Under the pieces are notes generated by a model that did not search any database, had not been told where the DNA came from, and saw only the letters and a program-made list of their open reading frames with translations. 64,000 bases of DNA, from the NCBI GenBank assembly GCA_963786805.1, contig CAWBAK010000001.1:80211-144210 (forward strand), written 5' to 3'. The position numbers and the translations under genes were made by a program. Shown one piece after another: positions 1 through 64,000 of the stretch. Source of the DNA: an uncultured Actinomycetes bacterium. GTDB lineage: Bacteria > Actinomycetota > UBA4738 > HRBIN12. Numbering within the stretch: the first letter of the stretch is position 1; each line of letters starts with the position of its first letter.

Positions 1-2
1 CC

Positions 3-827
3 TCCCGAACCGCCGTGCTTCCACCGACCGCCCAGTACGAGCCCGAGCCCGAACGCTCGAACTGGTGGGTGCCGGTCCTCGTCACGCTGTTGATCCTCGG
101 CCTGCTGGCGCTCGTCCTGTTCCTGCTTGCACGGAATCTCCTGAACGACGAGCCACCGGCCGCGAACCTCGTCACCGTGCCGGAGGTCATCGGCGAGAGC
201 CGACGCGACGCCGAACAGATCATCACGGACGCAGGGCTGGAGGTCGGGGATGTAACTCCAGTGCCGGCCGTGGACGAGACGCAGGAACCCGGAACCGTGG
301 TCGACCAGGATCCCGCCGCCGACGAGGAGGTCGAAGAAGGAACGCCGGTGAATCTCACCGTCGTGGAGCAGGCCGATCTCGTCGCGATCCCACCGTTGGA
401 GGGCTCGACGTTCGAAGAGGCGCAGGCGGCGCTGGTCGAGCTCGGGCTCGAACCCGTGCGCGAGGACCAGGCGAGCGACACGGTCGAAGAGGGCCTGGTG
501 ATCGGGACCGATCCCCCGGCCGGCGACGAGGTCGAACCGGCTTCGGCGGTCACGGTGTTCGTCTCGACGGGTCAGGACGCGGTGGTCGTGCCCGAGGTCC
601 GGTGCCAGAGCTTCGCGTCCGCGCAGAACGAGCTCGAACGCGCTGGCTTGAACTCCGTCATCTCCAGCGACACCGTGGCGGTCAACCCGCTGTGTCCGCT
701 CGGCAACAAGGTGGCCGACCAGAGCCCGCGGCCCGGCGAGGAGGTCGAGCCCGGGACGACCGTCACGCTGTTCGGCGGCGCCGAGCCCGCGCCGACCGGC
801 GCGACCGGACCCACCGGAGACGAGTGA
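3..827 (+). CDS. pknB: Ser/Thr kinase PknB, C-terminal part (TM + 3 PASTA domains), 5'-truncated by window edge
   Basis: TM helix followed by three PASTA-like repeats (VPEVIG..A..I..AGL, GTVVDQDP); frame open to window start; same strand as crgA near gyrAB. Kinase domain not visible. Confidence 0.75.
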   Translation, partial: SRTAVLPPTAQYEPEPERSNWWVPVLVTLLILGLLALVLFLLARNLLNDEPPAANLVTVPEVIGESRRDAEQIITDAGLEVGDVTPVPAVDETQEPGTVVDQDPAADEEVEEGTPVNLTVVEQADLVAIPPLEGSTFEEAQAALVELGLEPVREDQASDTVEEGLVIGTDPPAGDEVEPASAVTVFVSTGQDAVVVPEVRCQSFASAQNELERAGLNSVISSDTVAVNPLCPLGNKVADQSPRPGEEVEPGTTVTLFGGAEPAPTGATGPTGDE

Positions 828-828
828 C

Positions 829-2451
829 GTGAGCCTGTGGTTCGTCCGTGAGGAGTTCACGGACGAGGAACGCACCCGTCTCTCGCGCCACTTCACGAAC
901 CTCGAGGGCCCGGTCTTCGCGCTCGTCAACCTCCCCGAGGTCGTGAAGGGAGCGCTCTTCGCGCGCTACTCGCGCACGACCAAGTCGCTCCGCCGCCTGT
1001 TCCTCGACGAGTTCGCCGACCAGCTCGAGGCCGGCGCGGTGCCCGGCATCGAGGGCGTGAAGGTCGACAAGGCGGAGCAACTGTTCGATCGCGTGTTCTT
1101 CGAGTACGGCGACGATTCCGTGGCGCAGCTCGGCGGCGTGCATCTGGCGTGCGAGCAGGCCTCGCAGATCCTCGCGAAGGCGATCGAGTGGGGACGGCTC
1201 GCCGCCTACCTCGAACAATCCACGCGGTACATGCGGTACGACGACAAGCCGGGCGGACGATGGCGACTCACGGTCCCGCCCGAGATCGATGGGTCACCCG
1301 CCGGCGAGGCCTATCTCGCGTTCGCCGACCGGACCTTCGAGACGTACGGCCGGATGTTCCAGCCGCTGTACGACCTGTTTTCCGAGCGCTTCCCGAAGGA
1401 CGAGAGCGATTCGGACTTCCTGTACCGCTCCACGATCACGGCGAAGACGTGCGACACGCTTCGCGTGCTGCTTCCCGCCGGCACGCGGTCGAACCTCGGC
1501 GTGTTCGCGACGGGTCAGAGCTACGAGCAGATGCTGCTGCGGATGCGCGCGCACCCGCTCGCCGAGGTGCGCGAGTACGCGGACCTGATGCTGATCGAGC
1601 TCCGCAAGGTGATCCCGGCGTTCCTCAAGCGCGTCGACCTCGAGGATCGCGGTGTCGCGTGGTCGAACTACCTCCACGATACGCGCGAGGCCACGGAGGA
1701 GATCGTCGCGAAGTACACCGAGGGGATCGACCCCGGCTACCGGGACGCCGTCACACTGACCGACTTCGACCCGCTCGGCGAGGAGAAGATCGTGGCCGCG
1801 ATCCTCTACGCCGCAAGCGATCTGCCGGACGACCGGTTGCAGTCCCTCGCCCACACGATGAGCCAACAGGAGCGCGAGGCCGTGTTCGCGGCGTACATCG
1901 GCGAACGCGGGAACCGGCGTCACAAGCCCGGTCGCGCGTTCGAACGCACGGGCTATCGCTTCGACGTGCTGTGCGACTACGGGGCCTTCCGAGACCTCCA
2001 GCGCCACCGGCCGCTCACGCTCGAGTGGCAGCGGCTCTCGCCCCGGCACGGCTACGACACGCCGGACGTGATCGCCGACGCCGGGATGACCGAGGAGTGG
2101 ACGCGCGTGATGGAGGACTCGGCTGCCACGTGGGGAGTCGTCGCGGACCACGCGGGGCCCGATGTCGCGCAGCTCGCCGTGTCGATGGCGTACAAGATCC
2201 GGTTCGTGATGCAGATGACCGCGCGCGAGGCGATGCATCTCATCGAGCTCCGCTCCTCGCCGCAGGGACACCCGACCTACCGGAAGGTCGCGCAGCAGAT
2301 GCACGACCTGATCGACAAGACGGCGGGACACCGGACGATCGCGGCGGCGATGAAGTACGTGGACTACAGCGACGTGGACCTGGAGCGCCTCGAGGCCGAA
2401 CGCCGCGCCGACGCGAAGCGCAAGGCCGCCCAGACGACCCCGGCTCCCTAG
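829..2451 (+). CDS. thyX: FAD-dependent thymidylate synthase, tandem Thy1-domain type
   Basis: [28 protein letters not shown] and ELRS.PQGH motifs; 540 aa double-domain length. Confidence 0.88.
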
Positions 2452-2483
2452 GCCCTCTCAGGGCTCTTCTCTATGCTCCGAGA

Positions 2484-2960
2484 ATGAAGAAGTGTCCCTA
2501 CTGCGCCGAGGAGATCCAAGACGAGGCGATCGTCTGTAGGTTCTGCGGCCGCGAGCTCGATGGTGGACCACCGTTCCCCAGGCCGAAGGGAGTGGTCTTC
2601 GCCGCCAGAGGAACCCGGTACCTGGTCGGGATGATGGTCGACACACGCGGCGAGACGAGGCAGTTCGGGATCTGGGACGCGAACGCCCCGGGACCTCCTG
2701 TTGAGCGCTACGCGATGAGCAAGGACGGCAAAGAAGCCGCGCTTCAGCGTTTCCGGGAGCTCGAGCAAGGTTCCGCCATCGCCCAGAACCAGGACCCGCC
2801 CGCTTGTCCTCGCTGTGGATGGGAGATGCGATGGGCGACCGGCTCGGATCGCACCGCGCGGATCCTCACCGGCTTCGCCTTGCTGGGCGCGCTCGGGGCA
2901 CTCGCCGCGGGCGGCCGAGGACCTCGGTTCGTCTGCCCGAACTGCAACATGAGTCTGTAA
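2484..2960 (+). CDS. Zinc-ribbon membrane protein
   Basis: [23 protein letters not shown]-terminus, plus a second CPRC...CPNC pair flanking a hydrophobic Gly-rich helix; TATGCT -10 lies 6 nt before the ATG. Confidence 0.7.
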
Positions 2961-2969
2961 CGACGTGAG

Positions 2970-4340
2970 TCAGCCCTTCCCGGTGGAGCCTTCCTCCTTC
3001 GAGCCCTCCCGGGTCCCCTCCCAGGTCATGCCCTCCCACGGGTCGTAGTCGACCTCAAGGGGCTCCTGCTCCGGACGTTGTTCCTTCGGCACCTTCTCGA
3101 GGTTGACGCGGATCCGCGTCCAGCTCGTGTGCCGGCCGCGCATCGAGTCGACGAGCACGTCCGATTCACGGAGATGCTGCGTGGCTTCGGGGTGGCGCTC
3201 CTTCCACCGCTCGAGGCCCGCCATCGCTTCGTCCTTCGTCTCTGCACGCGCGATCTCGACCAGTGGCTTGGAGCTCTTGCGCCTGCCAGTCCCCGTGCTC
3301 TTCTTCGATCCCGTGTCTTCGGCGGCGGCCGTGGACGGTTTGCGCCGCTTCGAGGGCTGGACGCGCGGCGGCTCCCCCTCGGCCTTCGGGAAGTGCGGTG
3401 GCCAGGGCGCGTCGCCGATCCCTTCGCGCTCGTCCCGGTCCGCGAGCTCGAGCAGCGGTTCGAGCGGATAGGCGACGTCGTCGATCTCGGCGCCCGAGTC
3501 CCCTCGCTCTCGGAGACGGGCGGGGACGGTCTCGATCGTGAGGTCGGCGGGGTCCACGTTCGCGACCTCGTCCCACTCGATCGGCATCGAGACGCGGGCG
3601 TCGGGGACCGGGCGGATCGAGTAGGCGCTCGCGACGGTGCGGTCCCGCGCGTTCTGGTTGTAGTCGACGAACACGCCCTGGCGCTCCTCCTTCCACCACG
3701 CGCTCGTCGCCTTGTCCGGGATCCGGCGCTCGACCTCACGTGCGAGCGCGAGGGCCGCGCGGCGGACCTCGGTGAACGTCCACTTCGGCTCGATCCGCAC
3801 GTTGACGTGGATCCCGCGCTTCCCGCTCGTCTTGGGGAAGCCGCGGAGGCCGTGGTCCTGCAGGACGTCCCGCGTCACGAGCGCGACCTCGCGCACGTCG
3901 TCGAACGACACGCCGGGAACAGGGTCGAGGTCGACGCGGAGCTCATCGGGATGGTCGACATCGCCGCTCCGAACGGGCCACGGGTTGATGTCCAGACAGC
4001 CGAGCGTCGCGTGCCACGCGAGGTGTGCGGCGTCGGCCATCACGGGCATCGTGGCGGTGCGGCCGCTCGGGAAGGTGATCAGCGCGGTCTGCACCCACTC
4101 CGGCGCACCCTTCGGGATCCGCTTCTGATAGAACTCGCCGCCCTCGACCCCGTCGGGATAGCGGTGCAGGACGACCGGCCGGTCCCCGCAACCGTGCAGC
4201 GAGGCTTCGGCGACCTCCACGTGATACCGGACGACGTCGAGCTTCGTGATCCCGCGCTCGGGGAAGTACGGCTTGTCCGGGTTCGTGACCTTGATCTCGC
4301 GGCCGTCGACCTCGAGAACCTCGGCTTTCGCAGGGCTCAT
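2970..4340 (-). CDS. LigD-type primase/polymerase domain protein (NHEJ-like) with C-terminal extension
   Basis: RYPDGV..FYQK, DELRVDLDP, KTSGKRGIH and FVDYNQNARDRT motifs; no ligase domain. Confidence 0.85.
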   Translation of the reverse strand: MSPAKAEVLEVDGREIKVTNPDKPYFPERGITKLDVVRYHVEVAEASLHGCGDRPVVLHRYPDGVEGGEFYQKRIPKGAPEWVQTALITFPSGRTATMPVMADAAHLAWHATLGCLDINPWPVRSGDVDHPDELRVDLDPVPGVSFDDVREVALVTRDVLQDHGLRGFPKTSGKRGIHVNVRIEPKWTFTEVRRAALALAREVERRIPDKATSAWWKEERQGVFVDYNQNARDRTVASAYSIRPVPDARVSMPIEWDEVANVDPADLTIETVPARLRERGDSGAEIDDVAYPLEPLLELADRDEREGIGDAPWPPHFPKAEGEPPRVQPSKRRKPSTAAAEDTGSKKSTGTGRRKSSKPLVEIARAETKDEAMAGLERWKERHPEATQHLRESDVLVDSMRGRHTSWTRIRVNLEKVPKEQRPEQEPLEVDYDPWEGMTWEGTREGSKEEGSTGKG

Positions 4341-4415
4341 GCCGCTAGCTTGCCGCATACCGAAGCGCCGGGGCACTCTCGCCCCGGCGCTCCAGGTGAT
4401 CTGGGGAAGCGATCC

Positions 4416-5687
4416 TCAGCCGGCGAGCGCGGTCACCCGGACGACCGGTTCGTCGGTCGGCACGGGCACGGCCCCGATCTCCAGGCCGCTCCGCACGTCG
4501 AGCACGACGATCCGACCCTCGATCGCCGCGTAGACGCTCGAGCCGTCGGACGAGAAGTCCAATCCGGAAACGACGCCCTCGAGGCGCCAGGAGTCGATCT
4601 CCTCGAACGTCGCCGCGTCGAACGCCGTGACGACCGAGCCCTCCGCGCCCGCGACCGACACGAGCAGGGTCCGGCCGTCGGGGCTGACGTGGGCCGCGGT
4701 GCGCGCGATGTCGCCGTCACCCGAGAGGTCGATCGGCGTGGTCCGCACCTCCAGCGACTCGGTGTGCAGAGCCGCGACGATGCCTCGCCCCGCGTCGATC
4801 ACGAACAGGTAGTTGCCGTCGGGGGTGGTCGCCATCGCCTGTTCGGACGAGGGGCGATCCCACATCGACCTCGGAAGTCCGACGCAGTGCGCCCATCCGT
4901 CCCGGAGGCTCAGGACGTGCACGAACGAAACGGCCGCGTCGTTCGCGACCGGCGCGCCGTGCGGCGCGTAGCCGGGGCGAGAGCTCGTGTAGAGCGTGTA
5001 GAGCTGATCCGCGTCGGGCGACAGGAGCTGCGACAGGCGGGTTCCGGGCATCCGCTCGGCCGGTCCCTTGAACGGACCGAAGACGGGCAGCAGCTTCTCG
5101 CGCACGAGGTCGAGCACCGTGACCCGGTATGCGGTCGGCGTCTCCGCCGGCAGGTGCTGGATCAGGAAGAGCTGGTCGTCGTTCGTCGAGAAGGCCTCCG
5201 GCTCGAAGTTGCCACGAAGGTTGAGCGAGATCGTCTCGCGCTCGCCGGTCGGGTCGGCGACGACGATCCGCGTCCGTGCGCGTGGGAACGGCACCGCCGG
5301 GTCCCAGCCCTCGGGCAGCGGCTCCATCATCGCGACGGCCCGACCGCTCTCGGACACGATGCGCGCCTCGAGCTCGCCGGGGACGGTCGTCGTCGAAAGG
5401 ATCCGGCCGGTCGATCCCTCGTGCGTCTCGAGCAGGGTGGTGCCGTCCGACGCGGCAGCCGAGAGCACCCAAGAACCGCCGAGGCTCGAGACGGCGCCGG
5501 ATCCGTCGAACAGGACCGATCCAGCTGGGACGCGGACCAGGAGCGGGCCACCGGGCGTCCCGAGCAGGAGCGTCTCCTCGACCGGGGTCCTGCCGTTCGC
5601 ATCGGGCGTGCCCGGTGCGACGGAACCCGTGCACGCAGCCGCAAGCAGCGCGAGCACGGTCATGGTCACGAGCAGCCTCACACGCAT
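4416..5687 (-). CDS. Beta-propeller (YncE/YVTN-like) lipoprotein
   Basis: Lipobox LAAAC; repeated S/T-PDG..L-Y/F blades. Confidence 0.7.
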   Translation of the reverse strand: MRVRLLVTMTVLALLAAACTGSVAPGTPDANGRTPVEETLLLGTPGGPLLVRVPAGSVLFDGSGAVSSLGGSWVLSAAASDGTTLLETHEGSTGRILSTTTVPGELEARIVSESGRAVAMMEPLPEGWDPAVPFPRARTRIVVADPTGERETISLNLRGNFEPEAFSTNDDQLFLIQHLPAETPTAYRVTVLDLVREKLLPVFGPFKGPAERMPGTRLSQLLSPDADQLYTLYTSSRPGYAPHGAPVANDAAVSFVHVLSLRDGWAHCVGLPRSMWDRPSSEQAMATTPDGNYLFVIDAGRGIVAALHTESLEVRTTPIDLSGDGDIARTAAHVSPDGRTLLVSVAGAEGSVVTAFDAATFEEIDSWRLEGVVSGLDFSSDGSSVYAAIEGRIVVLDVRSGLEIGAVPVPTDEPVVRVTALAG

Positions 5688-5763
5688 CGCTCAGCCCTCC
5701 CGTTCCGAGGTCCGGACGCCACTTCCGCGCCCCTCGCCTGAACTACTGCCCGAACGCCCGGAA

Positions 5764-5777
5764 GGTTCCACGGAACC
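5764..5777. promoter_or_regulatory. Palindrome GGTTCC-AC-GGAACC between divergent genes (back-to-back ECF-type -35 elements or an operator)
   Basis: Perfect inverted repeat; on each strand GGAACC is followed 17 nt later by GT (GTCT / GTAG). Confidence 0.4.
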
Positions 5778-5875
5778 AGTCCGGAGCCCGGGCGGTCTTG
5801 CTCGGTGAGAAGCGGGATATCTCGGCGGACCGCCCCCCTGGGCCTGCCGACCGGACCGGAACGAGGGAGGACGCG

Positions 5876-6733
5876 ATGCGCGCACGGCGTTGGATCGTGG
5901 TCGGGTTCGTGCTCGGGGCGTGCCTCGCCCTCCCGCTCGAGGCGGCAGCCGACGGGGGCGCATTCATCGAATTCCGGGGCGGATCCGGCTCGGGAGCGGG
6001 CGGAACGCACTTCCTTCCCGGCGATGTTGCATCCGGCACGGGCTACGTCTTCGTGCCGGAGCGTTGGCAGGACCTGCTGGACCGCGGACCCTTCTACGTC
6101 TACGTGGTCCCGCGTGGATTCATCCGAGAAGGACGCCCGCTCCCGGAGGGCGCCATCCGTGTCGGCACGGCCACGATCGAGCACGATTCCCGCACCACGT
6201 TCCGGATGCTCATGTCGTTCACGGTGCCGGACGTGCCCGGCGACTACTACAACGTCCAGATCTGCAACGACCCGTGCACGATCTCGGGATTCCGCGAGCC
6301 GCTCACCGGAACCATGTCGATCGTGCAGACGACGCGAGAGGCCCGGCTCCTGAACCAGCAGCAGAAGCTCTGGGGCGAGAACTGGAGCCTCGAGCGCCAG
6401 GTCCGCAAGGCCAACAAGGCGAACGAGGAAATGACCGCAGGGCTCGAGCAGAGCAACCGCTCCAACATCGAGCTCACGGCCGAGGTCGCCCGTCTCGAGG
6501 GCGCGCTCGAGGACGCGACGAACGCCGGACCAGCGACCGGCGCGTCGCAGGTGGACTCCGACCGACCGCTCGTCGAGGCGTGGGCCCTGCTCGCGATCGT
6601 CATCGCCTTGCTCGTCGCGCTCGTGTCGGTCGCGCTCGGCCTGATCTTCAGCCGGCGTCACGCTGCGAGGATCGTCGTGCCCGACACGATCGCCGAGCTC
6701 GACGAGGAACCATCCGAGCTCGTCCCACGCTGA
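5876..6733 (+). CDS. Exported protein with coiled coil and C-terminal TM anchor
   Basis: SD GGGAGG before ATG; signal peptide ending AAA; heptad-like region; C-terminal hydrophobic helix. Confidence 0.7.
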   Translation: MRARRWIVVGFVLGACLALPLEAAADGGAFIEFRGGSGSGAGGTHFLPGDVASGTGYVFVPERWQDLLDRGPFYVYVVPRGFIREGRPLPEGAIRVGTATIEHDSRTTFRMLMSFTVPDVPGDYYNVQICNDPCTISGFREPLTGTMSIVQTTREARLLNQQQKLWGENWSLERQVRKANKANEEMTAGLEQSNRSNIELTAEVARLEGALEDATNAGPATGASQVDSDRPLVEAWALLAIVIALLVALVSVALGLIFSRRHAARIVVPDTIAELDEEPSELVPR

Positions 6734-6800
6734 CCGGTCACAGCGACCGGCCGAACCGGCGGTTCCCGCCGCGAGGTGTTTCGGGTACCCTTGCGGCCCC

Positions 6801-6956
6801 ATGGACCGTGAAGGCACGTTCCTGCTGGCCCTGGGCCTGCTGATCGCCGCCGGGGCGTTCGTCTCGGCGAGCGGATGGATCCTGTTCGCCCGCGACCGGC
6901 GTGCGCGCGCGGTCGCCCCCACCCACGAGCATCACGAGGCCATCGAGGAGCACTAG
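6801..6956 (+). CDS. 51-aa single-TM peptide with His-rich tail, abutting hisD (putative leader)
   Basis: MDREGTFLLALGLLIAAGAFVSASGWILFARDRRARAVAPTHEHHEAIEEH; its TAG is immediately followed by the hisD GTG. Confidence 0.6.
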   Translation: MDREGTFLLALGLLIAAGAFVSASGWILFARDRRARAVAPTHEHHEAIEEH

Positions 6957-8243
6957 GTGCTCGAGCTCCTCGACCTCCGGGATCGGAGGGAGCGGCTCGA
7001 GCCCCGGCGCCTCGAGATCGACCCTCACGTATCCGACACCGTTCGCGAGATCGTTCAGCGCGTCCGCGACGAGGGCGACGACGTCCTGCTCGAGCTCACG
7101 CTGCGGTTCGACGGCGTCGACCTTCGGGAGCGCGGCCTCGTCGTTCCGCCCGACGAGTTCGCCGACGCGATCGACGGCGTCCCCATCGAGCTCCGCCGCG
7201 CGCTCGACGCGCTGATCCTTCGCGTCACCGACCTGCACCGGCGGCAACTTCCTCTCGAGTGGTCGGACGAGCGCGAGGGCGTCCGGTTCGGCGAGCGCGT
7301 TCGCCCCGTTCGCGCCGCCGGCTGTTACGTGCCCGGCGGGCGCGCCGTGTACCCGAGCTCCGTCGCGATGACCGTCGTTCCCGCGTACGTGGCCGAGGTC
7401 GAGGAGATCGTGGTGTGCACGCCGCCTCGGACCGACGGCTCCGTCCACCCCGCCGTGCTCTACGCGGCGAAGCAGGCCGGCGCCACGCGCGTCGTGAAGG
7501 TCGGCGGCGCCCAGGCGATCGCGGCGATGGCGTTCGGGACGGACTCGGTGCCGGCCGTCGACAAGGTCGTGGGACCGGGGAACGCGTACGTCACCGAAGC
7601 CAAGCGCCAGCTCAGCGGCGTCGTCGGCGTCGACGGGCTCGCCGGGCCGACCGAGCTCGTCCTGGTGGCGAGCGCGGAGGCCGACCCCCGCTGGGTCGCG
7701 GCGGACCTCGTCGCGCAGGCGGAGCACGACCCCGACGCCGCGGCCACGCTCGTCGCCCTCGACGAGGCGACGATCGAGGGGGTCGAGCGGGCGCTCGAGG
7801 CCGAGGTCGCCCGCGCGGCGCGCCGCGAGGTCGTCGAGGCCGCGCTGAAGCACGCGCGCGCGGTCCTGGTCGGCGACCTCGAGCAGGCGGTCGAGGTGGT
7901 GAACGACCTCGCGCCCGAGCATCTGCAACTGATGGTCGAGGACGCCGGTCCGTTCGCGAGCGGGGTCCGGAACGCCGGGGCGATCTTCGTCGGCGCGTTC
8001 ACGCCGGTCCCGTTCGGCGACTACGGCGTCGCCTCGAACCACGTCCTTCCCACCGCGGGGACGGCGCGCTTCGCGAGCGGGCTCCGCGCGGCCGATTTCG
8101 TGAAGGTGATGTCGGTCGTCGAGATGGACGACGCCGCGGCGCGAACGCTCGCGCCCGAGGTCTCCGCGATCGCGCGGACCGAGGGGCTCGTGGGCCACGC
8201 GCGGGCGGTCGAGATCCGCGCGCAGGATCGGCGAGAGCCATGA
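6957..8243 (+). CDS. hisD: Histidinol dehydrogenase
   Basis: YVPGG, GGAQAIAA, GPGNAYV, QAEHD, APEHL and SNHVLPT motifs. Confidence 0.95.
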   Translation: MLELLDLRDRRERLEPRRLEIDPHVSDTVREIVQRVRDEGDDVLLELTLRFDGVDLRERGLVVPPDEFADAIDGVPIELRRALDALILRVTDLHRRQLPLEWSDEREGVRFGERVRPVRAAGCYVPGGRAVYPSSVAMTVVPAYVAEVEEIVVCTPPRTDGSVHPAVLYAAKQAGATRVVKVGGAQAIAAMAFGTDSVPAVDKVVGPGNAYVTEAKRQLSGVVGVDGLAGPTELVLVASAEADPRWVAADLVAQAEHDPDAAATLVALDEATIEGVERALEAEVARAARREVVEAALKHARAVLVGDLEQAVEVVNDLAPEHLQLMVEDAGPFASGVRNAGAIFVGAFTPVPFGDYGVASNHVLPTAGTARFASGLRAADFVKVMSVVEMDDAAARTLAPEVSAIARTEGLVGHARAVEIRAQDRREP

Positions 8244-9290
8244 GCGGCGCACGTCCCCGTCCCGGCCTTCGCGACGTCGAGCCCTACGAGGCGCCCCAGC
8301 TCGAGGTCAAGGCGCGCCTGAACACGAACGAGTGCCCGTACCCGCTGCCGCCGGCGTTCGGCGACGACCTCGCTCGCGCGGTGCGCGGCCTGTCGCTCAA
8401 CCGCTACCCGGAGCGCGAGGCCGAAGAGCTGCGCTCGCGCCTCGCCGAGCGGAACGGTCACACGCTCGAGGGAACGTGGGTCGCGAACGGCTCGAACGAG
8501 GTCCTCCAGCAGTTGCTGCTCGCGTACGGCGGGCCGGGCCGGCGCGTCGCCCTGTTCGAGCCCACGTACGGGATGCACTCGCGGCTCGCGTGGGTGACGA
8601 ACAGCGAGCTCGACCAGCTTCCGCTCGAGGAACCGTGGCGAGATCGGACGAAGGACGTGACGGAGGCCTTCGCGCAGCGGCCCGACGTCGTCTTCGTCTG
8701 CTCGCCGAACAACCCGACCGGCAACACGCAGCAGGTGGAGGTCGTCCGGGATCTCGCCGCAGCAGGGCTCGGCGCTCGTCGTCGTGGACGAGGCCTACAT
8801 CGAGTTCGGCGGGGAGAGCGCGGCGTCGCTCCTGGGGGATCACGCGAACGTCGTCGTGGTCCGGACGTTCTCGAAGGCGTTCGCGCTGGCCGGGGCGCGG
8901 CTCGGCTACTGCCTCGCCGCGTCCGACGTGGTGCAGGACCTGCGCCGCGTCCGGTTGCCGTACCACCTGTCCGCGCTCACGCAGGCGGCGGGACTGGTCG
9001 CGCTCGATCATCGCGAGGAGGCGCTCGAGATCCTCGCCGCGGTGCGCGCCGAACGGGACCGGATCCTCGAGGCGCTCCCGGCGCTCGGGGTCGAGACCTT
9101 CGGGTCGGAGTCGAACTTCGTCCTGTTCCGCCCGCCGAAACCCGCCAAGCAGGTCTGGCAGGCGCTGCTCGATCGGAGCGTGCTCGTTCGAGATTTCACG
9201 AACCTCGTCCCCGAGTGCCTGCGCGTCACGGCCGGCACGCCCGAGGAGGTCGACCTGTTCCTGTCCGCCCTCGAGGAGGTCCTGCGATGA
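8240..9290 (+). CDS. hisC: Histidinol-phosphate aminotransferase (one frameshift near 8770)
   Basis: LNTNE, NGSNE, CSPNNPTG in one frame, then DEAYIEF and RTFSKAFALAGARLGY in another; ATGA overlaps at both ends. Confidence 0.9.
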
Positions 9291-9868
9291 GCCGCTCGTC
9301 CACCGTGGAGCGCGAGACGAAGGAGACGAGCATCCGCGTCGAGCTCGAGCTGGACGGCACGGGCACCGCGAGCGCCGACACCGGCCTGCCGTTCTTCGAT
9401 CACATGCTCCAGCAGCTCGGCGCGCACGCGGGGTTCGACCTCGCGGTGACGGCGAAGGGCGACCTCGAGATCGACGGCCACCACACGGTCGAGGACATCG
9501 GGCTCGCGCTCGGCCAAGCGCTGAAGGAGGCGCTCGGCGACAAGGCGGGCATCCGGCGGTTCGCCTCGATCACGGTTCCGCTCGACGAGGCGGCGGTCGA
9601 GGTCGCGCTCGATCTCTCGGGCCGGCCGTTCGTCGTGCACGAGGTCGACGTCCCGGCCGAGACGATCGGGACCTACGACACCGGCCTGACCGAGGACTTC
9701 GTCCGCGCGTTCGCGACGGCGGCCGAGATGACGCTCCACGTCCGGCTGGTGAGCGGGCGATCGCCGCACCACGTCGTCGAGGCCGAGTTCAAGGCGCTCG
9801 CGAAGTGCCTCCAGGACGCCGTTCGCGTGATCGGCACGGGCGTCCCCAGCACGAAGGGAACGCTGTGA
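9287..9868 (+). CDS. hisB: Imidazoleglycerol-phosphate dehydratase
   Basis: RETKET, FFDHML, GDLEIDGHHTVED and HHVVEAEFKA motifs. Confidence 0.95.
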   Translation: MSRSSTVERETKETSIRVELELDGTGTASADTGLPFFDHMLQQLGAHAGFDLAVTAKGDLEIDGHHTVEDIGLALGQALKEALGDKAGIRRFASITVPLDEAAVEVALDLSGRPFVVHEVDVPAETIGTYDTGLTEDFVRAFATAAEMTLHVRLVSGRSPHHVVEAEFKALAKCLQDAVRVIGTGVPSTKGTL

Positions 9869-10485
9869 CGAAGGACGACCCGACGATCGCCGTCCTCGAC
9901 TACGGGATGGGGAACCTGCGCTCGGTCGCGCGAGCGATCGAGCACGCCGGCGGCCGGGCGCTCGTCACCGAGCAGAGCGGCGCAGCCCTCGGCTCGGACG
10001 GACTCGTCGTGCCGGGCGTCGGCCACTTCGGCGCCTGCATGCGCAATCTCCGCGAGCGCGGGCTCGACGCCGTCGTGAAGGACTTCGCGGCGAGCGGGAA
10101 GCCGGTGTTCGGGGTGTGCGTCGGGATGCAGGTCCTGTTCGAGGGCAGCGAGGAGGCATCCGACGTCGCCGGCCTCGGACTGTTCGAAGGCGTCTCGCGC
10201 CGCCTGCCCGACACCGTCAAGGTGCCGCACATGGGATGGAACACCCTGGAGCTGACGCGGGAGCACCCGTTCACCCGCGACGTGCCGATCAGCACGCGCA
10301 TGTACTTCGTGCACTCGTTCGCGCCGGACGTCTCCGAGACGTGCATCGGCGTCGCGGAGCACGGACGCCGATTCGCGGCAGCGGTCGCGCGCGACAACCT
10401 GTTCGCGACGCAGTTCCACCCCGAGAAGTCCGGGCGGCCGGGACTGCGGATCTACGAAGCGTTCGTCCGTGGAGCCGCGTCGTGA
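9865..10485 (+). CDS. hisH: IGP synthase glutaminase subunit
   Basis: [27 protein letters not shown] and QFHPEKS motifs. Confidence 0.95.
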
Positions 10486-11183
10486 TCGTCATCCCGGCCG
10501 TCGACCTTCGCGGCGGACGCTGCGTCCGGCTGTTCCGGGGCGACATCGAGGCCGAGACCGTGTACGACGACGACCCGGTCGAGGTCGCCAAGCGGTTCGA
10601 AACCGATGGTGCCCGTCGCCTGCACGTCGTCGACCTCGACGCCGCCCGGGGCGACGGCTCGAACCGCGACATCGTGAAGGACATCTGCCGCAGCGTGGCG
10701 ATCCCCGTCCAGCTCGGCGGCGGCTTGCGGACGCTCCCCGCGATCGAGGAGGCCCTCGCCGACGGAGCGGCCCGCGCGATCCTCGGGACCGCGGCGGCGC
10801 TCGACCCCGGGTTCGTCGCCGAGGCCGTGGAGCAGTTCGGCGACGGGATCGTCGTGGCGGTGGACGTGAAGGACGGCTACGTGATGACCCACGGCTGGCA
10901 GGGAGAGGGACCCCGCCTCGAAGACGCGATGACGTCGCTCAACGTCGCCGAGGTCCCCCGATTCCTCGTCACGTCGATCGCCCGGGACGGAACGATGGAC
11001 GGGCCCGACCTCGCGCTGTACGAACGCATGGCCACCCTCACCGAGCGGCCGATCATCGCGAGTGGCGGGGTGCGCGTCGCCGCCGACGTGTGGGCTCTTC
11101 GCGAGCTCGGCATCGAGGCCGTCGTCGTCGGCAAGGCGATGTACTCGGGCACGCTGCGGATGGAGGAAGTGGTGCGCGGGTGA
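10482..11183 (+). CDS. hisA: ProFAR isomerase
   Basis: [30 protein letters not shown] and IASGGV motifs. Confidence 0.92.
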
Positions 11184-11947
11184 CGCTCGCCAAACGCATC
11201 CTCCCCTGTCTGGACGTCGACGCCGGACGCGTGGTGAAGGGGACCCGGTTCGTGGACCTGCGCGACGCCGGCGATCCGGTGGAGCTCGCGGCGCGTTACG
11301 ACTCGGAAGGCGCGGACGAGCTCGTGTTCCTCGACATCACGGCAACGCTGGAGGGACGGCAGGCGACGCTCGACGTGATCGGGCGGACCGCCGACCAGGT
11401 CTTCATCCCGCTCACGGTCGGCGGCGGCGTTCGCGAGGACGAGGACGTGAGAACGCTCCTGCGCGCCGGCGCCGACAAGGTCGCGATCAACAGCGCCGCG
11501 GTTCGCGAGCCCTCGCTGCTCGGCCGCTGCGCCGAGCGGTTCGGGACGCAGTGCATCGTCATCGCGATCGACGCGAAGCGGCGCAACGGCGACGGCTGGG
11601 AGGTCTTCGTCGACGCGGGCCGAACGCCGGCCGGCCGGGACGCCGTCGAGTGGGCCGCCGAGGCCACCGGGACGTACGGAGCGGGCGAGGTCCTGTTGAC
11701 CTCGATGGACCGGGACGGCACCGGCGAGGGCTACGACCTCGAGTTGCTGCAAGCGGTCGGCGACGCGGTCCGCGTGCCGGTCGTCGCGAGCGGCGGCGCC
11801 GGGAAGGTCGAGCACTTCGCGGAGGCACTCACCGAGGGCCGCGCCGATGCCGTCCTGGCCGCATCGAGGTTCCACTTCGAGGAGCTCACGATCCGCGACG
11901 TGAAGGACCATCTGGCGCGGGCCGGCATCCCCGTGAGGACGGCGTGA
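11180..11947 (+). CDS. hisF: IGP synthase cyclase subunit
   Basis: [23 protein letters not shown] and [10 protein letters not shown] motifs. Confidence 0.95.
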
Positions 11948-12270
11948 TGGAGCAGATCGCGCTCGACGAGATCCGTTTCGACGACCGGGGGCTGGTCCCG
12001 GCCGTGGTCCAGGACGTCGAGAACGGCGACGTCCTCATGATGGCCTGGATGAACCGCACGTCGCTCGAGCGCACGCTCGAGGAGCGGCGCACGGTGTTCT
12101 GGAGCCGCTCCCGCCAGGAGCTCTGGCGCAAGGGCGAAACGAGCGGACACGTTCAGCACGTCGAGGAGGTTCGCATCGACTGTGACGGCGACGTCCTGCT
12201 GGTCCGCGTCCATCAGGTCGGCGCGGCCTGTCACACCGGCGAACGAACGTGCTTCTTCCGGAGGCTCTGA
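11947..12270 (+). CDS. hisI: Phosphoribosyl-AMP cyclohydrolase (monofunctional)
   Basis: [21 protein letters not shown] and ACHTG..TCF motifs; no HisE domain. Confidence 0.93.
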
Positions 12271-13145
12271 TGCTGAAGCTCGTGATCCCGAAGGGCTCGC
12301 TCGAACAGCAGACCCTGCGGCTGTTCGAGGAGGCGGACCTGCGCGTGCGCCGCGGCTCGGACCGCGATTACCACGGCACGATCGACGACGAGCGGATCGA
12401 GCGCGTCTCGCTCCTTCGCCCGCAGGAGATCCCGCTCTACGTGCAGGACGGACTGTTCGACCTCGGCATCACGGGGCAGGACTGGATCGCGGAGACCGCG
12501 GCGGACGTCGAGGTGCTGACGCCGCTTTCCTACGCGAAGAGCGGCTCCGGCCACGGCACGAAGGTCGTCCTCGCCGTGCCTGCCGACCACCCGGCGAACA
12601 GCGCGAAGGAGATGCCGCCGGGGTCGAGGATCTCGACCGAGTTCGAGAGCCTGACGAAGCGCTACTTCGAGGACCTCGGGATCGACGTGCACGTCGTCTG
12701 GTCCTTCGGCGCCACCGAAGCCAAGGTGCCCGAGATCGTCGACGCGATCGTCGACATCACCGAGACCGGCAGCACCCTGCGCGCGCACGGCATGAAGGTC
12801 ATCGAGACGCTGATGACCTCCGAGCCGGTGTTGGTGGCGAACCGCGAGGCCGCGTCCGATCCCGTGAAGCGGGGCGCGATGGACGACATCACCACGCTGC
12901 TCCTGTCCGCGTTACGGGCGGAGGGCCGCGTGCTGATCAAGATGAACGTCGGAGAGGCCGACCTGCAGCTGGTGCTCGAGGTCGTTCCCGCGATGAAATC
13001 CCCGACCGTGGCGCAGTTGCAAGAGGGCGGCTACGCGATCGAGACCGTCGTCGAGAAGGCCCAGGTGAACCGCCTGATCCCGCTGCTGAAGACCAAGGGC
13101 GCGACGGACATCCTCGAGATCCCCATCTCGAAGATCGTCCCGTGA
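12270..13145 (+). CDS. hisG: ATP phosphoribosyltransferase, long form
   Basis: PKGSL, RPQEIP.YV..G..D.GITG.D and DAIVDITETGSTLRA motifs; C-terminal regulatory domain. Confidence 0.93.
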   Translation: MLKLVIPKGSLEQQTLRLFEEADLRVRRGSDRDYHGTIDDERIERVSLLRPQEIPLYVQDGLFDLGITGQDWIAETAADVEVLTPLSYAKSGSGHGTKVVLAVPADHPANSAKEMPPGSRISTEFESLTKRYFEDLGIDVHVVWSFGATEAKVPEIVDAIVDITETGSTLRAHGMKVIETLMTSEPVLVANREAASDPVKRGAMDDITTLLLSALRAEGRVLIKMNVGEADLQLVLEVVPAMKSPTVAQLQEGGYAIETVVEKAQVNRLIPLLKTKGATDILEIPISKIVP

Positions 13146-13152
13146 CCTGCAC

Positions 13153-13181
13153 TTGACCGGTCGGCGGCCGCCTGTCAGACT
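13153..13181 (+). promoter_or_regulatory. Housekeeping-sigma promoter TTGACC-N17-CAGACT with extended TG
   Basis: -35 at 13153-13158, TG at 13173-13174, -10 at 13176-13181. Confidence 0.55.
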
Positions 13182-13187
13182 GCATCC

Positions 13188-13241
13188 GTGTTTGACTCGC
13201 CGTTCAACTTCGCGACGTCGTTCCACGTAGCCGCCCGCTAG
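13188..13241 (+). CDS. Putative leaderless Phe-rich leader peptide MFDSPFNFATSFHVAAR
   Basis: GTG 6 nt after the -10; four Phe in the first 12 codons; followed by hairpins. Confidence 0.45.
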   Translation: MFDSPFNFATSFHVAAR

Positions 13242-13300
13242 GGCGCGCGCCCGCCGCGGGCCGCCCGGCCAGCGTGAGCCCCTCATCGAACGCCGCACAT

Positions 13301-13336
13301 TGGCCGAGCGCGTTTCGTTCGGTCATTCAATTCTCT
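13301..13336 (+). terminator. Terminator/attenuator-like hairpin upstream of aceA
   Basis: TGGCCGAGCG-CGTTT-CGTTCGGTCA 10-bp stem (2 G:U) followed by TTCAATTCTCT. Confidence 0.45.
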
Positions 13337-13352
13337 CCGGACATGGAGGTCC

Positions 13353-14711
13353 ATGATGATCGACCTCACGCAGGAAGAGCGGATCCAACGGGAGGCGACG
13401 AGCCTCAGCAGGCGATGGGCTACGAGCTCCCGCTGGAGTGGCATCGAGCGCCCGTACACGGCCGAGGACGTCATCCGGCTCCGCGGCTCGATCAACGTCG
13501 AGCACACGCTCGCGCGCCTGGGCGCCGCGAGCCTGTGGCGACTGATGACCGAGGGCGCCTACGTCGCGGCACTCGGCGCGCTCACCGGCGGGCAGGCCGT
13601 CGAGATGGTGAAGGCCGGCCTGCGCGCGATCTACGTCTCGGGATGGCAGGTCGCGGCCGACGCGAACCTCGCAGGCCATACCTACCCCGATCAGTCGCTG
13701 TATCCGGCCAACAGCGTCCCGGCGGTCGTGCGCCGGATCAACAACGCGCTGCAGCGCGCCGACCAGATCGCGTGGGTCGAAGGCCGAACGGACACGCACT
13801 GGCTCGCGCCGATCGTGGCGGATGCCGAGGCCGGATTCGGCGGTCCGCTGAACGCGTTCGAGCTCATGAAGGCGACGATCGAAGCCGGCGCCGCCGGCGT
13901 GCATTTCGAGGACCAGCTCGCCAGCGAGAAGAAGTGCGGTCATCTCGGCGGCAAGGTGCTCGTCCCGACCGAGCAGTTCGTCGGGACGCTCTCGGCGGCC
14001 CGTCTCGCTGCGGACGTGTGTGGAGTCCCGACGGTGCTGATCGCGCGAACGGACGCGCTCTCCGCCACGCTCCTCCTGAGCGACGCCGACGGCCGGGATC
14101 ACGCGTTCCTCGACGGGGAACGAACGCGCGAGGGCTTCTTCCTCGTTCGGGGCGGGATCGAGGCCGCGATCGCGCGGGGGCTTGCGTATGCGCCGTACGC
14201 GGACGTGCTGTGGTGCGAGACGTCCACGCCCGACCTGGCGGAGGCCCGAACGTTCGCCGAGGCGATCCACGCCGAGTTCCCCGGAAAACTCCTCGCGTAC
14301 AACTGCTCGCCGAGCTTCAACTGGAAGAAGCACCTGGACGACGACACGATCGCGCGCTTCCAGCGAGAGCTCGCCGCGATGGGGTACCGGTTCCAGTTCG
14401 TCACGCTGGCCGGCTTCCACGCACTGAACGCGTCGATGTTCGAGCTCGCGTCCGGATATGCGGCCGAGGGCATGACTGCGTACGTGCGGCTGCAGGAGCG
14501 TGAGCTCGAGCTCGAACGTCATGGGTACACGGCCACGCGTCACCAGGCGGAGGTCGGCACGGGCTACTTCGACCTGGTGTCCACGATCGTGTCCAGCGGC
14601 CGAGCGTCGACCCTGGCGCTGGCCGGGTCGACCGAGGTGGCGCAGTTCCAGTCGCCCGCCGATCGGAACGGTCGTTCCGCTGGTGTCGCCGACCGGACCC
14701 GCGCCGATTAG
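13353..14711 (+). CDS. aceA: Isocitrate lyase
   Basis: KKCGHLGGK signature, DAEAGFGG and [10 protein letters not shown] motifs; SD GGAGG. Confidence 0.96.
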
Positions 14712-14900
14712 ACGCGGATCGGCGGCTCGGCGTCGGGCGGCGGCGCGGGGCTCGGCGACGGGTCCGGGTTCGGAGGCTGGGGCGCCGGAAGCGGATCCGG
14801 GTTCGGGGGAGTTCGGCAGCGGCACCGGTCCGGGTGGGTCGGGGCGCTCGGGCTGCGGGTCCGGGGCGGGATCGGGCTGTTCGTTCCGGATCACGATCAC
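14708..14900 (-). CDS. Small Pro/Asp-rich peptide (about 63 aa; needs one frameshift in a C run near 14806)
   Basis: SD GAGGGAGG before GTG; [30 protein letters not shown] continues as [32 protein letters not shown] after a 1-nt shift. Confidence 0.4.
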
Positions 14901-15060
14901 GACGTCCCTCCCTCTGCCTCGACTCCGCTGCCGCGATGGGCTCCGGCGCGGATCACTTCGCTCCGCCGGCGCTCGACGTTCCCTTTTCGCTTTTCGAGCC
15001 TACCCGGCGGGGTTGTGAGGAAACCTTCTGCCCGCCCGGGCGACTCCCGGGAGGCTCGGG

Positions 15061-15117
15061 GCCAGGCACAGAACCAGGGGCCACGCACAGAACCAGGGGC
15101 CAGGCACGGAACCCGGG
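15061..15117. repeat. Three tandem 19-bp repeats (GCCAGGCACAGAACCAGGG)
   Basis: Units start at 15061, 15080 and 15099, with 1-2 mismatches to the first unit; intergenic. Confidence 0.85.
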
Positions 15118-15158
15118 CTCCCCCGCTCCCTCCACGCCCGGCCGGTACCATTCGCGGC

Positions 15159-16020
15159 GTGCTGCGCGGAGCGATCGCCGCGGTGGTGACGCCGCTCACG
15201 TCCGGAGGCTCGGGCCTCGACGAATCCGGGTTCGCCCCGCTGGTTCGTTTCCTCGCCGACGGTGGGATCGACGGGCTCCTGGCCTGCGGAACGACCGGTG
15301 AAGGCATCCTGCTCTCGGTCGAGGAACGACGGACCGCGGCCGAGGCGTTCCTGGGCTCCCGTTCCGACGGGTTCCAGGTCGCCGTCCACGCGGGCGCACA
15401 GACGACCGCCGACACCGTGGCCCTCGCCGCGCACGCCCGGGAGATCGGCGCCGACGCCGTCGCGGTGATCGCGCCTCCGTACTTCCCGCTCGGCGAGGAC
15501 GAGATCGTGAACCACCTGCGCGCTGCCGCAGAGGCGAGCGAGCCGCTCCCGTTCTACCCGTACGAGTTCGCCGGACGCTCCGGGTACTCGATCCCGGTTC
15601 GGGCGATCGAACGGCTGCGCGAGCTCGTGCCGAACCTCGCCGGGATGAAGGTCTCGGACACGCCGTGGGCAGCGGTTGAGCCCTACGGGTTCGATGGGCT
15701 CGACCTGTTCGTCGGGAACGAGCCGATCGTCCTCGAGGGTCTCGCGCACGGCGCGGCCGGTGCGGTGAGCGGGCTCGCGACCGCGTTCCCCGAGATCGTG
15801 TCGGCGCTCGTGCACGAGCGGAGCCGCAAGGCGAGCGAGCGGGTCACGACGCTTCGCAGGCTGCTCGGGCCGATCCCGTTCCACGCCGCCCTGAAGGAGA
15901 TCCTCATCGATGCGCGGCGTTCCCATCCGCCCCGACGTCCGGGCCCCGCTCCGAGGCCTCACCGATGAGGAACGCGGGCGCGCCCTGGCCGCCGCCCACG
16001 AGGTCGGCGCGATCGGCTGA
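15159..16020 (+). CDS. Dihydrodipicolinate synthase / N-acetylneuraminate lyase family protein (frameshift near 15915)
   Basis: GTTGEG, GADAVAVIAPPYF and AGMKVS motifs; C-terminus VRAPLRGL in shifted frame; leaderless GTG 7 nt after TACCAT. Confidence 0.85.
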
Positions 16021-16047
16021 CGCCTCGCGCGGGTGGCCTGCCGAGCC

Positions 16048-16077
16048 TTGACACGCACGCGGCACGGGCCGTAGGTT
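16048..16077 (+). promoter_or_regulatory. Promoter TTGACA-N18-TAGGTT for the sulfur assimilation operon
   Basis: Consensus -35 and TAnnnT -10. Confidence 0.65.
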
Positions 16078-16112
16078 TTGCACCTGCAATTCCGACTCAA
16101 GGAGTGGAGTTC

Positions 16113-16226
16113 GTGATCCGGACGCGTATCGCAGGGCAGGTGGCGGCCATGATCCCCGCCCGTCTCTGCGGCTGTTCCATGTCCCCGGTCGCCGTTCGCG
16201 GCGACGAGGTACGCGTGCGGCGCTGA
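16113..16226 (+). CDS. Putative Cys-containing leader peptide (37 aa)
   Basis: SD AAGGAG; MIRTRIAGQVAAMIPARLCGCSMSPVAVRGDEVRVRR; lies between the promoter and a terminator ahead of sir. Confidence 0.5.
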   Translation: MIRTRIAGQVAAMIPARLCGCSMSPVAVRGDEVRVRR

Positions 16227-16251
16227 GATCCTTCCCTCCGAGCACCATCCG

Positions 16252-16283
16252 GGAGCCGCACCTGCGGCTCCTTTTCCTATTTC
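16252..16283 (+). terminator. Intrinsic terminator/attenuator in the sir leader
   Basis: GGAGCCGC-ACCT-GCGGCTCC perfect stem followed by TTTTCCTATTT. Confidence 0.7.
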
Positions 16284-16307
16284 CCGAGAGGCCTCCAGAT
16301 CGGACCG

Positions 16308-17996
16308 ATGGCCGGCATACCGACGACACCGAGGAAACGCGGCGAAGGCCAGTGGGGGCTCGGCTACTTCGAGCCCCTGAACCCGGCCGAGCGCGCCAAG
16401 CGCGACGACGACGGCTTGCACGTGCGCGCTCGGATCGAGGCGAAGTACTCCAAGCAGGGCTTCCGATCGATCGACAAGACCGACCTGCGGAGCCGGTTCC
16501 GGTGGTGGGGCCTCTACACCCAGCGCAAGCAGGGCATCCCGGGCGGCGCGACGGCCAACGTCGAACCGCAGGAGCTCGAGGACGAGTTCTTCATGCTGCG
16601 GATCCGGATCCCGGGTGGCCAGCTCACCGCCGAGCAGCTCCGGGCGATCGCCTCGTGCAGCGAGCGGTACGGGCGCGACGTCGCCGACGTCACCGACCGG
16701 CAGAACGTGCAGCTCCACTGGATCCGGATCGAGGACGTCCCGAGCATCTGGGAGACCCTCGAGTCGGCCGGCCTCTCGACGCAGGAGGCTTGTGGCGACA
16801 CGCCTCGCGTGATGCTCGGGTGTCCGCTCGCCGGGGTCGACGCCGACGAGATCGTCGACGCGACGCCGTATCTGCTCGAGACCGAACGCCGGTACGTCGG
16901 CGACGAGTCGTTCTCGAACCTGCCGCGGAAGTTCAAGACCTCGATCAGCGGCTGCCGGCAGCAGTGCGCGCAGCACGAGGTCAACGACGTGGCGTTCGTC
17001 GGCGTCGAGCGCCCCGACGGCTCCGCCGGCTTCGACCTCTGGGTCGGCGGTGGGCTCTCGACGAGCCCGCACGTCGCGAAGCGCCTCGGCGTGTTCGTCG
17101 ACCCGGACCTCGTCCCCGAGGTGTGGGCCGCGGTCGCCGGCACGTTCCGCGACTATGGCTACCGCCGCGCCCGAAACCACGCGCGGCTGAAGTTCCTCGT
17201 GGCCGACAAAGGCGTCGACTGGTTCCGCGAGGTGATGGAGAAGGAGTACCTCGGCTTCGCGCTTCCCGACGGCGACGCGCCACCGTCCTCGCCCGACGCG
17301 CATCGCGACCACGTCGGCGTGTTCCCGCAGAAGGACGGGTGCGCCTATGTCGGGTTCGCCCCGCGAGCCGGCCGGATCCCCGGACATCAACTCCGGAAGG
17401 TCGCCGACCTCGCCGAACGGTTCGGCGACGGCCGCGTTCGGACGACGACGCAGCAGAAGATGGTGATCCTCGGCGTCGAGCCGGCGTTCGCGCCCGACCT
17501 GGTCGCGGCGCTGGAGGACGAGGACCTCGCGGTGCGGCCGAGCCCCTTCCGCAAGGGCCTCATGGCGTGCACCGGGATCGAGTTCTGCAAGCTCGCGCTC
17601 ACCGAGACCAAGGGACGGGCGATCTGGCTCGCCCGCGAGCTCGAGGAGCGCCTGCCGGACTTCGACGAGGACGTGCGGATCCACGTGAACGGCTGCCCGA
17701 ACTCGTGCGCGCGGTTCCAGATCGCCGACATCGGATTGATGGGGGCGGTGCAGCCGAGGCCGGATGGCACGAAGAGCGAGTCCTTCCTCGTCCATCTCGG
17801 CGGCGGGCTCGGGGAGAACGGATCGTTCGCGCGAAAGGCGAAGGGGATCCGCGTGTTCGCGGAAGACTCGGCCGACTACGTCGAGACGCTCCTGCGGCGC
17901 TATCGCTACCGGAAGAACGGGCACGAGACCTTCACAGCGTTCGTGCGGTCGCTGTCGGACGCCGAGCTCGCCGAGTTCGCGAGGTGGGACCGATGA
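16308..17996 (+). CDS. sir: Ferredoxin-dependent sulfite/nitrite reductase (siroheme, 4Fe-4S)
   Basis: TDRQNVQ, NLPRKFK, ACTGIEFCKLA and NGCPNSCAR motifs; operon with cysH. Confidence 0.9.
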   Translation: MAGIPTTPRKRGEGQWGLGYFEPLNPAERAKRDDDGLHVRARIEAKYSKQGFRSIDKTDLRSRFRWWGLYTQRKQGIPGGATANVEPQELEDEFFMLRIRIPGGQLTAEQLRAIASCSERYGRDVADVTDRQNVQLHWIRIEDVPSIWETLESAGLSTQEACGDTPRVMLGCPLAGVDADEIVDATPYLLETERRYVGDESFSNLPRKFKTSISGCRQQCAQHEVNDVAFVGVERPDGSAGFDLWVGGGLSTSPHVAKRLGVFVDPDLVPEVWAAVAGTFRDYGYRRARNHARLKFLVADKGVDWFREVMEKEYLGFALPDGDAPPSSPDAHRDHVGVFPQKDGCAYVGFAPRAGRIPGHQLRKVADLAERFGDGRVRTTTQQKMVILGVEPAFAPDLVAALEDEDLAVRPSPFRKGLMACTGIEFCKLALTETKGRAIWLARELEERLPDFDEDVRIHVNGCPNSCARFQIADIGLMGAVQPRPDGTKSESFLVHLGGGLGENGSFARKAKGIRVFAEDSADYVETLLRRYRYRKNGHETFTAFVRSLSDAELAEFARWDR

Positions 17997-18154
17997 GCGA
18001 CCCGACACCGCGCGTGCAGCCGTTCTTCTGCCCGTACTGCGGCGAGCAGGACCTGCGACCGGCCGGCCGGGCCGCGTGGCATTGCCGCGTGTGCGACCGC
18101 CGGTTCGAGCTGGGCTTCCTCGGTCTTGGCTCGGGAGAGGAGCCGGCCAAGTGA
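17993..18154 (+). CDS. Small zinc-ribbon protein between sir and cysH
   Basis: MSDPTPRVQPFFCPYCGEQDLRP...WHCRVCDRRF; ATGA/GTGA overlaps on both sides. Confidence 0.75.
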   Translation: MSDPTPRVQPFFCPYCGEQDLRPAGRAAWHCRVCDRRFELGFLGLGSGEEPAK

Positions 18155-18982
18155 ACGGGCGCGAGCCGGTCCACGAGCCTGCGCTACCCGTCGTTGACGA
18201 GGAGGCGGCGTGGGTGCACGAGGCCGCCGAACGGTTCGAGGATGCGAGCGCGCAGGAGCTCCTCGCGTGGGCCCTCGAACGGTTCCACCCGAAGATGGCG
18301 ATCAGCGCCGCCGGCGGTGTCGACGGGATGGTGCTCGTCGACATGGCCTGGCGGATCGACCCGTCGGTCCGCGTGTTCACGCTCGACACCGGCCGCCTGC
18401 CGGCCGAGACCTACTCGCTGTTCGAGGAGGTCCGCGACCGCTACGGCATCGAGGTCGAGTTCGAGTTCCCCGACCGGCTCGAGGTCGAACGCCTCGTGAA
18501 GCAGCACGGCCCGAACCTGATGTATCGCGGGGTCGACCTCCGGCTCTCGTGCTGCGAGATCCGCAAGGTGGAACCGCTGAAGCGCAAGCTCGCGACGCTC
18601 GACGCGTGGGTGGCCGGCCTTCGGCGCGAGCAGTGGCGGAGCCGCAGGAACATCGCGAAGGTCGAGATCGACCAGGATCACGGCGGCATCGTGAAGCTCA
18701 ACCCGCTCGCCGACTGGACCCTCGACCGCGTGTGGTCCTACATCCACGAGCACGAGGTCCCGTACCACGAGCTCTTCGACCACGGCTTCACGTCGATCGG
18801 CTGCGCCCCCTGCACACGCGCCGTCCTCCCCGGCGAGCACGAACGCGCCGGCCGCTGGTGGTGGGAGTCCGAGACCGACAAGGAATGCGGCATCCACTGC
18901 TCCGTCGGCCTCCTCGGCTCGAAGAGCAGACGCCGAGAAGGAGCAAGCGAACGGTGCCGCCCTCACCGAGGAGGCGTCGTAG
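18151..18982 (+). CDS. cysH: APS/PAPS reductase, 4Fe-4S type (frameshift near C-terminus, about 18925)
   Basis: LDTG, CCEIRKVEPL, SIGCAPCT, RAGRWWWE and ECGIH motifs. Confidence 0.92.
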
Positions 18983-18984
18983 CG

Positions 18985-19579
18985 ATGCCGTTCGCGTACC
19001 CGGTTCTGCTCGAGCTCTCGGGCAAACGGGCGGTGGTGATCGGGTCGTTCGCGCTCGCCGAGCGCAAGGACGTGGACCTTGCGAGAGGCGGGCGCCGACG
19101 TCGACGTGTTCGCGAACGGCGCGTGGCGTCCCGAGGACCTGGACGGCGCGTTCGTGTGCGTCGCCTCGTCCGAGGACCCGGCCGAGCGCGACGCCATCGC
19201 GCGGGCGGCCCGAGAGCGCGGCGTCCTCGTGAACGTCATGGACGACATCCCGAACTGCGACTTCGCGGCGCCGGCGATCGTCCGCCGGGGCGACCTCGTC
19301 GTGGCGATCGGCACGGGCGGGCGCTCTCCGGCGCTCGCGCGCAAGGTCCGCGAGGACATCGAGGCGCGGTACGGCGAGGAGTGGACGGAGGTGCTCGCCG
19401 TCGTGGCGAAGGTCCGGAGCGAGACCCTGCCGAAGCTGACGGACCTCGCGACGCGCGCGCGCCGGTGGCGGAGGGCGCTCGACCTCGACGAGGCGGCGGC
19501 GCTCGTGCGCGCCGACCGCTCCGACGAGCTGCGCCGCCGGCTCCTCGACCGGCTCCTGCGCGACGAGGAGGTCGCGTGA
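18985..19579 (+). CDS. Precorrin-2 dehydrogenase / sirohydrochlorin ferrochelatase (CysG N-terminal type; frameshift near 19080)
   Basis: YPVLLEL.GK..VVIG, VNVMDDIPNCDF..PAIV and AIGTGGRSPALA motifs. Confidence 0.85.
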
Positions 19580-20331
19580 GCGGGTTCGTCTACCTCGTCG
19601 GCGCCGGTCCCGGCGACCCGAAGCTCATCACCGTGCGCGGCGCTGAGGTACTCGGGCTCGCCGACGTCGTCGTGTACGACCGGCTCGCGTCCCCGGCGCT
19701 CCTGGAGCTCGCCCCCAGCGCCGAGCGCATCTACGCGGGCAAGGAGCCCGGCCGCGCGGCGATGCGCCAGGAGCAGATCGACGCACTCCTGGTCGAGCGC
19801 GGGCTGGCGGGAGACGTGGTCGTGCGGCTCAAGGGCGGCGACCCGTTCGTGTTCGGCCGCGGAGGTGAAGAGGCGCTCGCATGCGCTCGCGCGGGCGTGC
19901 CGTTCGAAGTCGTCCCGGGCGTGAGCTCCGCGATCGCCGCTCCGGCCGCCGTGGGGATCCCCGTAACGCACCGAGGCGTGGCACAGAGCTTCGCCGTCGT
20001 CACGGCGAGCACCGCGCACGGCGACGAGGTCGACCTCGCGTCCGTCGCGGGCGCCGCGGACACGCTGGTCCTGCTGATGGCCGCGGGACATCTGGAGGAG
20101 ACCTGCCGTTCGTTGATCGATGCCGGGCGTCCCGAGGACGAGCCCACCGCGATCGTCCAGTGGGCGACGACGCCGGACCAACGGCACGTCATCGGCACCC
20201 TTGCCGACCTGCCGGCCCTCGCCCTCGCCGCGTCGATCGGACCGCCGGCCACCCTTGTCGTCGGACAGGTGGTGGCCGTCGCGGAGGAGCTCGACCGTCT
20301 GCGCTCGGCTATCCCCTCAGCAGCGCGCTGA
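19576..20331 (+). CDS. cobA: Uroporphyrinogen-III C-methyltransferase
   Basis: [27 protein letters not shown] and IPVTHRG motifs. Confidence 0.92.
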
Positions 20332-21005
20332 TCTCGCGCAGGTCCTCGATCTTCTGCCCCTGCCAATCCTCCGCCTCGGGCCGAAGCGCCTCGATGTGGG
20401 CCTCCGCCGGGTCGCGGATCAGGACCGCGTGCATCCCGACGCTCGTGGCGCCCGACAGCTCGGCGTACGCGCCGTCGCCCACGTAGAGACATCGCGCCGG
20501 ATCGACGCCGAGGCGCTCGCAGGCCAGCAGGTAGATCTCGGGTTCCGGCTTCCGCAGGCCGACCTCGCACGAGAAGATCTCGACGTCGATGAGTCCGGCG
20601 AGCGGAGACGAATGCCACAACGCCGGCGTGTCCGGAGCGCACATGCTGATCAGGGCGGTCGGGACGGCGGCGTTCGCGCAACGCGCGAAGGACCTCCTCC
20701 GCTCCGGTCCGAGGGACGAACCACTTGCGATAGAGCTCGGCGCGCGCCTCGAGCGCCTCGGCCACCTGCGCGTCGCTCGGCCAGGCGCCCGCGCGAGCGG
20801 CGACGGTTCGCAGGTTCTCCTCGATATCGCCGGCGCGTCCGGTCTGTCGGTCGATCGCCGTCGCCGCCCAGGCGCGTTGGAACGCGCCCGGTTCCGCCTC
20901 GAACACGGCCGCGGTGGTGTCGAGCCACTCGTCCCAATCCGAGCGTGGGAACTCGTAGACGAGCGTCCCGAACAGGTCGAAGATCACCGCGTCGAACGCG
21001 CTCAC
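20309..21005 (-). CDS. HAD-family hydrolase (frameshift near 20670)
   Basis: [17 protein letters not shown] and LYVGDG motifs. Confidence 0.85.
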
Positions 21006-21542
21006 GAGGGCAGACCACTCCCGGTCCAGGAGCCCGTAGACGACCAGGTCGTGGTGACCGAGCGCCGACTTCCCGGCCTCGCGCATCACGCCTTCCTCCG
21101 TGAACCCGAGGCGCTCGGGGATCGCCCGGCTGCGCGCGTTGTTCGGCGCCACGCGGATCGTCACCCGGTGGAGCCCGAGGTCGCCGAAGGCCCGATCGAT
21201 GAGCGCGCGGCACGCGCGGGTGACCAGCCCACGTCCCTCGTGCGTCGCGCCGACCCAGTAACCGATCTCCGCGTCGCCGTGTGCGGCGTCGGGGCGCAGC
21301 CCGATCCCGCCGACGTACCTCCCTTCCACGTACATCCCGAGCGCATCCATGCCTTCGGCCGCGCGGTCGTGCTCGATGAAGGCTCGCGTATCTGCGGGTC
21401 CCTCCGTCGCATCGACCCAGGGCATCCACGGCCGAAGCCGGTCGCGGTTGGCATCGACGAGGGCAAAGACGTCCTCGGCATCGTCCGGCTCCAGGACCCG
21501 GACCTCGACGCCGTCCCCGAGGTCCAGGAGCGGGAGACTCAC
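21002..21542 (-). CDS. RimJ/RimL-type GNAT N-acetyltransferase (runs in-frame into the HAD gene as assembled)
   Basis: EIGYWV...EGRGLVT and [17 protein letters not shown] motifs. Confidence 0.85.
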
Positions 21543-23275
21543 GCCGGGCTCGTGGCCGCTGCCTTCTGGCGTTCCTCCTCGACCAGCACGCGCCGCAGGA
21601 CCTTGCCGATGAGTGTCTCGGGAAGGGACTCGCGGAACTCGACGTGCTTGGGAGCCCGGTACGCCGTCAGGCCGTTCGCGGGATCGCGCGCCCACGCGAC
21701 GACCTCCTCCGGCGTCGCGGTCTCGCCCGGCTTCAGGACGACGAACGCCTTGACTGCCTCGCCGGTCTTGTCGTCGGGCACGCCGATCACCGCCACCTTC
21801 GAGACCTTCGGGTGGCGGTAGAGCGCGTCCTCGACCTCGTTCGGGTACACGTTGAAGCCGGAGACGATGATCATCTCCTTGAGCCGGTCGACGATCCGGA
21901 AGTACCCGTCGTCGTCCATCACCGCGACGTCGCCCGTGTGGAGCCAGCCGTTGCGGATCGCGATCGCGGTCTCCTCGGGCCGGTTCCAGTAGCCGAGCAT
22001 GACCTGCGGACCCTGCACGCACAGCTCTCCGCGCTCGCCTTGGGCGAGCACGCGGTCGGCGTCTTCCAGGTCGACGATCTTGCAGTCCGTGTCCGGGACC
22101 GGCATCCCGATCGAACCCGACCTGCGCTCGCCCTTCAGCGGGTTCGCGTGCGTCACCGGGGAGGCCTCGGTCAGCCCGTACCCCTCGACGAGCACGGCTC
22201 CGTGGGTGATCTCGGCGAACTTCTCCGCGACGGCCGTCGGCAACGGCGCCGCGCCGGAGATGCATGCCTTCACCGATCGCAGGTCGAACTTCTTGACGAG
22301 CGGCGACTCGTTCAGGCCCGCGAAGAAGCGCGGGACGCCCGGCACGAAGGTGGGTTTCTCCTTGTCGATCTCCTCCATCACCAGGTGGAGATCACGCGGG
22401 TTCGGGACGGGGATGAGCTTGCCCGCTCGAAGGATCGCGACGTTCATCACGAGCATCCCGAACGAGTGGAAGAACGGGAGCGAGCCGAGGAGGCCCTCGG
22501 TCCCTTCCTGGATGTTCAGATAGGTCGCACCTTGCATCGCGTTCGCCACGAGGTTGCGGTGCGAGAGCATCGCGCCCTTGCTCACCCCGGTCGTCCCGCC
22601 GGTGTAGATGAACCCCGCCGTGTGCTGGACGGGATCGATCTCGGGCGCGACGGGGACCGGTCCCGCTCCACGCATCCACGACTCCCACCACAGCACCGGC
22701 GCTCCGCTCGGCACGGGGGGCCAGGGTTTGCCCTGCGCTCGCTGGTTCTTCTTGAACTTGAGCATCGGAGCGAGCTGCTTCTTCGGGAACGGCATGTAGT
22801 CGTTCAGGCGCGCCACGATCACGTGCTCCAGACCGACCCCGCGGATCACCTCGGCGAAGTCCGAGTACAGGAGGTCGAGCACGATGACGACCTTCGAGCC
22901 GGAATCCTTGAGCTGGTGCTCCATCTCGCGCTTCGTGTAGAGGGGGTTGTTGCCGACCACGATCGCGCCGAGCCGGAGGATCGCGTAGTAGGCGATCACG
23001 TACTGGGGGCAGTTCGGCATGATGAGCGCGACCCGGTCGCCCTTGGCCACGCCGAGCGCCGCGAGCGCCGCCGAGCACCGTTCGGCATCCGCGAGCAGGT
23101 CGCCGTAGGTCAGCTTGCGCCCGAACCAGGCGATGGCGGTGCTCTGTGGGTACTTCCGTGCGGAGGCCTCGAGCATCCCGAACACCGAGATGTCCGGGTA
23201 CGGCTCGAGCGTGTGGGGAACATCGGGCGGATAGCTGCGGAACCAGGGCCGGTGATCGGTCATGGCTCGCATCAT
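21539..23275 (-). CDS. Long-chain fatty acid-CoA ligase
   Basis: [27 protein letters not shown] and [11 protein letters not shown] motifs. Confidence 0.92.
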
Positions 23276-23346
23276 TCCAGCAAGAGACGGAAGCCCTCAA
23301 CCCGAGGGCCCGGACGCGCGGATCGCTCGATAGGCTGCCGAGAGCC

Positions 23347-25650
23347 GTGAGCGACTGGAGCGACGAGGTGCTGGAGGCCGCTCGTGCGGCGCTCGCCCCC
23401 CTGGAGGGAACGGCTCGAGGCCGCGGGGCTTCGGGAGCCCGTCGAGGTCCTGCGCGATCGCTGGGGCGTTCCCTACGTCTCGGCGGCATCGCTCGAGGAC
23501 CTGTGGTTCGCCCAGGGCTTCGTCACGGCATCCGAGCGACTGTTCCAGATCGATCTCGCGCTCCGGGCCGCGAATGGCCGGCTGTCCGAGCTCTTCTCGG
23601 ACCTGACCCTGCAGCAGGACCGCTTCGCTCGCACCATCGGCTTCGGCCGGCTCGGCGCGAACGAGGCCGCGCGGTGGAGCGACGCCTCGCGGACGATGTA
23701 CGGCCGTTTCATCGAGGGCGTTCGCTCCTGGATCGATGGCATGGCCGCGCCGCCGTTCGAGTACGCGTTGCTCGCGGCCGAGCCCGAGATCCCCGAAGAC
23801 CTCGGCGGATGGGCGGCGGCGTTCGCGTATGCGGCCTGGGGGCTGTCGGGGAACTGGGACTCGGAGCTCCTGCGCGTCCATCTCGCCGAGCGTCTGGGGC
23901 CCGACGCGGTGACGGACCTGTTGCCTCCGCTGCCTTCAGACCCACCGAACGTGGCGGCCGGCGGGCTCGCGGGCCGGCTGCTCGATGCGCATCCCGCGAA
24001 CGAGGGGCGCGGGTTCCAACAACTGGGTCGTGGCGGGCTCGCGGACGGCGAGCGGGCGTCCGCTCCTCGCGAACGACCCACACCTGCTCGTGCAACAGCC
24101 CGGTGCCTGGTTCGAGCTGCACCTTCGCGCGCCCGGGCTACGAGGCCCGCGGCGTCGCGTTCCCCTTCGCACCCGGCGTCCTCGTCGGGATCTCGCCGCA
24201 CCACGCGTGGGGAATCACGAACGTCACCGGTGACGTCCAAGACCTGTACGAGGAGCGACTGAACGACGACGGCACCGCAACCGAGTTCGACGGCGCCTGG
24301 GAACCGCTCGTTGTGCACCGAGAGCAGATCCGCGTGCGGGGAGGCGACCCGGTCGAGGTCGACGTCCGCGAATCGCGCCATGGCCCGCTCCTCGAGTTCA
24401 CGCCCGTCGGCATCGTCGACGTGGACTTCGTGCCCGTCGATCGCGCCTACGCGCTCCGATGGACGGCGAGCGACGGGCTCCTCGAACCATCGATGCTCGT
24501 CGAGCTCGCGAACGCGGACGGTTTCGAGTCGTTCCGCGAGGCGCTCCGCGCGATCGCCTGTCCGGGTCAGAACGTCCTCTACGCCGACGTCGACGGCACG
24601 ATCGGGTACCAGCTCACCGGACGCTATCCGATCCGGCGATCGGGAGACGGAACGGTTCCCGTGCCGGGGTGGACCTCCGATCACGAGTGGGACGGCTTCG
24701 TACCTTTCGACCGCCTCCCGTGGTCGAAGGACCCCGAACGCGGCTACCTGGCGACGGCGAACAACCGGACCCACGACGAGGGCTACCCGCACCTGATCGG
24801 TCACGACTTCCACACGCCATACCGAGCTCGCAGGATCGCGGACCTGATCGACCCACAGCGCGAGCTCACCGCCGAGCACATGGCGCGGATCCAGATGGAC
24901 ACGGTCTCGCTCCCCGCGCGGGCGCTCCTTCCCCGGCTCACGGCGCTGGATCCCCGGGACGAAGACGAGCGATGGGCGCTCGACCTCCTGCGGTCCTGGG
25001 ACGGCGACCAGCGTGCGACTTCGAGCGCGGCCGCGATCTACAACGCGTGGCTCTGGTCGATCGCCCGATCGCTGCTTCGAGCGGACGACGATCCCACGAC
25101 CTACGAGCGGTATCACGCGTGGCGCGAGCCGTTCGTGTGCGCGGCGCTGCCGAACCTCCTCGGGTCCGCCGTGCCGGACTGGGCCGGCGACGGGGACGGC
25201 TGGGACGGGGTGCTGCACCGCACGCTCGCCGGAGGACTCGCCATGCTCGAAGAGCGCCTCGGACCCGACCGCTCGGATTGGCGTTGGGGTGCGCTCCATC
25301 GGGTTCGGTTCGCGCACGTGCTCGCCCGGATGCCGGCACTCGGACCGGTGCTCGTCGCGGCAGATCACGAGCTTGGCGGCGACGAGCAGACGATCCTGCA
25401 AGGAGGCTTCGACGCGCGGCACGGCTTCGAGGCCGCCGTGGTCCCCTCCTGGCGTGTCGTCGCCGACCTGGCGGACGTGGACCGGTCGTTGGCGGTGCTT
25501 CCCACCGGACAGTCGGGTAACCCCGCGTCGCCGCACTGGAACGACCAGGCGCCGCTGTGGATCGGGGGGACGCTGCGGCCGGCACCCGTGACGCGGAAGG
25601 CGGTCGAGGCGGTGGCGGTTCGGACGCTGATGCTCGTGCCCCCCGGGTAA
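23347..25650 (+). CDS. Penicillin acylase family Ntn hydrolase (several frameshifts)
   Basis: RDRWGVP, FAQGF, GSNNWVVAG..T.SG.PLLANDPHL and GQSGNP.SPHW.DQ motifs across frames. Confidence 0.85.
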   Translation: MSDWSDEVLEAARAALAPLEGTARGRGASGARRGPARSLGRSLRLGGIARGPVVRPGLRHGIRATVPDRSRAPGREWPAVRALLGPDPAAGPLRSHHRLRPARRERGRAVERRLADDVRPFHRGRSLLDRWHGRAAVRVRVARGRARDPRRPRRMGGGVRVCGLGAVGELGLGAPARPSRRASGARRGDGPVASAAFRPTERGGRRARGPAARCASRERGARVPTTGSWRARGRRAGVRSSRTTHTCSCNSPVPGSSCTFARPGYEARGVAFPFAPGVLVGISPHHAWGITNVTGDVQDLYEERLNDDGTATEFDGAWEPLVVHREQIRVRGGDPVEVDVRESRHGPLLEFTPVGIVDVDFVPVDRAYALRWTASDGLLEPSMLVELANADGFESFREALRAIACPGQNVLYADVDGTIGYQLTGRYPIRRSGDGTVPVPGWTSDHEWDGFVPFDRLPWSKDPERGYLATANNRTHDEGYPHLIGHDFHTPYRARRIADLIDPQRELTAEHMARIQMDTVSLPARALLPRLTALDPRDEDERWALDLLRSWDGDQRATSSAAAIYNAWLWSIARSLLRADDDPTTYERYHAWREPFVCAALPNLLGSAVPDWAGDGDGWDGVLHRTLAGGLAMLEERLGPDRSDWRWGALHRVRFAHVLARMPALGPVLVAADHELGGDEQTILQGGFDARHGFEAAVVPSWRVVADLADVDRSLAVLPTGQSGNPASPHWNDQAPLWIGGTLRPAPVTRKAVEAVAVRTLMLVPPG

Positions 25651-25662
25651 CATCTCCGGTCG

Positions 25663-25905
25663 ATGCCCAAGTCCCGACAGCGTCAGAAGCGCTCGCGTCC
25701 CTACGCGCCGCCGCCGACCAAGAGGCGCCCGAAACCGAGCCCCCGTTGGTACGGCTTCCTCGTCCTCGGGCTCATCCTGGTCGGAGTCGCACTCATCGTC
25801 TTGAACTACATGAACTTCATCCCCGGCGGGACGCAGCAGCACTGGCTGTGGGTCGGGCTGGGGGTCATCGCGGCCGGCTTCGCGGCGGCCACCCGGTGGC
25901 GCTGA
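25663..25905 (+). CDS. crgA: Cell division protein CrgA
   Basis: MPKSR..K basic N-terminus, SPRWY, two TM helices, TRWR C-terminus. Confidence 0.88.
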   Translation: MPKSRQRQKRSRPYAPPPTKRRPKPSPRWYGFLVLGLILVGVALIVLNYMNFIPGGTQQHWLWVGLGVIAAGFAAATRWR

Positions 25906-25943
25906 CCTACCGGTCCGCTGGCCCGGTCCCTGGCCCGGTCCGC

Positions 25944-25996
25944 TGGGGAGAACCTGTGCACAACCCGGCGGTTTCCGGTCGATCTCCTGTGGAAAG
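25944..25996. promoter_or_regulatory. Small cluster of DnaA-box-like 9-mers
   Basis: TGGGGAGAA (25944), TGTGCACAA (25955) and TGTGGAAAG (25988), all co-oriented versus TGTGGA(C/T)AA. Confidence 0.5.
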
Positions 25997-26016
25997 CTCG
26001 GCTCTGCCCGAACCCG

Positions 26017-26274
26017 TCAGGTCGCGACCGGACGTCGCACGACCTGCATCGTTTCGCCGCAGTGCCGGGGGATCTGCAGCTCGCCGAGGCGGGTCACCCG
26101 GAACTCGGTGCCGCATTCCCCACAGACGAGGAACACATCGAGCTCCTCGACGTCCTCCGGGTCGCCACGTGCGGCCGGCGCTCCGACGCCCGATGCCGCC
26201 CGCAGCGCGGTGAGGCCGAGCCAGGCGATCGCGACCCCGATCGCGATCGCCGAGAGCACGAGCCACAGGCTCAT
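26017..26274 (-). CDS. Small membrane protein with zinc ribbon
   Basis: N-terminal TM; CGECG...HCGETM; TAGACT -10 lies 6 nt before the ATG. Confidence 0.7.
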   Translation of the reverse strand: MSLWLVLSAIAIGVAIAWLGLTALRAASGVGAPAARGDPEDVEELDVFLVCGECGTEFRVTRLGELQIPRHCGETMQVVRRPVAT

Positions 26275-26369
26275 GGTCCGAGTCTACGCACGCCCTCGCC
26301 GACCCTCGTCCGCTCGATGCGTGGCGCTTTGAACGGTGACACAATCGACGGGCCACATCCGAGGGAGGG

Positions 26370-27614
26370 TTGACGATGGGGGCCGACGAGGCCGTCAACG
26401 GGTTCTTCCAGGCATCGGCCGAGCGCCTCGGCCTCGACGATTCGATCCGTACCCTGCTCGACACCCACCAACGGCAGACCGAGGTGCAGGTGCGCGTCCC
26501 GATGGACGACGGGCGAACCCTCGCGTTCCGGGGTTGGCGGATCCAGCACAACAACGCCCGAGGGCCGTTCAAAGGCGGCCTCCGGTATCACGAGACGGCC
26601 TCGCTCGACGAGTTCCGCGCCTTCGCCGCGCTGATGACGTGGAAGTGCTCGCTGCTCGCGATCCCCTACGGCGGGGGCAAGGGCGGCGTGCAGGTGGACC
26701 CGAAGGGTCTCTCGGAGGGAGAGCTCGAGCGGCTCTCGCGCTCGTTCATCCGTGAGATCGCGCCGGTGATCGGCCCGCGGGTCGACATCCCGGCGCCCGA
26801 CGTGAACACCGGCCCGCGCGAGATGGCGTGGATGGTCGACGAGTACCAGCGCGTGACCGGCGCGGGCGACGCGATCGCCGTCCTGACCGGCAAGCCGATC
26901 GCCCTCGGAGGGTCGCTCGGTCGCGAGCAGGCGACGGGCCGCGGCGGGCTGATCTGCCTGGACCGGATCGCTCACCACCGCGGCTGGACCCGGGACAAGA
27001 TCGCCATCGCCGTCGAGGGCTACGGGAACGCCGCGTCGTGGTTCGCCATCTTGGCGACCCAGCTCGGCTACCGCATCGTGGCGGTCTCGGACTCCCGGGG
27101 CGCGATCCACAATCCCGAAGGACTCGACCCGCGCGCCGTCCTCGCTCACAAGCAGGCGACCGGCAGCGTCGCCGGCTTCAAACACGCCGACGAGATCGCG
27201 AGCGAGGACCTGATCGGCGTGAAGTGCGAGGTGCTCGTCCCGGCCGCGATGGAAGAGCACATCCGCGAGGACAACGCCGACATCGTGAAGGGGAACCTGG
27301 TCCTGGAGGTCGCGAACTACCCGATCACTCCGACCGCGGACGGCCTGCTGAAGGAGCGGGGCGTCACGGTCATCCCCGACATCCTCGCCAGCGCGGGCGG
27401 CGTCGTCGTGTCGTACTTGGAATGGGTCCAGAACCTCCAGGGCGAGGCCTGGGCCGAAGACCGAGTCAACCAGCGACTGTCCGAGGTGATGAACGCCGCG
27501 ACCGACGGCGTCCTCGCTCGGGCGAACGAGAAGGGCATCACCCACCGCGAGGGCGCGTACGAGATCGCCGTCGACCGGGTGGCCGAGGCCGAGCGTTTGC
27601 GCGGCCGCTGGTAG
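26370..27614 (+). CDS. Glu/Leu/Phe/Val dehydrogenase (glutamate dehydrogenase-like)
   Basis: GPFKGGLRY, MTWK, GGGKGG, DIPAPDVNT and GSLGREQATGRG motifs. Confidence 0.92.
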   Translation: MTMGADEAVNGFFQASAERLGLDDSIRTLLDTHQRQTEVQVRVPMDDGRTLAFRGWRIQHNNARGPFKGGLRYHETASLDEFRAFAALMTWKCSLLAIPYGGGKGGVQVDPKGLSEGELERLSRSFIREIAPVIGPRVDIPAPDVNTGPREMAWMVDEYQRVTGAGDAIAVLTGKPIALGGSLGREQATGRGGLICLDRIAHHRGWTRDKIAIAVEGYGNAASWFAILATQLGYRIVAVSDSRGAIHNPEGLDPRAVLAHKQATGSVAGFKHADEIASEDLIGVKCEVLVPAAMEEHIREDNADIVKGNLVLEVANYPITPTADGLLKERGVTVIPDILASAGGVVVSYLEWVQNLQGEAWAEDRVNQRLSEVMNAATDGVLARANEKGITHREGAYEIAVDRVAEAERLRGRW

Positions 27615-27624
27615 CGCGGCGCGG

Positions 27625-29439
27625 CTACGCCAGCGTGACGTGCCGCTTCAGGAACTCGAGGACGGTGCGCCACTCGCGCACCTCCTCGTCGACCAGCATC
27701 GAGCTGTGGCCCTCACCGTACGAGTACAGGTCCACGTCGCCGCCGGCGGAGCGAAGGGCGTCGACGTACCGATGGACCTGCCCCGGGACGCACCGGCTGT
27801 CGTTCTCGCCGACCAGGACGAGCACGGGCGCCTTCACGCGATCCACGTAGGTGATCGGGGAACGCTCGGCGACGAACTCGGGGAGATCGTGCACGACGCC
27901 GCCGAGGAGCGAACGGTCGTACGCCTGCAGCGACGGCGCGGAGTCGTCGTAGGACTCCATGTAGTCGCCGACCGGAACGCCCGCGACGCCCGCGATCCAT
28001 CGGTCCGGGTGGGTGCCGAGCGCGAGCAGCGCGATGTAGCCGCCCCACGACCGTCCGCCGATCACCACGCGCGCCGGGTCGGCGATCCCCCGCGCGATCA
28101 GGTCGTCGGCCCCGTCGACGGTATCGGCAACCTCGGGGAAGCCGATGTTGCCGATGATGTGGTCTCGGAAGGTCCGGCCGTACCCGGTGGAGCCGCGGTA
28201 GTTCACCATCGCGACCGCGTACCCCTCGTCCACGAGCGACTGCACCTCCGGCCACCACGTATCGAGGTAGAGCCAGTTCGGCCCGCCGTGCACCTTCAGG
28301 TAGGTCGGGAACGGACCCTCGCCGTCCGGCGTGATGAGCCAGCCGTGCACCGTGTCTCCGGAGGCGTTGCGGAACAGCCACTCCCGGTAGGGACGCCCTG
28401 TGCGGATCCCCCCCGGCGGATCGGGGAGAAGCTCCGTTCCGGCCCCGTCCAGCAGGCGCGAAGCGCGCTCGCCGCTCGAGACCCGGAGCCACACCCGGCC
28501 GTCGGGGCGAACGCGCGCCCCGTGGATCTCGCCGGTGGGATGCCCGATCTCCGTGATCGTCCCGGTCGCCAGCTCGTAGCGGTACAGGCGGTCGCGGCCG
28601 CGGAACAGGTGGACGAGCAGGAGCGCGCTCGCATCCGGCCACCAGTCGACCGGGATCACCTCGCCGGGCAGATCGATCTCGAGATCCCGCCGCTCGCCCG
28701 AGACCGGATCCCAAAGGGTCGGACGCAGCAGATCGTTCCGCTCGTGACCGATCAGGACCCGCCGGTCGCCCTCGACCGGGGACCACGCGAACGCGCTGAG
28801 CCCGTAGCCCGCCCCGTCCGCCAGCTCGCCGACGACCGATCCCGTCTCGAGGTCGAGAACCCGCAGGGCCCCGTGGATGTTGTCCCCGTCCTGCGCGACC
28901 TCGATGCAGAGATGACGCTCGTCGGCGGACAGACCCGCCAGTCCGAACCCCTCCAGGTGGAAGTCCGTGGCCTCGATCGAGATGCTGTCGACGTCGCGAT
29001 GGATCTCCTTGGCGGGTCCGCCATTCCGCGAGAGGTAGACCGCGAAGCCGTCGCGATCGGCGATCACCCCGACGACGACGCGACGTCCGACCACGAGGCC
29101 GTCCGGCCATCCGATCGGCGCGCCCGGGAGCAGGTCGCGCGCATCGCCGCCCTCGATCGGCATCGCCGTCCACCGCCCCGACTCGTCACCGGTTGGGTCG
29201 GAGAACCAGATCGCCTCGCGTCCGTCTGCGGAGACCGTCGCGTACTCGACGCCGACGCCCTCGTTCGAGAGCCGCCGCCGCTGCCCGGTCGTCCGATCCC
29301 AAGCGTAGGCCTGGTACGACCCCTCTTCGTCGGAGACGTGGACGAGGCTGTCGGGCGCGTGCCGGGACCAATGCGGGAACGTTCGCGTGGGCGCGCGGAA
29401 GCGCTGTTCCCACACGGGGGTTTCGGCCTCGGCCGCCAT
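27625..29439 (-). CDS. S9-family (prolyl oligopeptidase-like) peptidase
   Basis: VHGGP, NYRGSTGYG, GRSWGG nucleophile elbow, GENDSR and EGH motifs. Confidence 0.9.
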   Translation of the reverse strand: MAAEAETPVWEQRFRAPTRTFPHWSRHAPDSLVHVSDEEGSYQAYAWDRTTGQRRRLSNEGVGVEYATVSADGREAIWFSDPTGDESGRWTAMPIEGGDARDLLPGAPIGWPDGLVVGRRVVVGVIADRDGFAVYLSRNGGPAKEIHRDVDSISIEATDFHLEGFGLAGLSADERHLCIEVAQDGDNIHGALRVLDLETGSVVGELADGAGYGLSAFAWSPVEGDRRVLIGHERNDLLRPTLWDPVSGERRDLEIDLPGEVIPVDWWPDASALLLVHLFRGRDRLYRYELATGTITEIGHPTGEIHGARVRPDGRVWLRVSSGERASRLLDGAGTELLPDPPGGIRTGRPYREWLFRNASGDTVHGWLITPDGEGPFPTYLKVHGGPNWLYLDTWWPEVQSLVDEGYAVAMVNYRGSTGYGRTFRDHIIGNIGFPEVADTVDGADDLIARGIADPARVVIGGRSWGGYIALLALGTHPDRWIAGVAGVPVGDYMESYDDSAPSLQAYDRSLLGGVVHDLPEFVAERSPITYVDRVKAPVLVLVGENDSRCVPGQVHRYVDALRSAGGDVDLYSYGEGHSSMLVDEEVREWRTVLEFLKRHVTLA

Positions 29440-29463
29440 CGAGGCGCGAGCCTAGCAGGCGCC

Positions 29464-29943
29464 TCAGATGCCCGGCACGAGCTCGACGGGAACCGACACG
29501 AGGTTCAGCGGCGACCCGTCGGCCGCGCTCGACTCGAAGACCTCGATCGTGCCGTCCTGGCGTTCCTCCGTGAAGAAGAAGACCTCCGCCGAGTACTTCC
29601 CCCGGCATCCGCTCCCGCAGGTCGCGGTCGCGAACGCGGCGGCGAGCTCCTCGCCGTTCGCATCGAGGATCCGGATGCTGACGGTCGCCTCGAAGACGTC
29701 GGCCGTTCCCGCGACGGTCACCGGGCTCACGATCTCGTCGCCGGCGACGGGCGTCCGGACGACGATCGCCGGTTTCACGCCGTCCGATGGGCTCGGCTCC
29801 GGGCTCGGCTCCACCGTCGGCTCCGGGCTCGGGCTCGACGTCGTGGGGGACTCGCTCGGTTCCAGGACGTCCTCCACGTCGCCCACACATGCCACGGCGA
29901 TGATCGCGAGGGCGAAGACTCCGGGGAGGAGGCGGCGGAGCAC
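29464..29943 (-). CDS. Lipoprotein with Gmad2 immunoglobulin-like domain
   Basis: Lipobox AVAC; Pro/Ser linker; VTVAGTADVFEATV and VFESSAADGS motifs. Confidence 0.75.
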   Translation of the reverse strand: MLRRLLPGVFALAIIAVACVGDVEDVLEPSESPTTSSPSPEPTVEPSPEPSPSDGVKPAIVVRTPVAGDEIVSPVTVAGTADVFEATVSIRILDANGEELAAAFATATCGSGCRGKYSAEVFFFTEERQDGTIEVFESSAADGSPLNLVSVPVELVPGI

Positions 29944-29978
29944 GGTTCGATGATAGGTCGAGGTCGTGAGAACTCCCG

Positions 29979-32273
29979 TCAGGGGGTGGGCGCAGACGGC
30001 GAGCGTGCGTCCCGGATCGCGCGCCAGACCCGTTCGGGCGTGAGGGGCGGGTTCAGATGCCGGACGCCCAGGTGCGAGAGCGCATCCACGACCGCGTTCA
30101 CGACCGCCGGGGTCGAGCCGATCGTCGCGGACTCGCCGATGCCCTTGGCGCCGAGGGGGTTCAGCGGCGTGGGCGTTTCGATCACGCCGCGCTCGAACGA
30201 CGGGAGGTCGGACGCGGCCGGCATCGCGTACGTGGTGAAGTTGGACGTGAGCGGCGTTCCCAGCTCGTCGTAGACGACCTCCTCGAACAGCGCCTGGGCG
30301 ATCCCCTGTGCAAGGCCGCCGTGCACCTGACCCTCGACGAGGAGCGGGTTCAGGATCCGGCCGCAGTCGTCCACCGCGATGTGCCGGAGCAACCGGACGT
30401 CACCCGTTTCCAGGTCGACCTCGACGAGCGCGACGTGGGCGCCGAACGGATACGTGTAGTCCTTCTGGAGAGGCCGACCCTCCGCGAACAGCCCCGGCTC
30501 CATCCCGTCGGGCAGTCTCCCCGCATCGGACGCGACCTCCGACAGCTCGGCCCACGACATCGAGCGATCCGGCGCGCCGGCCACCCCCACCCGGCCGTCG
30601 GCGGCGACGACGTCCTCGACCGCCGCCTCGAGCGCGTGCGCCACGATCCGCCGCGCCTTCTCGAGCACTTCGCCCGCAGACGCGTACACGGACGTCCCCG
30701 CGATCTGCAGCGAGCGGGACCCGTAGGTGCCCTCACCCCGCGGGACCGCGTCCGTGTCCGATTGCACGACGTGGATGCGCTCGATCGGGATCCCGAGGAC
30801 CCCCGAGGCCACCTGCGCGTACGCGGTCTCGTGCCCCTGCCCCTGCGAGGACGTTCCCGCGCGCACGAGCCCGTCCCCTTCTGGGCCGATCTCGACCGAT
30901 GCGTACTCTTTCCGGGAGAAGCCGGTCACCTCGACGTACACGGCGACCCCGAGGCCGAGCTGACGGGTGTCGCCATGCTCCCGGCGCTCGGACTGCCGGC
31001 GGCGGAACCCGTCGTGATCGGCGAGTCGAAGGGCTTCGTCGAGGGCGCGCGCGTAGTCGCCGACGTCGTAGCGCGAGCCGACGGCCGTGGTGAACGGGAA
31101 CGCATCGGCGGGGATCAGGTTCCGGCGCCGGAGCTCGACCGGGTCGATCTCGAGCTCGCGGGCGAGGAGGTCCATCGCGCGCTCGATCGACGCCGCGGCC
31201 TCGGGTCGTCCGGCGCCTCGGTACTCGCCGACCGGCACCGTGTTGGTGACGACGGCTCGGCCCCGTGCGGCGACGCGGGGAAGCCGGTAGACACCCGGGA
31301 GCATCGTCTTGGTCGTCACGGGCAGGTACGCGGCGGCGGGGTAGGCGCCCATGTCCGCCAGGATGTCCACGCGAAGGCCGACCAGCGTGCCGTCACGCGC
31401 CGCTCCGAGCTCCACATCGTGGATCTGCGCGCGCCCGTGGTTCAGGCCGACGAGGCTCTCGCTGCGGGTCTCCTGCCACGCGACGGGACGGCCGAGCCGA
31501 AGCGCGGCCGCGGCGCAGATCAGGTACTCGGGGTAGACGTGAAGTTTGGAACCGAACCCACCGCCCACGTCCGGCGCGACGACCCGCACGGCCGAGCGCT
31601 CCAGCCCGAGCCACTCGGCGAGATCGTTCCGCACGTCGAACGGGAGCTGCGTCGAGACCCACGCGACGAGGCCCTCATCGGTGGGCTCGACCACGATCGC
31701 GTTCGTCTCCATCGGCGAGGGCGCGAGGCGTTGATGGACGATCCGCGCGCGAACGACCACGTCGGCACCCGCCATCACGTCGTCGTCCCAGGACTCCTCG
31801 AACCGGTGCGCGACGTTCGTGCCGGCGTCCGGGAACAGGAACGGAGCGTCGTCCTCGAGCGCGGCGTCGACGCCGATCACCGGATCGAGCGGTTCGACGT
31901 CGACGATCACGGCTTCGGCAGCGTCCGTCGCCTGCGCCGAGGACTCGGCGATCACGATCGCGACCGGCTCGCCAACGTAGCGCACCACCTCGGAGGCGGG
32001 GACGGGCCGCTCGAACGGTCCCTCGACGTTGCCCGCCGGAGGCCTCGGCTTCAGCTGCAGGTCGGCCGCGGTGAGCACGGCGACCACGCCCGGCATGCTC
32101 GAGGCCTCCGAGACCTCGATGCCGGAGAGCCTCCCGTGCGCGATGATGGACCGAACGAACGTGGCCCGCAGCGCGCCCTCCGGACGGAGCGCGTCCACGT
32201 AGCGAGCGCCACCGGTGAGGAACCGGGGGTCCTCGACGCGGTGGACGACGCTCCCGAAGATCGAGGTCGTCAT
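29979..32273 (-). CDS. Xanthine dehydrogenase family molybdopterin-binding subunit (CoxL form-II-like)
   Basis: RVEDPRFLTG, VGGGFGSK, YRGAGRPEA, GQGHET and GAKGIGE motifs. Confidence 0.9.
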   Translation of the reverse strand: MTTSIFGSVVHRVEDPRFLTGGARYVDALRPEGALRATFVRSIIAHGRLSGIEVSEASSMPGVVAVLTAADLQLKPRPPAGNVEGPFERPVPASEVVRYVGEPVAIVIAESSAQATDAAEAVIVDVEPLDPVIGVDAALEDDAPFLFPDAGTNVAHRFEESWDDDVMAGADVVVRARIVHQRLAPSPMETNAIVVEPTDEGLVAWVSTQLPFDVRNDLAEWLGLERSAVRVVAPDVGGGFGSKLHVYPEYLICAAAALRLGRPVAWQETRSESLVGLNHGRAQIHDVELGAARDGTLVGLRVDILADMGAYPAAAYLPVTTKTMLPGVYRLPRVAARGRAVVTNTVPVGEYRGAGRPEAAASIERAMDLLARELEIDPVELRRRNLIPADAFPFTTAVGSRYDVGDYARALDEALRLADHDGFRRRQSERREHGDTRQLGLGVAVYVEVTGFSRKEYASVEIGPEGDGLVRAGTSSQGQGHETAYAQVASGVLGIPIERIHVVQSDTDAVPRGEGTYGSRSLQIAGTSVYASAGEVLEKARRIVAHALEAAVEDVVAADGRVGVAGAPDRSMSWAELSEVASDAGRLPDGMEPGLFAEGRPLQKDYTYPFGAHVALVEVDLETGDVRLLRHIAVDDCGRILNPLLVEGQVHGGLAQGIAQALFEEVVYDELGTPLTSNFTTYAMPAASDLPSFERGVIETPTPLNPLGAKGIGESATIGSTPAVVNAVVDALSHLGVRHLNPPLTPERVWRAIRDARSPSAPTP

Positions 32274-32301
32274 CGGGCCGTCGATACTAGAGGAGCGACG
32301 G

Positions 32302-33387
32302 ATGCGCAGACGGGCGACCTTCGCACTGACCCTCGCCGCGACGCTGACGGTGGCGCTCGCGATCACCGCGTCCCCGGCCCTCGCCGACATCGAAGCCAAA
32401 GAGGTCGTCGGCGGCCTGGAGCAGCCGGTCGGGTTCACGTTCGGGCCGGGCAAGCAGATCTGGTACGTGGAGAAGGCCACCGGTCAGATCCGCGTCGTCG
32501 ACCTCGACACCGACAACGACCGCCTGTTCGCGACGGTCAGCGGGGTGAACTCCGACGGCGAGCGCGGGATGCTCGGCATCGCGCTGCATCCGCGCTATCC
32601 GAACAAGCCCTTCGTCTACGTGTACGTCACCCGCACCGCGAACGGGAGTCTGCGCAACCAGATCCTGCGGTACGAGGACCGCAACGGCTCGGGGGTCCGG
32701 CGACGCGTGATCTTCACGAGCCCCGCGAGCTCGAGCCCGTACCACAACGGTGGGCGGATCCTGTTCGGGCCCGACGGGATGCTGTACGCGATCGTCGGCG
32801 AGGGACACAACCCCTCGCACGCCCAGGACCTGTCGGAGAACGACCGGGGCAAGATCCTGCGGCTCTTGCCGAATGGCGACGCGCCGGCGTCGAACCCGTT
32901 CGACAACCGGATCTGGGCCTTCGGGATCCGGAACGGGTTCGGGCTCGGGTTCGACCCGGAGACCGGCGGGCTCTGGGATACGGACAACGGTCCCGGTTGC
33001 AACGACGAGGTGAACCTGATCGTCGAGGCGGGCAACTACGGCTGGGGACCGTCACAGACCTGCGACGGGACGTCGCCGGGCAACACCAACGGCGACGGAC
33101 CCGATCCGATCCTGCCGAAGTCCTTTTACGAGGGCACGATCGGGATCACCGGCATCGTGTTCTGCGATGCGTGCGGTCTCGGGGGCCAAAGCGACGGCGC
33201 GGCGTTCCACGGAGCGGTGAACAACGGACAGGTCACGCGGATGATCCTGAACGCTGCGCGCGACGACGTCACCGGACGGGGGGTCGTGTACGACCATCCG
33301 GACGGAACGCTGTCGTTCGAGGTCGGCCCACACGGGAAGCTCTACTTCAGCGACTTCGACGGGATCTACCGGCTGGTGCAGCGCTGA
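32302..33387 (+). CDS. Secreted PQQ-dependent sugar dehydrogenase (GSDH beta-propeller)
   Basis: Signal peptide; ERGMLGIALHP, HNGGRILFGPDG, GIRN and GNYGW motifs. Confidence 0.88.
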   Translation: MRRRATFALTLAATLTVALAITASPALADIEAKEVVGGLEQPVGFTFGPGKQIWYVEKATGQIRVVDLDTDNDRLFATVSGVNSDGERGMLGIALHPRYPNKPFVYVYVTRTANGSLRNQILRYEDRNGSGVRRRVIFTSPASSSPYHNGGRILFGPDGMLYAIVGEGHNPSHAQDLSENDRGKILRLLPNGDAPASNPFDNRIWAFGIRNGFGLGFDPETGGLWDTDNGPGCNDEVNLIVEAGNYGWGPSQTCDGTSPGNTNGDGPDPILPKSFYEGTIGITGIVFCDACGLGGQSDGAAFHGAVNNGQVTRMILNAARDDVTGRGVVYDHPDGTLSFEVGPHGKLYFSDFDGIYRLVQR

Positions 33388-33466
33388 GGCTCTCGGCCGG
33401 CCCTGGTGCGCGAGCGGCCCGAGGCGTACGCTCGTTGCGCACGTCACGGATACGAGGAGGCACGCG

Positions 33467-33592
33467 GTGGACATCGGACCGCTGAGGCGCGTGATCGAGG
33501 TGGAACCGACCACCTTGCCCGTGCCCGAGGAGATCTCCGAGCCCGAGCTCGTCCCCGAGCCCGAACGCGCCCCCGCCGAACCGGCGCCCTGA
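33467..33592 (+). CDS. 41-aa Pro/Glu-rich peptide
   Basis: SD GAGGAGG 6 nt before GTG; MDIGPLRRVIEVEPTTLPVPEEISEPELVPEPERAPAEPAP; stop is 3 nt before the next ATG. Confidence 0.65.
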   Translation: MDIGPLRRVIEVEPTTLPVPEEISEPELVPEPERAPAEPAP

Positions 33593-33595
33593 CCC

Positions 33596-34189
33596 ATGCT
33601 TCAGGTTCGGGCCGGCGCCCGCACCCGCCTCACCGAACCGATCCAGGGGTTCCGGACGTGGACGCTGGCCGGAACCCGGGACGCGGCCGACGTGCGGCTC
33701 CTGCCGATCGCCGACGCCGCGCACCCGTGGCCGGTCCGCGAACCGCTGCGCGCCGAGTGCGCGAAACGGCGTCTCCACCGGGTCCCGGCGCTCGATTGCA
33801 CGTGCGGGATCCACGCGACGGCGGAGGTGGACCTGCTGCGGCGGACCCGCGACCCCGCGGTGCTCGGCACGGTCGCCGTGTGGGGGCGGATCGCCGAACA
33901 CGAGCACGGTCTCCGCGCCGAGTACGGCTATCCGCAGCGGCTCAGCCTCGTCTGTCAGCTGTGCTTCTGGCAGAACGGGGTGGAGCGTTCGATCGCCTGC
34001 GAGGTCGTCATCCGGCATCGGAACGGGCGGATGGTCCCGCTGTGCATCCCGCATCTCGAGCTGTGCGAACGGTACGGGTATCCGGTTCCCCTGATCCTGG
34101 AGGCCGGGATCGTCGAACGGTCGCTGCTCGATGCCTACGCGGTCGACGTGCTGCGGTTCGGGGTGGCGAGCCGGGCGGAAGCGCGCTAG
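33596..34189 (+). CDS. Hypothetical Cys/His-rich protein
   Basis: GFRTW, C....H..P..DCTCGIHA, V.G.V.VWG....H..G.RA motifs plus C..C...C..H; GC3-rich codon usage. Confidence 0.7.
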   Translation: MLQVRAGARTRLTEPIQGFRTWTLAGTRDAADVRLLPIADAAHPWPVREPLRAECAKRRLHRVPALDCTCGIHATAEVDLLRRTRDPAVLGTVAVWGRIAEHEHGLRAEYGYPQRLSLVCQLCFWQNGVERSIACEVVIRHRNGRMVPLCIPHLELCERYGYPVPLILEAGIVERSLLDAYAVDVLRFGVASRAEAR

Positions 34190-36309
34190 CTCGGGCCCGT
34201 GCGGTGCCGCGCGGCGGCGGCACGGGCGAGCCGTTCGCGAAGTGACAGGCCGGCGAGGTCCTCCTCCGTCTCCTCGTCGGGGGGAAGATCCGACGGCGAC
34301 GGATCGATGGGGGACTCGGCGGGGCGGAACACCGACATCTCCTCGTCGGCCGGCTCCACGTCGCGGACCGGCTCGGACTCTCGGGACGGCTCCGGATGGC
34401 GCAGGAGACCGCGTTCGGTTCGCGAACGCCGCGGCGGACGCTTCTCTTCGGCCGGCTCGTCGCCGCCCTCGCCCGCGAGGCGGTCCTCGGCCGACTTCAG
34501 CTTGCGCGTCGCCTCCATGAGCTCGAACTGCGTGTTGGCGAGCGATTGCTGCGCGACCTGGAGCTCGCTCACGTCCGATCGGCGCTGCGACTCCATCTGC
34601 TCGATCCGCGCGAGCAGCGAGTCCAGATCCGGTGCGCCGCGCTTGGCCGCAGTCGCTTTCACGGCATCCGCGTCGCGAGCCTCATCCGCCGCCTGGGTCA
34701 CGGCCTCTCGATCCGCCGTGGCCCGGGACGCCTGGGCCACCGCACCCTCCAGATCGTCGCGGAGGCGCTCGACGTCGGCGCCCCTGCGCTCGAGCTCGTT
34801 CTGAAGACGCTCGGCCTCGAACACGGCCCGCGCGAGCTCCGCCTTGCCCTCCTCGGCATCGGCGGCCAGGGCGGCGGCCTCCTCCTTCGCCCGTCGAGCC
34901 TCGGCCCTCGCCTCCGCGGCCACGGCCTTGGCTTCCTCAGCCGCCGCGTTCGCCCGCGCGGCGATCCCCTTGGCTTCGTCGGCCTCCTCCTTCGCCGCCT
35001 CCACCGACGCATCGGCCCGCGCGGCGGCGGCGTTCGCCTCCTGGGCGGCCGCCTTGGCTTGGGCGAGCTCCTTCTGGGACTCGTCCTTGGCGACCCGGGC
35101 GGCGCCGAGTCCCTCGGTCGAGCGCTCCGCCTCCGCGAGCCGCAACTTCAGATCCTCGATCTCGAGCTGCGCCTTGCGGAGCTCGGTGTCGGCCTTCGCC
35201 GCCTTCTCGCGCTTGGCCACGGCGGGGACCTCGGCCGCTCGGCGCTCGGCGTCCTTCAGCGCCGCCTCGAGCTCCGCGATGCGCCTCGCGCCGATGGAGT
35301 CGGCGGAGGGACCCTCACGTTCCAGCGCGAGCTCGGCCTCCTTCTCTGCGAGCGCCGCGCGCAGGCGTTGGACTTCGCCCGCGAACTGCTCCCGCTCGGC
35401 CTGCTCCGCGCGGAGCTGCAGCTCGGTTTCCTCCAAGCGCTTGCGGACACCCTGCGGGACACTCTCCGGCCTCATCTCGCGGGCCTTCTCCGGAGCCATC
35501 TCCTTGATCCTGGGTCCGGCCTGCGCGAGGCGTTGTCCCATCCCCGCCTGCCGTTCGGCATGCTCCGCCGAGAGCGCGCGTGCCTCTTCGTCGCGCTCCT
35601 TGCGTTCCTGCCGCGACCGCCGGGGCTGGCGATCGGCCGACGCCGGCTCGGCTCCGGGAGACTGCCGCAACGAGATCACCGACACGCCGGCGAAGCCCAC
35701 GAGGGCAAGGATCAGGAACATCTGGACGAGCCGCCAGATCCGGTTGGCGGCGTCCTCGATCGATGCGTAACGCTGGTCGATCTGGACGACGGCGTACGGA
35801 GCGACCGCCCCGTCGAGCTCCAGCGGCACGTACGACTGGTAGAGCTTCTCGTCCGACCCCTCGAGCCCGTCGACGGGAGGAACCCGGTGCCCCGTCGCGG
35901 TGCTCACGACCTCGCCCGTCGAGGCTCGGGCGATCTCGGCGTTCTCGCGTGCGAAGAACTCGTCGACCTTGTCCCGTTGCGCGGTCGAGAAGATGAGGTC
36001 TCCGCCCGCCTTCCAGATCCGGAGGCGGACGACCCGGTGATCCGACAGGATCCCGGCTTGCACCGAGATCAGGAGGTCCCGGTACGGCGTGCCCATGATG
36101 TCGCGCGCCAGGAGGTCGGGGGTCAGCTCCGTGAACAGGAAGGCCTCGGCGAACTGCTCCGCTCTCGTCTCGGCCGTCGCCTCGGCGCCCTCGATCCCGG
36201 TCCCGGACAGCATGAACGACATCGCGAGGAGGCCGGAGAGAAGCACGCCCACGCCCAAGAGCACGAAGCGGCTCTTCTTCCCCACGAGGCGCCGGCGGCG
36301 CTCGCTCAT
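34186..36309 (-). CDS. Two-TM membrane protein with extracytoplasmic sensor-like domain and long cytoplasmic coiled coil
   Basis: TM - about 150 aa loop (RLRIWKAGGDLIFST..YVPL) - TM - about 400 aa Ala/Glu heptads; no kinase motifs. Confidence 0.7.
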   Translation of the reverse strand: MSERRRRLVGKKSRFVLLGVGVLLSGLLAMSFMLSGTGIEGAEATAETRAEQFAEAFLFTELTPDLLARDIMGTPYRDLLISVQAGILSDHRVVRLRIWKAGGDLIFSTAQRDKVDEFFARENAEIARASTGEVVSTATGHRVPPVDGLEGSDEKLYQSYVPLELDGAVAPYAVVQIDQRYASIEDAANRIWRLVQMFLILALVGFAGVSVISLRQSPGAEPASADRQPRRSRQERKERDEEARALSAEHAERQAGMGQRLAQAGPRIKEMAPEKAREMRPESVPQGVRKRLEETELQLRAEQAEREQFAGEVQRLRAALAEKEAELALEREGPSADSIGARRIAELEAALKDAERRAAEVPAVAKREKAAKADTELRKAQLEIEDLKLRLAEAERSTEGLGAARVAKDESQKELAQAKAAAQEANAAAARADASVEAAKEEADEAKGIAARANAAAEEAKAVAAEARAEARRAKEEAAALAADAEEGKAELARAVFEAERLQNELERRGADVERLRDDLEGAVAQASRATADREAVTQAADEARDADAVKATAAKRGAPDLDSLLARIEQMESQRRSDVSELQVAQQSLANTQFELMEATRKLKSAEDRLAGEGGDEPAEEKRPPRRSRTERGLLRHPEPSRESEPVRDVEPADEEMSVFRPAESPIDPSPSDLPPDEETEEDLAGLSLRERLARAAAARHRTGPS

Positions 36310-36371
36310 GGGGACGCCCAAAGGATGACCGGCCCGACGATCGCCGGAGGAGCTGCCGGATACCGACCCAT

Positions 36372-37389
36372 CTATCGAGTTTCGGCCGTCCGCTCCGAAG
36401 TCTTGAACACGCGGAACAGGAGAAGGAGGGAGGGCGCGAGCAGGGCTCCGCCCAGCGTGAAGCCGATCGCGACCACCCGAACGGTGGCCTCAGGCGCGGC
36501 TGCCGCCTCCACGGTCACGTCCGGGACCACCAGAAATGGCCACTGGGCGGCCCCCCAGGCCCAAAGGACGGCTCCGACGGCGATCGCGGCGGCGAGCCGG
36601 GCCAGCCGGCTGGCACCGGCGGCGATGGCGACGAGCGAGCCCAGTCCCCCGGTCGGCCGACAGGGCCACGAACGGGATGCCGCGTTCGAGCATGCCCTCC
36701 CAGAGGATCGGAGCCTGATCGCGGACGACGACCAGCCCGATCGCGGCGAGGATCCCGCCGGCGATGCCGGATCCGATCGCCCGCGTCCGGAAGTCGCGCG
36801 CGAGCTCCGGTTCGCCGCGAACCTGCGCCTCGACGATCAGGTAGGTCGCCGCGAGGTACGCGCAGATCGCGACGGCGAACAGGCCGGCGAACAAGGACAG
36901 CGGCGACGTCCACGCCGAGACGAGACCCGCTTGGACCTCGCCGCCTCGAACCCGGATCCGGCCGCTCGCGATCGAGGCGGCCGAGGCGCCGAGCAGGAAC
37001 GGCGACACGAGCGAGGCGATCCCGAAGATCGGCGTCCACGTTCGCTCCCAGGCCGACTCCCGGTCGCCGTGTGCCCGGAACGCGAAGGCGGCACCCCGGA
37101 ACACGATCCCGACCAGCACGAGACTGAACGGCAGATATAACGCGACCGACAGATCCGCGAACACGCTCGGGAAGGCGGCGAGGAGCCCGGTGAGGACGAA
37201 GATCAACCACACGTGGTTCGCTTCCCACACGGGCGCGATCGCCTCGGAGATCAGCGCGCGCTGCCGCTCCCTGCGGGGGCCGGCCGCCAGCAGATCCCAC
37301 ACGCCTCCACCGAAGTCGGCACCGCCCAGGAGGAGGTAGAGCGTGAGACCGAGCCACAGGACACCCAGCACGTAGATCTCGGCGGTCAC
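36372..37389 (-). CDS. cydB: Cytochrome bd oxidase subunit II (frameshift near 36655)
   Basis: GGADFGGG, PVWEANHVWLIF and RGAAFAFR motifs. Confidence 0.9.
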
Positions 37390-38711
37390 GGCTCGACCGT
37401 TCCTTGTGGTTTGCGAGCCAGGCGGAGCAGCAGCCACGTGCACGCGACCGCGAGGAGCGCGTACACGACGATCGTTCCGGCCAGGTGCCACACGATGCCG
37501 GGACGCGTCGTGACGGCGTCCGCCGTCCGCATCACGTCCTGAACGATCCAGGGCTGGCGTCCGACTTCCGTGACGATCCACCCGGCCTCGATCGCGACGA
37601 ACGCCGCCGGCCCGGCGAGCAGGACCGCCCGAAGGAACCATCGCCCGTCCGGCAGACGCTTCCGCCGCCACCGCCCGACTCCCGCCCAGATCCCGAGGGC
37701 GAGCAACCCGAACCCGATCGCCACCATCGCCTGGAACGCGAGATGCACGAGCACGGTGTTCGGACGGTCCTCGGGCGAGACCGCCTGCAATCCCTCGACG
37801 ACGGCGTTGGTATCTCCGTACGCGAGCCAGGACAGTCCGCCGGGGATCTCGATCGCGAACACGGTCTCCTCGCGGCTCGGGATCGGGATGCCGCCGATGC
37901 GAAGCGGCGCCCTCGCCTGCGTCTCCCACTGCCCCTCGAGCGCCGCGAGCTTCACCGGCTGATGCTCGGCGACGTGGCGAGCCGCCCAGTCGCCCACGAC
38001 GACCTGGATGGGCGCGAGCACGAGCCCGAGCACCAGCCCGACCGCGAGCCCACGCCACCGGTACGTGTCGCGCCGGCCGCGGAGCAGCGAGAACGCGTAG
38101 ATGGAAGCCACCGACAGGCCCGTCGCCATGTACGCGGCGATGAGCATGTGCGTCGTCATCACCGGCGTGGAGGGGTTCAGCATGGCGCCGATCGGATCGA
38201 CCTCGACCAGCCGGTCACCCTCGAGCACGTAGCCGACCGGCGTGTGCATCCACGCGTTCGCGGTGACGACGAACCACGCGCTCGCGGCCCCCGAGATCGC
38301 GACCGGGACGCCCGACCACCAGTGCGTCCACGGCGAGAGCCGATCCCAGCCGTACAGGTAGATCCCGAGGAAGATCGCCTCGAGGAAGAACGCGAACGCC
38401 TCGAGTGCGAACGGGAGCCCGATCACGCTCCCCCACCGGCCCATGAGTCGGGGCCAGAACAGGCCGAGCGAGAACGACAGAACGGTCCCGCTCACCGCGC
38501 CGACGGCGAACAGGATCCCGAAGCCCTTGGCCCAGCGCTTCGCGAGCGCCATCCACACCGCATCGCCGTCGCGGTTGGCCCGGTACTCGGCGTACAGGAG
38601 CATCACGGGCAGCCCGATCCCCAGGCTGGCGAATACGATGTGGAACCCGAGCGAGACCGCCATCTGGATGCGGCCGGCCTCGAGGTTCGAGAGCGCGAGG
38701 ACCCAGGTCAC
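37386..38711 (-). CDS. cydA: Cytochrome bd oxidase subunit I
   Basis: FHIVF, GAVSGT.LSF, NAWMHTP, QPVKLAALEG and GWIVTEVGRQPW motifs. Confidence 0.95.
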   Translation of the reverse strand: MTWVLALSNLEAGRIQMAVSLGFHIVFASLGIGLPVMLLYAEYRANRDGDAVWMALAKRWAKGFGILFAVGAVSGTVLSFSLGLFWPRLMGRWGSVIGLPFALEAFAFFLEAIFLGIYLYGWDRLSPWTHWWSGVPVAISGAASAWFVVTANAWMHTPVGYVLEGDRLVEVDPIGAMLNPSTPVMTTHMLIAAYMATGLSVASIYAFSLLRGRRDTYRWRGLAVGLVLGLVLAPIQVVVGDWAARHVAEHQPVKLAALEGQWETQARAPLRIGGIPIPSREETVFAIEIPGGLSWLAYGDTNAVVEGLQAVSPEDRPNTVLVHLAFQAMVAIGFGLLALGIWAGVGRWRRKRLPDGRWFLRAVLLAGPAAFVAIEAGWIVTEVGRQPWIVQDVMRTADAVTTRPGIVWHLAGTIVVYALLAVACTWLLLRLARKPQGTVEP

Positions 38712-38770
38712 CGGACCCCGATGCTTTCACGGACGCATACTCCCGGGGAGAAACTGCGCGCGGTACAAGG

Positions 38771-40406
38771 ATGGTGCCGTTCCCTGACGAAGAGACAGGA
38801 CCCGAGGCGGGACGGTGATCCCGACCGTCGGACCCTCGCGCCGATCCTCGGGTCGAGCGTCCCATCGCGACAGCGGACGGTCATCCTCGGTGTGGTCGTC
38901 TTGTTCGGCGTCGCCGTTCGGGCTCTTCCGCTCCTGGTCCCGAACGGACCACAGGCGACGGCGAGCTTCGACGAGAGCATCTATCTCTCGTCGGCGGGAC
39001 TCTTCTCCGAAGGCTGGATGCCGTACCGAGACTTCGGATTCCTGCATCCCCCCGGCATCCTGTTGCTGCTTTGGCCGCTCACGACCCTGGCACCAGAGGT
39101 CCTCGGTTGGAACGACGCGCTCGTTCTCGCGCGCTGGGCTGGCGTCGCGCTCGGGACCGCCAACCTCGTTCTCGTAGCCGTTCTGGCAACGCGATGGCGT
39201 GGTTGGGTTTCGGGCGTCGTGGCAGCAACGCTGTATGCGACGTACGCGCCGGCCGTATCGATCGAGCGGCACATCCTGCTGGAACCCGCCGTCAACGCCA
39301 TCGTGCTCTGCGCGGCGATGTTGTGGTTGGCATCGTCCGGCCGGGTGAGCTCTCGTCGTGCCGGGGCGGCCGGAGCCCTGGTCGGTCTTGCGGCCGCGAT
39401 CAAACTGACCGGCGGTCTTGCGATCGCCGGCGTCGTCCTTGCTGATCGACTCCGGGGTGAGTGGCGACAACGCATGCTCGCGATCGGGGCCGCCCTCGTG
39501 GTCTTCGCTCTCATCGTCGTTCCTTTCCTCGTCGCCTCAGGACCGGGCGACTTCGTCCGCTTCGTCGTAGGAGCACAGGTGGAACGGCCGGGCGGGGACG
39601 TGATCGGAGGAAGTCTCATGGGTGTGCGCTCCCGACTGCGGCACCTGATCCTCTTCGGCTTGTTGAACGTCGCGAGCGTCCCGGGTGTCGTCAGAGTGAT
39701 GGTGCTCCTTGCCTTGATCGCGGCGGTGGTTTGGGCCTGGGCCCGCGGAGGTCGGCACGGCCGATTCTGGGCGGCCCTGTTCGTCGCGATCGGTCCTCTC
39801 CTGCTCTTGGCCCCTGACTACTACGAGCAATACCCAGTGTCCCTGGCTCCATCGATGGCCATCATCGGAGGCGCCGGCGCTGTCGCCGCCCTCGAACATC
39901 TGCATCGCCACGGGGCCGCCGTGCTGCGCGTAGCAGTGGTGGCGCTCGCCGTTCTGCTCGTCGGAGGGATGGCCGTCGTGGGGCGCGCGCAGTGGTCGGC
40001 GCTTCCTCGCGGAGCACCCGATGTCGGCGCCGAGTTCCGCGCGCAGGTGGATCCGGGGGACTGCGTTTCGTCGGACGCTCCGTACCTGGTTCTCGCCGCC
40101 GGGATGCTCCCACCGAGCGACGCCACAGGCGCTCCGCTCGCTGATCCCTTCGGCGAGCTGCTGGCGATCGCTCTCGAGCGGACGTCCGCATGGCCTTCCA
40201 CTTCAGCCGCACTGCTCGATGTGTCGGCGCAGGAGCGTCTGCGCGCAGGGCTTGCCGCGTGCCGGTACGTCGCCTTGACGTCGCGCCCGGAACATCACAT
40301 CCGGTTCTCGGCTGCGACATCCCGTTGGTTCGTCGAGCGCTACCGCATCCTCCTGGATGGCGGGCACCGGCCAACGCTGTGGGTCCGACGCGACCCAGCC
40401 CCGTGA
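38771..40406 (+). CDS. GT-C type (ArnT/PMT-like) membrane glycosyltransferase; start uncertain
   Basis: FDESIY, PYRDF.FLHPPG, LLEP and A.AIKL motifs; many TM helices; no clean in-frame start, lower GC3 than neighbours. Confidence 0.7.
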
Positions 40407-40543
40407 CGATGGCACTCGCAGCCGTTCGCCGAGCTCGGTTCCGCTCCTCGCATACATGCAGCGGGCCACGGTCGTCGACCTGGAGGATGGAAGGCGCCGC
40501 CACACAGGACGAGGACATCGACGCTCGATCCGGGGCGAGCGTC

Positions 40544-41893
40544 TCAGCCGCGCTCGTGCTGATGACGGCTGAATCGGCGAGCCAGTCCCGATGAAGTCAG
40601 GAGCACGCCAACCGCGGAGGGGATCGCGATCGGGATACCGTCGCCTTCAGGTCCGTTGCAAGGCGGTCCTGGAGGGTCGTGAGGTGGCCCCGGTGGATCG
40701 CCGGGTGGCCCAGGAGGGTCGTGAGGTGGCCCCGGCGGATCGCATGGCGGACCGGGATGGTCATCGGTCGGGGACGGCGTCTCGGTCGGGGACGGCGTCT
40801 CGGTCGGGGACGGCGTCTCGGTCGGGGCCGGCGTCTCGGTCGGGGCCGGCGTCTGGGTCGGGGACGGCGTCTCGGTCGGGGCCGGCGTCTCGGTCGGGGC
40901 CGGCGTCTCGGTCGGGGCCGGCGTCTCGGTCGGCGGGGAGTCGTCGTTGCCTCCGGCGTCGGTCGAGGCTCGGGAGGCGGAGTCGACTCGTCCGAAGGCG
41001 CGGGAGGCGATGTTGTGTCCGGGGTCGGTCGAGGCTCGGGAGGCGGAGTCGGCTCGCCGGACGGCTCGGAAGACGGTGGAACGCCGCCGCCGGTTACCAG
41101 CTCGCCGAGGATGGCCATCAGGGTTGCGGCGGTCTCCGGTTCGAGTAGCGGCAGCAACGGTGCGAGGGTCCGCGCGATCTCCGCGTCCAGAGCGGTGACA
41201 TCGGCGCCTGACTCGAAGGCGAACGCGCGCTCGGTGATCAGGATCCGCGCGAGCTCTGCGACCTCGGCGGGACTCGCAGTGGAGGAGCGTTCCACCAGCA
41301 CCTCCAGCGAGCTCCAGGCCGCCGAGAGGTGCTCGACGAGCCTCCCTGGTCCCCGTCGGCCCGCGGCCGGCGCCGACCGCGACAACGGCGATGGCCAGCA
41401 CGACGATCGAGGCCGCAACCGCTCCCTGCAGCCGCTCGAGCCATCGCCGTTCTCCTTCCGCTCCGCCTGTCTCCTCGTCCTGGCCGGCCGGCGCCTCGGA
41501 CGACTGGGACCAGATCCGGTCGTCACGGGGCGTCGCAGCAAGCGCGAAGCCGAGCTCTTTGATCCCGGCGCCCTCCTCGACGACGGCGTCTGCGGCCTTC
41601 AGTACGTCGGCTGGTGCGCTGGTATCGGTCAAGACGAGCACGATGACCTTCGACGATGGAGAGATGGCACGGATTGAAGGGATGATGGAACCGTCGCTAT
41701 CGGTGGCCGCGTTCTCGTGAACGACGACGACATCGGGCCGGTGTTCCCCGACCGCCGAGGCAGTGTCCTGCGCCGTCGTGGACTCGGCGACGATGCGATA
41801 GCCCGCCTCTTCTAGGAGGAACCGAACGAGGTTGCGCTCGAGCGCGCGTCGATCCGCGATGACGGCGGATGGCTGCCCGGTTGGTCGTCTCAT
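40544..41893 (-). CDS. Receiver-like domain + TM + Pro/Thr-rich repeats + C-terminal hydrophobic/basic tail (two compensating frameshifts)
   Basis: LVRFLLEEAGYRIVAE...HRPDVVVV receiver-like start; middle helical segment in an alternative frame. Confidence 0.55.
   Translation of the reverse strand: MRRPTGQPSAVIADRRALERNLVRFLLEEAGYRIVAESTTAQDTASAVGEHRPDVVVVHENAATDSDGSIIPSIRAISPSSKVIVLVLTDTSAPADVLKAADAVVEEGAGIKELGFALAATPRDDRIWSQSSEAPAGQDEETGGAEGERRWLERLQGAVAASIVVLAIAVVAVGAGRGPTGTREARRAPLGGLELAGGAGGTLLHCESRRGRRARADPDHRARVRLRVRRRCHRSGRGDRADPRTVAAATRTGDRRNPDGHPRRAGNRRRRSTVFRAVRRADSASRASTDPGHNIASRAFGRVDSASRASTDAGGNDDSPPTETPAPTETPAPTETPAPTETPSPTQTPAPTETPAPTETPSPTETPSPTETPSPTDDHPGPPCDPPGPPHDPPGPPGDPPGPPHDPPGPPCNGPEGDGIPIAIPSAVGVLLTSSGLARRFSRHQHERG
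40658..40762 (-). repeat. Five 21-bp coding repeats, DPPGPP(C/H/G)
   Basis: DHPGPPC DPPGPPH DPPGPPG DPPGPPH DPPGPPC. Confidence 0.85.
40766..40933 (-). repeat. Nine 18-bp coding repeats, PTETP(A/S)
   Basis: CGGCGTCTCGGTCGGGG(A/C) tandem units on the + strand. Confidence 0.92.
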
Positions 41894-42529
41894 GATGTTC
41901 ACCGGTTCGATTCGGGACAACTTGTATAGACGTTTGCGCGCGTTCAGACAGCCACCTATCCGGCCTAGTCACTCCAGGCGTAAGAACCACGTCGTAGCGC
42001 GCCGTGGCGTCGGCCGTTCGACCTCGGGTGAACTCGTCGGTTCATGACGCGAAGCGACGTGGCCCGTCGTGGATCCTCTTGTGGAGCGATCGCCGAACGA
42101 TCTATTTGATCCATGCGCGTGGAGGCATCATCCTCGGATCACGCTCGGTCGCGAGCGCCGCGCTTGAAAGCCGCGGGGACGCGGCTAGATCCGCGACTCC
42201 GCACGATCCTGCGGAAGCAACCCCTGCGAAATGGCGTCCAGAACAAGGCTGCACGCCTCTGGGAATGAACGGGCCGTCGCGATCTCACGCCCTTGGTACA
42301 GAACCACCGTCTGATTCCCAGGCCCTTCGGAGAAGTGGAAATCCGTGATGTTCATGGTCGAGAAATCTGACGATAATTCGGCCACGCTTCGATAGGGCAG
42401 GTGGTGGATTCCGTATCCCCTCGATAGGCCTACTGCCGAGTCCGGATGCCCTTCCCTATCGACTGGCGATGTCTGCTGCAAGGTTCCGAGCCGCCATCCT
42501 TAGAATCCTGGCGTCCACCGACGCGGGGA

Positions 42530-45334
42530 GTGCTATTGGCCGGTGACGTCATCGGGCGCGAGTCCGAGCTTGCGATCCTCCATCGCTTCCTGGACTCGAT
42601 CCCGACCGGGCCAAGCGCCTTGCTCCTGTCGGGTGATCCCGGCATCGGCAAGACCACCGTGTGGAAGGAGGGGCTGGCGGGTGCTCAGCTTCGGCGCTAC
42701 CGCACGCTCTCATGCCGCCCGGTCGAGGCGGAGACGCGCCTGTCGTACGCCGCCCTCGGTGACCTCCTCGAGCCCGTCCTCGAGGAGGCACTTCCTGCGG
42801 TGCCCGAGCCACAGCGCCGGGCCCTCGAGGTGGCCCTCTTGCGGTCCCCGAGTTCGGGCGCCCGGGCCGACCAGCGGGCCGTTTCCCTGGCCGTCCTCGG
42901 ATGCCTACGGTCGGTGGCCTCCACCTCTCCGGTCGTCGTGGCCGTCGATGACCTCCAATGGATGGACCTCCCCTCGGCTCGGGTGCTCCAGTTCGTCGTG
43001 CGACGCCTGAAGGACGAGCAGGTTGGTTTGATGACGGCCGCTCGAGGCGCCCGTGCCGATGACGACCCCCTCAGCGTCGTGTCGGCTTTCGCCGAGGATC
43101 GCGTGCACGCCGTCCACGTCGGACCGCTGTCGCAGGACGCCCTCGAACGGGTGCTCCGAGACAAGGTCGGTGAGGGGTTCCCGCGTACCACGCTCCTCAG
43201 CCTCCACGAGATGTCGGGAGGCAATCCCTTCTTCGCCCAGGAGATCGGACTGGCGCTCCTTCGCCGTGGAGGTGAAGTGGCGGCCGGCGAACGGCTTCCG
43301 ATCCCGGACCGCCTTCAGGAACTCATCGAGGATCGTCTGAAGGGGCTTCCTGCGGGGACCATCGAAGCCCTCGAGGTCGTCTCGGCCCTGTCGGCACCGA
43401 CGCTGGATGCGATCGCTCCGGCGATCGCTCCTTCCTCGGTCGATGATCGCCTGGGTCCGGCCATCGAGCACGGCGTCATCGAGGTCGTCGGCGACCAGCT
43501 CCGGTTCACCCACCCGCTCCTCGCGTCCTCCGTGTACCAGAGGGCTCCGCTGGCCCGGCGCCGGCAGCTGCATGCTCGGCTTGCGACGATCGTCCGCGAT
43601 CCGGAGGAACGAGCGCGCCACCTCGCGCTGTCCGTCGAGGGCCCGGACTTCGCCGTCGCTGCCGCCCTCGAGGAGGCAGCCCTGCTCGCCACCTCCCGAG
43701 GAGCGCCGCAATCCGCGGCCGAGCTCTGGGAGATGGCCCGCCGAGCCACCCCTGAGGATCGCGGCGAGGATCTGGTGCGTCGGACCCACCTTGCGGGCGT
43801 GGCGCACTACGAGTGCGGGGACACCTCGCTGGCGCGGAGCGTCCTGGAGCAAGCGGCCGACCTCTCGATGGCCGGGCCGGCTCGGGCCCGCGTGCTGCTA
43901 GACCTGGGGATGGGCCTCGCCGAGACCGAAGGGTGGCGGGCTGCCTGGGCCGTGTTCGAGGCTGCTCGGGGCGAGGCGGGGGACGATCTCGCGCTCCGGG
44001 CACTGGTCGAGCAGAACCTGGGGTACGCCTGGCTGTTCAGGGGAGACCTCGCGGCATCGGAACGGCACGCTCGCGCGGCGCTGCAGCTGGCCGAGGAGCT
44101 GCAGGAACCACGGGTGATGGCCGAAGCGTTCCAGGCGTATCCGTTCGTCGAGTTCCTCCTCGGACGCGGGGTCGATCAGGTGCTGCTCGATCGCGGGATC
44201 GCCCTGGAAGGGCACATGGAGGGCGAATTCAAATCCCATGTCCTGCGCGCGAGCTTCGTCATGGCTCAGCTCCTCAAGTTCACCGATCGTCTGGACGAGG
44301 CCCGCCGGACGTTCACCGAGCTCCTGGGTGATGCGGCCGCGCATGGCGTGGAGAGCCCGATCCCCCAGTTCCAGTACCACCTCGCCGAGCTGGAATGCCG
44401 GGCGGGCAACTGGGATGCGGCCATGGAACACGCCCAGCAGAGCATGGCGGCCTCCCAGCGACTCCGCATGGGGGCGTGGATGTCGGCGGAGGGCCACTTC
44501 GCGGTGGGCCTGGTGCAAGCCCATCTGGGGCGGGCCGACCCGGCGAGGCTGGCAGCCCTCGAGGGGCTGCGCGTCGCCGAGGCGGCCGGCGAGATCCTCC
44601 TCCAGATCCTGGACCTATCGGTCCTGGGGTTCCTCGAGCTTTCCCTGGGCCGACCCGCCGAGGCCGATGCGTATCTGTCCAGGGCCGTCGAGCTCGAGCG
44701 AGCGATGGGCGTTCGGGAGCCCGCCTACTTCCGGATCGTCCCGGATGAGGTCGAGGCGTTGGTGGCGCTCGGGCGGCTCGACGAGGCCGAGGCGCTCCTC
44801 GTCCCCTTCGAGGAGGCCGGCAAGGACCTCGGGCGGGCCTGGACCATCGCCACCGGGGCCAGGTGCCGGGCGCTCGTGCTGGCGGCGCGGGGTGATCTCG
44901 CCGGTGCGTCGGCCGCGGCCGAGGAGGCGGTGCGCGTTCACGATCTCCTGCCTCTTCCGTTCGAGCTTGGGCGGACCCTCCTGGTGCGCGGAGCGGTGGA
45001 GCGCCGAGCCAAGAGGAAGCGGGAGGCTCGGGACACGCTCACGCGGGCTCTGGAGATCTTCGACGGGCTGGGAGCCGCGTTGTGGGCGGAGAAGGCACGT
45101 GCGGAGTTGGCGCGGATCGGCGGACGGGCCCCCTCGTCGCTCGACTTGACCCCGAGCGAGACCAAGGTGGCGGCGCTCGTCGCCGCCGGAAACACCAACC
45201 GAGAGGTGGCCGACGCACTCTTCATCAGCGTCCATACCGTGGAGGCCAATCTCAAGCGGATCTACCGCAAGCTGGGCATCCGCTCACGCACGGAACTGGC
45301 GTCGACCTTCCCATCCCGGCCATCCGGGTCGTGA
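42530..45334 (+). CDS. Large ATP-binding LuxR-family regulator (AAA ATPase + helical repeats + HTH)
   Basis: GDPGIGKT Walker A, VDDLQWMD, GGNPFFA and C-terminal TNREVADALFISVHTVEANLKRIYRKLG. Confidence 0.92.
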   Translation: MLLAGDVIGRESELAILHRFLDSIPTGPSALLLSGDPGIGKTTVWKEGLAGAQLRRYRTLSCRPVEAETRLSYAALGDLLEPVLEEALPAVPEPQRRALEVALLRSPSSGARADQRAVSLAVLGCLRSVASTSPVVVAVDDLQWMDLPSARVLQFVVRRLKDEQVGLMTAARGARADDDPLSVVSAFAEDRVHAVHVGPLSQDALERVLRDKVGEGFPRTTLLSLHEMSGGNPFFAQEIGLALLRRGGEVAAGERLPIPDRLQELIEDRLKGLPAGTIEALEVVSALSAPTLDAIAPAIAPSSVDDRLGPAIEHGVIEVVGDQLRFTHPLLASSVYQRAPLARRRQLHARLATIVRDPEERARHLALSVEGPDFAVAAALEEAALLATSRGAPQSAAELWEMARRATPEDRGEDLVRRTHLAGVAHYECGDTSLARSVLEQAADLSMAGPARARVLLDLGMGLAETEGWRAAWAVFEAARGEAGDDLALRALVEQNLGYAWLFRGDLAASERHARAALQLAEELQEPRVMAEAFQAYPFVEFLLGRGVDQVLLDRGIALEGHMEGEFKSHVLRASFVMAQLLKFTDRLDEARRTFTELLGDAAAHGVESPIPQFQYHLAELECRAGNWDAAMEHAQQSMAASQRLRMGAWMSAEGHFAVGLVQAHLGRADPARLAALEGLRVAEAAGEILLQILDLSVLGFLELSLGRPAEADAYLSRAVELERAMGVREPAYFRIVPDEVEALVALGRLDEAEALLVPFEEAGKDLGRAWTIATGARCRALVLAARGDLAGASAAAEEAVRVHDLLPLPFELGRTLLVRGAVERRAKRKREARDTLTRALEIFDGLGAALWAEKARAELARIGGRAPSSLDLTPSETKVAALVAAGNTNREVADALFISVHTVEANLKRIYRKLGIRSRTELASTFPSRPSGS

Positions 45335-45446
45335 GCAAGACCTACCGGTCGCGGTCTCGATCGGTACGGATTTCGGGGATTCCTCGGGCCGGCGCTCTCT
45401 CTAGCCTCGGGATCAGAGATCGGTACCCGAGTTGAAGGGAGGGATC

Positions 45447-45854
45447 ATGAGCACGAAAGCGGGAACGATGGGGTTCTCCGCTCGACCGGCGCTGTTCACG
45501 TTCTGGACCGTGGCCGTGTCCGCTCTCGCGGCAGCGGCGCTGATCCTGAGCGCGGTGGCGCTCACCGTGGCGGGTCGTGGCGATAGCTCCGTGGCGAGTG
45601 TGGCAGGCAGCGGTACCCGCGAGGCGGCGAGCATCGGAGCCCCGCTGTGGGACGCCGGAAGGCTGCAAGCCATGCAGGGCCGTGTGCTCGCAGAGACCGC
45701 TCGGGTCCAAGGGTCAGCACCGCTGTGGGACGCGGGCAAGCTCGAAGCCATGCAGGGCCGTGTGCTCGCAGAGACCGCTCGGGTCCAAGGGTCCGCACCG
45801 TTGTGGGACGCGGACAAGCTCGAAGCCATGGAGGGCCGGATGCTCGCCGGGTAG
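45447..45854 (+). CDS. Small exported/membrane protein with 26-aa tandem repeats
   Basis: SD GGGAGGG; hydrophobic N-terminus; APLWDAGKLEAMQGRVLAETARVQGS repeated about 2.7 times. Confidence 0.75.
   Translation: MSTKAGTMGFSARPALFTFWTVAVSALAAAALILSAVALTVAGRGDSSVASVAGSGTREAASIGAPLWDAGRLQAMQGRVLAETARVQGSAPLWDAGKLEAMQGRVLAETARVQGSAPLWDADKLEAMEGRMLAG
45639..45851 (+). repeat. 78-bp tandem repeat, about 2.7 copies
   Basis: Units start at 45639, 45717 and 45795. Confidence 0.9.
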
Positions 45855-45993
45855 CTCCTGCTCGTTCGGCCGTTCCCCAGGTCCTCAAAGGTGATCCGCG
45901 AAACGGGCGGCCCGCATCCCGGGCCGCCCGCTTCGCCTGCATCTTCGTTGGAGCGCCGTGGTCAGTTCGCGAAGAGCTGCTTTGTGATCCATC

Positions 45994-46013
45994 CGTGGAG
46001 ACGAGCGGACTCG
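45994..46013 (-). repeat. 20-bp copy of the tRNA-Ala 3' end (att-like)
   Basis: CGTGGAGACGAGCGGACTCG identical to 53119-53138. Confidence 0.8.
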
Positions 46014-46112
46014 GGGCGGAACCGCGTGCGATGCGCTTGTGGATGCGAGCACCCCTCGATGAGTGGTGCCCCCAGGGATGGCCGGCGGCTCCGACCGCCC
46101 TACCATCGACCC

Positions 46113-47507
46113 ATGAGGCGGACCGCGACCGCAGTGACCGTGCTCGCCGTGCTGGCGGGGGCCTGCGTATCGGACCCCAGGCCGGAGGCGCCGCGCTCGC
46201 CGGCAGCATCCACCGGGGAACTGCGCCACGTCGTGTTCGACACGGATCTGGCCTTCGACGACATCATGGCGCTGCTCTATCTCCTCCAGCGCGACGACGT
46301 CGTCATCGATGCGGTGACGATCACCGGCACCGGCGAGGCACACTGCGACCCCGGCGTCCAGAACGCCCTCGGCCTGCTCGCGCTCGGTGGCGTCAAGGAC
46401 ACGCCGGTCGCGTGCGGGCGCGAGACGCCGCTCCAGGGGTCCAACGCGTTCCCGGACGAGTGGCGGGTCGCCGTCGATGACCTTTCCATGCTGGATCTCC
46501 CGGACGTCGACCGCGTGGCGGATCCGCGCGGTGCCACGCAGCTCTTGCTCGACACGCTCGACGGCGACGCGACCCTGATTACCCTCGGGCCGCTCACCAA
46601 CGTCGCCGAGGCGCTTCGGGTCGATCCCGGGCTCGCCTCCCGCGTCCCCGAGTTCGTCGCGATGGCTGGAGCGATCGACGTTCCCGGCAATACCCCCAAC
46701 GGGGTCGCCGAGTACAACGTGTGGGTCGACCCGCTTGCCGCGAAGGAAGTGTTCGAGGGGATGCCGGTGACCCTCGTGCCCCTAGACGCCACGGACGACG
46801 TGCCCTTCACGTCGTTCTTCGCAGACACGCTCGCGGCGCACCGGACGAGCCCGGAGGCCGAGGCCGTCCACGCGATCATCCTCGCGAACCGGGAGATCTT
46901 CCTCAGTCCCGGCTACTCGTTCTGGGACACGCTCGCCACGGCACTCGTGTTCCGGCCCGAGCTCGCCACGTTCGACGAGGCACGCGTGGTCGTCACGGCG
47001 TCCGAGGATGCCGGCGCCGGATGGATCGATCGCTGGGACGAGGGCGCGTCCGTTCGGTTCGCCGCCTCGGTCCCCGATCCGCTCGCGTTCGAACGCGAGT
47101 ACCTGTCCGTGCTCAGCGGAGAAGAGGTCACGCAGGTCCGGCCCGATCCGACGATCACGATCACCTTCGACGGGGAGCACTGCACGATCGAGCCTCGGCG
47201 GCTGTCGGCCGGCAGCCAGGTCGTCGCGTACGTCGACGAGCGAGGCGTCGCCGTTGACGGCGGCGTGTTGCTCGAGCTCAGCGATCGGCTGACCTATCAG
47301 GACCTGCGGGACATCGTGGGTCCGGACGGGTCGATCCTGCCCGAGGACACGGAGGAACCGAAGGGTCTGCGGTTCCTCGCGTTCGTCGGAGACGTCGCCG
47401 AGGCCGAGACGCGTCCATCGGTGGTCGTGGGGATGTGTTCGTCCAGCCGCGGAGGGGAGCCCCCCTTCCGCGTGTGGCTCTCGGCGCCAGTCGAGGTCGC
47501 GCCTTAG
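46113..47507 (+). CDS. Nucleoside hydrolase (IU-NH family) lipoprotein with C-terminal extra domain
   Basis: Lipobox LAGAC; DTDLAFDD, LGPLTNVA, AEYNVWVDP.AA and FWD motifs; leaderless ATG 6 nt after TACCAT. Confidence 0.85.
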   Translation: MRRTATAVTVLAVLAGACVSDPRPEAPRSPAASTGELRHVVFDTDLAFDDIMALLYLLQRDDVVIDAVTITGTGEAHCDPGVQNALGLLALGGVKDTPVACGRETPLQGSNAFPDEWRVAVDDLSMLDLPDVDRVADPRGATQLLLDTLDGDATLITLGPLTNVAEALRVDPGLASRVPEFVAMAGAIDVPGNTPNGVAEYNVWVDPLAAKEVFEGMPVTLVPLDATDDVPFTSFFADTLAAHRTSPEAEAVHAIILANREIFLSPGYSFWDTLATALVFRPELATFDEARVVVTASEDAGAGWIDRWDEGASVRFAASVPDPLAFEREYLSVLSGEEVTQVRPDPTITITFDGEHCTIEPRRLSAGSQVVAYVDERGVAVDGGVLLELSDRLTYQDLRDIVGPDGSILPEDTEEPKGLRFLAFVGDVAEAETRPSVVVGMCSSSRGGEPPFRVWLSAPVEVAP

Positions 47508-47537
47508 CCGCTGCTGGAGAGTCGGGCGCGTCGCGTT

Positions 47538-47581
47538 CGTGGAGACGAGCGGACTCGAACCGCCGACCCCCTGCTTGCAAA
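47538..47581 (-). repeat. 44-bp exact copy of the tRNA-Ala 3' half (att-like)
   Basis: Identical to 53119-53162; ends in the anticodon loop. Confidence 0.92.
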
Positions 47582-48034
47582 CCAGAGCCAGTGCGAGGCC
47601 GCTACCTGCAGAAACGGTCGTTAGGCCTGCTCAGCCCGTGCATCACCAGTCACACAGGAGCGGTCGGGGATCCGTTGGATTCCGTTGGTTCTGCTACCAA
47701 TTTGCTACCTCGAGCAAAGCAAACGAGTTCCTTGCACGCGACTGAAGCTGACACCCGTGACGAGAGCTTCCAGCTCCTCCTAGGACTTCTTTACACGCTC
47801 CGACCTTGATGACCCGCCGCACGCTCTCGCCTGGGAGCTGCCAGATAGCCGGATCAGGGGGTGCAACTCAAGAACGGTTGACGAGCGGGCTGTTGCTCGA
47901 ACCGACCGAGACCGAGCGCTGGGGAAGATCATCGAACGACCGGATGTGAAGCAATTCGCCCTCAGTCCACGGCCTGGCTGTCAAGGAAAGGGCGCAGTAC
48001 GCTCCCTCGAGCGCGCGTTGCTCGTGGAGGGATC

Positions 48035-51000
48035 GTGGACGACGAGCCTGGCCGCATCGAGCCCGTGACCGAAGAGGCGCGGATCCAGACCTTCCTGATC
48101 GCCGACGTCCGCGGCTACACCCTGTTCACGCAACAGCGCGGTGACGAGGCGGCCGCGAAGCTCGCCGCCAAGTTCGCTCGGATCGCGCGCGAGACCGTCC
48201 AGCAGCGCGGCGGCAGCGTCGATCGAGCTCCGGGGAGACGAGGCGCTCGCCGTGTTCTCCTCCGCCCGGCAGGCCGTCGCCGCTGCCGTCGATCTCCAGG
48301 AACGGCTGGTGGACGAGACCATCGACGACCCCGAGCTTCCGCTGCCGGTCGGAATCGGACTGGACGCTGGCGAGGCCGTCCCCGTCGAGGCCGGGTACCG
48401 GGGCGGCGCGCTCAATCTCGCTGCGCGGCTGTGCGGGCAGGCGGGCCCGGGCGAGATCCTCGCGAGCCGCAGCGTCACGCATCTCGCGCGCCGGGTCGAG
48501 GGCGTGCGCTACGTCGACCGGGGGAAGGTGCAGCTGAAGAACCTGACCGATCCCGTCGAGCTGGTGCGGATCGTTCCGGAGGGCGTCGATCCGGCCGAGC
48601 GTCTGCGGACGGCACTGCCGCCGACCGGCCCGCCGCGTCGCCGTACGCGCGTCGAGGATCGCGATCGCCGCCGTGGTCGCCCTCGCGGTCGCCGTCGGCG
48701 CCACGATCGTCCTGCTCCCCGACGATAGCCGAGCCGACGATCGCGGCGGGAGCGGTCGGGTTCCTCGGCCCGTCAGGAGACCTCGAAGGCACGGTGGGCA
48801 TCGGCGAGTTCCCACGGGGGCTCGCGTCGGGAGCCGGGTCGCTCTGGGTGGCCGACCAAGAGAGCGGATCGCTGATCCAGGTCGATCCGTCGACCTTCCA
48901 GGTGGAGGAGCGGATCCCGGTCGGCGTCGGGCCGAGCGGCGTCGCGATCGCCTCCGGCCTCGTGTGGGTCGCCAACACCGATGAGCGGACGGTCTCGATG
49001 GTCGACCCGCAGGCGCACCGGGTCGTCCAGACGGTGGTCGTCGGCAACGGGCCGGCCGGGATCGTCGCCGACGGCGATCGTGTCTGGGTCGCGAACAGCG
49101 TCGACGCGACCGTCACCGAGATCGACGCGACCGACGGAAACGTCGTGGACACCTACCCCGTCGGGGAACGACCTGTCGCCTTGGCCGTCGCCGACGGCGC
49201 GGTCTGGGTCGCGAACGCCTCGGACGGAACGGTCAGCCGGGTCGTCTCGGGCGACGGGGAGACGCTGACGACCCCCGTCGGCCGGGGACCAGGCCGCGAT
49301 CGCATCCGGCTTCGGGTCGCTGTGGGTCGCGAACACCGAGGACGGGACCGTGACGACGATCGACCCGGCCACAGGGTCGGTAACGGGCACCGAACGCGTC
49401 GGGCAGGAGCCGGTCGCGCTCGCGGCCGCCGGAGACGGCATCTGGGTCGCGAGCGCTCGGGACGGCACCGTCCTCAAGATCGACCCGGCGACGACAGCGG
49501 TCACCGACATCTACGAGATCGGGAACGAACCGCGGGCCCTGACGGGGAGCCGAGGGCGGGCTGTGGGTCGGTGTCGAGGCGTCGCCCGCCGCGCATCGGG
49601 GAGGGACGCTTCGGCTCGTGTCGGAGCAGCCGATGAAGATCGATCCTCACGGCGGCGACCTCGTCTCCGACCACCGTGCTCGCATCGACGTACGACGGCC
49701 TCTTGACGTATCGGCGAACCGGCGGGGCGGCGGGTCTGACGGTGGTCCCGGATCTGGCCGTGTCGCTCCCCGTGCCGACCGACGAGGGTCTGACATACAC
49801 CTTCACGCTCCGCGAGGGGATCCGTTTCTCGAACGGCCACGTCCTCGAGCCCCAGGACGTCGTGGCCACCTTCGAGCGCGTGCTGGTCGGGAACAAGTAC
49901 GGCCGGTTCTACGTGCCGGAGCTCGTCGGCTGGTCCACCTGCACACCACGAAGATCCCGCGGCGTGCGACCTATCCGAGGGCGTCGTGCCCGACGAGGAG
50001 GCAGGAACCGTTACGTTCCACCTGGTTCGGCTGGCGCCGAGCTTCCTCAAGATCCTCGCGAAGTCATGGTTCGCGATCGTGCCCGCCGGCACGCCGATCG
50101 ATCTCGAGGGCGAGCCGATCCCTGCGACCGGTCCCTACCTGATCGGTGACGTCGGCGACGATGGCTCGCTGGTCCTAGAGCGGAACCCGATGTTCCGGGA
50201 GTGGTCCGCCGACGCACAGCCCGATGGCTTCGCGGACCGCATCGAGGTCACGGCAGGCGTCGACCCCTGACGAGCAGGTGGCCATGGTTGAACGGGGAGA
50301 GGCCGACCTCGCGCTCGAGCGGGGTGCCTCTGGAGCTCGTCGAGGAGCTCGAGCGGCGGTCCTCGGATCAGCTGGTGAGAATCGCCTTGGCCTGCGATCG
50401 GGGCGCTGTCGCTCAATACCGCGACGTACCCATTCGAGAACGCGGACGCGCGAAGAGCGGTTGCGTATGCGCTCGAGCGAGGTGAGCTGGTCCGGGCCTT
50501 TCGCGAGACCGCCGCGATCAGCGGAGTCGTCGGTGGTGGCCGAGGAGCCCGTGGTGACATGCCAGATCCTGCCACCGAACACGCCGGGGTATGCACCCTA
50601 TTGCCCTTACACGAGATCCGGCGCGGAGGTGGACGGGACGTGGGCGGGCCCGGATCTCTCGTTCGCACGCCAGCTGGTTCAGCGCTCGGGGACGGCGGGT
50701 GCGGAGGTGTCGATCGCGATGTCGCCGTGCTTGGAGGTCGACCGCGGAGTCGGTCGCGGATACGCTCCGAGGGCCTGGGGTACCGCGTGGTCCTAGAGAC
50801 CGACGGCCCGCTGCGACCCCCAGAGGACGATTGCTGGTTTAGCCCCCTCACGCCGGACGCAGACATCTCCTCCACCGCCTGGTTTTGGGACTACCCGTCC
50901 CCTGCGCAGTTCCTGGTGCCGCTGCTTTCGTGCGTCCAGCCCGAAGGGGTCGCTTCCCTTCGACGGCTCGCCCGCCGTGACGGGGGCCGGGGGCTTGTCC

Positions 51001-51246
51001 TGGAATTTCACGAACTTCTGTGACCCGGAGATCGACCGGCGGATGCAACGAGCCCTGGACCTTGAGCCGAGCGACTCGTATGCCTCGGCTCGCGCGTTCG
51101 AGGCGCTGGACCACGAGCTCGTCGATCTGGCCCCCTTGATCCCGTACGCGGCCGCCGTCGACCTGTGGCTCGTCTCGAAGCGGGTCAGCAACGTCGAGTT
51201 CAGTCCGGAGCTCAGACTGATCGTCTCCCAAGTGTGGGTCCGCTGA
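48035..51246 (+). pseudogene. Class III adenylate/guanylate cyclase - TM - YVTN beta-propeller - family 5 solute-binding domain fusion, with many frameshifts
   Basis: FLIADVRGYT, ELRGDE and ALNLAARLC; repeated (L/V)WVAN blades; HRGGTLR, VVPDLA, YTFTLREGIRFSNG, ATGPY and L.RNP motifs spread over about 10 frame changes. Confidence 0.75.
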
Positions 51247-51392
51247 AGTAGGGCAAACCATAGGCAGAGCCGTGACGAGGTAGCGACCGCGGTGGCGCGC
51301 TCGCCCGTCTGCTCGGCGAGTAGAACGTTGTACTCCCATCACTCCTGAGAGGTCGCGATAGCCGAGGTCGACGCTCACATCCGCGACGACGG

Positions 51393-51434
51393 TGGCGACG
51401 AGCGGACTCGAACCCCCGTCCCCCTGCTTGCAAA
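51393..51434 (-). repeat. 42-bp degenerate copy of the tRNA-Ala 3' half (att-like)
   Basis: 3 mismatches versus 53121-53162; same end point in the anticodon loop. Confidence 0.88.
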
Positions 51435-51712
51435 CCAGAACAGAAGCACCTCAGTGACCAGCAAGTCGGTCGAGGAAGGGCGGCCGAATCTGATCGAACC
51501 TACGCGGGCGGCGTCCCGGAGGAGAGGCGCCACGCGACGACAGTAGTTCACCAACACCGCCAACTCCACGCGCCCACGCACGGACCATCCAGCGCGTACC
51601 TATACGCCCGGTGAGCTAGGGACTGATGCCCACCCGCTACCAAGAGCCCGCTAGTGTCCGGGTGAACTCGGTTGACCGTGCGCTCAACCAGCGGCTTTCT
51701 GCGTGGAGACTG

Positions 51713-52935
51713 TCAAGCTCCGCCTGATGCCTGACGTTTCGTGTTCGGCTGAGGCTTGACGCTCAGGCCGTCGGCCCTGACCTTGCGAACGGCCCCGATC
51801 CGTTGCCGTGCCACGGTCTTCATCAGGTGGTTCTTGCTCCATACCTGGATCACAGTCTCGTCTACGAACACGTCCACGAGCTCACCCTTGAAGGCGTTGT
51901 CACCGAGAAGAGCTGGTTGTCGACCGAGACCATCCCGTTGGAGCCGACCCTTCGAAGCACCCACTGTCCACGATGATCCTCGGCCGCATCGACGGGGATC
52001 GAGGCTTCGTCCTTGGAGATCGGGGCCAAGCGGAATCGGTCAGCTGGGGTCGCCATCTCCAGAGCCTGGTGGGGACGCTCGGTGTTGTAGTCGGTGACCC
52101 AGGCATCGAGCTCGCTCTGCGCGGCCTCGAGCGAGGGGAACGAGCGATCGGCCAGGAACTCCTTGCGCAGGCTCTGGTGGAATCGCTCGATCTTGCCGGT
52201 GGTGGTCGGTGAGCGCACGGCGGTGTGGCGGTGGGAGATGCCGTTCTCCCGGCAGATCCGATCGAACAACACCTCGACGGGCTGAGGCCCGAACCGGCCG
52301 GTGAACACTTGCCGTTGTCGGTCAGGATCTCGTCGGGGATCCCGTAGGTGCGAAGCGACGCGCTGAGCACCGCGCAGACGGCCTTGGACGTCGCCCTGGT
52401 GACCAGGCCGGCGGCGATGCAGAACCGGCTGTGGTCATCGACGCCGGTGACCACCTTCAGCTCGGTCGCGTCGTCCAGGAGCACGCCGCCCATCACGTCC
52501 ATCTGCCACAGCTGCATGGGGCGCTCCCGCTCCCACCGACGGAACTCGTCGCGGCGCTTGCGACGCCGTCGCAGCTCGATCAGGCTGGTGGCGGCGAAGA
52601 CAGCGGTAGATCGCCGAGCGGGAGGGGACCGGATCCACGCCGGAGCGGGCGAGCTGATGCTCGATCCGCCGAGGCCCCCAGCCCGGATGCTCTCGTCGCA
52701 GCTCGCAGATCGCGGCCTCGATCTCCGGATCGGTCTGGTGCGGGCACCCGGTCGGCCGATGTGACCGGTCGGCCAGCGCGGCCAGGCCGCCCTGCTCGTA
52801 GCGGGCGATCCACGCGTGCACGCTTTGGCGGGAGACGCCGAGGCGACGGGCGACCTCGACGACCCTCCAGCCATCCTGCACGACCGCTAGCACCGCTTGG
52901 TACCGCTGCTCCATGACGCTGAGCTCCACCAGCAC
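51713..52935 (-). CDS. IS481-family DDE transposase (three frameshifts as assembled)
   Basis: HTH (VARRLGVSRQSVHAW), LWQMD, DDHSR, LTDNG, GKIERFH and YNTERPHQAL motifs. Confidence 0.88.
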
Positions 52936-52994
52936 GGCCCACCTCCCTGCCTCGCCGAAGGGGCCGAGACAAGGAGATCGGGCAGGCGGGCACT

Positions 52995-53104
52995 GTCAAG
53001 CATCAGCCGAAGCCACCGTCAAGGATCAGGCGGATCCGGTGTCAAGGATCAGCCGGAACTCCGTCAAGGATCAGGTGACGCCGGAATGTCCAGCATCACC
53101 CGGA
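52995..53104. repeat. Five subterminal repeats GTCAAGGATCAG(C/G)CG (putative transposase-binding sites)
   Basis: Copies at 52995, 53018, 53041, 53063 and 53088. Confidence 0.85.
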
Positions 53105-53120
53105 ACACGACATTTCTGCG

Positions 53121-53193
53121 TGGAGACGAGCGGACTCGAACCGCCGACCCCCTGCTTGCAAAGCAGGTGCTCTACCAACTGAGCTACGTCCCC
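53121..53193 (-). tRNA. tRNA-Ala(TGC)
   Basis: GGGGACGTAGCTCAGTTGGTAGAGCACCTGCTTTGCAAGCAGGGGGTCGGCGGTTCGAGTCCGCTCGTCTCCA cloverleaf; CCA not encoded. Confidence 0.97.
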
Positions 53194-53230
53194 GCCGCTC
53201 CATCATAGGACTCGCTCGGAGTCGCCCGAC

Positions 53231-53842
53231 TCATGCTGACGGCGTCGGCGTCGGCGTCGGTGTCGGTGTCGGGGTGGGCGTCGGAGTCGGAGTTATCCCC
53301 GGAAGCGGCTGTTCCACCATCCCCTCGTCCGGCACCCGGTCGAGGCAGGTGTGGGGACACGCGCTGCCCGTGTAGCTCGAGAGCGCGGCCCAGGAATAGC
53401 TCGTGCGAGAGCGGCCGATCGTCAGCTTCCGGAGCGCGACCTCGACCCAGGCCGAGCGGCCGCCGTCCTTCCCGCTGGCGAGCGTGTCGACTTCCACCTG
53501 TCGTCCGCCCGCGCGGAGGCGGAAGAGCCGCGCGTCCAGGTCACGTCCATCCGACCGGATGACCGCCACGTAGTCGGGCTCCTCGTCTCCGAGCGTGTCG
53601 AGCTCGACCAGCAGGTATCCGCGGTCCCAGACCTGGGCCACGGTCCAGCCGGCGAACGTGACGAACGTCCATCGCGGCGGCGGCGAGTCGTGGTCGAAGC
53701 GGACCGTCTCGAGGTCGAACCTCCCGTCCACGTCGTTCGGGTCCGTCTGCCTCGTGTGGTTCGCCGAGGCCGGCAACGCGAACGCGATCGCCGCCACGAG
53801 CGCGACGAGCACGCCCAAGCCCGCCGCACGATGCCCTCTCAT
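53231..53842 (-). CDS. Secreted protein with C-terminal (PT)n tail
   Basis: Signal peptide ending ASA; DPNDVDGRFDL; C..TC.DRVP; ATGA overlap with the upstream gene. Confidence 0.75.
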   Translation of the reverse strand: MRGHRAAGLGVLVALVAAIAFALPASANHTRQTDPNDVDGRFDLETVRFDHDSPPPRWTFVTFAGWTVAQVWDRGYLLVELDTLGDEEPDYVAVIRSDGRDLDARLFRLRAGGRQVEVDTLASGKDGGRSAWVEVALRKLTIGRSRTSYSWAALSSYTGSACPHTCLDRVPDEGMVEQPLPGITPTPTPTPTPTPTPTPTPSA

Positions 53843-55059
53843 CGGCTCGCACCTCGTCGAACCGTGACGACCGCCCGTACGCTCACCCAGATCGCGAGCG
53901 CGAGACCGGTCGCGACGAGCACCGCCGGAAGGAGATCGCTTCCACTCGGTGCGCTGAGCGACCCTCCGATCCACGCGTCCCGGCCTTCGCGCCACGCCAC
54001 GACGGCGACCACCGCGAGGACTCCGTTCCGCGCGAGGAGGAGACGGTAGTCGCGTGGCCTGGTACTTCCGAAGCAACCGCAGTCCAGGCGACGCCCGACC
54101 CGGATACGTCCGACGGCGATCGCGCTGGAGAAGACGAACAGAACGGCCAGCGAAGCAAGGCCCGCGGTCGAGACGAGACCCAGGAACGGAAGCGCGGCGA
54201 GCCCGAGCTCGACGACCGGCACGCCGACGAGCGCGGCCCCTTCGAGCGGCCCCAAGCGATACGACGCGAGCGCACGCGCCCATCTCCGGCGCCCGGCGAT
54301 CTTCGCGACGGCCGCCGACCCGAACGCGATCGAGAGCACCGCTGCGGCCACTCGTCCGGCGCTTCCGACCGACTCGGCCGACACGGCGGTCCACGTCGCG
54401 ATCCCCACGATCGCCGCGAGCGCGACCGCGTGCGCGACGCGCCACACGGGCCGGGACGCCGCGTCGGCGAGCCGCCCGACGAGCGCCGCGCCCTCCTCGG
54501 TCGTCCGGGTGCGCATCGCAACCATCGCGCTGAGCCCTCGCGCGAGGCCGAACGGCGCGAGCAACGCCGCTCCGAGCGCCGGCCTTCCGCTCGCGAGCGC
54601 GGCCGCCGAGACGACGACGAGCGTCCCGTTCGCGAGGAACGTGAAGAACCCGACCCCGAGCCCCATCCCGTACAGGAACGCCGCCGGCGCGAAGGGGAAG
54701 AAGGTGCGCCACCAATCCGGGACCTGCCGCCGCAGTTGCGGTACCGGGACCGGCAGTCCGAACGCCTCTCGAGCGAGGTAGAGCGCTCCGACCCCCGCGA
54801 TCGCCACGAGCCCGGCCGCACCCCACGGAGCTCCGAGCGCCGACCCGATCGCGCCGAGGACGGCGCCGAACGCGCCGGCCGCCGCCGCCGCGCCCGCGAC
54901 GTGCAGCGCGAGCACGATCGCCCACCGGCTCCTGCGTCCCCCGTGGACCACGGGGGTGATGGTTTCGACCATCGACAGCCCTCAGGGCCCGAACAGCGTC
55001 GTCAGGCCGGCGACGACCGACGCCGCGACGACGCCGGCGACGAGCTCGCCGGTCAGCAC
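53839..55059 (-). CDS. MauF/DsbD-like - MauE fusion membrane protein, candidate selenoprotein (UGA at codon 26)
   Basis: GTG 55059 reads MLTGELVAGVVAASVVAGLTTLFGP-TGA-GLSMVETITP in frame with ORF 53839-54972; RQVP..W..YG..LG.GF segment; C-terminal MauE motif DCGCFG...LARN. Confidence 0.75.
54951..54981 (-). promoter_or_regulatory. SECIS-like hairpin immediately 3' of the in-frame UGA
   Basis: UGA-GGGCUGUC-GAUGGU-CGAA-ACCAUC-ACCCC: perfect 6-bp upper stem, G at loop position 2, GGG/CCC lower stem. Confidence 0.6.
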
Positions 55060-55066
55060 TCGGCCG

Positions 55067-55591
55067 TCAGCACCGGACGGTCAGCTCCTGGTACGTGATG
55101 CAGAACACGCGCAGGCTCTGGTGGCAGTACCCCGAGTTCGACGCGTCGCCGTTGATCCGGATCCTGGAGGGCGAGCAGCAGTCCTGGATATGCCGGATCC
55201 GGCCGTTGCAGCACCGGCTCCATCCGCCGCCGTACCGCGGGTTCCTGACGAACGTGTACCGCTCGGGGACCACGGTCTGGCACACCTTGCGCCGGGTCTG
55301 GCGCGCGGACAGGTAGATCAAGCCGCCGTCGTCGACGGCGTACCCGTACACCGGATGGACCGGGAATCCGAACGCGTCGGTGCGCGAGTTCGGCGCGTAG
55401 GGATGCGGACACGAGCCCGTCGTGAAGAGGTGTCCGCAGATGTGGTACGCCTCGGCGCGCTCCGGCGCGAGCGCGACGGCGACCATCGGCCCGCCCACCA
55501 GCGCGACGACCGCCCGACCGAGCCGGCCGAGGAACGAGCGCCGGCTGGTCCGGCGCGCGAGCTCGGTCCCGGCGCGCTCGACGCTCCCCAT
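55067..55591 (-). CDS. Tat-exported Cys-rich protein resembling an amine dehydrogenase light chain (MauA-like)
   Basis: SRRSFL Tat motif with AEA cleavage site; 10 Cys; W..CC......DCC...YC...FC pattern; lies between mauD-like and mauE-like genes. Confidence 0.7.
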   Translation of the reverse strand: MGSVERAGTELARRTSRRSFLGRLGRAVVALVGGPMVAVALAPERAEAYHICGHLFTTGSCPHPYAPNSRTDAFGFPVHPVYGYAVDDGGLIYLSARQTRRKVCQTVVPERYTFVRNPRYGGGWSRCCNGRIRHIQDCCSPSRIRINGDASNSGYCHQSLRVFCITYQELTVRC

Positions 55592-56100
55592 CAGCTCGCG
55601 CGAACCTCGTCGGCTTCGGCGATACGGCGCCGTGCGGTGTCGACGAGCCCCTCGACCTGCTCGAGCGAGTTCACCGTCCCCTTCGAGCGCACGATGCCGT
55701 CCTCGTCCAGGACCACGACGAACGGGACGCCGGGGACGAGGTAGCGCACCTCGAGCTCGGGGTCCGACACGATCTGCGGCACGAGTCCCGCGGCCGCGGC
55801 GGCGGCCGGCAACGCCGGCAGGATCTGCTCGCAGATCGGACACGTGGCCGAGACGAACGCGAGGAGGCGGCGGGGGCCGGGACCACCGACGATCGCCGTC
55901 GTCCCGTCCCGGCCGCGTGCGGTCCGAGGCTCGGGCGCCTCGCCGATCGGCGGCCCCTCGTCGTCCACCTCGAGCGCGCCGAGCGGTTGGAGCCGGAGGT
56001 GCAACACGCCGATCTGGCGGGCGAGGGCGACGACCACGATCGTGAGGACGGCCAGCAAGACCCACTGGACGACGAAGGCCGCGGCCCACCAGCCCGACAC
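55591..56100 (-). CDS. mauD: MauD-like membrane-anchored thioredoxin-fold protein
   Basis: LARQIGVLH.RL.P.GAL, GP..G, FVSATCPIC and G.VRSKG.VNSLEQ motifs. Confidence 0.8.
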   Translation of the reverse strand: MSGWWAAAFVVQWVLLAVLTIVVVALARQIGVLHLRLQPLGALEVDDEGPPIGEAPEPRTARGRDGTTAIVGGPGPRRLLAFVSATCPICEQILPALPAAAAAAGLVPQIVSDPELEVRYLVPGVPFVVVLDEDGIVRSKGTVNSLEQVEGLVDTARRRIAEADEVRAS

Positions 56101-56106
56101 GCGGCC

Positions 56107-56748
56107 TCAGCGCCTCTTCGACGCCTCCGGCTCGGCCGGAGCGGGCGACTCGTCGGCGGATGTATGGATCGAGGTCGACACCAGCGAACCCGGCGCCGTC
56201 CAGAGCGGATCACCGTTCTTATCCAGGAACTGTAGGACCGGGGTCCCGTCGGCGGTGAGCCCCATGATCGCTCGGAGCTCGCCGTCGGCGTTCAACAGGC
56301 GGATGATCGGCGTTCCCTCGGCCGCGAGGCCGATGCGCGCGCGGACCTTGCCGTCCTCGTCCTGCAGCGAGATCGTCGGCGAGCCCTGCTGGGCGAGCGA
56401 ATAGACGAACCCGAGCTCGCCTTCCTTGTTGCGGAGCGCCAGGGTCGGCGAGCCCTCCGAACCCAGGCCGAACTTGGCGCGCACCTTGCCGTTGCGATCG
56501 ACCATCGCCATGCTCGCCGAGCCGTCGGAGAAGAGCCCGAACGTGGCGCGCACCTTCCCGTCGTCGTCCGCGATGGCCAGACCGGCCGACCCGTCGGGCT
56601 GCACGCCGAAGCGAGCGCGGAGCTTCTCGTCGGTTCCGTAGAACGACAGGAACGGGAGATCGTCGTTCGTCACGCCGAACCGGGCCCGGACGCGGCCTTC
56701 CGAATCCTCGATCTCGATCTCGCCCGCCCGGATGACACGCTTCCTCAT
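56107..56748 (-). CDS. Beta-repeat protein (about 8 repeats of 22 aa, D..GKVRA.FG..DG.P.L)
   Basis: Periodic motif visible in the translation; SD GAGGGG; stop is 6 nt before the mauD-like start. Confidence 0.75.
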   Translation of the reverse strand: MRKRVIRAGEIEIEDSEGRVRARFGVTNDDLPFLSFYGTDEKLRARFGVQPDGSAGLAIADDDGKVRATFGLFSDGSASMAMVDRNGKVRAKFGLGSEGSPTLALRNKEGELGFVYSLAQQGSPTISLQDEDGKVRARIGLAAEGTPIIRLLNADGELRAIMGLTADGTPVLQFLDKNGDPLWTAPGSLVSTSIHTSADESPAPAEPEASKRR

Positions 56749-56865
56749 CGACCGCCCCTCGCTCGAAAGCCGATGCGCCTTGGCGAAGTGTAGGACGGCC
56801 GGGCGCGGAGATGGGCACCTTTCCGAACGCGATGCCGGTTCGCCGCGAACGGGCCCCAGAAATGA

Positions 56866-56899
56866 GAAACCGCCGCGACCCGAAGGTCACAGCGGTCTC
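56866..56899 (-). terminator. 15-bp hairpin with cUUCGg loop followed by a U-rich tract
   Basis: GAGACCGCTGTGACC-TTCG-GGTCGCGGCGGTTTC; three G:U pairs valid only on the minus strand. Confidence 0.65.
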
Positions 56900-56957
56900 T
56901 CACCGCGCACCTTATGGGACGGCCCTCGATCCGGTCAAGCCGGCGACCGGGGTTTTG

Positions 56958-58071
56958 TCACTCTTTCCCGACACGCTCGATCCGCAGCGTGGTTGCTTCG
57001 AGCCGCGCCGGGATCGGGTCCACCCCGATGCCGGGGCCTGCCGGCACCGCCATCGTCCCGTCCGGGTCCAGTTCGAACGGCTCGGTGAGGTCTTCATCGA
57101 AGTAGCGCCGGCTGGCGCTCGTGTCGCCGGGGAGGCGGAAGTTCGGCATCGCCGCCAGCGCGAGGTTCGTGGCCCTTCCGATCCCCGTCTCGAGCATCCC
57201 GCCGCACCAGACCGGGACGTCCTGTGCCTCGCACACGTCGTGGACCCTCACGGCCTCGAGGATCCCGCCCACCCTGCCCTGCTTCACGTTCACGATCCGG
57301 CACGCCCCGAGCTCGATCGCGGCCGCGGCGTCGGCGGCCGACCGGATGGACTCGTCGAGGCACAGGTCGGTCCGCAGGCGCGCCTGCAGCTTCGCGTGGT
57401 TCACGAGGTCCTGGTGGTGCAACGGCTGCTCGATCATCAACAGGCCGAGCTCGTCCAGCTGACGGAACACGTCGACGTCCTCGAGCCCGTACGCGGCGTT
57501 CGCGTCGACGCTCAGGGCGATGTCGGGATGCGCCTCCCGGACCGCGCGCACGCGTTCGACGTCGGTCCCGGGCTCGATCTTGAGCTTGATCCGGAGGTAT
57601 CCCTCGGAGAGGTAGCCGTCGACCTGCTCGAGCAGCTGCGAGGTCGACGGCGCGATGCCGACCGAGACACCGCACTCAACCCGGGACCGTTCGGCGCCGA
57701 GGAACGTTGCGAGGGAGCGCTTCTCGGCGCGGAGCTCGGCGTCGAGCAGCGCGTTCACGAGAGCCGCCTTCGCCATCGGATTGCCGCGAACGAACGCCAA
57801 CGCGCGCTCGATCTCCGACGCCGACGGGTCGCCGGCGTGCGAGCAGCGCGGGGGCGAGGAAGTCGCGGAGCACCAGCCAGGCGCCTTCGTTCCATTCCTC
57901 CGAGAAGTCGGGCTCGGGACTCGCGACGCACTCCCCCCACCCCTCCGCGTCCTCGGTCTCGACGCGCACCAACACGCACTCTTTGTGCGTCATCTCGCCG
58001 AAGCTCGTCCGGAACGGCCGGACCAGCGGGAGACCGACGAGCCGCAGCTCCACCGACCGCACACGCGTCAT
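56958..58071 (-). CDS. menC: o-succinylbenzoate synthase / N-succinylamino acid racemase (frameshift near 57835)
   Basis: PFRTSFG, RIKLKI, VDANAAY, IEQPL, CLDESI, WCGGMLETGIGR and PGDTSAS motifs. Confidence 0.88.
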
Positions 58072-58883
58072 CGGGCCGGCTCCCTCGCGAGGACGTAGCC
58101 GCTCACGCCCTCGTGACGGAGGAATCCGACCGCGACCAGGCCGGCCGCCATGCACGCTTCGATGGCCTCGGCGACCGCATCCCGGTACCGGGCGGCGAGC
58201 TCCGGGTTCCGCTCACGGAGCTCGAGCAGATCCGCCGGCACCCGGACGAGGACCCCGCGCTCCGCCTCCGGTGGAAGGCCGACGAAGTTCCACTCCTCGT
58301 CGATGACCTCCGGGGCGTCCACGTCGAAGGCTCTCGGTTCTGGCTCGCGCTCGAGGTCCCACCGGATGACGAACCGGTCGGAGCGCTCCCCACGGTTCAG
58401 CGCGTCGGTCATCTCCCCGTAGAAGTTCCGCTCGAAGCGATCGGCGACGGCGCCCAGCTTGTGGAGGTTGAAGTACGCGTTGCGCGCCACGAGCGGATCG
58501 AAGGTCCACCGTGCCACCGAGATCCCTTGCTCGAGTCCCTGCGCGCGCTGGGCGAGCTTGAGCGCGTAGCCCACGCCTGCATGCCGGCGGTCCGGGAGCG
58601 TCGCGAGCATGTGCGAGTGCACGTGGAGGCCTTCGTCGGGATCGACCCCGGCCCACCCCAGCACGTACCCGATCAGCGTTTGACCGGCGAACGCGCCGTA
58701 TGGCACGTTCCCGCTCTCGCCGAGGGCTCGGATCATCTCCCGCGGGATCGTCTGGTGATCTCCCCAGGTCGCGATCATCACCTCGATGATCGCGTCGCAG
58801 TCCTCGAGCGATCGCAGCGGTCGCAGCTCGACCGCCGCCGCATCCGCGGCGCGTCCCGCCAAGGCCCACGCCTCGCTGGTCAC
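58068..58883 (-). CDS. GNAT N-acyltransferase (NSAR-associated type)
   Basis: HSHML, GVGYALKLAQR, WTFDPL..RNAYFN..KLGA and NFYG.M.D motifs. Confidence 0.85.
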   Translation of the reverse strand: MTSEAWALAGRAADAAAVELRPLRSLEDCDAIIEVMIATWGDHQTIPREMIRALGESGNVPYGAFAGQTLIGYVLGWAGVDPDEGLHVHSHMLATLPDRRHAGVGYALKLAQRAQGLEQGISVARWTFDPLVARNAYFNLHKLGAVADRFERNFYGEMTDALNRGERSDRFVIRWDLEREPEPRAFDVDAPEVIDEEWNFVGLPPEAERGVLVRVPADLLELRERNPELAARYRDAVAEAIEACMAAGLVAVGFLRHEGVSGYVLAREPAR

Positions 58884-58922
58884 GCGCGCGAGTTCTAGGG
58901 AACGCGGCCAGGAACGCAGAGA

Positions 58923-58942
58923 GGCCCGCGTCGCCGCGGGCC
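58923..58942 (-). terminator. GC-rich hairpin downstream of the tRNA-Ile/small ORF unit
   Basis: GGCCCGCG-TCGC-CGCGGGCC perfect 8-bp stem; weak U tail. Confidence 0.4.
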
Positions 58943-58970
58943 CCTCGCAACGCTGCGATCGGATCGGTGG

Positions 58971-59141
58971 CTAGCCGCCCGCGGGGGGCGGCAGCTCCTG
59001 CCACTCGTCGTCGCCGAGATCCTTGCCCCGGCGCCGCTTGAAGATCGCGACGACCGCGCCAACGATCGCGGCGAAGAACGCCAGCCGCATGAGCTTGCCG
59101 AAGAAGCCTCGCTTCTTCGTCTCTTCAGTGTCCTCGGACAT
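58971..59141 (-). CDS. 56-aa single-TM protein downstream of tRNA-Ile (positional analogue of the DLW-39 family)
   Basis: SD GAGGAGG; MSEDTEETKKRGFFGKLMRLAFFAAIVGAVVAIFKRRRGKDLGDDEWQELPPPAGG. Confidence 0.7.
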   Translation of the reverse strand: MSEDTEETKKRGFFGKLMRLAFFAAIVGAVVAIFKRRRGKDLGDDEWQELPPPAGG

Positions 59142-59160
59142 CGATGCCCTCCTCTTCTCC

Positions 59161-59238
59161 TGGTGGGCCTGGTTGGACTTGAACCAACGACCTCATCCTT
59201 ATCAGGGATGCGCTCTAACCGAGCTGAGCTACAGGCCC
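59161..59238 (-). tRNA. tRNA-Ile(GAT)
   Basis: GGGCCTGTAGCTCAG...CTGATAA...GTTCAAGTCC...GGCCCACCA cloverleaf with encoded CCA. Confidence 0.97.
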
Positions 59239-59329
59239 GAGAACTCCGAGGAGGCCATCACCCGGCCCGTCGGCAAGCGTACGCGCGCCCTCGAAACGCT
59301 GTCAATCGAGGCAACGACCTGGGCAAACG

Positions 59330-59788
59330 CTAACGGCGCTCGGAGAGCGTGACCTCGATCCCACCGACGATGTCGGAGATCAGGTTGTAGAGGAACGCCA
59401 CGAACACGTTGATCAGCGTCCACAACACGACCATCGCGATCCCGATCGTCGTCGCGCGGGTGAAGAGCCAGTCGCCGTGGATCCGGAACGTCTCGTCGGA
59501 GAAGAGCTTCCCGACCAGCTTCTCGACGTTCTCGATGGCCCCGACCGCCCCGAGCACCGCGTACAAGATCACGAGCGCCCCGAGGATCACGACCATGATG
59601 CAGACGTAGAACAGGAGGGAGAACTTCAGGACGGACCAAGGCCCGACCTTGCGGATGATCACGCGGGCCTGACGGGACCTCGGCCTGCGGAACCGGCGGC
59701 GCTGCCCGGTCTCGTCGGTGGGCGCGCCACCGCCGACGCGTGCGGGCGTCTTCATCGCCACAGGGGTCGTCTCGGCGGGCTCGCTCAT
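59330..59788 (-). CDS. DUF3566 membrane protein
   Basis: R.ARV.IRKVGPWSVLK and FLYNLISDIVGGIEVTLSE motifs; canonical position after gyrA. Confidence 0.9.
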   Translation of the reverse strand: MSEPAETTPVAMKTPARVGGGAPTDETGQRRRFRRPRSRQARVIIRKVGPWSVLKFSLLFYVCIMVVILGALVILYAVLGAVGAIENVEKLVGKLFSDETFRIHGDWLFTRATTIGIAMVVLWTLINVFVAFLYNLISDIVGGIEVTLSERR

Positions 59789-59840
59789 GCGTTCCCGCCC
59801 TTTCTACGCGGCGGCGACGTCCGCGGCAACCATCGACCGG

Positions 59841-60101
59841 TCACCCCGAGCGCCCCGGGCGGCCGAAGACCAGCCGGCCGTGCAACGGGGTGAGCACCCC
59901 GAGCACGAACAGGGTGAGGGCCCAGTCCCCGGGGCCCGCTCGATCCTGGACGAGGAGGGCTCCGGCCCCGATGGCGGCCCCCGAGACCGCCAGCAGGGCC
60001 ACCCCCACCAGGCCCGGGAGCCGTCGCCATGTCACGAACGAGGTGAGGAGACCGAGGACGCTCCCCACGGCGATCAGGGTGACGCCGGCGCCGTCGTTCA
60101 C
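59841..60101 (-). CDS. Small three-TM hypothetical protein
   Basis: Three hydrophobic helices; fills the gap between gyrA and DUF3566. Confidence 0.6.
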   Translation of the reverse strand: MNDGAGVTLIAVGSVLGLLTSFVTWRRLPGLVGVALLAVSGAAIGAGALLVQDRAGPGDWALTLFVLGVLTPLHGRLVFGRPGRSG

Positions 60102-60121
60102 GGCCGGATCATCCGGCTCGC

Positions 60122-62572
60122 CTACTCCTCGACGACCTGCGCGAGGACGGGCGCGAGGGCGGCGACGTGCGCGCCTTCCTCCACGCGCATCGTCCGGACG
60201 CCCTGGCTGGCCCGGTGGACCCGGCGGATGTCGCCCGCCGCCACACGGATCACGATGCCCGAGGACGAGATCACGAACATGTCCTGGTCCTTCGAGCCGA
60301 CGAACGCACCCGCAAGGAGCCCGGTCTTGGTCGTCAGCGAGTGACCGATCACGCCTTTGCCGCCCCGGCCCTTGAGCGGATAGTCCTTGAGCGGCGTGCG
60401 CTTGCCGTATCCGTGCTGCGTGACGCTGATCATCTCCTCGCCCTCCGACGCGATCCCGAGCGCGATGACCTGGTCGTCCTCGGCGAGGCGCATCCCGATC
60501 ACGCCCGCCGTCTGCCGTCCCATCGGGCGGGCGAGGCTCTCGCGGAACCGGATCGTCTGACCCTTGCGCGAGACGAGGAAGACGTCGTCCTTGCCGTCGG
60601 TGAGCCGGACGTCGATCAGCTCGTCGCCGGGATGGAGGTTGATCGCCGCGAGCCCCGTGCGTGGGGAGTCGTACTCGGGTAGCGCGGTCTTCTTCACCAT
60701 CCCCTTCCGCGTCGCGAACAGCAGGTACCGGCCCTCGGAGTACTCCTTCAGGTCGATGACGGCCTGGACCTTCTCGTCCCCGCTGATCGAGACGCCGGGC
60801 AGGTTCGCTGCGTAGGTCCCCCGCGCCGTCCGGGACGCGTCGGGGACCTCGTGGACCTTGACGCGATAGACCTTGCCCCGGCTGGTGAAGAACAGGAGCC
60901 AGTGGTGCGTGGTCGTGGTGAAGACGTCCTTGACGACGTCCTCCTCCTTGAGGCTCGACCCACGGATGCCCTTGCCGCCGCGGCCCTGCCGGCGGAAGTT
61001 CTCGACGGGCTGCCGCTTCACGTACCCCGCGCGCGAGACGGTGATGACGACGTCTTCCTCCGCGATCAGGTCCTCCAGGTCGAGCTCGCCCTCGTCCGCC
61101 TTGATCTGGGTCCGGCGCGGGTCGGCGAACTTCTTCTTGATCTCGAGCATCTCCTCCTTGATGAGCGCCCGGATCTTCTTCGGGTCCTTCAGGAGCGCGT
61201 TCAGGCGCCTGATCGTGGCGAGGAGCTCCTTGTGCTCCTTCTCGAGTTCCTCGCGCGCCAGACGCGTCAGCCGGCGAAGCGGCATGTCGAGGATGTGGTT
61301 CGCCTGGATCTCGGAGAGCTTGAACTGCTTCATCAGCTTCCCGCGGGCTTCCTCGGCGTCCTGCGAGCCGCGGATGATCTTGATGACGGCGTCGAGGTTC
61401 TGCAGGGCGATGAGCAGGCCCTGGACGATGTGGTCGCGCTCCTCTGCCTTCTTCAGCTCGTAGCGCGTCCGCCGCGTGACGACGTCGATCTGATGGTCGA
61501 CGTAGTAACCGATGAGCTCAGCGAGGTTCAGCGTTCGCGGCACGCCGTCGACGAGCGCGAGCATGATCGCGCCGAAGCTGTCCTGGAGCTGCGTGTGCTT
61601 GTGCAGCTGGTTGAGGACCACCTGCGGGTTGGCGCCTCGCTTGAGCTCGATCACGAGGCGCATGCCCTCGCGGCCGCTCGAGTGGTCCTTGACGTCGACG
61701 ACGTCCTTCAACCGTCCCGCCTTGACGAGATCCGCGATCTTCTCGGCGAGCCGCGCCTTGTTGACCTGGTACGGCAGCTCCGTGATCACGATCCGCTGCC
61801 GTCCGTTGGGGGCCTCCTCGATCGTGCTCACCGCGCGAACCTTGATCGACCCACGGCCGGTCTCGTAGGCGTCCTTGATGCCGTCGCGCCCCATGATCAG
61901 GGCGCCGGTCGGGAAGTCCGGGCCCTTGATGAACTTCATGAGGTCCTTGGGCTTGGACTCGGGGTGATCGATGAAGTGCACGACGGCGTCGATCACCTCG
62001 CCGAGGTTGTGGGGCGGCATGTTCGTCGCCATCCCGACGGCGATGCCTCCGGAGCCGTTGACGAGGAGGTTCGGGAAGCGCGACGGCAGGACGACCGGCT
62101 GCACCTCGTAGCCGTCGTAGTTGGGGACGAAGTCCACCGTCTCGGCCTCGATGTCCCGCAGGAGCTCGAGCGCGATCGGGGCCAGGCGCGCCTCGGTGTA
62201 GCGCTGGGCGGCGGCCGGGTCGCCGTCGACCGAGCCGAAGTTCCCGTGTCCGTCGATCAGCGGCGCGCGCAGCGAGAAGTCCTGCGCCATCCGGACGAGG
62301 GTGTCGTAGATGGCGACGTCTCCGTGCGGGTGGTACTTGCTCATCACACCGCCGACGACGTTGGCGGACTTGCGGTACGGCCGGTCCGGCCGCAGGCCCT
62401 GCTCGAACATCGACCACAGGATCCGGCGATGGACGGGCTTCAGGCCGTCGCGAACGTCGGGCAGCGCTCGCCCGACGATGACGGACATCGCGTAGTCGAG
62501 GTACGAGGTCTGGATCTGGTCCTCGAGCTGGACGTCCTCGATCCGGCCTCCGAGGATGGATTCCTGTGCCAC
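60122..62572 (-). CDS. gyrA: DNA gyrase subunit A
   Basis: RALPDVRDGLKPVHRR, YHPHGD, AAAQRYTE catalytic Tyr, and GyrA box QGRGGKG. Confidence 0.97.
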   Translation of the reverse strand: MAQESILGGRIEDVQLEDQIQTSYLDYAMSVIVGRALPDVRDGLKPVHRRILWSMFEQGLRPDRPYRKSANVVGGVMSKYHPHGDVAIYDTLVRMAQDFSLRAPLIDGHGNFGSVDGDPAAAQRYTEARLAPIALELLRDIEAETVDFVPNYDGYEVQPVVLPSRFPNLLVNGSGGIAVGMATNMPPHNLGEVIDAVVHFIDHPESKPKDLMKFIKGPDFPTGALIMGRDGIKDAYETGRGSIKVRAVSTIEEAPNGRQRIVITELPYQVNKARLAEKIADLVKAGRLKDVVDVKDHSSGREGMRLVIELKRGANPQVVLNQLHKHTQLQDSFGAIMLALVDGVPRTLNLAELIGYYVDHQIDVVTRRTRYELKKAEERDHIVQGLLIALQNLDAVIKIIRGSQDAEEARGKLMKQFKLSEIQANHILDMPLRRLTRLAREELEKEHKELLATIRRLNALLKDPKKIRALIKEEMLEIKKKFADPRRTQIKADEGELDLEDLIAEEDVVITVSRAGYVKRQPVENFRRQGRGGKGIRGSSLKEEDVVKDVFTTTTHHWLLFFTSRGKVYRVKVHEVPDASRTARGTYAANLPGVSISGDEKVQAVIDLKEYSEGRYLLFATRKGMVKKTALPEYDSPRTGLAAINLHPGDELIDVRLTDGKDDVFLVSRKGQTIRFRESLARPMGRQTAGVIGMRLAEDDQVIALGIASEGEEMISVTQHGYGKRTPLKDYPLKGRGGKGVIGHSLTTKTGLLAGAFVGSKDQDMFVISSSGIVIRVAAGDIRRVHRASQGVRTMRVEEGAHVAALAPVLAQVVEE

Positions 62573-62606
62573 GCGTCTCCCCTTGTTCTTGGCCTGTTCT
62601 TTGGTC

Positions 62607-64000
<1,394 letters not shown>

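Follow-up and report, generated by a model that had tools for sequence, protein, structure and literature searches.

The window (the whole stretch of DNA that was analysed, 64,000 nucleotides) encodes a small Cys-rich protein, hereafter X, that is probably a diverged offshoot of the lineage of tryptophan tryptophylquinone (TTQ) light chains, exported by the Tat pathway, provided with five disulfides through MauD and a MauE-MauF protein and assembled with another secreted protein, sec206, without carrying TTQ. To our knowledge, TTQ light chains have so far been described only as subunits that require a beta-propeller heavy chain and whose cofactor is completed by MauG. X belongs to a large and unannotated family in which a predicted light-chain-like scaffold is accompanied by homologues of MauF, MauE and MauD in the absence of a heavy chain, of MauG and of a second Trp. 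This family may therefore offer a view on the role of the light-chain scaffold without TTQ, in the present or in the past, and X is a natural candidate for a dedicated client, in Actinomycetota, of the disulfide pathway recently put forward for MauE/MauD.

Anatomy of X and conservation of its family

The gene and the parts of its product are located as follows.

55067..55591, minus strand: X, 174 aa, with ten Cys and one Trp (from the translation)
55448-55591, minus strand: leader of X (residues 1-48)
55070-55447, minus strand: mature domain of X (residues 49-174), 126 aa

An initial annotation of this DNA had described an open reading frame with a Tat signal, 10 Cys, a single Trp in GGGWSRCC and the motifs DCC, SGYC and VFC, a description that was confirmed, the strand being minus. 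The twin-arginine leader SRRSFL...AEA is found at the N-terminus, and the NCBIfam model TAT_signal_seq (TIGR01409) scores 18.3 bits on X for a cut-off of 16.7. The ten Cys stand at positions 52, 61, 104, 127, 128, 138, 139, 156, 164 and 174, the last one being the C-terminal residue. The sole Trp, within GGGWSRCC, is W124, and it is followed by DCC (137-139), SGYC (153-156, with GYC at 154-156) and VFC (162-164). The pair formed by Y155 and C156 is located 8 residues ahead of C164.

Relatives of X found at E<=1e-3 form 745 clusters at 90% identity (subfamily 1). The 120 clusters listed are 66-95% identical and without Pfam domain, and those that bear a name are called 'hypothetical' or 'Tat signal domain-containing' proteins and come from Actinomycetota MAGs. 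A second subfamily is characterized by an insertion of ~25 residues; one of its members, P0131, matched 1,237 clusters when used as query, a number that may count subfamily-1 proteins too. Three alignments were made, of 22 close relatives (A1), of 22 sequences over the two subfamilies (A2) and of 50 sequences from both (A4). In each of the three, no variation is seen at any of the ten Cys, at W124, D137 and Y155, or at the CGH motif (52-54), R70, D72, D87, R100 and R126. In the RINGD motif, R145, N147, G148 and D149 are invariant and I146 is so in the 22-sequence alignments only. Some relatives contain an extra Trp, in GH[I/T]WTT (P0088, P0131) or in KWGYP (P0093), and since these residues are not conserved, W124 is the only conserved Trp of the family. 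The initial annotation had proposed to look for conservation of the Trp and of the Tyr in homologues, and both residues proved invariant in the 22, 22 and 50 aligned sequences. As aligned, the pattern of Cys, W124, D137 and Y155 is far from chance.

In species-representative genomes, 213 stretches with a relative of X were found and 80 were kept, which correspond to 80 distinct loci. Their titles refer nearly all to MAGs of Actinomycetota or Actinomycetes, a few being labelled only 'bacterium' or otherwise. Within the order, X was found in 63 of the 151 genomes sampled. The genome tallies reported here include unpublished genomes (G032, G040, G053, G074 and G147; also G151, G167, G195, G262, G312, G360 and G372).

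Several candidate relatives or identities were rejected. P0249, a repeat protein of 1002 aa from the representative search, carries an unrelated repeat, and many of the 'long' matches that were opened (P0133, P0135, P0187, P0213, P0145, P0176, P0257) are frameshifted or merged calls across neighbours. The RZ-type zinc finger PF20173 weakly matches 28 of 50 members of the family (best E 3.7e-5). Four members were checked, and the three that match score 9.6-13.6 bits for a cut-off of 27. These matches were regarded as compositional because they are placed on differing Cys/His-rich stretches. Finally, no published description of the family was found in searches of the literature on MauE, MauD, MauF and tryptophylquinones, and the precursors reported with decRiPPter (PMC7794033) may include relatives.

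Genes surrounding X

The neighbouring genes that recur with X are the following.

56107..56748, minus strand: rep213, 213 aa, with repeats of ~21 aa (GKVRAxFGL...) and without signal peptide
55591..56100, minus strand: MauD-like protein, 169 aa, membrane-anchored, with a thioredoxin fold and a CPIC motif
53839..54972, minus strand: MauF::MauE fusion, a 377-aa membrane protein, downstream of X
54373-54972, minus strand: MauF-like membrane domain of the fusion (residues 1 to ~200)
53995-54354, minus strand: MauE domain of the fusion (residues 207-326), with a CGCFG motif
53231..53842, minus strand: sec206, with a Sec-type signal, a domain of ~150 aa and a Pro/Thr-rich tail

The stop codon of mauD overlaps the start codon of X by one base. 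The MauD model TIGR02661 matches the window protein with an E of 2.1e-24 and 86 bits, under its equivalog cut-off of 188.6. When this MauD was compared with plasmids by tblastn, 29 records were found; the matched feature is annotated mauD in 19 of them and is redoxin/thioredoxin-like or unannotated in the other 10. All seven plasmid loci that were opened are amine-dehydrogenase clusters. The MauE domain is matched by PF07291 (E 4.7e-17, 62.9 bits for a cut-off of 27), and it bears the CXC-FG motif that is presented as the MauE active site in the accessible text of a preprint (bioRxiv 10.64898/2026.03.05.709764).

There is no Pfam model for MauF, and the MauF of P. denitrificans itself gives 0 family matches. 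By BLASTP, the N-terminal half of the fusion is 37% identical to this protein over 87 aa (E 3e-6), and the profile-profile comparison of the MauF-like domain with MauF (hhalign of alignments A6 and A7) reached 99.6% with an E of 6.8e-25 over 172 columns. Canonical MauF and the MauF-like proteins of subfamily 2 retain the MauF motif TWSPCG[YF]S, whereas the fusion encoded in the window and its nearest relatives begin just past this motif and are devoid of its Cys. Homologues of all three light-chain accessory genes (MauD, MauE and MauF) therefore flank X.

In the seven opened plasmid loci, the canonical order is heavy chain, MauE, MauD and light chain in all cases, with MauF upstream in 3 of 7. 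Among five subfamily-2 loci, the order MauE, MauD, X and MauF-like was found in three, MauD and X are adjacent in all five and the MauF-like gene is downstream in four; in addition, E, D and X are joined in this order within a single metagenomic open reading frame, P0136. X occupies the mauA position among the homologues of the accessory genes. Across the 80 X loci, mauD was found in 80, the MauF::MauE fusion in 75, rep213 in 66 and sec206 in 62, and in the loci whose flanks were long enough on either side the MauF-like gene and sec206 were each present in 50 out of 50. The apparent operon begins with rep213, which precedes mauD by 6 bases and has sub-threshold Pfam matches only; its synteny suggests that it belongs to the X system.

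In the accessible text of the same preprint (bioRxiv 10.64898/2026.03.05.709764), MauE complements E. coli dsbB via its CXC motif, MauD is viewed as its DsbA-like partner, and MauA is present in only 10.2% of the species that bear MauE. Since MauE is a generalist disulfide enzyme that occurs mostly without MauA, the presence of MauE and MauD beside a Cys-rich protein is, alone, a weak sign of MauA ancestry; once MauF, the gene order and the leader are taken into account, the case becomes much stronger. On these grounds, X and MauA would share a common ancestor. A second MauE above the cut-off is encoded elsewhere in the source genome and no VKOR was found in this genome, so that the window copy of MauE is consistent with a dedicated role.

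Missing core of the amine dehydrogenase

The heavy-chain model PF06433 gave 0 matches in the source genome, which is 93% complete, and 0 matches in the 151 genomes sampled from the order; as a positive control, it recovered the heavy chain on 2 of 2 plasmids. The NHL-repeat protein at 48035-49636 is not syntenic with X (0 of 80 loci). As for the di-haem enzyme of TTQ completion, no MauG (PF03150) over the cut-off was found in the source genome, the best match having an E of 0.38 and 12.3 bits, and only 2 of the 151 genomes of the order contain a match. One of these two, G004, also contains X, on the contig of the MauG match but at a distance of ~340 kb.

Since a single Trp is conserved and neither MauG nor a beta-propeller heavy chain accompanies it, TTQ cannot form in X, and X is not a subunit of a TTQ amine dehydrogenase. 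The initial annotation had claimed from the single Trp that TTQ cannot form, and its claim is supported by the conservation of one Trp only and by MauB and MauG, which are without above-threshold match in the source genome and nearly absent from the order.

Sequence comparison with TTQ light chains

The light-chain model PF02975 of Pfam does not match X, nor any protein of the 2.9-Mb source genome at E<=10, and it matches 0 of the 50 aligned members of the family at the same threshold, while the MauA and AauA used as positive controls were recovered with E of 1e-53 to 1e-54. The model TIGR02659 aligns with residues 4-39 of the leader only (E 0.025, 14.4 bits for a cut-off of 196.85). The profile search that had been proposed as a check of a light-chain identity thus came out against it for PF02975 and was confined to the leader for TIGR02659.

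For finer comparison, the light chains of seven amine-dehydrogenase loci were aligned (A3). These loci, from Paracoccus, Methylobacterium, Indioceanicola, Novosphingobium, Haematobacter, Cupriavidus and Pseudomonas, were taken from the plasmids found by tblastn with the neighbouring MauD. When X was compared with A3 by hhalign, the leaders alone aligned, with a probability of 96.2% and an E of 2.3e-9 for A1 and of 94.5% for A2. The leader of X is like the MauA leaders also upstream of the RR motif. A large part of this match may nevertheless correspond to the generic Tat motif, as judged from the scores of TIGR01409, which are about as good as those of TIGR02659.

Once the leaders were removed, hhalign returned an 11-column match on xxDCC with a probability of 1.8%, and the C-terminal halves of X and of the light chains reached at most 7.9%. 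Across local, global and low-mact runs, and with N- and C-terminal pieces, the motifs xxDCC and C..TxxCP were the only ones to be aligned, at no more than 7.9%. The low-mact alignment puts VFC164 of X against the Trp-Cys of MauA, and residue equivalences are therefore not fixable from sequence alone. Among the PDB sequences, neither X nor the A4 profile had any match at E<=10. Hence, as to the light-chain-like character that the initial annotation had attributed to X, the MauD, MauE and MauF neighbours and the aligned leaders speak in its favour, and PF02975 and the comparison of the mature domains (1.8%) speak against it.

In the seven light chains of A3, the two TTQ Trp are invariant (W114 and W165 in the numbering of the P. 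denitrificans precursor), and 12 residues separate the second Trp-Cys pair from the last Cys. In the MADH light chain, the Trp and Asp of the TTQ site are numbered W57, D76 and W108, a numbering that is anchored here by the invariant columns of A3. From the spacing and from the two structural alignments, both of which reach the C-termini, it is plausible that Tyr155 stands at the site of the second TTQ Trp.

Predicted fold of X

A first AlphaFold2 model of X, built from 22 close sequences, had a pLDDT of 58. The mature protein alone, modelled with 50 sequences of both subfamilies, reached a pLDDT of 90.2 and a pTM of 0.83. In the model, W124 and D137CC are borne by a beta-hairpin (precursor residues 119-128 and 131-140), and a long last strand is predicted at 161-173. 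When 48,161 PDB chains were searched by structure with this model, the AADH and MADH light chains came out as the top two, albeit with low Z scores of 4.6 and 4.2, the next being at 3.1. Foldseek gave nothing at E<=0.001 against the PDB with either model of X. With the pLDDT-58 model, 2agy_H was at rank 3 (E 1.1) and 1mda_L at rank 32; with the pLDDT-90 model, no light chain was among the matches listed. From the pLDDT-90 model, the fold of X is predicted to bear a resemblance, at low Z, to that of the light chains.

sec206, the predicted partner of X

The ATG of sec206 overlaps the stop codon of the MauF::MauE gene (ATGA). In an alignment of its domain (A5), an invariant D-x2-D-x2-G-x2-D motif near the N-terminus and a CxxxC pair are found. 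No Pfam or NCBIfam family matches sec206, a PDB search with the A5 profile gave nothing useful, and the protein atlas contains only hypothetical clusters for it.

Over the 151 genomes of the order, in which sec206 was counted as present when matched at E<=1e-30, 60 contain both X and sec206, 3 X alone, 3 sec206 alone and 85 neither; these genomes include kin and are not independent, so that a Fisher test overstates the association. The three genomes with X alone have fragmentary contigs and the three with sec206 alone are 60-81% complete. When the unpublished genomes G032, G040, G053, G074 and G147 are left out, the counts become 55, 3, 3 and 85. In one family of the order, sec206 is upstream or on the opposite strand, still within ~3 kb of X.

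A complex was predicted from mature X (A4) and residues 31-185 of sec206 (A5). The ipSAE was 0.89, 0.89 and 0.88 for the pair and 0.19 for the best of three controls, with a pLDDT of at least 83 for the partner and 100% of the contacts shared between runs. Of 80 solved complexes 58 attain the same mark, as do 2 of 110 mismatched pairs; since own alignments were used here, these counts are applicable only roughly. As no similar complex has been solved, the ipSAE cannot derive from a structure of MADH known to the model. On the side of X, the predicted interface (precursor residues ~64, 72-76, 78, 82-85, 89-96, 100, 169 and 171) corresponds to the conserved N-terminal lobe, and W124 and Y155 are outside the residues so named. 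From this modelling, sec206 is predicted to bind X.

Within 8 kb on either side of X, sec206 was not found in any of the five subfamily-2 loci, and the partner is therefore not universal across the wider family. The MauF-like proteins of this subfamily are ~500 aa long and possess an additional C-terminal domain; one of three showed a weak match to the LpqB beta-propeller (E 0.0022, below the cut-off). The idea that sec206 corresponds to the C-terminal extension of these long proteins was rejected (hhalign 0.3%).

Proposed role of X and alternative explanations

MauA/AauA and X have in common a long Tat leader, through which they align, a small Cys-rich domain with DCC after a conserved Trp, and a place beside homologues of MauD, MauE and MauF; as modelled, MauA/AauA would also be the sole consistent structural match of X, at low Z. 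On the contrary, the mature domain of X has no family profile match, X has one conserved Trp whereas MauA/AauA have the two invariant TTQ Trp, and it contains 10 Cys for 12 in light chains (P. denitrificans row of A3). A conserved N-terminal lobe of ~45 residues is specific to X. Unlike MauA/AauA, X comes nearly always from Actinomycetota MAGs, and in place of a heavy chain and MauG, which were not found, it has another predicted partner in sec206. As for the accessory proteins, the CGCFG motif of the window MauE, the CxxC thioredoxin fold and membrane anchor of MauD and the Cys-rich exported neighbour are those of the MauE/MauD system, whereas the fusion of MauE with a MauF-like domain that has lost TWSPCG[YF]S and a putative client other than MauA depart from the known MauE, MauD and MauF.

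For an offshoot of the light-chain lineage, the following course can be proposed. X would be exported by Tat via its long MauA-like leader. Outside the membrane, its ten Cys would be oxidised to five disulfides by MauD, which is DsbA-like with a CPIC motif, and MauD would be re-oxidised by the MauE domain, DsbB-like with its CGC and presumably linked to quinones, to which a MauF-like domain is fused. Folded X could then form a small two-subunit complex of the envelope with secreted sec206, via its N-terminal lobe (residues ~64-100). As for W124, D137-CC and Y155-C, which are invariant, they may have been inherited with the scaffold of the TTQ site, and they might serve as a structural core, as a ligand pocket or in a different cofactor.

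Another explanation, which seems unlikely, is that the single Trp of X is the basis of a new cofactor derived from the protein itself (a Tyr-Trp, Cys-Trp or Tyr-derived quinone) and that sec206 replaces the heavy chain, the two forming a small quinoprotein dehydrogenase. A quinone of one Trp has precedents: in the gamma subunit of quinohemoprotein amine dehydrogenase and in LodA/GoxA, cysteine tryptophylquinone is made from one Trp and a Cys, and these systems need a radical-SAM enzyme and a protease, or a flavoprotein. They illustrate a one-Trp-plus-Cys quinone in a small Cys-rich subunit. The searches run gave no sequence or fold match of X to the gamma subunit or to LodA/GoxA, and unlike them X has no gene for a radical-SAM enzyme and protease or for a flavoprotein in its conserved cluster. 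What speaks for a cofactor is that W124, D137-C-C and Y155-C, TTQ-site-like by their position, are found without variation in 50 of 50 sequences over the two subfamilies, that a dedicated partner is predicted and that X has kept the accessory genes that go with a cofactor-bearing subunit. However, none of MauG, a flavoprotein or a radical SAM candidate is encoded within the conserved five-gene cluster, five disulfides would account for all ten Cys, W124 and Y155 are not in the predicted interface, and a purely structural role would also give invariant core aromatics. A more precise form of this explanation, in which X and sec206 constitute a two-subunit extracytoplasmic quinoprotein of a kind not seen before, with a cofactor made from Trp124 and Tyr155 or a nearby Cys, without MauG, on a TTQ-derived scaffold, is quite doubtful. 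If it were true, the cofactor would be a new one of protein origin, and X would fill a gap in the evolutionary history of tryptophylquinone enzymes as a missing link. In any case, X and sec206 are a testable candidate for a new subunit pairing, possibly with a new cofactor.

It is likewise rather improbable that X is unrelated to MauA and arose by convergence as a disulfide-knotted secreted protein (an inhibitor, a binding protein or a bacteriocin/RiPP-like product) located beside a general MauE/MauD system. A comparable situation is that of candidate 'RiPP' clusters of Streptomyces which, in the accessible text of the decRiPPter study (PMC7794033), contain mauE/mauD and precursors with at least 8 Cys without other mau genes. 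They resemble the X locus in that an actinobacterial MauE (and MauD) is beside a small Cys-rich product, whereas X, compared with these precursors by their published description only, is a folded domain of 126 aa that has a Tat leader and for which a partner is predicted. Convergence is difficult to reconcile with the fact that homologues of D, E and F all flank X, in canonical order in subfamily 2, and the second MauE elsewhere argues that the window copy is dedicated. Moreover, both representatives of the light-chain fold in the PDB are at ranks 1 and 2 of 48,161, the leader is like those of MauA upstream of the RR motif, and X is modelled as a 126-aa folded domain (pLDDT 90) and not as a short peptide.

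Finally, X could be a redox part of the MauE/MauD pathway and not its client, for example a disulfide relay acting via vicinal Cys-Cys pairs. Two pairs of Cys are present in DsbB. For MauE, a single CXC pair is described in the accessible text of the preprint (bioRxiv 10.64898/2026.03.05.709764), and X, which is translationally coupled to mauD, contains two invariant CC pairs (127/128 and 138/139). This role is nonetheless very improbable, since canonical MauA also has an adjacent CC inside DCC, X is present in only 63 of the 151 genomes of the order and MauE has a wider distribution, and a dedicated binding partner is predicted for X. We know of no relay role for the CC pair of canonical MauA. 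An offshoot of the light-chain lineage, oxidised by MauD and MauE, stays the preferred reading.

Possible transcripts of the locus

Only four sequencing runs were found to contain 5-7% of the sampled words, a single one of the four being recorded as RNA. This metatranscriptome contained short contigs from relatives, a negligible sign of transcription for which DNA carry-over is possible and uncovered parts are uninformative. Among them, a contig of 191 nt, which differs at 4 positions, extends across the mauD/X junction (55531-55721).

Loss of a conserved cysteine in the MauF-like domain

TWSPCG[YF]S is an invariant motif of canonical MauF (three of three sequences) that is also retained in subfamily 2, the relatives of X (the Tat-exported, ten-cysteine protein of the cluster) with an insertion of about 25 residues. 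In the alignment of MauF-like domains, the window protein and its closer kin begin at MVETI (window 54970-54972), exactly past the position of this motif; that lineage has therefore lost the motif Cys.

Three subfamily-2 loci carry the following MauF-like gene after X:

L091:6507-8033, minus strand, MauF-like gene
L092:8694-10163, plus strand, MauF-like gene
L097:1425-2942, minus strand, MauF-like gene

The products, of about 500 aa, all contain TWSPCG[YF]S and bear an additional C-terminal domain of about 300 aa, which could be a fused partner replacing the secreted protein sec206 or a heavy chain. For one of the three, the LpqB beta-propeller domain was matched weakly, below the cut-off (E 0.0022). 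In one subfamily-2 genome, the X gene is present as two tandem copies between mauD and the MauF-like gene:

L094:7667-8883, minus strand, tandem X genes

MauE copies in the source genome

A second MauE is encoded outside the window on the same contig, with a score of 87 bits that is over the Pfam cut-off, and a weak third match was observed on contig 4:

G000:C1:5970-6350, minus strand, second MauE

VKOR was not found in the source genome, so disulfide formation there appears to depend on the MauE type, which is present in several copies.

Borders of the cluster

Downstream, the following features were observed:

53120-53193, minus strand, tRNA-Ala
51900-52935, minus strand, IS481-like transposase, just past the tRNA
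52435-52935, minus strand, its HTH/LZ_Tnp_IS481 part
51900-52874, minus strand, its rve integrase core
48035-49636, plus strand, NHL-repeat (beta-propeller) protein, 533 aa

The transposase is spread across two frames that overlap; the copy is either broken or read through programmed frameshifting, and the element is the downstream boundary of the conserved cluster in the source genome. The NHL-repeat gene lies past it, about 3.6 kb from the cluster end (sec206 end, 53231). Considered as a stand-in for the heavy chain, its product was rejected, as it is missing from all 80 related loci and is therefore unlinked to the cluster.

Upstream of mauD, the features are:

56107-56748, minus strand, rep213, 213 aa
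56958-58155, minus strand, enolase-superfamily (MR_MLE) gene
57676-58155, minus strand, its N-terminal domain
56958-57800, minus strand, its C-terminal domain

Rep213 consists almost entirely of repeats of about 21 aa (G-K-V-R-A-x-F-G-L...), with neither signal peptide nor family assignment, and its gene is found directly 5' of mauD in 66 of the 80 loci. The MR_MLE gene, syntenic with the cluster in 63/80, comprises two ORFs overlapping by about 125 bases; the gene may be split or frameshifted, or sequencing may have introduced an error.
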